This document shows, piece by piece, positions 1 through 64,000 of a stretch of 64,000 nt of DNA (position 1 is the stretch's first letter; every line of letters starts with the position of its first letter). The notes below the pieces were generated by a model, which made no database searches, had not been told where the DNA came from, and saw only the letters and a list, made by a program, of their open reading frames with translations. This DNA is from Octopus sinensis (taxonomy: Eukaryota). Location of the stretch: positions 97,712,001 through 97,776,000 of the forward strand of contig NC_042997.1 in NCBI RefSeq assembly GCF_006345805.1, read 5' to 3'. The translations under genes and the position numbers were made by a program.

Positions 1-19
1 ATAGATAGAAGAAAGAAAG

Positions 20-113
<94 letters not shown>
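1..113. repeat. (GATA)n microsatellite
   Basis: Direct tandem GATA/TAGA run. Confidence 0.98.
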
Positions 114-291
114 GATGTGTATATCCTGTTTGAGTGGAAAGAATATTCACAAGTGAATTCGCCACTTATATCAAAAAGATATGCCTTTCGAAGAAAAGAA
201 AAAGAAAACCGCATAAGAAGTAATGAAATAAAGAGAAGTGAGTAGAGCACATGCGAATATTCTTTCCACGCAAATAGGATAATCACATCAT
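112..291. repeat. Short inverted-repeat element (MITE-like), ~40-bp arms
   Basis: 112-151 ATGATGTGTATATCCTGTTTGAGTGGAAAGAATATTCACA matches the reverse complement of 252-291 with about 5 mismatches. Confidence 0.7.
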
Positions 292-573
292 GTAAATAGT
301 TTTACGACTGGACGAGACAGGAATACACATTATTATTTATGTGTGTATATATATTTTGTCAGTCCCCTATAATTTTATTTTATGTTCTTTGTTTTAGCTT
401 CACTCCTTGAACACGCATTGTTATTGTTTTACAGAATAGAGTAAGTGGAGCAAGAGCACACTCGAAAACGAAAAATGTCCCTGAAGAGGTCACAGAGGTA
501 TGACGAAAGATTTCCGGACAATGGACATGAGTCAAACATAAAAACAGTAATAAACGAGTGAAGAACAGATATA

Positions 574-1008
574 GGATCTTTTCGGCTTGAACGGCAGTTT
601 TTAACATAATTTCTAGGTAACTAAAAAAATTTTAACTTCGTATACTGGTAGAATGTGTTTATAAAACATCTTTTTCTCTTGGCTTTATTGATAAAATTCT
701 ATGGTTTGTAAGATATTTGTTGTTTTTTTTCTTCAATTTCTGCAATTTCAACCAATCACTGACGTCTATTGAGGTAAAAAAAAACACTTTGTGCCGTATG
801 AATATGTCCCTCGTTTAAGAAACAGATTGGGTTTATTTACATTTGTGAAGAAAAAAAGATACCCTTCCCCCACCCCTAACCTTAACCCTAACTAACACTA
901 ACCCTAAATCAGATTGAAATGCGATAGATCGATACTAGGGTCATAATTATGGGTGACAATTACATATGACACCGCTAGAAAAAACTGCCGTTCAAATCGA
1001 AAATATCC
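574..1008. mobile_element. Non-autonomous DNA transposon (MITE), GG termini, 8-bp TSD (Merlin-like)
   Basis: TIRs GGATCTTTTCGGCTTGAACGGCAGTTTTT / AAAAACTGCCGTTCAAATCGAAAATATCC; identical CAGATATA at 566-573 and 1009-1016; internal CCCTAA-like repeats at ~875-906. Confidence 0.85.
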
Positions 1009-1587
1009 CAGATATATAGTGCGTGTGCTTATTTGTCAAAAAAACAAAAAAAACAAAAACAAACAAACAAACAAACAAAAAAACAAACAAACAGGAAGAC
1101 CATCCTGAAATATAACAATAACAATTCTATATTTATTTTATATTCTTTTATATCTATTTATTATCTTCGTTGTTACAATTATCACCCTCGGTCATTTTTT
1201 AGTTTTAGTTTTTGGTTTCATTATATTTTTGTTGTTGTGAAGGTTGTGGTGGTGTTAATGATATTTGTTCTCTTATCATCACTATATATATATATATATA
1301 TATATATGTTACCGGTAAGAATAATTGATCATGCACATAACCTTCATAAATGGTTCAAATAACATCTAGACTGGCTTGAACAGTAGCATTTATTTAAAAT
1401 ACTCTTTTTCATCTTCTGCAGAATAAGTATATTCATTGAACGATATCACGCCTTGTATGCTCTGGCTGACCGTGCGTAACAATAGTACGGACGTTTTACT
1501 GAAATTAATTATGTGCCTCATATGATGAGGCCAGTTAATAGTAGAATGTTATAAAGTTAAAGTCTTGTTAGTTACAATGATGATAAC

Positions 1588-1588
<1 letters not shown>

Positions 1589-1685
<97 letters not shown>

Positions 1686-1686
1686 A

Positions 1687-1725
<39 letters not shown>

Positions 1726-1787
1726 ACACACACGCTCTCTCTCTCTCTCCCTCTCTCTCACTGTATTTCTGTCTCTCAACAACAACA

Positions 1788-1849
<62 letters not shown>
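1589..1849. repeat. Compound microsatellite (TATC)n, (CT)n, (CAA)n
   Basis: Direct tandem runs. Confidence 0.97.
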
Positions 1850-1986
1850 GCATCATGTCATTATAGTGAAAGGCTTTTCCTGAAGTTTGTGTTGCGTTGT
1901 CTGTGTGTTCAAAGACATACAGAAACACACACACACATCCACACAGAAATGCACACTAATAACTCCCACAAAATAACTATAAGTAT

Positions 1987-2044
<58 letters not shown>

Positions 2045-2056
2045 TATATATATATA

Positions 2057-3928
2057 AAGGAAATGAAGAAAATGCTGACTAAATAATTTAAGTAAGGGAG
2101 AGTATAGGTGAAAGTTCTTTACCGGTGCGCATTTGTTATGCTTATCAAAAGATATTTTTTAAGAGAGATAGAGTTCCTTTCTGATAGATTTTTTCTCTTG
2201 TCAGATAAGAGAAAAAAAAATCTATCTGAAAGGAACTCTATCTCTCTTAGAAAAATATCTTTTGATAAGCATAACAAATGCGCAACCGGTAAAGAACTTT
2301 CACCTAATTAAATACACTCTCCCTTACTTAAATTATTTAGTCAGCATTTTCTTCATTTCCTTTTTTTATATATCACAACTCGTGTTCCACATCTCCTTTT
2401 TTAAATATATATATATATATATTCCTTTTTAAAATATATATATATATATATTCCTTTTTAAAATATATATATATATTCCTTTTTAAACAAGGACAACGTT
2501 TCACAGTAAAACACAACTTCACATGCGCATCAGAAAACCTAGTATATGTCTTAACTTGCTCGGGCTGTAATGAACACTACATAGGCCAAACTAAAAATAG
2601 CCTCCGCCAACGCATGACTGTCCACAGATCCCAAATAAAAATACAGGAATACAGAAAAATAGCACTTAGTGCACATATTGATACTGTGCCGCACAACTTC
2701 ATCCCAATTTTAGAATCTTTCCCCTCTACAAATTTAAAGACAATGCCACTCATACCCAGCGATAACACATGGAATCCCACTTATTAATAAATACAGACCA
2801 CTTCTAAACACATCCCCCTAACACGAACCCACAACAAACACACTTACACCTGCACAACCCTACACACACTTTTACCCGATATTAACACCATGACACACGC
2901 AAATATATGGTTCCACACATACACATAATTTGATACGGGTGCAAAACATCCAACACTATTTTTGGAAATGACTGTAAATATTGACTTCACACAAACACGT
3001 TGCTCGATATAGGCACAAGGCCAGCAGAACTATAAATATTGAAAAAAAATAATTTCCAAAAAATAGTGTTGGATGTTTTGCACCCGTATCAAATTATGTG
3101 TATATGTGGAACCATATATTTGCGTGTGTCATGGTGTTAATATCTGGGTAAAAGTGTGTGTAGGGTGTGTGCAGGTGTAAGTGTGTTTGTTGTGGGTTCG
3201 TGTTAGGGGGATGTGTTTAGAAGTGGTCTGTATTTATTAATAAGGTGGGATTCCACACACACACACACGCGCGCACACATACATACATATAGCTCTTCCT
3301 GTCCTAAACGAACTTACTTATCCAGCTCAAATTCAGTCAAGCGGAAAATACACTCCTTAACTACGCGCTAAAAAGCTATTTAAAATATCCACATGACGTC
3401 TACTGACCAGCCTGAATAATAAGAATTTTCAACAACGCTATTTTCGAAAACTCCATACACCACCCACACTAACATTCATTCTAAACATTCACGTGACCTC
3501 TCTATTATGACCACATGCACGTGACCTCTTTATTATGACCAATAAGAATTTTAGGCGCGACACTAGCCAAATTTTAACATCTCTGGAGCCTATTTTCTTA
3601 ACCCAACACCAACTTCCATTCAACATTCACGTGACCCTTTATAATGACCAATTAAAATTGTATTGACCATTGTCCACAAGAAATTTTAGGCGCGAAAACA
3701 AGCAAATCTTAAACAACTCTGGAGCCTCTTTTTTCACATTAAGAGACAGCAAACCCAACATAAAGTCAGATAAGAGAAAAAAATGTATCAGAAAGGAACT
3801 CTATCTCTCTTAAAAAAATATCTTTTGATAAGCATAACAAATGCGCAACCGGGTAAAAAGAACTTTCACCTAATAAATACACTCTCCCTTACTTAAATTA
3901 TTTTGTCAGCATTTTCAGCATTTTCCTT

Positions 3929-3930
<2 letters not shown>
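2057..3930 (+). mobile_element. Penelope-like element, 5'-truncated and rearranged copy 1
   Basis: GIY-YIG coding fragment at ~2477-2815 (..NFTCASENLVYVLTCSGCNEHYIGQTKNSLRQRMTVHRSQI..); 3' non-coding region nearly identical to 6156-6980 and 21590-22585; two internal fold-backs; flanked by (TA)n. Confidence 0.85.
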
Positions 3931-3961
<31 letters not shown>

Positions 3962-3963
<2 letters not shown>

Positions 3964-4250
3964 GTATGATCTGTTCGAGACATGCAGTGAAAAGTTTTGG
4001 GGAGATTGTATCTCCTTGCTTCACTCCCTTTCTCGTTCCGGCACTCGTATGGGTAATGACAGTAGAGCTATGTCGGTTGTGCATCCGAATTTGCCTATCT
4101 GAGCAGCTGCACATATTGCGCTTCGATTCCTTGCCTCCTGCAGCGAGTTCAGCACTGCGTTGGTTTCGACTCTATCGAAGGCCTTCTCATAATCTATAAC
4201 GCAACGCAAAGAGGCAGCTTGTACTCATTTGCTCGCTCAAGCAGTTGCGT
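3962..4250 (-). mobile_element. RTE-type LINE reverse transcriptase fragment
   Basis: Minus-strand translation gives EYKLPLCVA/IDYEKAFDRVETNAVLNSL and RQGDTISPKLFTACLE motifs, with frameshifts. Confidence 0.85.
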
Positions 4251-4704
4251 TGTAATATATATATATAGAGAGAGAGAATAACATACATACATACATACAT
4301 ACAAACACAACACACCACACACCCCACACAGCCACACACACACACCACACACACACACACACACACACCACACACACCACCACACATATATATTATACAT
4401 ATATGTATATACATATGTGTGTGACGGAGAACACGGCCAGTTGATAGTAGTTATGCTATATAGTAAAAGTCTTTTGTGAAGTCTGTGTTGAGTTGTGTTC
4501 ACGGACTTGTACTTAAAATTCCCGAGTTTTTAATCAAAACTAGTTAGTTACTATGGTGACTGCACTCTACCTACCTATCTCCCCGCCCTGTATTTCTCTC
4601 TCAGCAACAACTTTTTTCCTCCCCTTCTTCCTGTCCTTCGCATACATCGTGTGACGAACAGACAGACGGAGATCAGCTTATATTTTATAATATAAGATTG
4701 TTAA

Positions 4705-5290
4705 GGCGGCGAGCTGGCAGAATCGTTAGCACACCGGGCGAAATGCTTAGCGGTATTTCGTCTGAGTTCAAATTCCGCCGAGGTCGACTTTGCCTTTCAT
4801 CCTTTCGGGGTCGATTAAATAAGTACCAGTTACGCACCGGGGTCGATATATTCGACTTAATCCGTTTGTCTGTCCTTGTTTGTCCTCTCTGTGCTTAGCC
4901 CCTTGTGGGTAGTTAAGAAATAGGTATTTCGTCTGTCATTACGTTCTAAGTTCAAATTCCGCCGAGGTCGACTTTGACTTTCATCCTTTCGGAGTCGAAA
5001 AATTAAATACCATTTGCGTACTGGGATCGATCTAATCGACTAGCCCCCTCCCCCAAAATTTCGGGCCTTATACCTAGAGTAGAAAAGAATCGTTAGTACG
5101 CTGGACAAAAGGCTTAGCAGCATTTCTTTCTTGGCTGCACGTTCTGAGTCGTTCTAATTCCTCCGAGGTCAACCTTACATTTCATCTTTTTGGAGTCGAA
5201 ATAACTATCGATTTGAATACTGGGATCGATATAATCGATTAGTTTCCTTTCCAAACATTTCAGGCCTAGTATCTATAATAGAGATAATTT
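4705..5290 (+). mobile_element. tRNA-head SINE family B (Meta-like core), three-unit tandem array
   Basis: Head GGCGGCGAGCTGGCAGAATCGTTAGC, B-box-like GAGTTCAAATTCC, core GTCGACTTTGCCTTTCATCCTTTCGGGGTCGAT..AAGTACC repeated three times. Confidence 0.85.
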
Positions 5291-5422
5291 CACTATTATT
5301 GTTGTTAATTGTTCGACGTTAATTTTTAAAATTTTATATTTCATTTTCGTAATTGCTGTAGGTTTAATCATCCCAAGCTAGCAGAAATATAGGCGTAGTA
5401 TACATACGTGTATTTATATATA

Positions 5423-5651
5423 TATTTCTTTACTACCCACAAGGGGCTAAACACAGAGGGGACAAACAAGGACAGACAAACGGATTAAGTCAATTACATC
5501 GACCCCAGTGCGTAACTGGTACTTAATTCATCGACCCCGAAAGGATGAAGGGCAAAGTTGACCTCGGCGGAATTTGAACCCAGAACGTAACAGCAGACGA
5601 AATACTGTTAAGCATTTTGCCCTGCGTGCTAACGTTTCTGCCAGCTCGCCG
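5423..5651 (-). mobile_element. SINE family B
   Basis: Reverse complement of 4705-4921. Confidence 0.9.
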
Positions 5652-6055
5652 ACTTATTTTTATATAACCAATTCACATGTTCGTATTTATGCGTTTGTGT
5701 TTGTGTGTATGTGTGTGTGTTTGTGTGTATGTGTGTGTGTTTGTGTGTATGTGTGTGTGTGTGTATGCTTGCGTGAGTGCGCGCGCGAATGTTCACCAAA
5801 ATCTTACAATTAAATCAGAGTTGTTTTCCTTTAGTCGGTTAAATGGTACGCTGACCTTCTTACATAGCACTGATTTTTACCATGTAGCAACTTCACGCAG
5901 CAGCTGACGAACGGTGTCACGGGAATTGTTAGCTGACTGTCAGTCGGACAACTTCATAATTGTGGGTTGCCGGGAAACTTGGAGTACTATATGTAAGCCT
6001 TCCATAATATAATATAATATAATATAATATATTAAATATATTCCTAATTTTCAGA

Positions 6056-6155
6056 NNNNNNNNNNNNNNNNNNNNNNNNNNNNNNNNNNNNNNNNNNNNN
6101 NNNNNNNNNNNNNNNNNNNNNNNNNNNNNNNNNNNNNNNNNNNNNNNNNNNNNNN
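6056..6155. other. Assembly gap (100 N)
   Basis: Run of N. Confidence 1.
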
Positions 6156-6979
6156 AAACACGTTGCTTCCCGATACAGGCACAAGGCCAGCAGAACTATA
6201 AATATTGTACCCACACACGCACACATATATACACGCGCGCGCGCCCCAACATACATATAAACACACACACACATACACACACGCGCGCGGGCACACATAC
6301 ATATACCTCTTCCTGTCCTAAACGACCTTACTTATCCAGCACAAATTCAGTCAAGCGAAAAATACACTCCTTAACTACGCGCTAAAAAGCTATTTAAAAT
6401 ATCCACATGACGTCTACTGACCAGCCTGAACATTAAGAATTTTCAACAACGCTATTTTCGAAAACTCCATACACCACCCACACTAACATTCATTCTAAAC
6501 ATTCACGTGACCTCTCTATTATGACCACATGCACGTGACCTCTTTATTATGACCAATAAGAAATTTTAGGCACGACACTAGCCAAATTTTAACATCTCTG
6601 GAGTCTATTTTCTTACCCCAACACCAACTTCCATTCAAACATTCACGTGACCCCTTTATAATGACCAATTAAAATTGTATTGACCATTGTCCACAAGAAA
6701 TTTTAGGCGCGAAACCAAGCAAATCTTAAACAACTCTGGAGCCTCTTTTTCACATATAAGAGACAGCAAACCCAACATAAAGTCAGATAAGAGAAAAAAA
6801 TGTATCAGAAAGGAACTCTATCTCTCTTAAAAAAAATCTTTTGAAAAGCATAACAAAGCGCAACGGTAAAAAGAACTTTCACCTAATTAAATACACTCTC
6901 CTTACTTAAATTATTTTGTCAGCATTTTCTTCATTTCCTTTTTTTATATATCACAACTCGTGTTCCACATCTCCTTTTT

Positions 6980-6983
<4 letters not shown>
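6156..6983 (+). mobile_element. Penelope-like element 3' region, copy 2 (cut by gap)
   Basis: Near-identical to 21758-22588; ends in (TA)n. Confidence 0.85.
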
Positions 6984-7073
<90 letters not shown>

Positions 7074-7590
7074 AATATGCATATAAATATAGAGAGACTT
7101 ATATACATATACGTACATATATATATACTCACATATACATACACACACACATACATCATTTGGACATATGCACACACACAAATATACACGCACATACATA
7201 CATATACACATGCATATACATATACAAACAGACACATATATATATATATAGGTAAAAAATTAAAGAGTGCGTACGTTACATGAATAATATTTTCTGGATT
7301 AGACAGCATACGGAAAATATGACCTACTTATATATATATATAACAAAAAAAGACGTGTAGTAAATAAACAAACAAGCATATAGTAAATACTCAGGCGGAC
7401 AGAAAACATAGGTCATCAGTTATCGGCCAGAGGTGTCAACGCAATTTCAACCATAATCGATAATATTGCTTCCACTCTGGAGGCACCGACAAGAAACTTG
7501 CCGGGAATGGGACCTAAACATAACAAAGCGAAACAATAAACAGAATAAAGGCTTAGGGTCACACGAAGGCAACAATTAATAATGATAATA

Positions 7591-7735
7591 CAGGCGTGGC
7601 TGTGTGATAAGTAGCTTGCTTACCAACCACATGGTTCCGGGTTCAGTCCCACTGCGTGGCACCTTGGGCAAGTGTCTTCTACTATAGCCTCGGTCCGATC
7701 AAAGCCTTGTGAGTGAATTTGGTAGACGGAACATG
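7591..7735 (+). mobile_element. SINE family A, 5' portion
   Basis: Matches the head of 15011-15467. Confidence 0.85.
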
Positions 7736-7829
7736 GCCATAGCTTTGGGCTGAAACTAATATAAATATAAATATAAAATAAACTATATATATATATATAA
7801 TTATATATATATATATATATAGATATATA

Positions 7830-7860
<31 letters not shown>

Positions 7861-7861
7861 A

Positions 7862-9620
7862 CCGTATTTGACGGCATATTAGACCACTGGCATATTAGAC
7901 GCACCCTCATTCAGCAGGTCAAATTCAGGAAAAAAAGTTTTAAGTGTATTTAAGCATATATTGTTGAAAGCAGTCTAGCAGCACATTACAAAAGCAGAAA
8001 ACATTGCTGTATAAAAGCAAGCATACAAAAGGAAAGCATACAAATTGCAATAGTAATCATCTTTTTAACCAGAAAACTCTCCATCATCTTCTACACCAGA
8101 AAAGTCTTCATCATCTTCAAAATAAGGAACATCTTCATCACTACTGCTGAAATCACTGTCTTCAAATAATGCATCATCTTCTGTGCCATCAAGGGCATTG
8201 CTAATGCCACACTTCTTAAAAGCCTTCACAATGATTTCTAACATCATCCCAAGATTTCTTCACCCACTCACACACTTCAGCAATGGTGGGCCGCTTCATT
8301 CTTCCTGTGGGTGTGAGGGCATGATGTGGCTCTGCCATCCACTTGTTCCAATATTCACGCATGTTCTGCTTAAATGGCTTATTCACAGACACATCTAAAG
8401 GCTGCAATTGGCTCGTCAGTCCACCAGGAATGACAGCTAACTGCGTTTTCAATTCTCCCACCCTTTTTTAATGGCTTCAGTTCTATGTGCTCTAAACTGA
8501 TCCCAAACCAGAAGAGAAGGTTTTCTTAATAGTCCACCAGGACGCCTTGACCATATATTTTGTAACCACAGTTTCATTCCATTTTCGTCCATCCAGCCTT
8601 TTTCGTGCACATGAACTAGTACACCTCTTGGAATTTTATCCTTAGGCTGAGTTTTTCTCTTAAATATCAAAAGAGGTGGCAGTTTTATGCCATCAGCACA
8701 ACAGGCCAGAGCTACTGTATAGTGGGTCTCTTCGTGGCCAGTGGTTTTTATCGAAACCGTTTTAGACCCTTTGACACTCACAGTCTTGTTGGATGGTACA
8801 TCAAATGTGAGTGGAACTTCGTCCATATTCCCTATTTGGCCCAGTTCAAAACAAGTTTTCTTTCTTGCATTTATAACAAATCTATGAAAATCTAATATTT
8901 TTTCTTCATAATCAGCAGGCATTTTGTGCAATGGAGGTTTTTGTACGCATTGATAAACCCTTCCGTTTCATAAACCTGTAACACCAACCTTCTGTCCTGC
9001 AAAGTTCTGTATCCCTCGTTGTTCTGCTACTCTCATGGCCTCATGAATTATCATTTTGGTAGATACACTCTCCCTGAGTTTCTCTCATCAAGCACCCACG
9101 TTTTTATATCATCCTCAAGTTCTGGCCAATGTGGGGCTGGGCAACGAAGGTTATGTTTACCTTTCTGTGCTCTCATCAGCTGCTTTTCTTGCTGTCGCCA
9201 GACACGTATAATTTTTTCTGTAGGTGGTGGCCCAAAAACCCTTGCTGCTGCTCTATTTCCATGCTCCTTGGCATAATCTACCACTCGTAGTTTGTAGGAG
9301 ATTTGGTAGCTTGATCTTTTTGCTGCCATAGCCATGAGGGTGCTTGTACTGTTGTAGTGTGTTTTGTTATGATCATAAACTTTGTTGTACCAAGATATCC
9401 AACCTACCTCCGTATATACACGAACTCGCAACGATCATGTGCATTCTGTAGTTTTACTCCTCACCGTCAGATGGCATCGAGTTAGGGTTCCGATCAGCTG
9501 ATATTAGTAAACGTGTGTCATGGATCGCAGCCTAACAATTTACGGTAGATGCTTTGATTTTTACGATAATTCGTATTTTAAAGTAATAATACTGTAATAA
9601 TAATAATAATAATAATAATA

Positions 9621-9661
<41 letters not shown>

Positions 9662-9856
9662 GCAATAAAATAATGATGCATGAGTACGGAAAAATCATTA
9701 AGGCGTTAGCGTAGGTAGAAATACTTATCGTAAGCTAGGTTAGTGAGCGTCTGGGAGAAGATTAGCCTACGGGAGGGTCTTGACATCGCATATTAGACGC
9801 AGGGCGATTTTTTAGCCAATTTTTGGGAAAAAAGTGCGTCCTATATGCCGTCAAAT

Positions 9857-9860
<4 letters not shown>
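7862..9860 (-). mobile_element. pogo-superfamily (Passer/POGK-like) DNA transposon, full length
   Basis: TIRs CCGTATTTGACGGCATAT / ATATGCCGTCAAATACGG, subterminal TATTAGACGCA repeats, embedded in (TA)n; carries a transposase. Confidence 0.93.
8065..9335 (-). pseudogene. pogo transposase (Brinker-like DBD, CENP-B HTH, DDE_1; DD35D), split by about four frameshifts
   Basis: ORF pieces 9431-9051, 8931-8449, 8461-8216 and 8247-8065 join into GNMDEVP / VWDQFRAH / LQPLDVSVNKPFK / KAFKKCGISNALDGTEDD with an acidic tail; 35 residues between the second and third D. Confidence 0.9.
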
Positions 9861-9928
<68 letters not shown>

Positions 9929-9949
9929 GACGCCATGATAGATCGTTAG

Positions 9950-10076
9950 CTCCTACACGCATTTTTTCTCTCGTTTTTTTCTGTGTATCTTTCTGTCGAA
10001 GAGCGTAGGCTCGAAACGTAAAAGACCTTTTCTATTCCTGAGCGCTATACTAATACATTTGTTTGTTTGTACTCCA
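9950..10076 (+). mobile_element. Short repeat carrying a minimal hammerhead motif (Penelope pLTR-like)
   Basis: Homologous to the reverse complement of 10218-10348 and 20634-20735. Confidence 0.65.
9988..10025 (+). ncRNA. Minimal type I hammerhead ribozyme-like motif (variant core)
   Basis: TCTTT-CTGTCGA-A-GAGC(GTAG)GCTC-GAAA-CG-TA-AAAGA: stem I TCTTT/AAAGA, stem II GAGC/GCTC, palindromic ACGT mini stem III. Confidence 0.6.
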
Positions 10077-10098
10077 GATGACAAGCGAAAGCGCAAAC

Positions 10099-10197
10099 AT
10101 GGGGCTATTTGAAGGGCCCGGTCTATATCCCCCCTTTTCCTGCAAACCTAAAGGAACTTGAGCAGATAATCACTACCGCACTGGAGACTGTTACCCA
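10099..10197 (+). mobile_element. Tc1/mariner-superfamily transposase C-terminal remnant
   Basis: Translates WGYLKGPVYIPPFPANLKELEQIITTALETVT, similar to the WGYLK..VY motif after the third catalytic residue. Confidence 0.6.
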
Positions 10198-10217
10198 GAA
10201 ACAAAAGACGAAGGCAG

Positions 10218-10348
10218 GTGGTGTAGACAACAAACGGATGTATTAGTTTAACGCTCAGGAAGTGAAAATGTCCTTAACGTTTCGACCCTACGCTCTTCCG
10301 CAGAAAGAACACAGAAAGAAACAGGGAGAGAAAATAAAGAACGTGTAA
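10218..10348 (-). mobile_element. Second copy of the hammerhead-bearing short repeat
   Basis: Minus strand 10308-10271 reads TCTTT CTGCGGA A GAGC GTAG GGTC GAAA CG TT AAGGA. Confidence 0.6.
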
Positions 10349-10925
10349 TATTCAACTTACGCCGGTAGTAGCTTCCCCACTCCCGTAGATAGGCATGTAT
10401 CACTAATTATTATAACTATTCTAATTGCATAACTAAATTTTTCAGTCGGCCGAAATGTTTTCAGAGGGACTGCATGTAACATCGATTGGTATGTCCTTAT
10501 TTCCTCTTTTTCCCTTACTTTTTCTTTATTTTCCCACTCCGATGAAGTTCCAATATTTAACTTGGTATAATTATTAACAGTAATAATTACAATTATTGTA
10601 ATAAATAAGCCTGATTATGCCCAAATTAGCGCGAACAGAAACAGCTGTTAGATGAGAGATAGTGTCTTTTTGTAATCAATAAATGATAATTGATGTTTCT
10701 CATTTATCAATTTTATCTCCATTTTCTTAATTTTTCCTTAAATATAGATAATGGAGGGTCGAAGTTGGGAACATAAACATGACAGAAGAGACATACAAAG
10801 AAAACCGAAAGAAAACAAGCATGGAGGGTCGTTAGACCAGAACGAGAGGGAAATAATGAACGCTGGGAGAAACATTTTTGTGGAAAGAGAAAAGATAGAA
10901 CAGAGAAAAAACACGTTCGCTCTAC

Positions 10926-10958
<33 letters not shown>

Positions 10959-11247
10959 TGTATGTATGTATGTATGTATGTATGTATGTATGTATGTATG
11001 TATGTGTGTATTATGTATGTATGCATGTATGTATGTATGTATGTATGTATGTATGTATTATGTATGTATGCATGTATGTATGTATGTATGTATGTATGTA
11101 TGCATGTATGTATGCATGTATATATGTATGTTAAAATGTATGTATTATGTATGTATGTATGTATTATGTATGTATGCATGTATGTATGTATGTATGTATG
11201 CATTACGTATGTATGTATGTATGTATGCATGCATGTATGTATGCATG

Positions 11248-11281
<34 letters not shown>

Positions 11282-11312
11282 TGTATGTATGTATGTATTG
11301 TATGTATGTATG
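10926..11312. repeat. (TATG)n microsatellite, degenerate
   Basis: Direct tandem run. Confidence 0.97.
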
Positions 11313-11842
11313 TGGTTTTTCATTTAAGCACAAAGCCAGAAAATTGCAGGACGGGGATTAGTCGATAGTATCGACCAAGCAATTGACTGATATCTTATAT
11401 TGTTGCCCTTGGTGGCGGTGGTCGTGGTCGTGGTGTGTGTGTGTGTATGGGGGGTGGAGGTGAGGATTACTTTGTTGGGTTTTTGAACTCTGAATCTTGA
11501 GAGCGGAACAAATAGCACAAAGTTTTCCCCACCATCAGCTCCTACTCTAACAATACAGCCATCCTACCACCCTTATACTTGTATATATATATTTCAAATT
11601 TAGCACATTTCAACTTTTAGCATAATGCCAGCAATTTTAGAAGGGTTGGGAGAATATTCGATTACATCGACTCCAGTACTTTATTTGTACTTTATTTTAT
11701 CGACCCCGAAGGAATAAAAGATGCACTTGACCACGGCGAGATTTTGAACTTAGAATGTATTGTTGCATTCGTAATAAAATCATGAATAGCGCATTTCTGT
11801 ACATGTTCAAAACCCTAATAAGTATCATCTAAAACTTGAGAT

Positions 11843-12179
11843 CAGAGGTTCTCAGTTGAGGTCCATATGGCCCCTGTAGGTCCATATAAGATTTTGTGGG
11901 GTCCGCACTACAGAATAGTAAATTGGGAATCCACAATAGTATTTTAAGGGCCCCTGAAAAAAATTTTGCTTCAGATGTATTGCAAGAAAGTTTGATTTCT
12001 TTCCCTAACATTTTACATAGTTCAACCTACACAAGGTAATGTGTGAAAAACAAAACAGGAATTTTCGAAAGAAGGGTCTATAAAACTAGCTTTTAAACAT
12101 CGAGTGGCTATGAAGGTCCATCAGCATAAAATAGCAACTAAAGGGGTCCATAGATAGAAAAAATGTTTGAAAATCTTTG
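11843..12179. mobile_element. hAT (Charlie/MER5-like) MITE
   Basis: Ends CAGAGGTTCTCA / TGAAAATCTTTG, subterminal GGGTCC repeats, degenerate 8-bp flanks CTTGAGAT / CTTTACAT. Confidence 0.65.
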
Positions 12180-12193
12180 CTTTACATGATATT

Positions 12194-12598
12194 CTCTTTA
12201 CTCTTTTACTTGTTTCAGTCATGTGACTGTGGCCATGCTGGAGCACCGCCTTTAGTCGAGCAAATCGACCCCAGAACTTATTCTTTGTAAGCCTAGTACT
12301 TATTCTATCGTTCTCTTTTGCCGAACCGCTAAGTTACGGGGACGTAAACACACCAGTATCGGTTGTCAAGCGATGTTGGGGGACAAACACAGACACACAA
12401 ACATATACACACACATACATATATACAAAATATTACGACGGGCTTCTTTCAGTTTCCGTCTACCAAATCCACTCACAAGGCTTTGGTCGGCCCGAAGCTA
12501 TAGTGGAAGACACTTTCCCAAGGTGCCGCGCAGTGGGACTGAACCCGGAACCATGAGGTTGGTAAGCAAGCTACTTACCACACAGCCACTCCTACGCC
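12194..12598 (-). mobile_element. SINE family A, full length
   Basis: tRNA-like head, internal (TA/TG)n, GTAAAAGA tail repeats. Confidence 0.92.
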
Positions 12599-12845
12599 TA
12601 TATATTTGGAAAATCCTCTGTGCTCTTGGCTACTCTTTGCAAGTGCAGCGTTTGAAACCCACTGTACTACGTTTTCTTTTTATATATTTTGGGTGTTACC
12701 AAAAAATTGTATGAACAGGACCAGAACGTTAAATAGCAGCCCTTCCTTCGAGTAAAAATACAGCTATCTTTGCCATGTCAAGAGAAGTGCAAGTAAACTG
12801 ATATGAGAAATATGCAATGCTGCAGGGAAACCATTCACTATAGTT

Positions 12846-12992
12846 ATTACTACTACTACTACTGCTACTACTACTACTACTAAGATCGCCGCCACCACCA
12901 CCACCAAGACCACTACTACTGCTACTAGTACTACTTAAATTGTTAACACCACCACCACTACTACTACCACCACCACCACCACTACTACTACC

Positions 12993-13023
<31 letters not shown>

Positions 13024-13176
13024 TAACTACTACCACCCGTACTACTGCTACTACTACTACTACTTAAATTGTTTCCACCACTACCACCACCCCATCTACT
13101 ACTACTACTTTTACCCCTCCTCCTCCTCCTCCTACTACTAACTACTACTACTACTACTACTACTAATACTACGACG

Positions 13177-13222
<46 letters not shown>

Positions 13223-13397
13223 TTACTTAAATTGTTACTGCCAACACCACCACTAATAAAAATAACACTACTTAAATTGTTACTACTAATATCACCACCA
13301 GCACCACCACTACTACTACAACTACTACTACTACTACTGCTGCTACTCCTGCTGCTGCTACTGCTGCTGCCGCTGCAGCTGTTGCTACTACTGCTGT
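12846..13397. repeat. Compound (CTA)n/(CAC)n/(CTG)n low-complexity tract with recurring CTTAAATTGTT
   Basis: Trinucleotide runs interrupted four times by the same 11-mer. Confidence 0.9.
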
Positions 13398-13774
13398 TTC
13401 TGTGAATGTAGGCTAGTCTCGAACAAACAATGACAGCATAATTATCTAGTCGGCTGGACTTCTGGGTTTCTTCTGATCATGTTCTTTCATATATCTTACA
13501 CACGAAGTTTATAAGAGTTACATAAGAGTTACATAAGAGTTGCTTACTTCAATTTGTTTCAGTTGATGAAAAAGAATCTGACTGTGATGACGAAACTTCT
13601 CTGGTGCTAGTGCTTACGACAAACACTCGTAGCAAGCTCAATTACAGAAACTAGCATGAGAAAAAGTATTCTAATCTTTGATTGAGGTAGATTTGCTATA
13701 CATGTATGTATGTATGTATGTATGTATGTATGTATGTATGTATGTATGTATGTATGTATGTATGTATGTATGTA

Positions 13775-13822
<48 letters not shown>

Positions 13823-13832
13823 TATATATATA

Positions 13833-14401
13833 TGTTGGGTTGTCCGGAAAGTTCGTGCCGATTTATAATAGCTTACTTTCGACGTATTTTAGAACATGGT
13901 TGAGTCCATGAAATAGTATATGACTTCACCTCCATTTAGAGCACAGTTTAAGCTATCTTTTCGTGGAAGAAGGTTTATGTTCCTATAATCTGTGTTAATT
14001 CTGTAACCCTTTAAAATGGAAGATGAGAAAACTCATTTTCGGCACTTGATGCTTTGGGAACCAGACAAAAATTACTGCAGCTCGGCTGGGATGTGTTACC
14101 CCACACTCCATATTCACTAGATATTGCTCCTTCGGATTTCCACTTATTCAGGTCTCTGTAGAATAGACTTAATGGTAGAAATTTCAATTCCTTGGATAAC
14201 GTAAAAAGATACCTTGATGAATTCTTTGCCATGAAACCACCTCAATTCTGGGAAGAGTGTATTTTCAAGTTAAAGGAAAGATGGAGACGCATTGTGGAAC
14301 AAAATGGTTCATATTTGGTTGATTAAAAATGCAATGGGAAGTATTTATTGACCTTTTTCTTTCCTTTAAAAATCGGTACGAACTTTCCGGACAACCCAGT
14401 A
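13833..14401 (+). mobile_element. Internally deleted mariner
   Basis: TIRs TTGGGTTGTCCGGAAAGTTCGTGCCGATTT / AAATCGGTACGAACTTTCCGGACAACCCAG; residual LGWDVLPHTPYSLDIAPSDFHLFRSL. Confidence 0.9.
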
Positions 14402-14414
14402 TATGCATATATCG

Positions 14415-14747
14415 GAGATCCCCTTCGGTCACGAATGACCATGGGACTGACCCTGAAAAGTTACTGTCCGAGATACAAGTCTGGGCAAGGTTGTTTATGG
14501 AAGACAATCAGTCGCCCATGCATACCAGCACCCCCTTTCCACGCCAGCAATGTTATCCAAGGGAAAGGCAAAGGCCGATACAGCTTGGCACCAGAGACGT
14601 CGCTACTCATTTCTACAGCTGAGTGAACTGGAACAACGTGAAATAAAGTGTCTTGCTCAAGAACACAACATGCAGCCCGGTCCGGGATTCGAACTCTCCC
14701 AACCTCACGGTCGTAAGTTCGACGCTCTAACCACTGTGAGCCATGCA
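14415..14747 (-). mobile_element. SINE family C, tail type 2
   Basis: tRNA-like head TGGCTCACAGTGGTTAGAGCG..GTTCGAATCCC, body GTGTTCTTGAGCAAGACACTTTATTTCACG; homologous to 29474-29768 and 54178-54460. Confidence 0.85.
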
Positions 14748-14755
14748 TATATATG

Positions 14756-14849
<94 letters not shown>

Positions 14850-14866
14850 TGTGTGTGTGTGTGTGG

Positions 14867-14903
<37 letters not shown>

Positions 14904-15010
14904 ATGTATGTATGTATATGTATGTATGTATGTATATATCAGCCAGATCTCGCTCAAATAAAAAAATAACCTGTTTGAAAAAAAAAAGACAAACGAATAA
15001 CAGATACATA

Positions 15011-15199
15011 GGCGCAGGCGTGGCTGTGTGATAAGGAGCTTGCTTCCCAACCACATGGTTCCGGGTTCACTCCCACTGCGTGGTACCTTGGACAAGTGCC
15101 TTCCTGCTATAGCCTCGGGCCGACCAAAGCTTTGTGAGTGAATGGATGTGGTAGACAGAAACTGAAAGAAGTCCGTCGTATATATATATATATGTGTGT

Positions 15200-15267
<68 letters not shown>

Positions 15268-15467
15268 GTCTGAGCTTGTCCTCCCAACATCGCTTGACAA
15301 CCGATGCTGGTGTGATTACGACCCCGTAACCTAGCGGTTCGGCCTCAGAGACCGATAGAATAAGTACTAGGCTTACAAAGAAGTCCTGGGGTCGATTTGC
15401 TCGACTAAAGGCGGTGCTCCAGCATGGCCACAGTCAAATGACTGAAACAAGTAAAAGAGTAAAGAGT
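15011..15467 (+). mobile_element. SINE family A, full length
   Basis: Head GGCGCAGGCGTGGCTGTGTG..GGGTTCACTCCC, internal microsatellite, GTAAAAGA tail. Confidence 0.92.
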
Positions 15468-16045
15468 ATATACAGAGAGGAGTGGTGTGGGGGACGAGAT
15501 AATGTGATGTGTGATGTGTGATGCGAATAGATGTGGCTAAATGACTGAAAGCGTCCAGTGAAATTGCCCGAATGAGTGGAATATCTAACGTTCCAGACAG
15601 AATCCTTCTCCGGGATAAAAAAGAGACAAGAGGGAAATAAAAAGGAGTACCGGTTTATAACCGTTATGTTTGAGAAACTGATTGCATTTGGTATTGGTCA
15701 CGCAAATGGCTACCACACCCAAATAACCTTTCTCGGACAATCGAATATACTCACTCTATTGACAAATATACGAGTGTATATTCTTTCTGACTTATGAATT
15801 CTTAGACGGCTATGTGACTGCGACACGCGTTTGTGTGTCTGTGAGAGTGTATGTCCTTGGTATGACTTTTTAAACTGCATCCCGTTGTGCGGCCTCGGTT
15901 CCAGGGCTTTGAGGAATGTGGGATCACCTCTTAAAACATTCTGTCGATATAAACTTTGGTTGTTGATTTTCGTGCAAATTTCCAGAAAGAAATTGTTTCA
16001 ATATTCACAAAATGCCAATAACTTTTGATTAATTATTTTATTATT

Positions 16046-16432
16046 GCGAACTGGCAGAAACGTTAGCACGCCGGGTGAAATGCTTAGCGGTATTTCGTCT
16101 GCCGTTACGTTCTGAGTTCAAATTCCGCCGGGCTCGACTTTGCCTTTCATCCTTTCAGGTTCGATTAAATAAGTACCAGTTACGCACTGGTGTCGATATA
16201 ATCGAATTAATCCGTTTGTCTGTCCTTGTTTGTCCTCTCTGTGTTTAGCCCCTTGTGAGTAGTAAAGAAATAGGCATTTCGTCTGCCGCTACGTTCTGAG
16301 TTCAAATTCCGCCGAGCTCGACTTTGCCTATTAACCTTTCAGGATCAATAAATTAAGTACCAATGAACTTGACTAGTCCCCTCCCACCAAATTGTAGGTC
16401 TTGTGCCTTTGGTAGAAAGGACTATTATTATT
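16046..16432 (+). mobile_element. SINE family B, dimer
   Basis: Two Meta-like cores with the same junction as 4705-5090; (TTA)n tail. Confidence 0.88.
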
Positions 16433-17128
16433 ATTGTTATAATCATCATTATTTAGGAGTGGACGAGACGTTATCTATCTTCCGCACACTATCCTTTATA
16501 TCAGAACACTCTGTTCAGACATGACAAATAAAACGATAACACCTAAAGTCAAGTTAGTGCTATCTTCTTCATGTAATGAAAAGAGGGTGAAATTAGATAA
16601 TGAATAATACTTATATGGTAAGAAGACGGAAAAAATATTATTCAGTCAATGACTGAATCAGAAATCATTTAACCTGATCTTCATATGTACGGACGACAAT
16701 TCCAGGCATTCTTCTGATTATTGGTGCTCAGCAAAGTATGATCTTCTCATTATTATGTAATAAGAGAATCATTCCAAGTGTCAAAAATTATTATAATGAC
16801 CAAGGGAAAAACGATTTGGAGATACCATCTGCCAGAAAAATGATACCCAAAGTTTACATCGATAAAATGTCAGGAAAAATGTCACAAATTCAAAATTCGT
16901 GGGGTCGACTGTTACGATGATTTGGGGCAAGGATTTGAATAAAGTAATTATTTGTATGACCACATTCAGATAATGTATCCAACAATAAAACTAGACGCAA
17001 CCCATATTGTTTACAACCCCTACAGGCCACTTGTTTTGTGCGATACTATACGGCAACACAAATATTTTTTCACTGGGCAAATAAAAGATGATACTCAGCT
17101 CTCATTTAAATGGCATGTAGAAACGAAT

Positions 17129-17479
17129 CCAGGTAAAGAAAAAAGTCACAGGTAAAAAAGTCGCAGGAAAAAAAAGTCACGGAAAAAAGAAGTCACAGGA
17201 AAAAAAGTCACATGTTAAACCATCATATATAAATAGAGTTGTCTATGTACAAGTCATATCGTGTCAGTTAATAACTTATTTAAAATATTTTCTGTTTTAT
17301 TACTTCAATTGTTTATGGTACTTAAATAAATTGTGACTGACTTGAATATTTTTGTTGCTTACCTGACTTTCTTTCCTCGACAAAATTGTGACCTTTTTCT
17401 GTAATTTTTTTCCTATGACTTTTTTACCAGCCACCATATATTAACTGTAACTTTTTTTTTCCTGTGACATTATTACTGG
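17129..17479. mobile_element. Foldback-type MITE with tandem GGAAAAAAGTCACA subrepeats
   Basis: About five copies on the left and inverted, degenerate copies (TGTGACTTTTT..CC) on the right. Confidence 0.7.
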
Positions 17480-17689
17480 CCACGGTAGATACAGAGATGT
17501 ATTTTGGAAGCTTTTGATCGTAAAAGTCAACGTAAATGAATAATTGCTTCTTGATAGGTTTTACGTAATGTTTGACAGGCATCTGTTGGCGAATTTGGTC
17601 TTATGTTTCTAATATATATAATTTTAGTGTCACGGTACCGTAAACTTGAGATATAGGATTATCATACTATAATAAAGACACCCTCACCG

Positions 17690-17820
17690 TCTCTATGCCT
17701 GCTATTACTCTCACCCCAGTATGAGCAATAGCAAAAGTATCAATGAATAGTGAGAGAGAGGAGGATCAAAGTGTGACATACTGACACACAGAAATTAGTT
17801 TTCGTATTTATTATCTTAGA
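17690..17820 (-). repeat. Dispersed repeat, possibly Helitron/Helentron-derived
   Basis: Second copy at ~18470-18590 (CCCAGTATGAGCAATAG..AAAGTGTGACA.ACTGACACACAGAAATTAGTTT); the classification is a guess. Confidence 0.5.
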
Positions 17821-18098
17821 TGTATGTATAAAATGTTGGAAGTAGTGTACAGATATCGAATATTGAGAAAAGAGGAGGTCGCCAGAACTTTGGGAAAAGA
17901 ATTTTTTTTATTGAGTCATTGTTATTAGCACTTCCGTTCGTCTTCGAAATTGTTAAATAAAATTGTGAATGTCAAACAGTTTGTTCATTCATATAAATTA
18001 AGTGTTTTTTGTTTTGTTTAGAAGGGGAAAACATTGTTTTTTTTTTTTTTTTTTGGGTGAGGTTCCAGGACAATGGGGATAGATAAATAGATAGAAAG

Positions 18099-18171
<73 letters not shown>

Positions 18172-18848
18172 GGACAGGTAGACAGACAGATAGATTCGTA
18201 GAGAGAGGGAGGGGAGGGATTTCTTTTCAATTTGTAATATTTTTTGCCATTGTATAGCTACTGGCATGAGACATGAGTTCAAAGAAGGTGACCACTTTTT
18301 GGATGGGCACACGCCCACATTTCTCTCTCTCTCTCTTATTATTACTCCCACTGCCACCATCAACGCTACTACTTTTAATAAAACATCAACCCTCCGTAAA
18401 TTTCTTTGTCTCTCTTTCTTACCTTCTCTTTTACTTTCTCTCTGTCTGCCCGTCTTCACCACCAACCCCACTGTCTTAATGCCAACTGTTACTCTCAACC
18501 CAGTATGAGCAATAGTGAAAGTGTCAATGAATAGTGAGAGGGGGTCAAAGTGTGACACACTGACACACAGAAATTAGTTTATATTATATATATATATATA
18601 TATATGTATGTTTGTGTGTATGTGTTTGTTCCTCTACCATCGCTTGATAACCGATGTTGGTGTGTTTACGTTCCCCGTAACTTAGCAGTTCGGCAAAGGA
18701 TATCGATAGAATAAGTACTAGGTTTACAAAGAATAAGTCCTGGGGTCGAATTGTTCGACTAAAGGCGGTTCTCCAGCATGGCTGCAGTCAAATGACTGAA
18801 ACAAGTAAAAGAGTATAAGAATATATATATATATATATATATATATAT

Positions 18849-18895
<47 letters not shown>

Positions 18896-18961
18896 ACGTG
18901 TGTATGTGTGTTTATAAAACATACATACCTATATACATATATGTATATATATATATATATA

Positions 18962-19330
18962 GGCGCAGGAGTGGCTGTGTGGTAAGTAGCTTGCTAACCA
19001 ACCACACGGTTGCGGGTTCAGTCCCACTGCGTGCATCTTGGGCAAGTGCTTCTGCTATAGCCCCGAGGCCCGACCAATGCCTTGTGAGTGGATTTGGTAG
19101 ACGGAAACTGAAAGAAGCCTGTCGTATATATGTATATATATGTATATGTGTGTATGTGTTTGTGTGCTGTGTTGTCCCCCTAGCATTGTTGACAACCGAT
19201 GCTGGTGTGTTTAGGTCCCCGTCATAGCGGTTCGGCAAAAAGAGACCGATAAAATAAGTACTAAAAGGTGGTGCTCAGCATGGCCGCAGTCAAATGACTG
19301 AAACAAGATAAAAGAGTAAAGAGTAAAGAG
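18962..19330 (+). mobile_element. SINE family A (a 3'-half copy also lies at ~18605-18815)
   Basis: Homologous to 15011-15467. Confidence 0.9.
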
Positions 19331-19340
19331 AAGTATATAT

Positions 19341-19372
<32 letters not shown>

Positions 19373-19373
<1 letters not shown>

Positions 19374-20633
19374 CAGGTCATCCCATAAGGTCTGTCTGAT
19401 TTTACCTTTTTTTAAAAATTGAATAGAATTTAAAAGTAATTTAGAATGTCTAATGAAATTAAAAATTATTTTTATGCATTTGTGTACATTTAAACTAATT
19501 AAATATTATTTTACAGAATAATAAAATTAAAATTTCTTTGATTAAAACCATTTCTAACATAGAAGTATCCAAATAGCATTTGAGGCACATATTGCTTTAT
19601 GAGTACACAAAAAGGAAACTCTGCAGCCGAAGAGTCTCAGAACATACACTCAGTTTATGGAAAAGAATGCTTGAATGAAAGAACTTGCGGAAGATAGTTC
19701 GCAAAATTCAGAAGTGGAGATTTCAGACTTGAAGATGAAGATCAAACAGGAAGTCCAGTTGAGTTTGATGACAAGCTCCTTGAGGCATTACTTGAAGAAA
19801 ATCCTGCATTATCAGTTGAAGAATTGGCAATAAGCTTAGTTCAAACCATACAACTGTTTATCGCCATCTTCAACAACTTGGAAAGGTTCCTAAACTTGGA
19901 AAATGGGTGCCTCATGAATTGTCCGAAAGTTGATATCCGCTCTTCTCTCCATTCTCGCGAACTCATTTCACCCTTTTTGGATAGACTTGAGACTGGTGAG
20001 GAAAATTGGATCTTCTATCAAAATGTTACACATCGTAAACAGTGACTTGGTAAAAGGGAAAAAGCTCAACCACAACCGAGAAAGGAACTTCATGGGAAAA
20101 AGGTTCTTCTCTCTATCTGGTGGGATTGTAAAGGAGTAATTCACTTTGAGTTCTTACCACCTAATGCATCAATCAATGCTCAAGTCTACTGTCAGCAATT
20201 AGAGTGTTTGAACCAAGATTTGAAGGGGAAAAGACCCGCTTTAGTGAATCGTAAAGGAGTGATGTTTGATCAGGACAATACGCGACCCCACACTACAAAG
20301 ACCACAGCACAGAAGATCGAAGAGCTTGGTTGGGAAAAAATTCCTCATCCACCTTATTCTTCCGACCTTGCTCTTTCAGATTACCATTTTGTTTCATAGT
20401 TTACAGAATCATTTGGGGACATAAATTTCGTAAGCCAGGAGAAGGTCGAAAGTGACATTTCAGAGTTCTTCGCTTTGAAACCAAAAGAGTTTTACACTGG
20501 TGGGATTAAAAAGCTTGTAAATAGATGGAAGGAAGTCATATATAATCAGGGAAGGTATATGGATGATTAAATTTCAATTAAATATAACATTTGGTCACTT
20601 GTTTTCTTTATTCAAAATTCGGACAGAACTTAT
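19373..20633 (+). mobile_element. Mariner transposon, near full length, decayed transposase (~19558-20569)
   Basis: Left TIR TCAGGTCATCCCATAAGGTCTGTCTGATTTT, partial right TIR AAAATTCGGACAGAACTTAT; WVPHEL, TGEENW, QDNTRPH and HPPYSSDLALSDY motifs with stops and frameshifts. Confidence 0.9.
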
Positions 20634-20735
20634 TTTGACGCTCGGAAAAGTAAGAAAGTCTTTTACGTTTTGAGCCTGCGCTCTGCAACTGAAAGAAATA
20701 ACAAAAAATAAACAGAGAGAAACTTGTGGATGTAG
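20634..20735 (-). mobile_element. Third, decayed copy of the hammerhead-bearing repeat
   Basis: Minus strand 20696-20659 reads TCTTT CAGTTGC A GAGC GCAG GCTC AAAA CG TA AAAGA; it replaces the end of the mariner TIR. Confidence 0.55.
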
Positions 20736-20967
20736 ATGGTTGAGAAAAAAATAGGTTTGACTAGGGAGCTAGAAAGGAGGGGAGATAATAAAACAAAGGT
20801 GTCGTGGTTTCATGTTGGTATATGGGTAACAGTTAGTTGGAAAATACTGCACGGCGAACAGGAAATTGACCACGAGATTTGCGTGCATGTGTATATTGAT
20901 GCGAGTGTGCGCATCTGTACGCATGTCTGAACATAGACAAACAAGTGCCCGTTCTTTCGTTTGTCCA

Positions 20968-21005
<38 letters not shown>

Positions 21006-21040
21006 TATATATATATATATATAATATATATATATATATA

Positions 21041-22588
21041 AAGGAAATGAAGAAAATGCTGACAAATAATTTAAGTAAGGAGGAGAGTGTATTTAATTAG
21101 TGATGAAAGTCTTTTTACCGGTTGCGCATTTGTTATGCTTATGCCAACAGTACTGCCAACCACAACAACTAAACCCACAGTAAACAAGTGCAATAGACCC
21201 AGCTGTGGTATATGCATCAACCTAATAGAAGGTCCGGAATTCCTTTTTAAACAAGGACAAACGTTCACAGTTAAACAAACTTCACATGCGCATCAGAAAA
21301 CCTAGTATATGTTTAACTTGCTCGGGCTGTAATGAACACTACATAGGCCCAAACTAAAAATAGCCTCCGCCAACGCATGACTGTCCACAGATCCCAAATA
21401 AAAATACAGGAGGAACACAGAAAAATAGCACTTAGTGCACATATTGATACCTGTGCCGCACAACTTCATCCCAATTTTAGAATCTTTCCCCCCTTAACAA
21501 ATTTAAGACAATGCCACTCATACCAAGCGAATAACCATGGAATCCCACCTTATTAATAAATACAGACCACTTCTAAACTATCCCCTAACACGAACCCACA
21601 ACAAACACACTTACACATGCACACCACTACACACTTTTACCCACATATTAACACCATGTCACACGCAAATATATGGTTCCACACAACACATAATTGATAC
21701 GGTTGCAAAACATCCAAACACTATTTTTGGAAATGACTGTAAATATTGACTTCACACAAACACGTTGCTCCCGATACAGGCACAAGGCCAGCAGAACTAT
21801 AAAAATTGAAAATGTACTAAAACACACGCACACATATATACCCGCGCGCGCCGCCCCAACATACATATAAACACACACACACACACACACACATACATAA
21901 TGTAGCTCTTCCTGTCCTAAACGAACTTACTTATCCAGCTCAAATTCAGTCAAGCGAAAATACACTCCTTAATTACGCGCCCTAAAGCTATTTATTTAAA
22001 AATCCACATGACGTCTACTGACCACAGCCTGAACAATAAGAATTTTCAACAACGCTTATTTTCGAAAACTCCATACACCACCCACACTAACATTCATTCT
22101 AAACATTCACGTGCCTCTCTATTATGACGACATCCACGTGACCTCTTTATTTTGACAATAAGAAATTTTAGGCGCGATACTAGCCAAATTTTAACATCTC
22201 TGGAGCCTATTTTCTTACCCCAACACCAACTTCCATTCCAAACATTCACGTGAACCCTTTTAATGACCAATCAAAATTGTATTGACCATTGTCCACAAGA
22301 AATTTTAGGCGCGGAAACCAAGCAAATCTTAAACAACTCTGGGGCCTCTTTTTCACATATAAGGGACAGCAAACCCAACATAAAGTCAGATAAGAGAAAA
22401 AAATCTATCAGAAAGGAACTCTATCTCACTTAAAAAATATCTTTTGGTAAGCATAACAAATGCGCAACCGGTAAAAAGAACTTTCACCTATTAAATACAC
22501 TCTCCCTTAACTTAATTATTTTGTCAGCATTTTTCTTCATTCCTTTTTTTATATATCACAACTCGTGTTCGACATCTCCTTTTTTAAA
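21041..22588 (+). mobile_element. Penelope-like element copy 3, with an inverted 3'-end copy at its 5' end
   Basis: 21041-21142 is the reverse complement of ~22449-22548; GIY-YIG domain follows; (TA)n on both sides. Confidence 0.9.
21143..21590 (+). pseudogene. Penelope GIY-YIG endonuclease domain, frameshifted
   Basis: KCNRPSCGIC..FTCASENLVY..C.GCNEHYIG..RQRMTVHRSQI..MESHLINKYRPLLN: Cys-rich linker plus VY-YIG, catalytic R, E and N. Confidence 0.88.
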
Positions 22589-22631
22589 ATATATATATAT
22601 ATATATTAATATAAATATATATATATAGACT

Positions 22632-23049
22632 GGCACAGGAGTGGCTGTGTGGTAAGTAGCTTGCTTACCACCCACATGGTTCCGAGTTCAGTCCCACTGT
22701 GGCACCTTGGGCAAGTGTCTTCTACTATAGCCTCGGGCCGACAAAGCCTTGTGAGTGGATTTGGTAGACGGAAACTGAAAGAAGCCCGTCGTATATATGT
22801 ATATATATATATGTGTGTGTGTATGTGTGTGTTGTTTGTGTGTTTGTGTTTGTCCCCCTAGCATTGCTTGACAACCGATGCTGGTGTGTTTATGTCCCCG
22901 TTACTTAGCGGTTTCGGCAAAAGAGACCGATAGAATAAGTACTGGGCTTACAAAAAAGAATAAGTCCGCGGGTCGAGCTGCTCGATTAAAGGCGGTGCTC
23001 CAGCATGGCCGCAGTCAAATGACTGAAACAAGTAAAAGAGTAAAAGAGT
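22632..23049 (+). mobile_element. SINE family A
   Basis: Homologous to 15011-15467. Confidence 0.9.
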
Positions 23050-23423
23050 ATATATATACAACAATTGCAGCGTGGAAGGTGTTTATAAGCCATTTAAGAA
23101 ACACACAAAAGCCGTTCGTTCACTCAACATGTAAGTTTAATTTGTCAAAATATTTTCGTCGCTAAAATCCGCGACCTGTTCACTGACAAAGTCCGTGCAT
23201 CTGCATCTCTCTCCTCTCTCTCTCTCTCTCTCTTTATTTTCGATATATATATATATAGTATATATAATATATATATATATAAATATATATATAATATATA
23301 TATTATATATTATATATATATATATATATATTATAATATATATATATATATATATATCTATATATATAACATACATACATATACATATATATATATGATA
23401 TTATATTATATATATATACTATG

Positions 23424-23755
23424 GGGGGCGCGTGGCTTAGTGGTTAGGGCATTCGGCTCATGATCGTAAGGTTGTAGTTCGATTCCCGGCGACGCGTTGT
23501 GTCCTTGAGCAAGACACTTTATTTCACGTTCCCCCCCCAAAACTTCTCCAGTCACTCAGCGGCAAAAATGAGTTGTACTTGTATTTCAAAGGGTCAGCCT
23601 TTCACTCCTCTTGTGTCACGCTGATTATCCCCGAGAACTACGTTAAGGGTACACGTGTCTGTGAATGCTCACCATTTGCACGTTAATTTCACGAGCAAGC
23701 TGTTCCGTTGATCGTATCAGCTGGACCCTCGTCGTCGTAAACGGCGGACGAGCTT
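23424..23755 (+). mobile_element. SINE family C, tail type 1
   Basis: A box TGGCTTAGTGG, B box GTTCGATTCC, GTGTCCTTGAGCAAGACAC body; homologous to 40168-40457, 32132-32250 and 60712-60990. Confidence 0.88.
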
Positions 23756-23771
23756 TAAAAATATATATATA

Positions 23772-23812
<41 letters not shown>

Positions 23813-24448
23813 TATATATATATATATATATAATATATATGTATGTACATGTATATACATATAATATATGTAATTGAGATTCAGTTGAATGAAGTAATTA
23901 AGTTGAAACACCAGCAGTTCTGTGATATTGCATTACTATTTCATTCTTATTTGCATATTATATACGTATGTATATATGTATATATATATATATAATATTA
24001 TATAATATATATTATATATATATATTTATATCATATATATAATATATATATACATATATATACACACATATATGCATGTATTCGTTGTTTTCTTTAACCG
24101 AAGTCTCATTGAAAAATAAGATAGGAGGAGGGAACCAGTTTATTTGAAATATATTTTTATAAAATAGTTATGCAGTTTCTTTTGTGTGTATTTTATAAGA
24201 AATCAATAGAGTGCGAAAATAAACCCGGTCAAGATTGTCAATGAGTAATCAGTCAAATTTGCCACGTAAATGTAGCCTGAGAAATTTCAGCCAATCAAGT
24301 GACGAATAATCCAAACACGTGATTTTTCTCTTTTTTTTTTTTTTTTCTGTTCTGACATACACGCAAGTATATGCTTCACACTCCCACTAACACGCTTACA
24401 CATGGTTGCATGTGTCCAATTGCATAGGTGAATGTGTGTGTGTATGTG

Positions 24449-24486
<38 letters not shown>

Positions 24487-24664
24487 CGCGTGCGTGCGTG
24501 TTTGGATTATCAGTCAGGAAGTTCACGAGTCCTTTCGTCTTATCTTCCCCAGCTGAATCCGTTGCAAATACACACAACAGTATGTGTGTGTATATATATA
24601 TATATATATAATATATATATATGTGTATATATATATATATATATATTATATATTATATATATAT

Positions 24665-24711
<47 letters not shown>

Positions 24712-24755
24712 GTGTGTATATATATATATATAACATATATATATATCTATACATA

Positions 24756-24788
<33 letters not shown>

Positions 24789-24835
24789 TTCACCTATGCA
24801 ATTAGACACATGCAACCATATATATATATATATGT

Positions 24836-25096
24836 GGAGGCGCAATGGCCTAGTGGTTAGGGCAGCGGACTCGCGGTCGTAGGATCGCGGTTTCGATTCC
24901 CAGACCGGGCGTTGTGAGTGTTTATTGAGCGAAAACACCTAAAAGCTCCACTCTTTCTCCCACTCTTTCTTCTGTTGGCCTGCTCGCTTAGCCAGCGGGG
25001 TGGCGTCATTCGAAGGCTAAAAACAATGCGAATGCATTGTGACCAGCGATGTGTAAAAAACATCTGATGGTCTGGTCGGTCACGTGATCACGTGAT
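24836..25096 (+). mobile_element. SINE family D, CACGTGAT tail
   Basis: A box TGGCCTAGTGG, B box TTTCGATTCC; head shared with 25507-25813. Confidence 0.85.
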
Positions 25097-25506
25097 ATAT
25101 ATATATATATATCACGTGATCAAGTGACCGACCAGACCATGAGATGTTTTTTACATATCGCTGGTCACAATGATATATATATATATATACATACGTACAT
25201 ACATACATATATATACGTATTTATGTATACGTGAGTCGTCTAAGAGAGCATATGTCAGGGAAAAGATGCACTTGTATATGGGTCAGTAGAGTGGATATAT
25301 TATCCGTAAAGAATAACATTAAATATCCATCTCGGCTGATCTTATCGTGTAAAGAATACAATATATCCGCGACGGAGCCAACTGGAAGTGAGGGGTGGAG
25401 GAGACTGCGAGCCGAAAGGATTCATGAACCATTTTTTCTGTCCTCGCGGGATACTTATACGGCGTCTTCGACGAGAGAGTCCGTCATGCATACATATATA
25501 CATACA

Positions 25507-25813
25507 TTCTTCTTGCGCCCATTTCAAGCCTAACCAGGCTTATGGGCCCGGTTTCCCGGTTTCTGTGGCGTATGTGTTCCTCCCAGCTGGACAGGACGCC
25601 AGTCCATCGCAGCGTTACTCAAGAAAGCAGAAAATATAACGAGAGAAATTTGGGGCGAAAGAGTACAACAAGGCTCGCCCTCCTCCCCTGCCGGAGCCTC
25701 GTGGAGCTTTAGGTGTTTTCGCTCAATAAACACACAACGCCCGATCTGGGAATCGAAACCGCGATCCTCCGATCACGAGTCCGCTGCCCTAACCACTGGG
25801 CCATTGCGCCTCC
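25507..25813 (-). mobile_element. SINE family D, different tail
   Basis: 25704-25813 is the reverse complement of 24836-24950; the remainder is unrelated. Confidence 0.85.
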
Positions 25814-26044
25814 ACACATACAAACATACATACATACATACATACATACATACATACATACATACATACATACATACATACATGCATTCATACATGCATG
25901 CATGCATACATACCCTGTTATTAGTGTTGAAATTCCAATGAAGGAAGCCTTGAATCTAGGTTAGAAACTGGCTCTTTCTCTACTGGCGAGAAATCTTGAG
26001 ATAAAACTGAACAATGACATACATATATATTCCTTTATATCTCT

Positions 26045-27572
26045 ACTTATTTTAGTCATTCGACTGCGGTCATGCTGGAGCTCTGCCTTGAAGGGTTTTA
26101 GTCGAGTAAATCGACTGCATGACTTATTTCTTAAACCTAGTACTTAATTCATCGGTCTCTTTTGCTGAACCGCTAAGTTACAGGGACGTAGCACCGGTTG
26201 TCAAGCGGTGATGGGGGAAGCACAGAGAGTAAGACGCAAACACATTGATATATATATATATATATAATATGTAATAAAATAGAACATATGCATATATATA
26301 AACATATATGTACGTACCTACCTCTACATGTACATATACACGCATATATGTGTACAGGACACAAAAAAGACGTCGAACACATAGAGAGACGAAAACACAT
26401 AGACACAAACCAAGGAACAGGACAAGCAAAAAAGAAAAAAAGAGATACAGGACAATAAGCACAACGAAAAATCCCCTTCTTCAGTCGCTAAGGTTTCATC
26501 TACTCTACGTTTCGAAGGATAAAAGCGAGACGTATACTTCGAAGAAACTTCCTTCCTGCGAAAAGCAAATCAATTAAAATTCTGATATCTTTCGCAGAGG
26601 GGTAAAAAATGGTAAAAAAAGCAAGACGGTAACGACAGTACAAACAATAAACAGTAAAAAAAAAATTATATATAAACAGTTGAAAAATAAATATATAACA
26701 GTGAGAGACAGGACCAAGGAGAACAAGATAAGAAGGGCTGTTTACGCCAGACGAAAAAAGTAATGCAAACGCTGGATTATAGTGGACGACGAGAGAGAAA
26801 GAATGTCGACCAGTGGCCTTAGAAGGCGGGCGAGAAAAGACAGGATAGCAGTTACGACGGAAGTATCGTCGCAGATGGACGACGGGAATGGGGGAGGAGG
26901 AGCAAGAGGAAGAAGAGAGAAGAAGGGGAATGGTGCGAGGAGACCATGAAGAATGGTGGGGGGGAGAGAGAGAATGAAGAATGAGAGAGAGAGGAAGAGA
27001 CAAGTTAAGTGAGGGAAAAAGGACGAAAAAGGGAATGGAGAGAAAGAAAGAAAGATGCAGAGTCGCGTGAGAGTGTAATATCAAGGCTAACTTGATAAAC
27101 AGAACAATCTTACTTAATAGGGTGCGTGCGTTTAGTCGTATAATATGTTAATAAAATAGAACATATGCATATAATAAACATATATGTACGTACCTACCTC
27201 TACATGTACATATACACGCATATATGTGTACAGGACACCAAAAAGACGTCGAACACATAGAGAGACGAAAAACATAGACACAAACCAAGGAACAGGACAA
27301 GCAAAAAAGAAAAAAAGAGATACAGGACAATAAGCACAACGAAAAATCCCCTTCTTCAGTCGCTAAGGTTTCATCTACTAAACGTTTCGAAGGATAAAAG
27401 CGAGACATATATATATATATGAAGGGCTTCTTTCAGTTTCCCTCTACCAAATACATTCGCAAGGCTTTGGTCAGTCTGAGGCTAGAGTAGAAGACACTCG
27501 CCCAAGTTACCACTCAGTGAGACTGAACCTGGGACCATATTGTTGGGAAGCAAGATTCTTACCACACAACCC
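26045..27572 (-). mobile_element. SINE family A split by an insertion (3' part ~26045-26260, 5' part ~27407-27572)
   Basis: The two parts are collinear with the family A sequence on either side of its internal microsatellite. Confidence 0.75.
26272..27406 (-). mobile_element. Non-coding element with ~260-bp direct terminal repeats
   Basis: 26272-26531 and 27149-27406 are near-identical and flank ~620 bp of purine-rich sequence; strand is tentative. Confidence 0.75.
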
Positions 27573-28442
27573 ATCGTTTCCACTTGTGCCTCTTTTGATT
27601 TTAGGTTCGTTTTTTGGGGGGGTCTTTTTGGCTTTTTGGTGAAGTGGGGTTATTAAAGAAATTAATGAAAAAATTTAATTTCAGCTTCCGTCGACTTATC
27701 CGACTTTACGTGGGTCTCAGAACACATATTAAAAGCATGAAAAGGAAATAAACAACACAAAAAAGCTCGAAACGAATACTGAAGTGGAAAATCAAATAAA
27801 CTACATGTGAAAATTTGTATAAACCATTTATTAAAACAGATAAAAAGTAAATAAATTTTTCAAAATGTCTTTCCGCGTTACGTCGTTTTCTCGTGTTAAG
27901 TCGCATATCATTGAACCAAATGCCGTCGTAAGTTGAGGTGTTCTTGTTTGTTTGTTTGTTTGTGCGCGCGCGCGCGCGTGTGCGCGTGCTTGTGTGCGTG
28001 TGTGTGTCTATGTACGAATATACATATTTTATCTTTTACTTGTTTTATTCAGTAGACTGCGACCATGTTAGAGCACCGACTTGAAAAATTTCCGATTTAT
28101 GTATGCTGTGGCTCCTTGTAAAATAATAAAATACTATGGGACCCAGCGCAAAGATTTGACTACAAGCCTATTATGCTGCTAGCGGGGCTCTGCTTGGGAT
28201 GGGTTGGGGTGGGGGAGACGCTGGTTTAGGGGTCCTATACTAATCTAGGTATGTGCTTTGCAATCAATAAAAATGATATAGGCCATGGTATATTACTTTG
28301 CCTGGGGGTTTATAATACTGTGAAGATGTGGATGTCCCTTGCACGAGGGAGATTGTCATTTAGCCCATGTCAATTGTGACTGAATAGTCCTTTGATCCTT
28401 AGGCTTTTTAGCCATCACCACGTTTTGTATAATCTATATCTA

Positions 28443-29234
28443 CATTGTTGACGGAATTCTTGTTTAAGCATCCCATATAACTCCTCATAACATTTTTATT
28501 TTTTAGAATTTCTAGAGAAGTCTTGCGAATTTGTTTTCTCCACACAAGAATTCATACGATTATAGCTGGCAGAATCGTTAGCACGCCGGGCGAAATGCGT
28601 AGCCGTATTTCGTCTGCCGTTACATTCTGGGTTCAAATTCCGCCGAGGTCGACTTTGCCTTTCATCCTTTCGAGGTCGATAAATTAAGTACCAGTTATGC
28701 ACTGGGGTCGATGTAATCGACTTAGTTCGTTTGTCTGTCCTTGTTTGTCCCCTCTATGTTTAGCCCCTTGTGGGTAATAAAGAAACATATATATATATAT
28801 ATATATATATAGATAGATATATATATATAAAAATTAAAGTTTTTTTTTATCCCACCCCATAAATCCTAAAGTTTTCACTCTTTTTCGATTTTTTAAATAT
28901 CAGAGTTTAAAATACAGACAGTCCGAATTTTTTGCTTAAATCCCAGCAATGGATCATCCTTGGGTGCATCATCATTCCATAAAATGTGTTTTGGGGAAGA
29001 AAATATTGAAAGAACATCAATACATGTCAAAGTGACAAAGAAAGGAGGTAAGTATCAGGTTGTAGAAACAACAACTGAATCGCCCTTGAATTATACAGCA
29101 ATTTTTTTTTTTGCACAATCGTATGAATTCCCGTGTGTAGAAGACAAATTCGCAAAAAATTTCTGAAAATTCCCAAAAATAAGAAATGTTACGAGAGGTT
29201 TTATGGGGTGCTTAAACCAGAATCCCGCCACATT
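28443..29234. mobile_element. MITE with ~120-bp imperfect TIRs, interrupted by a SINE
   Basis: 28443-28561 aligns with the reverse complement of 29117-29234. Confidence 0.7.
28564..28784 (+). mobile_element. SINE family B
   Basis: Homologous to 4705-4921. Confidence 0.9.
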
Positions 29235-29302
29235 GGTTAGTTAAGGTGTGCTTGTTTGTTTGTGTGTGTGTGTGCGCGTGCGTGCGTGATTGCTTGTGTA
29301 TC

Positions 29303-29345
<43 letters not shown>

Positions 29346-29473
29346 ATATACATATTTTATCTTTTACTTGTTTTATTCAGTAGACTGCGACCATGCTGGA
29401 GCACCGTCTTGAAAAATTTCCGATTTATGTCTGCTTTATTATCTTTAAAGATAATAAAGCTTGGTTAAAGAGT

Positions 29474-29768
29474 AGAGATCCCCCTTCAGTCATGAATGAT
29501 CATGGGATTGCACCTAGAAAGTTACTCTCCGAGGCACAAGTCCGAGCAAGGTTGTTTATGGAAGACCAGCATTCGCACATGCATGCCAGCTTCGCCTCTC
29601 TGCGTCACTGATGTTATCCAAGGGAAAGGCAAAGGCCGATGCAACTTGGTACCAGTGACGTTGCAACTCATTTCTACAGCTGAGTGAACTGGAGCAACAT
29701 GAAATAAAGTGTCTTGCTCAAGAACACAACACGCAGCCCGATCCGGTGTCGAACCCACTACCTCATGA
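29474..29768 (-). mobile_element. SINE family C, tail type 2
   Basis: Homologous to 14415-14747. Confidence 0.85.
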
Positions 29769-30211
29769 GAGTTTGGTATGATATATATATAGCAATTTCT
29801 ACCGGGTGGAGTACAGAAATTCTTTCTTTTGCTTAAGAAGAGCTTGTGATTAGCCTATGAGAAAACTTTACAAAATCATTTACGTTTCAACACCCACAAA
29901 TGTTTACTAATCATCAATGTTAGCTGCTTCTAATATATTGGTTTCAAATGTTGGTACAAGGCCAGCACTTTAAATTGACTACATCGATCTCATTGTTCAA
30001 TTGGTACTTAATTTATCGACCCTGAAATTGTGAAGAGCAAAAATCGAAATCGATGAAATTTAAACGCAAAGACGGTTGAAACGCCGCTAAGCATTTTGCC
30101 CGGCGTGCTATCAATTCTGCCAGCTCGCCACCATTGTTGCTTCTAATATACGATTGTATTTTAATTGTTACCTCGCTTTCTGTTTAATACTCTTTGAATT
30201 ACAGTTTAAAC

Positions 30212-30595
30212 TAGTGGTTCTTAACTTTTGTGCCTTCGTGATGTATCTGGAAGTCAATATTTCTGGCACACCGCAATTTAAAGAAAATTCAGTTGTACCG
30301 GAAATTAAATGAAGCAATTTACTGCTGCATTGGATATTAAATAAAAATTTACTGGCTCACGGCTTTTGCTTCAATATATAACAACTGCATCCTCTTCCTT
30401 TAACGTGCGAAGTTAAGCAAAACTACATTTTGAGGTTGAGAAGTTAAGAAAAAATATCAAAAACCTTAGCCTATTTTTCCTTAATTAGGTATAGATGTGT
30501 ACAACAAAATTATGTTGAAAACGATCAAGTTTATTCACATGTTTTTAAAATTCACCTGGATACATATCTTGCGGCGTACCTTTTGAAGAACACGG
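30212..30595. mobile_element. Old hAT-like MITE
   Basis: Ends TAGTGGTTCTTAA / TTGAAGAACACGG; subterminal GGCACACC-like motifs. Confidence 0.45.
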
Positions 30596-31021
30596 AATTA
30601 ACTGAAGGCTAACGTTATTTTAGTTATTTTTCATTTAACCTGTATAAAATTATATTTTATAATGATAGTTACGTAGGCAAAGGCATAACTGTATAGCTAA
30701 CGGGCTAGCTTTGCATCTAAATTGTTTCGGATTTAGGTCTCACTGTGTGGCACCTTGGGCAAATGTCTTCAACTATAGACTATAACCTCCGACTGACTGA
30801 TGCCTTGTGAGTAAACTTAGGAGATACAAGCTGTGTGGAAGCAGGTCGTATGTCTTATACATACATACATACATACATACATACATACATACATACATAC
30901 ATACATACATACATACATACATACACACACATACAGTGAAAATACAGGGATAACACATCCAGGCAGGTACCGTTCAAGCTATCTGATATAATCCAAGTCA
31001 TGGCTAACCGCATCGAATGGT

Positions 31022-31117
31022 AAGAAACAACTTAGTACTATTCGAGGTAAAACAATCCTAACGTATTTCAAGAAACAACTTAGTACTATTCGAGGTAAAA
31101 CAATCCTAACGTATTTC
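31022..31117. repeat. Perfect 48-bp tandem duplication
   Basis: AAGAAACAACTTAGTACTATTCGAGGTAAAACAATCCTAACGTATTTC x2. Confidence 0.95.
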
Positions 31118-31247
31118 ATTCGATAAGTAGATCCAGGGGTTGCTTCTTTGGATTATAAATAGTTTACAGAGCTTATATCCAAGACAAATCAATGACTAAG
31201 GAGAATAATACTTCTACCCATTTTTCATAATTACTGTCAATTACATA

Positions 31248-31471
31248 GGCGTATGAGTGGCTGTGTGATAAGTAGCTTGCTTACGAACCACATAGTTCCA
31301 GGTTCAGTCCCACTGCGTAGCACCTTGGGCAAGTGTCTTCTACTATAGCCTCGGGCTGACCAAAGCCTTGTGAGTGGATTTGGTAGACGGAAACTGGAAA
31401 GCCCGTCGTATATATGTATACACACACACACACACGCACACACACACACACACACACCACACACACACACA

Positions 31472-31547
<76 letters not shown>

Positions 31548-31780
31548 AGTATATGTTTGTGTGTCTGTGTTTGTCCCCCCAACATCGCTTGACAACCGAT
31601 GCTGGTGTGTTTACGTCCCCGTAACTTAGCAGTTCGGCAAGAGATCGATAGAATAAGTACTAGGCTTCCAAAGAATAAGTCCTGGGGTCGATTTGCTCGA
31701 CTAAAGGCGGTGCTCCAGCATGGCCACAGTCACATGACTGAAACTAGTAAAAGAGTAAAATAGTAAAAGAGAGTAAAGAG
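31248..31780 (+). mobile_element. SINE family A
   Basis: Full length, with expanded (CA)n/(TA)n. Confidence 0.92.
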
Positions 31781-32504
31781 TATATTTAACTTAAATCTTC
31801 TCGACACATGTTTCTGTTACATCGATAATTTGGAATGTGGTTTTCATTTGCCTTAGAATCAAAACCACATTGTTAGGTATCCATGCAGTAGAAACATGTG
31901 ACGAACAAATTTAAATGTTTAAATTAAACATAGAGTATAACTGACTGTAATAAAAAAAATGTGTAACTGTATCATTCTTCTTATTCATTGAATTGTCTTT
32001 TATATACATGTTGAGCACTCATTTTCATCGTTCGACATTTACGTACGTACGTACAATGTATGTATGTATGTATGTATGTATGTATGTATGTATGTATGTA
32101 TGTATGTATGTATGTATGTATGTATTAACGTAGCACTCCGTCGGTTACGACGATGAGGGTTCCAGTTGATTCAATCAACGGAACAGGCTGCTCGTGAAAT
32201 TAACGTGCAAGTGGCTGAGCATTCCACAGACACGTGTACCCTTAACGTAAGTATGGAGGCTAGGAAAAAAAAGTACAAACTGCATTCCGATCTATGCACC
32301 CGTCTCCACATGTGTGCCAATTTTCATGCACAACTCGCCTGACTCAGCCATCTGCCGTCCAATTGCTCTTACATTTAACGTTTTAAAGTTAACAATGAGT
32401 CATTAACAATAAAGTTCTACAACACCATTATTCTCTCAGTCTCTCTCTCTCTTTCTCTCTCTCTTTCATTCTCTCTCCCTCTCTTTAACTCCATCTCTCC
32501 TGGG

Positions 32505-32785
32505 TGATCCACAGTACGGCTTCCGCAAAACCGGATTTACAGGCGACCAGTTTTCTAATGTCACTCACTAGTGGGCTGTTGCTTCAGAGATGTTCAGTGA
32601 AAGCAATGTTATTGTCCATGACGTCAGAAAAGCCTTCGACCCTGTCTGGCATGCAATTTTCCCATCAATACATCCACCTTTTGATCAGCGCGCCCCGTTG
32701 TGACATGTGTTGATGGAGCTCTTTCTGTCCCAGTCTCAAACAACTCTGGTGTTCCTTAGGGCTCGGCTTCATCCTCGACTCTCTA
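32505..32785 (+). mobile_element. Old CR1/Jockey-type LINE RT fragment
   Basis: QYGFRK.., DVRKAFD..WH and NSGVP*GS motifs, with frameshifts. Confidence 0.65.
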
Positions 32786-33268
32786 TCATCATTGTTCGAC
32801 CGTGGTCGAGACAATGGAATTTACCATGCTACGCCAGACTTCACGGTCCATCATGGCATTACGGAGGTCCTGTTGCTGGATGCCTGTATCCCTGGAGATT
32901 ACATCAGGGTAGGAGAGTGTGCGCCCTCTGGTATTGCGAGTAGATGGCTTCCAGAGGAGAAGAGTAGAAATTACTTCTTTTTCAGCTCTACAACAATGTC
33001 CAGCAAACTGGACTCTCCTACCTTTCACAAGAGATGACACAGGTGGTAGTTTCCCATATATTTGCATTTTGGTTGGATGGCGCTTCCACGAGAGATTTTG
33101 AGCTCTCATAAGGAGGCGAGTGTAGGTCCCATCCAACCGCCTCTCAAGCTTCTTTGATAACGTCCAGGTTTCTGAGCCGTATAGTAGAATTGGTTCGACT
33201 GTGGCTTTGAAGATTTCAAGTTTGAAGTCTCTACTTAGATTTGATGACCAGATCTTATGCATATCTAA
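32786..33268 (-). mobile_element. LINE (RTE-like) 3' end, 5'-truncated, open frame
   Basis: KLEIFKATVEPILLYGSETWTL..RRVQFAGHCCR..AMMDREVWR; short GAT tail. Confidence 0.88.
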
Positions 33269-33456
33269 CTTCTGTACACAAATCACTTACTTGCTGTCAC
33301 AACCAACTATGTTACTCGTATACAGAAGACACGATCTTTCATTCCTTTCTAACTTACAGCAACCATCTAACATTCATACACAGGCGAGACGTCTCACATA
33401 AAACCCGCATTGATTCCATAATAGAGACTTCAAGAGAATCCTTCAGTGGAGGACAT

Positions 33457-33671
33457 ACTCTTTTACTTGTTTCAGTCATTTGACTGTGGCCATGCTGGAG
33501 TACCGCCTTTAATCGAGCACATCGACCCCAGGACTTATTCTTTGTAAGCCTAGTACTTATTCTATCGGGTTTTTTGCCGAACCGCTAAGTTACGGGGACG
33601 TAAACACACCAGCATTAGTTGTCAACCGATGTTGGGGGGGGGTACAAGCACAGACACACAAACACATACAC

Positions 33672-33709
<38 letters not shown>

Positions 33710-33877
33710 CACACATATATGTGCATATATACGACGGTTTTCTTTCAGTTTCCGTCTACCAAATCCTCTCACAATGCTTTAGTAGAAGACACTTGCCCAA
33801 GGTGCCACGAAGTGGGACTGAACCCGGAACCATGTGGTTGGTAAGCAAGCGACTTACCACACAGTCACTCCTACGCC
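33457..33877 (-). mobile_element. SINE family A
   Basis: Reverse complement of family A. Confidence 0.9.
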
Positions 33878-33901
33878 TATAACAGCAAAAATAATTAAAT
33901 A

Positions 33902-35152
33902 TTGGGTTGGCAACTAAGTTCCCGCTGTTTTATTTAAATTTTGGAATTTATTGCGTTTTTAAATTTTGGAATCTATTTTTTCGAGGATTCTATTTTTGAA
34001 TCATTTTGGAATCTATTTTGTTTTTGTTTTTTTGTTTTTTTCTAGTTAATTTTCTAGTTAAAATGGAATGTCAAAGTAAGAAAAACCAGCATTTTCGACA
34101 CCTCCTTCTTTGTGCATTTAATCAAGGCTATAAGGCCGCAAAAGCTGCTCGCGACATTTGTGCTGTGTATGGAGAGGATGCCATAGCTGAAAGAACCGCT
34201 CGTGATTGCTATGCCAAGTTCATTAATGGAAATTTTGACCTCAACCATGCACCTCGTTCTGGCCGTCCAGTTGAGTTCGATGAAGAGCGATTAAACCAAC
34301 TTTTGTACGAAAATTCTCGTCAAACGACAAGGGAACTGGCAGAGAAAATGGAATGTTCCCACACTGCTATAGAGAGGCATCTTCACTCGATGGTAAAGGT
34401 TCAGAAGTATGGATCATGGGTTCTGCAAGCTTTAAATGACAAGAGCAAAAAACAACGAACAAGCTGCTTTGCTTGTTCGTCACTGCTCAACACAGGGACA
34501 CAAGCAACGATTTCTTGACCGAATCGTTACTGGCGACGTAAAATGGTGCCTGTACATCAATATGAAGCAGCGTAAGGAATGGCTTAGCCCCGGTAAACAA
34601 GTGACAACGCGCGTGAAACAAGATCTTCATCCGCGCAAAACGATGTGCGTATGGTGGAACTGGAGAGGGATTATCCATTACGAATTGCTTGAACGGAACC
34701 AAACGGTCAATGCGAAACTCTATGTGCAACGGATGGAACGACTCAACACAGCTATTCAAGAGAAAAGACCTAATCGTCAGCATGGAGTTCTTCTGCCCGA
34801 CAACGCCCGCCCCCATATCGCCAATATGACCAAGGAAGCCATTCAAATGCATGGCTAGGAAGTGCTGTCACACCTGCCGTACTCTCCTGATTTGGCACCA
34901 ACGGATTTCCACCTCTTTCGATCTCGCGGAGTTTCGTTCAATACTGATGCAGAATTGAGAGCTTGTTTGGATCAATTTTTCGAGTCGAAATCGGGTGATT
35001 TCTACCAACGAGGTATTGAAAATCTTGTTAAACGTTGGGAAGAAGTTGTAAACAACAAGGGGGAATAAATTATTAATTAGTTGTTATTTTTTATTAAACC
35101 TTTTAAAAAATTAAAATTTAAAAAACCGGCGGGAACTTAGTTGCCACCCTAA
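33902..35152 (+). mobile_element. Mariner transposon, full length, TA TSD
   Basis: TIRs TTGGGTTGGCAACTAAGTTCCCGC / GCGGGAACTTAGTTGCCACCCTAA, with TA on both sides. Confidence 0.95.
34063..35068 (+). pseudogene. Mariner (DD34D) transposase, one frameshift and one stop
   Basis: RSGRP, IVTGD.KW, DNARPH and YSPDLAPTDFHLFRS motifs in ORFs 34006-34518, 34436-34858 and 34862-35068. Confidence 0.92.
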
Positions 35153-35269
35153 TATAATAAACTAAAAACTCGAGCTTTACACATATTTAAAAAAAAACAC
35201 CACTGTACCACATCCATACTGCACATAAGCGGCTCTCAGCTAGAACACTAGCAGCAGCTCCAATGCTGC

Positions 35270-35580
35270 AAGTTACTAATACCGATGATCTCCTGTGGAG
35301 AAAGCATAGCTAGGATTGTATCTCAAACATTGAACGTTCTCTTCAGAATGAGATCTTTCAGTTTCCGACTGCTTCTGGCATTCTACAAAGCTCAAGTAAG
35401 CCCCATAATAGAGTACTGCTCCCATATCTGGACCGATGTTGCTGCTACGCACACAAATATCCCGGGTCTCATCCTGAGAAAAGCCACTCGACAAACTAGA
35501 ATTCAATCACAAACGGACACGTTCCAGCCTCTGGTGCTCGAGCGTGCAGTCTCCTTTCTTTTCTCTTCTGTCGCTACAAT
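35270..35580 (+). mobile_element. Old CR1/Jockey-type LINE C-terminal fragment
   Basis: LLAFYKAQVSPIIEYCSHIW motif. Confidence 0.65.
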
Positions 35581-36240
35581 AATCCTTTCTACTATAGGCA
35601 CAAGACCGGAAATTGGAGGAAGAGGATAGTGGATTACATTGTCCCCAGTACTCGGCTGGTACTTTTTTCATCGACTCCGAGAGGATAAAAGACAAAGTCA
35701 ACCTCAGCGGAATTTGAACTCAGAACGTAAAGACGGACGAAGCATTTCGCCAGGTATGCTAACGATTCTGCCAGCTTGCCGCTTTCCATCGCTTCAATAA
35801 TAGCCACTGTTCCTCGGTGTTAGCTGGTCTCATACCTCTGTGAATCAACCCTCACCCATTCGTCTTTTCACTTCTTGTTACACCTGATGCGTGAAAACCC
35901 TTCGGCCTCGTATTAACCATATCCCCAGTCTTTCCTCCCGAGAAACATCGGCTCTCTGTAACCTTCTCCCTGCTCGTGTCTTTCCTGCAAACCGGTCTCG
36001 GAGGGCCTGCAAAGGTTATGTTGTTCTTTCTTCTAGACCCCACCCCACCAAAAAAAAACAACAAAAATACAAGATGTAAAATATATAGTTTGTGGAAAAT
36101 ATTTTTCCAAAAGTTTTTTAAAAAATGATTAAATATTTTTTAGAATTTAAATTCTTAAATAAAAAAAATTTAAAACCTGTGATTTAAAAAAAATGAAAAA
36201 ATTAATTGCTTTATTAAAAATATAAATAAATCGAAAACAT

Positions 36241-36400
36241 AGACGCAGGAGTGGCTGTTTGGTAAGTAGCTTGCTTACCAACCACATGGTTCCGGCTTCA
36301 GTCTCACTGCGTGGCACCTTGGGCAAGTGTTTTCTACTATAGCCTCGGGCCGACCAAAGCCTTCTGCGTAGATTTGGTAGACGGAAACTGAGAGAAGCCC
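36241..36400 (+). mobile_element. SINE family A, 5' portion
   Basis: Head homology. Confidence 0.85.
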
Positions 36401-36497
36401 TGACTGGAAAAAAGAAAGAATAAACGAATACTACACAAAGAAAAAATCGCTTCGAAAATATGTGCAGGCGTGGCTGTATGGTAAGAAGCTTGCTTCC

Positions 36498-38182
36498 GGT
36501 TTATGGTTGTTCAGTTGCATTGTTGGATTTGTTTGGTACACACGTGCTTTTTTTTGTTTGTTTTTTTTTTGGCTGTCCTGGTGGAACGACATTTTGCCTC
36601 TTATGTGATGGAGGGGCGTCGAGCAAGAAGTTGGGGGAAGTTGAAGTATTCTTTCCTCGAATGTGATTCGTCTGAGGAGGAATTAGTTGAATACTTAACC
36701 AAGATGGACAAGGAAATGGGGAAGAGGAATTATGCAGCGGCGGCTTGAGAAAAAAATGAAGAAATCAATCTGGAAGCATTGAGTGAGTTCAAGGAAATAC
36801 TTGAAAGGAAGGGGAACGATATGAAGGTGTTCCCCCCACAAAAATATTAAAGGACAAAGAAGAAAGGACGATTGTCTATAGAATCTACGCCACAGCAACA
36901 AGGAAAATTGAAGGAGTGTCGGAGGCACAGGTGGAAAAGGCATTGAGGTTAGTCTGGCAGGAGATAGCATACCTTGGCAGGGGACGAAAATATGGAACGG
37001 TGGAGGTGCAGTTTAACGAGATAGCAACTGCCAGACTGTACTCGGCCACACCGCTGAAGACAGACAAGGTGGTGCTTCTACCCGTGTACCATGGGAGACG
37101 TACTTCCAGGGTTCGGGTGGACGACATACCACCAGAAGTGAATGTGGCTTGGCTGGTGGCTGCCACACTGCTGGGTATGGAGGAGAAGGTAGTGATCCTG
37201 CAGGCCACCAGAACGCCCCAAATGAATTGGAGAGGACAAACCCTTGAAGTGATGGTACAGGTCGCGAAGGAAGACCTGGAAAAGATGGTGGAAAATATCT
37301 TAGTGGGTGAAACAACTTTGAAAGATTGGAGGGAAGAATTCCGCGATGTTATAAGTGTGGCCTGAAGGGCCACATTAGAGCGGAATGTCCTTCACCAAAG
37401 GAAAAGGCTGGGGAGAGTGAAAGATTGGTAAGTGCTCCACAGCCTGTGGAGGAAAATGACATGACCATCGAAGAAGAAGAGGCAAATGACAGCTGGGAGA
37501 TAGCAGAGAAGAAAAGAAAAAGAAGAAAGAGGACACATGTGGTAAAGAATGACCCACAACCCACACCCACCCGGCCACCACCCCCACCTACTCTCTACAG
37601 ACACCAACCCAGTCTGACAAAAAAAAAAAACAACTGCAAACACATAGGAGCCTCAAAGTTACCCACCCCGCCCTGTAAGGAAAATATGTTTTGATGTATA
37701 ATGGACAGAATAAGGAACTGGATAACGAGGTAAATTCGTGGGACGGAATAGTCAAGGTGGATATAGCAGGTGTAAGGGGTCTGCCCAAGAACGATATTTG
37801 TGTTCTGACGGACCTGGTTAACCTGTGGAAAATGCATGAGTATATGGAAAACTATGACTGTGAGTGGTGATACAAAAAAATTGACACCAGCACAATGCCG
37901 GAAAGAATAAGGTATATGGACATTTTAAAGAATATAATATAGACATTTTGAAAAAAGATATGGATTAATTGCAAAATGTAAATAATTGTATTCTAAAGTT
38001 GGTTGCAATTGGAAATTCAAATGGTGTTGCAAGGGGTTCAATGAAGTCGCCCAGAGGTGGGGCCGAAAGACATTATTTCATCTTTTATTATATAATTTCC
38101 TTCATTCCATTCGTTTTTTTTTTGTCCCCACCTTCTGCTGTCCCCTCTGTGTAGGGCCTTTATGGCAAATTTTCATGAAATA
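36498..38182 (+). mobile_element. ORF1-only non-LTR retroposon (HAL1/Tx1-like)
   Basis: TSD AAGAAGCTTGCTT at 36483-36495 and 38183-38195; 3' end ..CATGAAATAAA; single gag-like ORF, no RT or endonuclease. Confidence 0.8.
36608..37870 (+). pseudogene. ORF1/gag-like zinc-knuckle protein, frameshifted
   Basis: RIPRCYKCGLKGHIRAECP (CX2CX4HX4C) preceded by YHGRRTSRVRVDDIPPEV and followed by W..A.KKRKRRKR; pieces in several frames. Confidence 0.75.
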
Positions 38183-38894
38183 AAGAAGCTTGCTTTCTAA
38201 TCACATGGTTCCGTGTTCAGTCCCACTGCGTGGCATCCTCGGGCCGCCCAAAGCCTTGTGAGTGGATTTGATAGACGGAAACTGAAAGAAGACCGTCGCG
38301 TGTGTGTGTTTCCAGCCACCGTTTGAAAACCAGTATTCGTTTGTTTACGTCTCCATTAGCTAGCGGCTTGACAAAAGAGGCCGATAGAGTAAGTAACAGG
38401 TTAAAAAAAAACAAAAAACAAATACTGCGATCGATTCATTCGACTAAAATATTTTCAAGGTGGTGCTGCAGCATGGCTGTAGTCTAATGACTGAAACAAT
38501 CAATAGGAGAGTGGAGAAAATATTTAGCGCCTTACATTCTGAGTTCAAATTTCGACGGGGTCGACTTCGTCTTTTACTCTTTCGGGATTGACAAAATAAA
38601 TACCAGCTGAGTACTGAAGTCGATGTAATCGACTGTCACTCTCCCCACAAAATTTCAGGCCTCGTGCCAATAATAGAAAGACTAGTTAGCTATAGCTTTA
38701 TCAGATAGCATTGTAAGTTTCTCTATTACAGGTTTCGTTCTCACGTGACTACTTCACGTCAAATGAGCATGATTTACACTTGAACTGTCTCTTTAGTCAC
38801 ACCCAGAGAGCTTCAACATTTTCTATGCTTACCTAAGTAACATGGTTCAGAGAGTCGCAATAATGATTTATAGTACAGTTCTATGGATGTAACC

Positions 38895-39124
38895 TATTTC
38901 TTTACTACCCACAAGGGGCTAAACACAGAGAGGACAAACAAGGACAGACAAACGGATTAAGTCGATTATATCGACCCCAGTACGTAACTGGTACTTATTT
39001 AATCGACCCCGAAAGGATGAAAGGCAAAGTCGACCTCGGCGGAATTTGAACTCAGAACGTAACGGCAGACGAAATACGGCTACGCATTTCGCCCGGCGTG
39101 CTAACATTTCTGCCAGTTCGCCAC
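38895..39124 (-). mobile_element. SINE family B
   Basis: Reverse complement of 4705-4923. Confidence 0.9.
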
Positions 39125-40167
39125 CTAGTTCTATGGAAATAACTAACGTTAGATCATTATAGCTTCGCCACACATCGATAAACACGACTGATTCAAGTTC
39201 AATAATCACATCTTCTAAAGTCACTTGAATGCAATAGGTATGTGTTGAAGCCATCCCTTTTTTGTTGGTCCTGTCATAAATTTCAACGACCAAAGATTTT
39301 TGTAAGATTTTTGTGAAACAAATTTCACGACAGTATCACTACCAGTAAGTTACTGCTTTAGTACCAATGCTATTCTTTGACACATATAACAAACACATCA
39401 CTAGGGCTTCGCGTACAAATTCTTTTTAAGATACGACATAGGTTGTTAATTTACATTTTTCAATGAACGTGTTGCTTTTGCACAGCATTCTGTATATATG
39501 GATATACTATCGAAAGCAACAAAACTCCAGTATTCGTCTTGAGAAAGCTTCTCGTTTAGATATATAGAGCTAAAAAGCACAAAAGTGAATCAGTAACAGA
39601 TGATAATATATCACATTAAATAAAACATACAGAGAGTGGCTATTCTGAACCAATACTGTTTCCATCACTAGTAACGAATGTCTTCTTAAATTTTGAGCAT
39701 ATCCAAATACCATCATCGAGATTGTTGCAGTGACATGATTATGCACAAAACTTGCCATTAACAACAATAGGGTTCAGTTGTAAAAACTACACAAGAGCAT
39801 TAAGGCAGCGGTGTCCAAGGATGCTCAGCACCTAGAAACACAGACTTTTGACGCTTTCTCCTTAGCGGGCATTATAGAGCAGATACGCACGAGTCCGTGA
39901 TGTTGCAGTGTATAACAAAGTCAAAAAGACCGTGGATTCGCTTCTTGAATTAGGCAACGCATTGTATGTACTCTTCATTTTATGTCGCTCCTATTTGCTC
40001 AGCTGAAATGGGTACCTGTCATCCCTTCAGCTGTCCACTGGATGGAGGATAGGCAGGTCGAGAGAGTGTTCTTGTCGCTTTGCGACTACGTAGGTACCTA
40101 AAACATTTAGCAAAAGAATGGAGAGCATATTATCAAGTTATACTTGCTTGCGGAGGAACAGCTACTG

Positions 40168-40457
40168 GTACTCCGTCAGTTACGAATACCAGAGTTCCAG
40201 TTGATCCGGTCAACGGAACAGCTTGCTCGTGAAATTAACATGCAAGTGGCTGAGCACTCCACAGGGAAGTGTCTACCCTTAAAGTAGTTCTCAGGGAGAA
40301 GCAGCGTGATACCGAATGCGACTAGGCTGGCCCTTTGAAATACAGTTACTACTCATTTTTACCAGCTGAGTGGACTGGTGCAACGTGAAATAAAGTATCT
40401 TACTCAAGGCCACAACGCGTCCCTGGGAATCAAACCCTAACCACTAAGCCACGCCCC
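40168..40457 (-). mobile_element. SINE family C, tail type 1
   Basis: Reverse complement of 23424-23755, with a deletion in the head. Confidence 0.85.
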
Positions 40458-40464
40458 TACACAG

Positions 40465-40511
40465 AAAATATGGAATGTTTCACGAATTTGCGTGTCATCT
40501 TTGTATAGAGC
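40465..40511 (-). pseudogene. U6: U6 snRNA 3'-half fragment
   Basis: Minus strand GCTCTATACAAAGATGACACGCAAATTCGTGAAACATTCCATATTTT versus U6 ..CCTGCGCAAGGATGACACGCAAATTCGTGAAGCGTTCCATATTTT; the 5' half is absent. Confidence 0.88.
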
Positions 40512-41212
40512 AAAAGGAATATTGCGCATGATACCTGCGCCTAAGGCGTCATACATCTCCCTCCTCTCTTGCTGTGCCTTTGGTGTTTGGTGCTGAATTG
40601 TTCAATATTTTCATTCAGTGTAGCCATTTTGAATAGTCACAAAACAATTGAGACTATTAAACAACAGATACTGGTTTTTAAAAAAATCCAATACTTCCCT
40701 CTAAAACTTTGAATATGGTATTTAAAAGAAAAACTCAAAGACTTTTTTTAAAGTATATAAAAAAAGTTAAACGGTAGTCATAATTCAACATCCGAAACTG
40801 CCTAATACAAACTGAACTACTTTCATTAACCTTCTTCTTTCAGTAAACTATTTTACAATATTTAACGGGGTACTTCATTCACTTTTCGTAGATTAAATCA
40901 AGTCAGAATAATAATGACTTGAATGAACTATGTGGCAGACAACTGAAAATAAAGAATTAAAATTAAGCATCACTGCTCTTAGATACTATTGCTCGTCACA
41001 TGTTAACATCATAGTCAGTCAGCCAGTCACCTATTTCTTTCTCATTGCAACAAAACTCCAACATCTCGGCTTTTCTCTTTCTAATAAGCTTATACTTTCA
41101 CATTAATTTTTTTTCTCCTTTTTATATACTTTCCTCTTCCCACTCCTTTCGTGACAGCCTGTCTCCTGCTTCTTTATACCTTTCTCTGCTGCTTTTACTT
41201 TCTCTTCACTTA

Positions 41213-41252
<40 letters not shown>

Positions 41253-41729
41253 TTCTCAGTCTGCATTTCCATTTCTTTCTTTCATACATTCTCTCACTGC
41301 CACGTTTCTCATTGCAGTTTCTTTTCCTTTCTTATCTCGTTTTTTTTTTAACTTCTTTCACTCTATTTTCAATTTTCTTTTCTCTCATTCAACATTTTTC
41401 TTTAGTCCTTTCCCGCACTCATTTCTATATCTATTACTTTCTCCTCTGACTTTCTCTCCCTGCATTTAATAAAAAGAAAAACAATCCGGTTCACTGCCAC
41501 TCTCTCACGCTCCTTTTTCTCTCTCTGTCTCATTGTAGTCTTTCTCGTTTACTTACTCCCCCCTTCCCTCCTCTCTCGATTTTTACTCGACGTTTTTCTT
41601 TTTCTTTTCCCCCTTTCTCTTCTTTATTCATTTTTGTCTTTCGTTCACGTCCTTCGTATATCAAATAAATAGACAGAAAAATAGAGAGCCTTAAAGGCCG
41701 ATTTTCGTGCATTGCACTTTTCAAAAATA

Positions 41730-41808
<79 letters not shown>

Positions 41809-41862
41809 CTAGGATCTTATATCCTATATCTTAGATCCTATATCTACATACATACATACATA

Positions 41863-41912
<50 letters not shown>

Positions 41913-42811
41913 TATAAATCCTTAAAGATGTTTTAGCCCGAAGGCCGCGGCTATGCTGGGGCACCACCGCTGTATATATATATATATATATATAATATTC
42001 ATGCTCCGTTATTCTTGGGGATTTATGCTCCTTTTTTCCTTTCTCACTCACGTCTATCTATTTATAATATCCTTTCTCTCACTATTTCTCTTACCTTCGC
42101 TCATTTCCTCCCTCACTCTTTTTCTGTCTTTCTTACCACAAACTACGTACGCAAGCCATTTTCTCATATACAACAATATTGCACCTACACACAAATGTGT
42201 CTCACATTAGATGATGCCATTGTCATTACCAACATTACCACCACCATTACTATCAGTACTAATACTACAACCGCCACCATCATAACTCCTACTACTACCA
42301 CTACTACTAGTAGCCCCCAACAACTATCACTACCACACCTACTTCTACTACTACTACTACCACTACCACCATCATCACAATTATTACTACCTCCACCACT
42401 ATCATCATTATGTTAATAAATGTTGGCTCGTTTCAACTGTTGCTGTCACCTGAGCCAACCAACCCCACGTGTTTTTTTCTCTGATTCTCTTTTTTTTCCT
42501 CTCTTCTCCCTCCTTTCCATCTCGTTAAAAGAAGCTTAGGATATTCCTGTTCAGATTTTTTTTCCACGTCGTTCGTCTCAATGTTTTACATTTAATCGTA
42601 AGTTAAAGCTTTTTTTTTTTTACATAAGAAAAGAAAAAAGTAATTTATTAATTGTATCCAATATACATTATATATGTATTACTATTTAAAACACTCGTTT
42701 ACATAACTCTTCAAATCTTGTTTGTCTGCTATTCCCCCGTCTCTTAATTTAATGTTTTTCATCAGCTTTATTTAAGGGGAACAAGATATAAGGATGTTGT
42801 GTGTGCGTATA

Positions 42812-42850
<39 letters not shown>

Positions 42851-44049
42851 CAGTTGTTTGGCTGGCATTCATGCCTTTCTCGGGAAAACAATGACAAAAG
42901 TAAAATGAAATTACATTAGATATTTTCAAGTTTATTTCTTTACATTAAACCGTTATTTTTAGCAACTTACAGAAAATATAAAAGGGGCCTTTTTATATTT
43001 TCTCTCATTCCTCTTCCATCATATCGATTTTTTTTTTGTTGTGATACTTTTTCTCCGTTTACAATATCCATTCTATTGATTAAACGAAGAAAATTATTGT
43101 TACGGGAATATATTTCATTTAGAGATTGTATAATAATAATAATTGGAATAACATTATTAATTATTGTAAGTCCTTTTTTTATTTATTACTTCTGAAAAGT
43201 CTAAAATGTTAATGGTTGAACGTGTCTTTCAATGATTTATTTTCTCGTTTTTTCTTTTGCTATTTTCAAGAATGATAATGCTGTCATTTCTGTTATAATG
43301 AATTATTACTTAAGTCTGAATATGAATAAAATCCTTTTGATATTGATAACCATCATTAAATTTGGAAAACCGTTGACATAATTTGTTTCGAGGGTCTCTT
43401 TTTAATCTCGTGTCACTTGCACTCCATTAGTCCGATCCTAACGGAATCGGGACTCTTCTGCTGTTCGAAAGAAAACAGGTGTCACGGAGAGGAAATTATG
43501 AGTGATGCTTTTGGATTTGGAAACGAAGAAATGCCGTAATAATTCATTACTTGGCAACTGTCCAGCTACAATGGACTTTTCATATCGCAAAAAGAAGCAA
43601 GTATTGACAAGCTATGATGCTAAAATTTACCCACTTCGACATATTTATTTCAAGCAATGTAACAAGAAAGAAACTGTGACATTATGTAATACTTTTCGTG
43701 TCCTTTTTTTTTTCACCACGCTTTTTTCCAAGCAGAACATTACATCGATATTAGGGTTTAATTCGTGTGACGCCGCTTCTCGCTTGCAATATCTTCATAT
43801 TCGCGAAGGAAAAAAAAATCCCACAAAACCTGAAAATTCTGAGTGAATTTAATTGTTGCTATTGCTAAGATTCAAAGAGCCAGTCTTCGGCAACGCGAAA
43901 GTACCATTATTAGTCCGTCCCACCCACCGAATAAAAGGCTATCGAGAAGGAAATAAATACTAAGATAACTTAGATATTTTACTTTCATGATTCGCAGCAT
44001 GTACCCAATTAGTGATCCCCCCCTCTCTCTCTCTACACACACACATATA

Positions 44050-44084
<35 letters not shown>

Positions 44085-45270
44085 TTGTATTAGATTTCTT
44101 TATTAAATAATTGCAAGGTTTTGCACTTGTGCGTGTGTGCGAGCGTATAAAAAAAATACGATTGAATGTTTCACTAATGTTGAAAGCCAATAATTGTCTT
44201 TCTCTATTTCATGAGAATGCATATTGCGTAGCGGCTAAGTGGAATTTTTTTTTTCGTTTTAAATACAAAACAAACGCGTTCTCTTCCAGTGTATATATAT
44301 ATATATATACACAAACACTAGTGCAGTTAATTATGTGGTAATTTTCTGTAAATTTAATTAACCGCGCTAGACAGTTAATATTTATACTACATCTGTACAG
44401 AATTTTAATATTCCGAAGTGAATATAAAATGCCCCTTTCTCTCTCTTTCTTTCTCTCTTATCTCAGTAGTTACGTTATCTATAATCGATTTCAATCCGGT
44501 AATTGTTATTAGTATTTACACAATTCTATTGCTAATATTTAATTGTATAAACCGCACTCCATGCTAAGTTACTTCCACGAACCGAATTGCCGGCATGGAA
44601 TAAAGGTATTCCTTAAACCATTTTTAACTTGTAAATTCTGATGCGTCATACCCATTATCTATATTGTTAGAAACTATATAATTATTCAAGATGCGTTGTC
44701 GTGTTGTGTTTGATTACTAGGTAGACAACCACCAGTCTACCTAATTTTATATCTAATTCCGTATTTCGTTTTTTCAGAGTTCATTTCGTGATGTGGGGAA
44801 ATATGTATTGTGATACAAAAAAAAAAGTCTATTGCATCGTAATCTTTACAAATTATCCCTTAAATTATCATTTTACTTCTAAAGTTGTGTTCGTATTTAA
44901 TTTTAACATTTATTGAAAGGTAGTGTTATAATAATGCATTTGTTAGATTCGAGTTTAGCCGGTTTCTATTCGTAATGTTATCTACGTTTGTATTACCTAT
45001 CCCTCCTTGGGAACTTCATAAATACGTAATTAGCTTATATATTACTTCAGATATTTCAAACAGGACTTTTATGTCATGAAGAAGAAAAGATTAACGTTTT
45101 AGATATTTACCTATTCAAGGCAGATTGAAAGATCCTTATTTATCCCTTAGGCCACGCATAATTTTGCTACCTTGGACCTTTAAATTTTCTCTATCCGAAG
45201 AACACGCATCCGAACGTGAAACTTCTCGCGGCATGAAATATATTCCACTATTTGCACTATAATACAGATA

Positions 45271-46436
45271 GGCATAACTACAGAGTCCTGCCCCCACCCG
45301 ACTTTGGATGATCATAACTTTAAGAAAAATGGATATTTTTTAATGAAATTTTCTACGAATATGTGTTATATCCCGTAGATTCCGAATACACAAAACTTAT
45401 GGGGTAAAATGTTTTAGGAGGGGGTGGGGTGGGGGATTTCGGAAAATTCACCGGCGTCCATTTCAATTCGTCTTAACTTTCAAGAAAATTGATATTTTTT
45501 AATGAAATTTTCTACAAATATACTTCGGACTGTGTAGATTCCGAGAACATAGGAATTTGGGGTGTTACTTTAGAGGACCGTTCCCCACTTGGGGTTGTTT
45601 CGGAGCAAGTCGTCCATATTTGTCTCATTTTCTCCGTTTTGTGCGTTTGTGCATCCGTAGATTTCTAATCTCCCCCCCCTCTGTCTCATACACACATGTA
45701 ATTTAAAAAAGTTCAAACGGGGAATTATTTTACTTAACCCTTTCGTGACCAAACTGGCTGTGAGTCTGAGTACAAATGTCTCGTTATAAGTTTTGAATTA
45801 AAATTTTCCACCAAATCTTAGTCACAATTTATGTTCCTAACACTAGCTTAATGATAACTAAGTTAATTTACTAAGTTATATGTAAAGTAATTGAAAGAAA
45901 TACAGAGCATCCTAATAAATACAGTGAGGAAAGGGTTAATGTCTTTCTGTTAGACACGTTCAGACCTTTAGGTAGTATTTTTAGCATGAGTTTTCTGGTG
46001 ACAGCTTCATTGCCTGCTGCTTCAGTAGAAATCTACGGATGCACAAAACGGAGAAAAGGAAACAAATATGGACGACTTTTTCCGAAACACCCCCGAGTGG
46101 GGAACGGTCCTCAAAAGTAACCCCCAATTGTTTCCCCCCAAAATTTCTGATCTCGGAATCTACATAGTCCGAAGTATATTTGTAGAAAATTTCATTAAAA
46201 AATATATATTTTCTTGAAAGTTAAGACGAATTGAAGTGGACGCCGGTGAATTTTCCGAAATTCTCCACCTCACCCACCTCCTAAAACATTCCACCCCCTC
46301 CCCAAAGTTTTGTGTATTCGGAATCTACATGATATAACACATATTCGTAGAAAATCTCATTAAAAAATAGCCATTTTTCTGAAAGTTATGATCATCCAAA
46401 GTCGGCGGTGGGGGTGGGTAGGAATCTAGTTATGCC
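45271..46436. mobile_element. Foldback element with ~395-bp TIRs, TA flanks
   Basis: 45271-45665 matches the reverse complement of ~46027-46436; ends TA|GGCATAACTA..TAGTTATGCC|TA; each arm has an internal duplicated subunit. Confidence 0.9.
45738..45935. mobile_element. piggyBac-type MITE nested in the foldback
   Basis: TTAA|CCCTTTC..GAAAGGG|TTAA. Confidence 0.85.
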
Positions 46437-46639
46437 TAGATATAATGGTTTCTCAGATATTTATGAAGCCCCTACCTCGTAAATATAAGTGAAATAAATT
46501 ACGAACAAAAAGTGAGGCTGACAAGATTAGTATCTTATAACAGATGCACTTTACCATTGCTTTTCGAGAAATACATTGAATTATTTATTTATATTACATT
46601 TTGCCGACGCAATATATAGTTATATCGGTTTCGATTTTC

Positions 46640-46960
46640 TTCTAAGGGTGGAGCCATTTCTTTTCTGATGATCACATCATCAGCTGAATGATTTTTTTCC
46701 CGGTTTTTAACTTTTCGCTTCCGTTTGTGTTAGCGTTTTCTTAAATATTAAGACGAGAATCTATCTACCCTTTATGAATGCGTCTTTTAAGAAGTCCTTA
46801 AAAGCAGCTTACCAAGAATTTTAGGGAAGCAGGAGAGGTCTGAAGGCGCAGTGTGCATGCGTGCGCGCGTTACCGTTTAAAACCTCAAACTATTTTAGTG
46901 AGTGTCGTAATCGGTTATGGTTGACGTATTAGTAGTTATGCCTTATGCGGCTTTGGTTTA
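46640..46960. promoter_or_regulatory. Candidate CpG-retaining promoter
   Basis: NRF1-like GCGCAGTGTGCATGCGTGCGCGCG (46846-46869), ETS-like CTTCCG, YY1-like GCCATTT; lies at the border of the CpG-depleted domain. Confidence 0.45.
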
Positions 46961-47034
46961 GATCTGTGATTTCAGTCTTCAAATTCAATCTATTAAAGTT
47001 CTTAAGCTCATTTTTTTCGTTAGTGGTCTCTTAA

Positions 47035-47266
47035 CCCTTTGCCTAGCCAAAGCATTTTCATAAGTTTGTTCTAAACGGCCATGCTTGTTTTCAGACTTGA
47101 GTTATCGCTCTGTTTCGTATGTTCTAAATAATATAAAGCCTTCCTTTCGTAACTCTCAAGTTACTCCGGTGATTAAAAAAACTGGGATTGCGTGTTGTGT
47201 ATGATGCATGGATGCCAAGGAAACGTGTCCCGCATATCACATGTGATACACGGGACAGGGAAAGGG
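47035..47266. mobile_element. piggyBac-type MITE
   Basis: TTAA|CCCTTT..AAAGGG|TTAA; subterminal palindrome GTCCCGCATATCACATGTGATACACGGGAC. Confidence 0.85.
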
Positions 47267-47920
47267 TTAAGAATCGATACATACAAATGGACATTTGTAC
47301 GAGTACTTTAATATTCAGTCCTTTCATCTTTAAATAAGTAAATGTATTTCTATATAGACCATCTCCGAGTGATATGCCTTTATTCTTTTCAGTCACTGAA
47401 CAGTAGCCATAATGCGGTGCCGATCGAACTCACTCACCATCGATCTTATTTATCGATTCCGAGTAACGGACAGTTGTACGGTGATAAGGTGTAGAAAAGC
47501 TTTGAAAGAAAGAATAAAAAAAACAAACAAAAAAACCCCCAAAACTCACCAAGCTCGTGTTGTTCAATTACAGGTTTTCAAAAGTACACAAAACTTAGAT
47601 AATTTTTGAAACTATATCAGTGGTTGAATTTTATGCATTGAAAAATGTCAGAAAAGTGTTAACAACGAAAGTAGTCAATAATGACAGTATTATGTCCCTT
47701 TGTATATTTCTAAGTCTGTCAGTTGAAGTAAATTAAAAAGAATCACTACGCGTGAAATCTTAAGATCAGCCTTTATTTTTTATAAATCTCGGGTTTCACT
47801 TCATTCTTGGCATACTGATTCGGCCTCCCAGTTTTTAATGTATTATTTGATAGCATTCCTAAATTTTAGGAATGTCATAATTTTTATCTCTCTATACATA
47901 AAAATTCCTGTTACCTAATA

Positions 47921-48458
47921 CGAGGGTGGGCTGAAAATTTCATAGGCTGACTATGAAAAAATAATGCTCGAGCTGTGAAATCTTGCACACATTCATTTCA
48001 ACTCTTAACTGCATTGTTTCTTTCCAGGTAAACTGATATCTGACTGTCCAAAGAAGACTTCAGAAGTAACTAGTAGTGACTTTAGACCATTGACAAAATT
48101 TGGCATTGCGGTGTTACCAAATACCCGCAGAAAAAGGGTTTAGCTCCCAACTACATTCATGCTGACATGGTTGCTACATTAGGGGATGACACTCCAGCTT
48201 TATCAACAGTGCAAAAGTGGGCAGCTGAATTGAGGAGGGAAAGGGAGTTCTTGAAGAGGACTCAAGACCTGGATGGTTTGCCACTGCTGAGGAAAACATT
48301 GATCAGGTTCACCGCATGGTAATGAATGACAGGTGGTTGACTACAAATCAAATATTTAATACTATTTGCATATCCCATGAGTCGAGAATATTCTACATAA
48401 TGAATTTGGCATGATGATGGTTTCTGCTCAGTGGGTGCCACATCTTCTGACAACTGAT
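47921..48458 (+). mobile_element. Mariner 5' half, decayed
   Basis: TA|CGAGGGTGGGCTGAAAA left end; TVQKWAAE and QWVPHLLT motifs. Confidence 0.8.
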
Positions 48459-48654
48459 TAATTTATATAGATGTTCATCTCAACTGTTTTCTGGAGTGCT
48501 AGACTGAATATTGTTTCTGTCCACTAAAAGTGTAGAAACATCTTTACACCAATTGAGAACCTCAGTTTGAGTAGATTAACATGAAAATATTTTGCAGATA
48601 GCTAATTTCTGTGGGAGGAGTTTACATATCTAAGCATATAAATGCTAAGAGGAA

Positions 48655-49792
48655 CCTTGAGTATCCAACTATCATTGCGAGAAGGTAGTTGGAAGAGTTA
48701 GTGGTAGGTGCGCTGAAAGTGTAGCTGCTAGAATAAGAATAGCCTGGGCAAAGTTCAGAGAGCTCTTACCTCTGCTGGTGACAAAGGGCCTCTCGCTCAG
48801 AGTAAAAGGTAGACTGTATGATGCATGTATATGAACAGTCATGCTACATGGCAGTGAAACATGGGCCGTGACTGCTGAGGACATGTGTAAGCTCACAAGG
48901 AATGAAGCCAGTATGCTCTGCTGGATGTGTAATATCAGTGTGCATACTCGACAGTGTAAGTACCTTGAGAGAAAAGTTAGACCTAAGAAGCATCAGATGT
49001 GGTGTGCAAGAGAGACGAGGTCATGTGCGAGAATGGATGTGGATAGCTGTGTGAAAAAGTGCCACACCTTAGCGGTTGAGGGAACTTGTGGATGAGGTAG
49101 ACCCAGGAAGACCTGGGATGAGGTGGTGAAGCACAACCTTCGAACACTAGGCCTCACTGAGGCAATGACTAGTGACCGAGACCTTTGGAAATATGCTGTG
49201 CGTGAGAGGACCTGGCAAGCCAAATGGGACCATAATCCATGGCCTATGCCAGGGGTGTAATCAGCCCACTTATGCGTACCTTTCCTTCATTAGACACTAA
49301 ACTCTGCTTGCGAAGACCTGTTGAAGCAAGTGAAATCAAATTCGATGACTGGCATCTGTGCTAGTGGAGTGCTAAGAGCATCATCCGAGCATGATTGTTG
49401 CCAGAGCAGCTGACTGGCTTCTGTGCCGGCGGCATGTAAAAAGCACCATTCAAGCGTGATCATTACCAGCGTCACCTCACTGGCACATGTGCCGGTGACA
49501 CATGGAAAAACATTCGAGCGAGATCGCCAGTGCCGCTGGACTGGCTCCTGTGCAGGTGGCTTGTAAAAACACCATTTGAGCGTGTTATTTGCCAGTATCA
49601 CCTGACTGGCCCTCGTGCCGGTGGCACGTAAAAGCACCCACTACACTCTTGGAGTGATTGGCATTAGGAAGGGCATCCAGCTGTAGAAACACTGCCAGAT
49701 CAGATTGGAGCCTGGTGCAGCCATCTGGTTTGCAGTCCTCAGTCAAATCGTCCAACCCATGTTAGCATAGAAAGCGGATGTTATATGATTGT
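48655..49792 (+). mobile_element. RTE LINE 3' end with repeat-containing 3' UTR
   Basis: RIRIAWAKFRELLPLL, KGRLYDAC, MLHGSETWAV and GRPRKTW motifs; tandem ~70-90 bp UTR units. Confidence 0.88.
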
Positions 49793-50007
49793 TATGCTCA
49801 ATTGGTTTGTGGACTCAACATAGAAAAATTTTCACCTAAGAACATGTGTTGCATTTGTCACACGGTTTTTTCTTTTTTGTCTTTTAAACAAATGGAAGGA
49901 ATGCTTCAGGATGATACAAAAATTTATGTAAATTTATGAATGAATCCAGACGTTATCAAGGTGTATCTGGTAAGAGTTTATTTTCTTCATTTGTGTATGA
50001 TGTGTAA

Positions 50008-50380
50008 GGATGAGGACAGCTATGTAAAGAAGTGCTGATCTTGGAAGATATGGGATGAGGTGGCGAAGCATGATCTTCAAATGTTAGGCCTAACAGAGGC
50101 AATGACCAAGACCTTTAGTGATATGCTGTTCTTGAGAAGACTCGTCAAACCAAGTGAATTGTTGTTGTGGCTGATGCTGTTGTTACATAACTGGCATCCA
50201 TGCCAGTGACATGTAAAAATGCACCCATTATACTCTTGGAGTGGTTGATATTAAGGCGGGCATCCAGCTGCAGAAATCGTGCCAAATTGGACTAGAACCT
50301 GGTGCAGCTCTCTGGCTTACCAATTCCAGTTAAACCATCTAACCCATGGAAAATGGATGCTAAATGCTGGTGATGATGGT
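50008..50380 (+). mobile_element. RTE 3' remnant
   Basis: Decayed homology to 49030-49790. Confidence 0.7.
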
Positions 50381-51259
50381 TTATCAGAAGTCATAAGTGA
50401 TAATTCAGTACTAACAAAGAATCTTATTTTTTATTTTAATCTCTATTTATGTGACTGAGTGATGAAGGCATATAACCTAGTTCCTTTATTTAGATTGGGC
50501 AGTTGTTTTGTTTTTTTTTTTGTGGGCGAAGTACTTCATATTGCTTTAGTTCAATTAGCTGTAAATGAGTAACCTTGTGACAGACTAGCATCTCATCCAT
50601 GGGTGGATGCTATGATCTTGGTCACTTGACTAGCTTTCAGATTTCTGTCAAATGTGATGCTTATTTATTCACATTGATTTGAATAAGTCATGCATTTACC
50701 TTGTACTTTAAAATTTCAGTGATATTCTTTTACTCTTTTACTTGTTTGTCATATGGCTGTGGCCATGCTGGAGCACCACCTTTTTTTTTTTTAGTGAATT
50801 GCTGTAGAAGAGGTACAAGGTTATCCGGCTGGAGAGAAAGAGATCAAGAACAGAAACGGGTGCGCTGCTGCAAAGGAAATACAGGGTTACCCTTGGCAAT
50901 GATACAGAGGAACAGGGCCTGAGGACAGGATTGGGGATTCATAGCAAATGGAGGCAATGTAGATTGGTTTGTTGGTGTTGGGTGTGTGAAAAGTTTTGTT
51001 ATGAGTGAAACACACAGGTCAGGGGCTAGCAGATAGCAATGATACAGAGAGACAGGGCCAAGAGGGTAGGATTGGGGAGAGGGAGGTAAGCATAGTGCAT
51101 GAAGTGGAAATGCGAGGAAGAGATGTAGCTTGGTTTGTTGTGTTGGTGTGTGAGAAGTTTTAAGTATGGGTGGGACACCCAGTGCTTCTGGAGCTCAGTT
51201 TCACTGAAGTGGGCTGGTTTTCTCAAGAACCTCATATTGCCAGACATCTTGGTTCATTG

Positions 51260-52900
51260 TCATTTCCTCTGTGAAGCCCATGTTGAGATTGGTCCTTATT
51301 CATCTCACATCTTCCTGGGTCTCCGTCTTTTGCGGCTACCATCCACTTTCAGTGATGGGCACTTTCTGCAGCTGTCCTTATTCAAATGCATCACATGTCC
51401 AAACCAACGTTTTTTCTCTTGCATGCTACATTCGATTTCTCTTTGCTCTCAATACATTTGCACTTTGTCGTACATGTGCACTGTTGTTACACACCCAACT
51501 GAGCATACTACCTTCATTTCTCTTCAGTCTTCTACATTCAGAGCCAATGTCTCACTACCATTGAGTATAGTTGTTTGCACATAAGCATCATACAGTCTAG
51601 CTTTTACTCTGAGAGAGTCCTTTCATTGCCAACATAGGTAGTAGCTCTCTGAACTTCCTCTACTCAATTCTTATTCTAGAAGCAATACTTACAGAGCATT
51701 CTCCACCATTGCTAATTTGGTCACCTGGGTAACAGAAACTATCTAAAACCTCGAGAGTTTCCTGGGCATTTGAGAGAATCTTAAGTCCCACATGCTCTTA
51801 GTGCTTATTGTTCCTGCGCATCTGCCACATACAAAGACAACTTTATCTGTTAATCTACCTGTGATTCCACTGCACCTCTTAGGTGTCCATAGTTTACACC
51901 GGGTGTGGCAAAGGGAATTTCTTCTAACTCCTTTCCTACATATTGAGCAGGGCCATTTACTTGATGGAAAGAGTTTCATCTTCTTTCTTACTAACAACTT
52001 TGGTCTTTGCTAGGTTAACTTTAAGGCCCTTTATTCCAGGTTTTGTTTCCATACTTGGAATTTCTTCAATTCTGCTAAAGATACTGCAATAAGAGCAAGG
52101 TAAATCAGCGTATAGCAGTTCCCATGGGCACCTAGCTTTGAATTCCTCTGTTATGGCCTGGAGGACTATAATGAATAAGAGTGGACTGAGAACTGAGCTC
52201 TGATGAATCCCTACCTGTATGCTAAATTCATCACTGTATTCATGGCCAGCTCTCACCTTACTGACAGCATCACTGTACATGGCTTGTACAGCTCTAACAA
52301 GCCACTACTCTACTCCTAACTTCCTTAGAGACCACCATATAACAGAGTGGGGAACTCTGTTGAAAGTTTTCTCCAGGTCGATGAAGGCTATGTACAATGG
52401 CTTACTTTTGGCTAAGTACTTTTCCCGCAACTGTCTCGCTAGGAAGATGGCACCTGTTGAACTCTTCCCAGGTACAAAACCAAACTGCATCTCATCTAGT
52501 TTAGCTCTCTTTCTAATCAATTGAGCTATAACCCTCTCAGTAACTTTCATGACTTGGCCTAGCAACTTTATGCCTCTGTAGTTGTTTCTAAGGCATCACC
52601 TTTACTCTTGTGGCAGTTAGCTATAATACTACTACACCAGTCATTGGGGATAGTGCCTTCCTGAATAACCTGATTAACTATATGGGTGACTAAGCTGTAT
52701 CCTACATCACTGGAGATTTTAATCATCTTGACACTGATTCCTGGTGGCCCAGTGGCTTCCTCTGTCTTCATGTCCATAATTGCCTTACCTATTATGCTGC
52801 TGTCAACTCTGATAGCTCAATTGGTTTGATATTTGGTAGACACTCCTTCTCCCATTCATTTTCCACATTTAGTAACCTTTCATAGTGACACTTATATGCA
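51260..52900 (-). mobile_element. RTE LINE ORF2 (RT) fragment, decayed
   Basis: EMQFGFVPGKSSTGAIFLARQLREKY, AFIDLEKTFNRVP, VGIHQSSVLSPLLF, ELLYAD and KWPCSICRKGV motifs. Confidence 0.9.
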
Positions 52901-52933
52901 TCTTCTCTGAGTCACTAAGTGCATGCATATTTA

Positions 52934-54166
52934 CCATATATACTTGAGTAAAAGTCAACACCCTATTTTTGGCAAAACAATTGGGAATTTTCTACTGACC
53001 CTATTATTCACGAACAACAGGACAACAATTGTGAGTCAAGGTGCTGTATTTTACTATATGTAGAAATAACACAAAATTGTGTGTCTACCTTACTATCGCC
53101 TGCTTTATAGGTGGAATGCTTGGTGCTTATAGTAAAACACCATCTAATAGCGAGCACTACACATCTGTTGATGGGTGCTACATCACCATTACTAAAATGT
53201 GTGTACAGCATATACTGCAAGCCTGCATATATCTTCAAGCAAAGGCGGCGAGCTGGCAGAAACATTAGCATGCCGGACGAAATGTGTAGCCATATTTCGT
53301 CTGCCGTTACATTCTGGGTTCAAATTCCGCTGAGGTCAACTTTGCTTTTCATCCTTTTAAGGTCGATAAATTAAGTACCAGTTATGCACTGGGATCGATG
53401 TAATCTACTCAATTCGTTTGTCTGTCCTTGTTTGTCCCCTCTATGTTTAGCCCCTTGTGGGTAATAAAGAAACATATATCTTCAAGCACAGTAAACACAT
53501 GCGTCATACACTCGTTTAGATGGTGAGAAACTTGTTTTACTAACATCACTGTTGCTGAACACTGGCAAACACCACTGTCTGAATTCATACTGAGGCATGA
53601 CTTCGGTAAGCCTAAAAAACATTTAGTTAATTGCTAGATCAGTGGTTCCCAAACTTTTTTGGCTGTGGAATCCTTTGACATTATTTTTTAAAATGTGGAA
53701 CACTTCATAACTTTTAGGGAACCCGAGGTTTTGCAGAACATAAAAATACTGTAATGTTATTGAAAAGTTATGATGTGAAACATGCTGAGTAGATATTAGC
53801 TGCATGCACCACATTACTGTAGATAGTGGCATGTTGGTAAACAATTATGAGATATAAACTCAGCTAGTCTGTTAAGTTTGATGGATAAGAAAAAGTGTAA
53901 ATATTTATAAGAGCTGCATGGTCTTGTTTATGTGTTTTGTAATTTACTAGGACGTGTGTTTCAATGCATAGAATTAGTAATATTACTGTAATTGTTTTTT
54001 TTTTTATTCGCTTAGAGATCAGTTGGGTTTCTGTTGCCAATATGATACTTAGGATTCTAGCTTGGATTTCAGCCTCTCAAAAGTAGTATCCATGCAATAG
54101 TCGACCCCGTAAATTTGTCCTTAGAAAATGGTCTAAAATATTTGACTTTTGCACATGTATATACAG
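52934..54166. mobile_element. Old pogo-type non-autonomous element with nested insertions
   Basis: TA|CCATATATACTTGAGTAAAAGTCAA .. TTGACTTTTGCACATGTATATACAG|TA. Confidence 0.7.
53242..53472 (+). mobile_element. SINE family B with 16-bp TSD
   Basis: CATATATCTTCAAGCA at 53226-53241 and 53473-53488. Confidence 0.93.
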
Positions 54167-54177
54167 TATGTATATGT

Positions 54178-54460
54178 GAAGGCACATGGCTCAGTGGTTA
54201 GAGCATTGGGCTTAGAATCATGAGGTAGTGAGTTTGGTTCCTGGATCAGACCGTGTTCTTGAGCAAGACACTTTATTTCACATTGCTCCAGTTCACTCAA
54301 CTATAGAAATGAGTTGTGATGTCACTGGTGACAAGCTGTACTGGCCTTTTACCTTTCCTTTGTATAATACCGGCTTGGTATGCATGGGCAACTGGTGGTC
54401 TTCCATAAACAACCTTGCCCACACTTGTGCAATCCCATGGTCATTCATGACCTAAGGGGC
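54178..54460 (+). mobile_element. SINE family C, tail type 2, CpG-decayed
   Basis: Homologous to the reverse complement of 14415-14747. Confidence 0.8.
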
Positions 54461-55908
54461 CTTTATAAAAAAAATATATATATAAAATGTTTTCTGATCT
54501 CTTGATGTGCTTTTGGAGCAAGCATTGTAAATGTTGATATGGTTCTTTTTGACTCACATACTTGTGAAATATATTCAAGTATTCTTGTTTCATTTTTCTG
54601 GGCAAATAGTCAGCATAAAAGTAGTATGTTTATTTATAGATCGATTAGTTCATTATGGCCTCGAAAAAGAACTGGATTCTGTTTTTATTGCAATTTTAGA
54701 CATGGCATTAAAAAAGAGGGAAGTTCACTGGGGGAAACCTGCATTCTATAAGTAGCTTCGGGAGACTGAGTTTGGTTGAGTATTTCAAATTTAGTGAAGA
54801 GCTGCAAGCTTCAACATCCTAAGATCAGCTTCTACCATTTCTACCTGTGTCTTCTATAATCTCCTAAAATTTCTTTCTATTTGCAATGCATATAAGTAAC
54901 AGATTAACGAAGATGTGTGTGTGTGTGTGTGTGTGTGTGTACCAATGCAATCTTTGTACTTGCACACTATATCCAATTTCCACTATTGTCCACGATTGTC
55001 TCAGCTCATCTGTACCATACCATTCATGCTAACATTAATCCATCTGCCAGATGGGTTGATGTTCTTATTCTACTGTTGTTACTATTATTGTCTTAGGTGG
55101 TGAGTTGACAAATGTTACCATACCAGGTGAATCGCTTCGTCGCATTTCTTCCAGCTGTAAAAAGCTCTGTTCAACAACTGGAGCTCAAATGCTGCCGAGG
55201 TCAGCTTTGCCTCATTCTTTCAGGGTTTATAAAATAAATACCGATTGAGCACTGGGAAGTCAATATAATCAACTTCCTCATGCCCTCAAAATTGCTGGCC
55301 TTTTGCCAAATTAGAAAGAGTTCTAGAGTGCAATTTGATTAAACTTGCGAAAATTGTTTACAACTTTGAGCTGAATAAATTATGTAGAGAAATAGTTGCC
55401 AAGAATCAAATTTAGTTCAGTGTTTTAGGGACAAAGATAAGCATAAGCACTTTGTGAAAGCTGGTTAACCTTTTAACATATAAGTATACTGTAAGGTTAT
55501 CTGCACTGACAGTAGATCTAGATGTTAATAAACTGGTGTCCTGAAGGAGATTTATGTACTTGAAACTTGTAGGCTTGCTGTAGAATAAAACAAATTTTTC
55601 ATCATATATATATATATATATATATGGCAGGCTTTTTACAGTTTCCATGTACCAAATCCATTCACTAGGGTTTGGTTGGCTTGGGACTATAGTAGATACT
55701 TACCCACTGTGCTATGTTGTGGGACTGAATCTCAGACCACATAGTTAGGAAGCAAGCTTCTTAGCTGCCCAGCCATGTCTGTGTCTATAGTCATAACTCA
55801 GCATGAAAATTGAGATTTCAGCGTACTGTAGAATATTCAAATTAAATGAATTTTGATATAAAATGATATTTGACGAATATACCTGGTTGGCAACACCAGG
55901 AGCATTAA

Positions 55909-56107
55909 CCCTTTGGCATTCAGATTACTCTGCTAAATGCAATGCCTATTTATTCACATTGTTTTGAATTGATCACACATTATCTTGTAGCTTTGAGATT
56001 TTGATTATGTGATTGATTGTATATTTTTAGGATGAGGCTGCATCTGGCTGGTTTGAACATACAACTGGATATTTAGGCTTGATATGGCTGGTTTGAATGC
56101 TAAAATG
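55909..56107. mobile_element. piggyBac-type MITE, degenerate
   Basis: TTAA|CCCTTTGGCATTCA..TGAATGCTAAAATG|TTAA; related remnant at ~50630-50725. Confidence 0.7.
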
Positions 56108-57249
56108 TTAAGCTGAATTTGGCCGTTTCTACACTCTCCTGCTTTCTTTTTGCGAGTTTTTATTTTCTTTGAATATTGTAACTCTACAACAAATGCTCAT
56201 GCCTTCTCTTCTCAAAATACCTTGCTACAGTGGTTCTTGAACTGGTTTATGGTGACTGATTTGAAGTTGTTAGCCTGACAGTGTGGTAATCTCCAGCTCT
56301 CTATTCTCTGAATTCAAATCTTACTGAGGTCAACTTTGACTTTAACCTTTTGATGTTGAGAAGTATCAGCCTTGTACTAGGATCAGTTCTTCTCTTTCTG
56401 TCTTCATCTCTTTCTTACTCTTTCTGTCTTCATCTCTTCTATAAATTGGTTGTGGTCAGACTTGGTGATGGATAGACTCTGCCAAATATAATAGAGCCAG
56501 AGATATGCATGTCACAATGGCAGTTATGATTCCAGAGTTGCGGGCCCAAAGCAAGGCAAAATGATAAATATCAGACACTTTTCAAAATTATAAAAAGGTA
56601 AATCTTTTGGCGCTGTTGCATCTTCATTAATAAACAAGATTACAAAACAGGTTATCATCATTGCTTTAATGTTCAGTATACCATGCTTGCATTGCTCAGG
56701 TGGAGTTTATTGAGGCAGATTTTTTTTTTGTATGGTCAGATGCCCTTCATGTCACTCACCCTTGTTTCCGAGTAAGGCAATGTTTTCCCAAGTTTAGGCA
56801 GATTTTCACAGGATATTGGAAATGACATTCATTTACAACAATCACAATATTAGGACAAGGAGACACACACATACACTTATAATGGGTGTCCTTCAGTTTC
56901 TGTCTATGAAATCCATTAACAAGGCTTTGGTCAGTTTGGGGATGTAATTGAAGACACATGCTCAAGGTGCCACCCTGTGGGACTGAACTGAAGACCACGT
57001 GACTTCTTAACCACACAGTCACATTTATTCTTGAAATGGAATATTTCTTTCATCATCATGGTGTTGGACAAGTTAAAAAAACTTGGAAGCCATCTAAATT
57101 TCATTAAACCGGGTAATTTACCCACTAACTTTTCAATCCTCATAGCTGCTTCCCACAACTCACAAGGGAAATCTTTTATGGTATATTTTCTGAACTGGTT
57201 CACTGTTGGGTAGGAGAAGGAAAGATATCTAGGCTTGAATGGAGGTGAT

Positions 57250-58400
57250 ACAGAAGTTGCTTATTAAGATCAGGAACTGTTGTAGCTGTAAAAGAGAATA
57301 CAGTGCACCAAATGTAGTTTAGGATATTTGTCTGTGGCAACTGCACCAAGCTAGACATGTGAATTTATTCTCTAGAGAGCTAACAACTATTTAGGACTGA
57401 TGGTTTTAGCTTTGAAATATCTTGTTGAAATTTCTGTATACTAGTGTGTGTGACCTGAAATTCATTGGCTGTGTAGATGGTGTATCTTTGGAAGGGCAGG
57501 ATGAATGAAGGATGTTAATTTTTAGAAATGTGATTATGAGTGATGGTGATCAGTTTGCCGATAGAAGTCTGGGGAAGTGACTTACTCTGAGGTATATTAA
57601 TAAAATATTGGGTGGCTTGAAGCATTGTCTGTACTTTATTTAGACAAATATTTTATGGTTCCAGAAATGAGGTGGGGGAGCCCACGGAGGTAATTTTGTT
57701 GGGGAAATTCTTGTATCCTGATCAGTCTTTGCTGATGTTACAATCAACATTACTCTTGCTAAAATATTCAAGGCTTAATGTTAATGTAGATATAATAATG
57801 GTTCTCCAACAGAATTGGTTCAAAGGATGTCATTAGTGGTAACTGGGAAGAGACTCAGGTGATAAGAGATATTTATAACTATTTTCGAAACCCTTTATAT
57901 TCTGGAGGTGAGTTCAGCTGCCCTTTGTGGGAATAGGGAAATATATTATCACATTTTTCTAAAGACTGATATAGGTACTTGTAACGAGAGAAAGATTGAA
58001 GAGCTTAGAATATAAATCATCTTGGGAGCCATCTGCTGAAAGCTGTTGGTTGGCATATGCAGGACTGTTTACTTTGGACTGAAGTTTCTGGAAAAATCTT
58101 CACATTTGACAGTTGCATGCTTATTGTGGTGAAACAGTTGTAATTAGTTTTCAACTGAGATTTTGTTTAGGAAATTGGAAGTGGTTGTGATTTTATTTGC
58201 ACAGGTATAGCCTGTAGTCATTTTGAGGTTGGCTGGATGCTGCAAAGTTGACCCAAGTTCCTCCTTGCTAGGAACCAGAAAGTTTGGTTGTTATTAAATA
58301 GGTAACAGATTGCTTTTACTGTGATGAATAAAACCAATTTGACTCTCTTGAATGTTATTTACAATGTCTTTATCATCAAATAAGATGTCTTATTGAGGGG
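57250..58400 (-). mobile_element. Very old Penelope-like RT remnant
   Basis: Ordered but heavily degraded motifs on the minus strand: SKVNSP..QLSADGS..YSKL, VGSPTS, FYRQTDH (compare PKVHK..RPIVS..GS, MGSPLS, YRYVDD). Confidence 0.4.
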
Positions 58401-59343
58401 TTAGTAACAAGATCCATGTACATAAGCAATTATTCCAGTAAAACTTATGCCCATTGTTGTACGAAAAAAACTGGATGCAAAACTAGGTACAAAATGTTGG
58501 CCAGTAGTTCAAAGAATTTCCAATATTGAAGAACTTAGAATATTTTTCTTTTAAGAAGCACTATTAGCAATAGGGAATGAATTTAAATATTTTTCTCCAG
58601 AGTATTGCTTCCAGAGTGAATTGATCTAGAAACACATGCAGTTTTACCAAGGCAACTGCACTGATAAAAGAATATAGATTGTGACAAAAAATATTTGGTT
58701 GCTTGTTAAATAATCTTCCATTCAGTACAGTTACCCAAAAATTATCTGAATTATTTGAAAACTGTTGAGAATTCAAAGTTCCTTCATCTTTCAAAAGTAT
58801 TTCATGCTTGAAATGTTACCTATTTGCCTGAAGCATTTGAAAATGGGTGTCAAATGGTCCTATGGTACCTTTTCCCATCTTTCAAAATGATTTCATTCTT
58901 GATGTGTCATCCATTTTTCTAAACAATTTAAGAAGTATTTGAGAACTGGTGCCAAAAGGGCAAGTGGTTCCTTTCTTGTCTTTCAAAAGTACTTCATGCT
59001 TAAAAGTGTTGCATATTTTTCTGAACAATGACAACTGGAACAAATACTGTAATATGATGCTCTAACAATTCTGTTGATTCATCAGTACACATGTACACAC
59101 ACCACATTATGTAAATGTGTGTGTAGATGACAGGTCGCCTCACATTTTAACTACCAAACATCATTCACAAGGTGTTGATCAACTGCAATATATGGTTGAA
59201 GACTCTTATCCAGAGAGCCACACTGTGATCAAACCTAAGACTACATGGTTACCAAGCCAATTTTTTTTTAACTACAAATCTATTTCTGTGCTTGTTATAT
59301 TAAATTGATGACCCATCTCTGCTTGGGTATTATTCAAGTCAGT

Positions 59344-59751
59344 TACTCTTTTACTCTCTTTTACTCTTTTACTTGTTTCAGTCATTTGACTGTGGCCATG
59401 CTGGAGCACCGCCTTTAGTCGAGCAAATCGACCCCGGGACTTATTCTTTGTAAGCCCAGTACTTATTCTATCAGTCTCTTTTGCCGAACCGCTAAGTGAC
59501 GGGGACAAACACAGACACAGACAATGTTGGGGGGACAAACACAGACACACAAACATATACACACACATACATACATATATATATACATATATACGACAGG
59601 CTTCTTTCAGTTTCCGTCTACCAAATCCACTCACAAGGCTTTGGTCGGCCCGAGGCTATAGCAGAAGACACTTGCCCAAGATGCTACGCAGTGGGACTGA
59701 ACCCAGAACCATGTGGTTGGTTAGCAAGCTACTTACCACACAGCCACTTCT
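59344..59751 (-). mobile_element. SINE family A
   Basis: Full-length reverse complement with a small internal duplication. Confidence 0.92.
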
Positions 59752-59897
59752 GTTGTTAACATTCTCATCAGATCTGCTACTTATTCTTTACTACTGAAAT
59801 ATTAAGATTTTAATCTTCTGTTTGAGTGCACCATAAAATTTCTGCAGAGGTAACTTCTACAATTTCAATCTTTTCACACACTTTCTCATATTGGTAT

Positions 59898-60226
59898 AGA
59901 GCACCATCCGAGCATGATCGTTGCCAGGGCAGCTATCTTGCCTCCGTGCCAGTGGCATATAAAAGACACCATTCGAGTGTGTTCGTTACCAGCATCGCCT
60001 TACTGGTGAGGTCATTGCTAGTACTGCCTGACTGGCCCCCATGCCGGTGGCACGTAAAAGCACCCACTACACTCTTGGAGTGGTTGGCATTAGGAAGGGC
60101 ATCCAGCTATAGAAACTCTGCCAGATCAAGATTGTAGCCTGGTGTAGCCATCTTGTTTGCCAGCCCTCAGTCAAATCGTCCAACCCATGCTAGCATGGAA
60201 AGTGGACGTTAAACAATGATGATGAT
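59898..60226 (+). mobile_element. RTE 3' UTR-only insertion
   Basis: Homologous to 49375-49790; ends in (GAT)n. Confidence 0.85.
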
Positions 60227-60711
60227 AGATTTTAATTTTAAATTAAGGATGCTTTTCTATTTTTTTTTTAAACCGGTTCCAATAAAAATCTACTGCTCTT
60301 GTTTCACATCAAAAGACTAGCTTGGTTTGTACTAATTTAAATTGAGCCTTAACTGCATTGATTTTTATTGGGTATTCTTGTTTTCCCTGTCTCTAAGAAC
60401 CTACTAAAGCTAATGGTCTCTCTCTGATTCAAAATATAAAATGAGATTATTTGTTAATTGAATGAAAATACTGTTTTGTTAGTTGTGACAAGCCACATGG
60501 TTTATTTTCATAAAGATTTTGACTAGAAGATAGCATTTTTTTATAAATGCTTTGCTGATTTAAAATCAATTTGTGATTATTTTTTCTTTTTTATGTATTC
60601 TAGCAGGAGGCATGCAGCTGGGACCTTTGGGCACATGTCGTCCACCATGGTCTTGGGTTGATTCAATCCTTTTCACTGGAATTGAATTGACGTGTAGCTC
60701 TGAAGTTGGTT

Positions 60712-60990
60712 GGCTTAGTGGTTAGGGTATTTGGTTCACGATTGTAAGGTCTTGATTTCGTTTCCTGGCAGCCTGTTGTCCTTGAGCAAGACACTTCATT
60801 TTGCTCCAGTCCACTCAGCTGGCAAAAACTGAGTAGCACCTGTATTTCAAAGGGCTCACCATGTCACATTCAGTGTCATGCTGAATCTTCCTGAGAACTA
60901 CTCTCAGGGTATGTGTGTCTGTAAAGTGTTCAGTCACTTGCATATTAAATTCATGAGCAGGCTGTTCTGCTGATTGGATCAACTGGAAAC
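60712..60990 (+). mobile_element. SINE family C, tail type 1, CpG-decayed
   Basis: Homologous to 23424-23755. Confidence 0.82.
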
Positions 60991-63113
60991 ACTTATAAAA
61001 GACAGTTCCAGTTAACAGGAGGCATTCATTTCGTAAATGGGATGATCGGATCACCAATGATCGTATTGTCTTTATCATAGTAAGATGGCATTCCTTTTCA
61101 GGCTGTTATTGATTATGACCAGAAATTACAGGGTTATTGCACAGTAAATGAAGTAACAAAATAGCTTAACCAGGAATTTAAATAGTGTTGCAGATTTAAT
61201 TGCCAGCATTTTATGGCTGCAAAGTTAAATCACTAGTCTAATGTCTACAATATATGTACAAACCTTTTTTCCATTGCATAACATATTTAATTAGGTAGTG
61301 GCATGCATCATCATTTATGTTGATTGTATCACTGTGATATTTCTGCAACTGTCACCCTCTTAAATTTCTTTAACAGTGTTGTTCTACCCACTCTCTACTG
61401 CCTTGTCACATTCTCCAGTTGCTGTAACACACTTTTGTCACCAGTTGCTGTAACACGTTTTTGTGTGAGCTGTCTCTCTTATATAACTAAGAAAATTTTA
61501 TTCTTATTTGTATCTTGAAAATCAGCTTTTTTTTATAATAAAAGGTATGAGGAGAATACAAAAGACTTTATGTAACTGCAATTAATTTCTATTTATGTAA
61601 TTGCTCATACGTCCAGTTACCAGACAGTAATTTCCATTTTTTTAATTGCTTTTCCCTTTATAGCAAAAGCAGTTATTGCTGTTCATGTTTGTTTTCTTTT
61701 TAACAAAGGAGGAATGATTTTATTTGTTGATTTAGATCAAGTTTTTTGTGAGAGTCTTGTGTGTGTGTTTCAAATTTTTAGCTTCGTCCTGATGTTTGAT
61801 AAATTAACTTCTTTTGCACAATGCTTTGTTGAAGTAATCTTCCTTTTTTTCTGTGCTCATTCTTAATGGAATTAATCATTCCTGATAGGATAAATAGTTG
61901 AAAATCTGTGTTCAGGCATGACTTTCTCTGCAAGTGTTGTGCAGGCAATGCATGTTATTTTAATATATTTCTTAGTTTTATTACACCATTGTTTCATCAA
62001 TAGTTACTGCTTTTTAAGTCAGCTAATTTTTGTGGATTAAAATGAATTATAGCATTTATTTTTGTCTTGGTTCCATTAGTGAAAATTTAACCAGGATTGA
62101 GATATATACTGTGTTCATTTAATTATTCCCTCATCCTATAAAAGTTGGCTTTCTACGTAGTCAAAATAAATCAATATTAACCCTTTAGCTCTGTTGCAGC
62201 ATGTTCTCTATTTTTAAAATAAGATTTTTTTAACCTGTTAGAAATGACAACCAAGTTTTCCTCAAATTACACCCTACAGTCTAAGAAAAGGACAATGTAC
62301 TAGGTAATGGTGGTCATGGAAGGAGTGTATCTGGAAGGTTAAAAGAAAAAATACGAGCATGTGCCGGTTGAAGAGGTAGCTGTGCAAGCACGAGCATATG
62401 TGAACAAAGCAGGGGTGTATATTCCTAGTGTGCTAGGTGTGTGCTGCCCATCCATCAAAAATGGCAAATTCATTATAAATATTAACTTATTAATTTAATC
62501 ACAAATCTTAAAACTTTTTTGTTATACCCTTGCTTGAAATTTGGTGGTATTGGGTGTGGCAGCATTCCCAATACAACCACCGTATGGCACTGGAACAAAA
62601 TCCTTCTGGTCAAAAATGGTATAGAGTAATTTGTAAGGAAAAATATTTATCAGAAAAAATTGTCTGAATTTAAGATGAGAGGTGTGGTGGTGAGGGGCCC
62701 CTCATGTCATGGCATGACTAGATAACAGGTCTGCACATTCTGAACTAGGATTTGAATGTAAAACCATGAAGGCCTTGGAGTAATGACTGCTGAAACAATA
62801 TATTATCCAGGTGAAAAATTTAAATCTTCTTCATGCAATGTATTGTAAAATTTTTCTAATTCAACAGAAATAAGGCTTCAGATTTATAGGGAAGTGAAAT
62901 AGGGGCCGACTTGAGATTTTTTTTCATTCACAAAAGCATTACCAGTGTAATTTATATGGAAAGAATGCATTAAAAAAAAAAAAAGTATCAAATACTCCTT
63001 TTAATAAGAATGGTGTTGATTTGAAAGATAAAAACACAGATTTCATAATCATTTAGTTTATTATTTGTGCAGTTATGTGTGACAATCCTTCAATGAAGCA
63101 TAATCACATTTTT

Positions 63114-63269
63114 GTGTGGTAAGAAGGTTGCTTCCCAGCCACATGGTCCTGGGTTCTGTCCCACTGCATAGCACCTTGGGCAAGTGCCTTCTGCTATAGT
63201 CTTGGACCAACCAAAGTTTTGTGAATAGATTTGATAGATGGAAACTGAAAGAAGTTTACTGTGTATGTA

Positions 63270-63302
<33 letters not shown>

Positions 63303-63493
63303 TTATATAATGTGCGTCTTTGTGTCTGTCCCACCATCACCACTTGACAACTGGTGTAACTTAGTGGTTTGGCAAAAGAGACCAATTGAATAAGTACTTG
63401 GCTTTAAAAAAGTCCTGGGGCTAATCTGTTCAAGTAAAACTCTTCAAGGTGGTGCTCCAGCATGGCTGCAGTCAAATGATTGAAACAAAAGAA
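63114..63493 (+). mobile_element. SINE family A, CpG-decayed
   Basis: Homologous to 15011-15467 with many CG>TG/CA changes. Confidence 0.85.
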
Positions 63494-63907
63494 TACTGTT
63501 TGTAAACCCCACCACCGCCATACCTCATCTTGAAACCAGACAATATTTTTCTTATCACTTTTGTTACAAGTTACTCTATACCTTTTCGTCCAGGTCTTTG
63601 TTCACATATGCTCATACCTATACAACCAGCTCTTCTTCTCTCTCACACCAGCTAGTATACCTCAAAAATGCTCAACCACCTTCTTTTCTCTCTTCAACTC
63701 TCTCTTTTCAATAAGTTAATTTAGTGCAGCCAGTGAATCCTATTCAATCTTCACTCAGCAAATCTTCCACATTCAGATTCAATTATGTCCATGTCCCACT
63801 ACTATTCACAAAAATTTCTTGTGTTATTGGGCAATCCCTCCAAATACTTCTATTTGAACAGATTTGTTGCAACACAGAAATTGCTCACTCAGGTAAAACA
63901 TGTTAAA

Positions 63908-64000
63908 GGTGGTGAGCTGGCAGAAGTGTTAGCACGCCAGGCGAAATGCTTACCAGTATTTCGTCTGCTGCTTCATTCTGAGTTCAAATTCTGCCAAGGT
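63908..64000 (+). mobile_element. SINE family B head (runs off the window)
   Basis: GGTGGTGAGCTGGCAGAAGTGTTAGCACGCC..GAGTTCAAATTC. Confidence 0.85.

Follow-up and report, generated by a model that had tools for sequence, protein, structure and literature searches.

An ORF1-only retroposon family with a preferred site in the head of a SINE of Octopus sinensis, likely copied by a Tx1-like LINE

There is a 1,685-bp insert in the head of a SINE at positions 36498-38182 of the window, the whole 64,000-nucleotide stretch of Octopus sinensis DNA that was analysed. Direct reading shows it bracketed by 15-bp target-site duplications. It is a decayed copy of an ORF1-only zinc-knuckle family that uses one 15-bp SINE site and was likely copied in trans by the endonuclease and reverse transcriptase of a Tx1-like LINE that uses the same site. 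The probability of this reading is put at roughly 85%. The insert is a HAL1/HeT-A-like passenger on a Tx1-like LINE that targets a SINE. ORF1-only retroposons are known from few systems (HAL1 and HeT-A). The features are as follows.

36462..36482, plus strand: 5' part of the target SINE, 83% identical to the intact SINE copy at 36236-36276
36471-36481, plus strand: A-box-like motif TGGCTGTATGG of the target SINE, read directly
36483..36497, plus strand: 5' copy of the 15-bp target-site duplication, read directly
36498..38182, plus strand: ORF1-only retroposon, a member of the ~1.7-kb family, 1,685 bp, bounded by the family ends
36498..36607, plus strand: 5' UTR with T-runs, from sequence reading; putative start codon at 36608
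36608..37970, plus strand: decayed ORF1 of ~450 codons, end approximate, from frames and sister-copy alignment
36832..37335, plus strand: conserved ORF1 core, from ORF1 alignments
37347..37388, plus strand: CX2CX4HX4C zinc knuckle, PF00098 (Pfam zf-CCHC), E 4.9e-5
37509..37532, plus strand: basic patch, from the translated frame
38139..38182, plus strand: 3' tail in common with the Tx1-like LINE that targets the SINE; 45 nt at 82% identity (E 1.5e-5)
38155-38167, plus strand: tail hairpin with a 4-bp stem and 5-nt loop, outer pair broken in the window copy
38183..38197, plus strand: 3' copy of the target-site duplication, 14/15 identical (13 bp exact)
38198..38298 (end approximate), plus strand: 3' part of the target SINE, with a ~26-bp internal deletion
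38215-38224, plus strand: B-box-like motif of the target SINE, read directly

The earlier note had described much of this layout. The unit of ~1.69 kb does interrupt the SINE just after the A-box region, the duplication that it reported (13 bp exact, 15 with one mismatch) is present, and the knuckle and the basic patch were both located. Neither an endonuclease nor a reverse transcriptase was found in the insert by Pfam domain search, as had been claimed. The AATAAA ending was right in part. The hexamer is present (38179-38184), but its second half belongs to the target duplication. By sequence reading, the 3' end of the insert carries no poly(A) tail. No long terminal direct or inverted repeats were found around the insert by repeat comparison. 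Elsewhere in the window, a 41-nt inverted pair that is 83% complementary (38594-38634 and 38960-39000) probably represents two inverted copies of another short repeat.

Two stops (36746-36748 and 37868-37870) interrupt ORF1 in the window copy, and the frame shifts near 36835-36850, 37320-37335, and 37620-37680. Among 26 aligned rows, 20 other copies read through the stop at 37868-37870, one shares it, and four could not be placed. Sister copies that keep the frame terminate about 30 codons later, so ORF1 measures ~1.36 kb and the 3' UTR ~210 bp. By this alignment the stop reads as premature in the window copy. The ~1.26-kb ORF and ~310-bp 3' UTR of the earlier note are corrected accordingly, with the end moved from 37870 to ~37970. 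The part of the core before the knuckle is predicted to have a ferredoxin-like fold of the RRM/ACT class. A structure model of a sister-copy ORF1 has a pLDDT of 68.7, and fold searches gave a best Z of 8.9, to ferredoxin-like domains, with no match at E 0.001 or better. An RRM is plausible. No match to a mammalian-type L1 ORF1p was found for the ORF1 of the window family in Pfam or PDB.

The family is represented many times in the 2.72-Gb genome. A DNA search gave 836 candidates; the 40 that were scored gave 64 matches, and the long ones are 67-84% identical. A search with the ORF1 protein gave at least 150 scored matches. The length from duplication to duplication is 1,667-1,826 bp in 17 of the 21 loci checked. 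Such a search for ~1.7-kb copies with the same ends had been proposed earlier, and the fixed ends and lack of an adjoining ORF2 identify a family and not a lone deleted copy of a LINE or LTR element. The family is old, since the median identity among 82 ORF cores is 76%. No intact copy of the window subfamily was found in the first 30 loci.

The proposed targeting of the SINE was borne out when flanks were tabulated. Sixty loci were taken from DNA and protein searches in which the flanks were absent from the query, and up to four mismatches were allowed in the 15-mer. Loci found with a query containing 18 bp of SINE were left out of these counts. The 15-bp SINE site lies directly after the tail in 32 of 40 tail matches and directly before the head in 31 of 40 heads. 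Past the 15-mer, those 32 continue as SINE (21), as a next element (7), or as other sequence (4). The remaining 8 tails and 9 heads (of 40 each) lie off the site, some of them at degenerate sites. By eye, two of the 8 tails are likely false motif matches, one has lost its end, and the rest, about five, are real insertions elsewhere. The targeting is a preference, because real off-site insertions exist. The pattern is far beyond chance, because many unlinked copies have the identical two junctions.

Occupants of this SINE site come from three or more ORF1-only lineages and from several LINE families, and mixed tandem arrays are present. The exact 5'-junction pattern has 93 matches in the genome, of which 90 were classified. 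These include 45 closed ORF1-only inserts, 8 SINE deletion variants, and 2 closed inserts with ORF2; in the others there is ORF1 with no end found (19), no end but ORF2 nearby (5), or no resolution (11). The 45 closed ORF1-only inserts belong to a 2.0-2.4-kb lineage (33), the ~1.7-kb family (7), and a 1.45-kb lineage (4), with one labelled otherwise. Exact 3' junctions number 953 genome-wide (reversed-pattern control, 0). Forty of these, all of the younger SINE variant and on contig C1, were inspected; 19 have a 2.0-kb-type ORF1 and 11 have ORF2 directly upstream. The other 10 have no ORF match, and three of these are truncated inserts of 51-148 bp with their own duplication.

Most often the site is filled by the 2.0-2.4-kb lineage (L161-L237, L291-L329), whose 5' part comes in many variants; its ORF1 is distant, at about 25-30% identity. 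The 1.45-kb lineage (L110:6840-8304 on the minus strand, L141-L160) occupies the same SINE site and is younger. L110 has an open 444-codon frame, and the top 1.45-kb copies are 93-95% identical to it. There are also ORF1 relatives without ORF2 that have other tails or other targets (L343, L351, L355, L358, L364), and the ends of L343 and L364 resemble the head of a second short repeat. Chimeras in which the 5' part and the 3' end come from different families were seen at L096, L185, and L354. These are a possible route for tail swapping.

ORF1 of the ~1.7-kb family was under purifying selection while the family spread. Variants were counted against the commonest codon of each column in 82 copies and 174 codons, and those in at least three copies were taken as shared. 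There are 168 synonymous and 173 nonsynonymous shared changes compared to 72 and 289 private ones (Fisher p 2e-16), and the transversion omega is 0.33 for shared and 0.95 for private changes. Since omega is low in shared and not in private changes, master copies needed ORF1, and copies decayed after insertion. The dN/dS check suggested by the earlier note is thereby answered. Transversion values are quoted because the transition omega of private changes exceeds 1, which is read as an artefact of saturated synonymous sites. Transversion omega is 0.17 shared and 0.56 private in the 1.45-kb lineage (24 copies), and 0.19 and 0.92 in the 2.0-2.4-kb lineage (55 copies). As a control, the same test on the ORF1 of the young LINE described next was uninformative (p 0.31).

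A candidate helper uses the same site. With an old ORF2-bearing insert as query, a young LINE family was found, and 21 of 21 young copies end at the SINE site when examined by eye. Their median identity is 98.9%, and full-length copies are ~5.43 kb with the site duplication on both sides. One copy, L280, is 5,432 bp and encodes an ORF1 of 488 aa and an ORF2 of 1,137 aa, both in open frames, although a short part of the ORF2 frame seems to be locally shifted. The ORF2 domains are Exo_endo_phos (APE), RVT_1, and a C-terminal zf-RVT. Its closest PDB match is human L1 ORF2p (E 2.5e-65), which places it in the L1 group. The name Tx1-like is taken from architecture and targeting; database searches matched no named Tx1 reference. 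Inserts that are 5'-truncated and have their own duplication were found at the site (L279, L299, L301, L303, L324). In contigs of four presumed-RNA runs, 25-30 of 30 bins of the young helper are covered, but among the pieces listed none crosses the SINE junction by 31 letters, and this was given no weight. No RNA data set was listed as containing the window copy, which counts neither for nor against its expression.

An older helper LINE family was seen at L176, L235, and L284. It carries the same SINE-site variant as the ~1.7-kb family, ~1.7-kb copies are followed in tandem by its 5' end (L028, L074, L346), and the chimera L185 joins the 5' 750 bp of the ~1.7-kb family to the last ~430 bp of the old LINE (87%). 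For these reasons the older LINE is the likeliest mover of the window copy and likely the closest partner of its subfamily. A second young Tx1-like family, L101-L109, was ruled out as the partner by its other tail and other targets (its ORF1 is 47% identical). It has an open ORF1 and a 1,131-aa ORF2, several other repeated targets with duplications of ~15-17 bp, and a related tail hairpin. No reverse transcriptase was found within 7 kb upstream at 10 of 10 loci, eight of which share only the last ~148 bp.

The earlier note had supposed a Tx1/L1 partner and advised a search with the 3' end. At the DNA level, only the last ~45 nt of the window element and the young helper are alike (82%, E 1.5e-5), and the 3' UTR of the ~1.7-kb family has nothing else in common with the same-site LINEs. 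Pairing in the tail hairpin was counted in 157 junctions, which are related sequences. The outer pair is T-A in 97, G-C in 45, and C-G in 2, or 144 Watson-Crick pairs compared to a mean of 81 and a maximum of 101 in shuffles. The third pair is C-G in 132 and T-A in 10 (142; shuffle maximum 136); these two pairs covary. Pairs 2 and 4 fall within the shuffles (135, maximum 141; 135, maximum 137). Folding predicts the hairpin in the majority of tails, though some lack it, among them the tail of the window copy.

From the common tail and the common site, and with LINE biology as established elsewhere, we infer mobilisation in trans. The element RNA would be packaged by its own ORF1 protein, and the helper ORF2 protein would bind the ~45-nt tail hairpin. 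ORF2 would nick the SINE between the A and B boxes, staggering the cuts by 15 nt, and the element RNA would be copied through target-primed reverse transcription. The duplication would rebuild the site, so that further elements could stack head to tail. The A box would be split from the B box, and that SINE copy would be silenced. The Pol III promoter of the SINE is an unlikely source of the element RNA, because insertion leaves the B box at a distance of 1.7 kb, and the 5' junction is followed by T-runs. The element had been proposed as a protein-coding parasite of a SINE; the SINE is its landing site, but the parasitised party would be the enzymes of the LINE.

HAL1 elements of mammals are non-autonomous, encode only ORF1p, and form several separate lineages, according to the available text of PMC5753468. 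The octopus elements are likewise ORF1-only non-LTR retroposons, probably dependent on an L1-group LINE and present in several separate lineages. The ~1.7-kb family has the fixed ends, the independent retroposition (duplications, truncation), and the selected ORF1 by which HAL1 is recognised. It differs from HAL1 in its Tx1-type ORF1 with a CCHC knuckle, its site specificity, its lack of poly(A), and its structured common tail, and its ORF1 does not group with that of its partner. The term HAL1-like, used by the earlier note, therefore holds for the way of working and probably not for descent from the partner, because this ORF1 does not look like a close derivative of the partner ORF1 (38% identity, separate clade in quick trees).

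HeT-A, as presented in the available parts of PMC5537684 and PMC6581046, is also ORF1(Gag)-only and without pol, is targeted, and forms mixed head-to-tail arrays with RT donors that it outnumbers. HeT-A belongs to the jockey clade, inserts at chromosome ends, and serves its host. In contrast, the ~1.7-kb family has an internal site in a dispersed SINE, a 15-bp duplication, an L1-group partner, and no evident host function. Tx1 elements that target another transposon are described in the accessible portion of PMC4494074, namely Tx1-Mar/SINEU in crocodilians and Tx1L in Tx1D in Xenopus, with non-autonomous riders that use the LINE's own target and are often in tandem. That text gives DNA transposons, LTR elements, snRNA genes, and microsatellites as targets, whereas here it is a SINE head. 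Its riders are SINEs without coding capacity; the octopus ones encode a selected ORF1. In LINE/SINE pairs of the stringent type, a common 3' tail with a compensating stem-loop is an accepted sign of the mover, as far as the available text of PMC3747384 goes. Here the passenger is 1.5-2.4 kb and protein-coding, and the tail type is common to several unrelated ORF1 lineages.

In Octopus vulgaris, 13 recently active L1-Tx1 families have been counted, and targeting is not mentioned in the available part of that source (PMC13282606). A literature search that did not extend to Repbase or subscription journals, so that earlier annotation is possible, found no SINE-targeting Tx1 and no cephalopod ORF1-only element. 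The SINE head is added to the targets of Tx1-like LINEs, in a three-layer nest of SINE, LINE, and half-LINE, and each insertion would disable one SINE promoter. Three divergent lineages with selected ORF1s at one helper site bear on why passengers keep ORF1. Young near-intact copies (L110, L280) make the use of ORF1 in cis and ORF2 in trans directly testable. A 1,137-aa enzyme, a 15-bp site, and a 45-nt RNA tag form a compact model for targeted insertion.

The elements could instead be classical half-LINEs: an autonomous Tx1 that had this ORF1 would have lost its ORF2, and that parent, unsampled or decayed, would have moved them. This is unlikely, although HAL1 arose in this manner several times, to judge from the available text of PMC5753468. 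The ORF1 is clearly homologous to Tx1-like ORF1s, at 47% identity between the window copy and L101-L109 and 38% between it and the young helper. In a quick, unrooted ORF1 tree made without bootstrap, the ~1.7-kb family stands as a clade by itself (support 99), distinct from the autonomous ORF1s and from the 1.45-kb and the distant 2.0-2.4-kb lineages. The ORF1s of both same-site LINE families sit in another clade, which argues against the half-LINE explanation, as does a 3' UTR unlike theirs except for the tail. The old autonomous L366 does join the ORF1-only group close to its base, but the support is weak (82).

The absence of ORF2 also counts against a half-LINE origin. The inspection covered 70 of 150 ORF1 matches near the top of the list and 10 long-frame matches, and no endonuclease was found directly after any ORF1 of the ~1.7-kb family. 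Among 40 further ORF1 matches, an adjoining endonuclease was present only at L366 and L369, both outside the family clade, and at none of the 11 loci that fall within it. None was found after any ORF1 of the 15-row family clade, and none directly follows an ORF1 in the wider clade of 35 rows. One member of that wider clade, L354, has a C-terminal piece of ORF2 downstream. At L004/L240, L185, L190, and L354 the ORF2 lies further downstream, and these loci are composites with a separate LINE.

In quick trees, unrooted and without bootstrap, the ~1.7-kb family is placed amid ORF1 relatives whose tail type and targets are different, which suggests long-lived passengers that change helpers. A wider reading can be offered tentatively, with odds somewhat short of even. 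ORF1-only retroposons may form an old, self-standing guild with its own selected ORF1, not offshoots of their helpers, in which helper and target change by swapping the ~45-nt hairpin tail. At least three lineages would have converged on the SINE-head LINE, outnumbered it there, and tracked SINE turnover. The sister lineages with the other tail type and targets, and the tail-swap chimeras, bear on this reading.

The target SINE is short and very abundant, with A-box-like and B-box-like motifs and a simple-repeat tail; about 16 copies lie in the window. An uninterrupted copy at 36239-36400, 60 bp upstream and in the same orientation, shows the empty state. Exact empty sites (31-nt) number 31,301 genome-wide (reversed-pattern control, 0), and their ratio to junctions is only rough because the patterns differ in length. 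The variant of the SINE site that is duplicated differs with age: older families (L002-L091) have one, and younger families (L271-L281) have another, which is the dominant variant among the first 100 exact empty sites listed. Published octopus SINE families include OK, OR1, and OR2 in the available text of PMC4758252.

A tRNA gene might be the true or ancestral target of the LINE, with the SINE hit because its head is similar. This is improbable, and it is compatible with passengers moved by a same-site Tx1-like LINE. The site does lie between the A-box-like and B-box-like motifs, and U2 snRNA genes, like other small sequences present in many copies, are targets of Tx1 families (PMC4494074, available portion). 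However, on-site copies run on into the SINE body and not into a tRNA 3' end, and the duplicated site varies with the SINE variant of the older or younger families. ARAGORN (default and relaxed thresholds) and three Rfam scans made no tRNA call on the SINE heads of the window.

Passive multiplication of a single insertion, with the SINE or by segmental duplication and without targeting, is highly improbable. A few pairs do resemble duplications (L010/L014, L228/L229). The flanks beyond the SINE differ between family copies, which lie on many contigs, interstitially and inside SINEs, and the several ORF1-only lineages and LINE families at the site point the same way. Passive copying is also contradicted by 5'-truncated inserts at the site, including a ~1.7-kb copy (L055), by the tandem arrays, and by off-site copies with their own target duplications (L022, L358).

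A gag-only LTR element or DNA-transposon derivative can be dismissed: a PDB profile search with the ORF1 core matched knuckles alone, many of them retroviral nucleocapsids, but there are no long terminal repeats, the 15-bp duplication and 5'-truncated copies do not fit, and the core can be aligned over all of its 190 residues with the knuckle-type ORF1 of APE-RT LINEs. The nearest named protein relatives are in Octopus bimaculoides and Argonauta hians. The Octopus bimaculoides gene model P0006 combines a C2H2 zinc-finger array with the N-terminal half of an ORF1 of the 1.45-kb type; this fusion could be an artefact of annotation or an insertion that was exonised.
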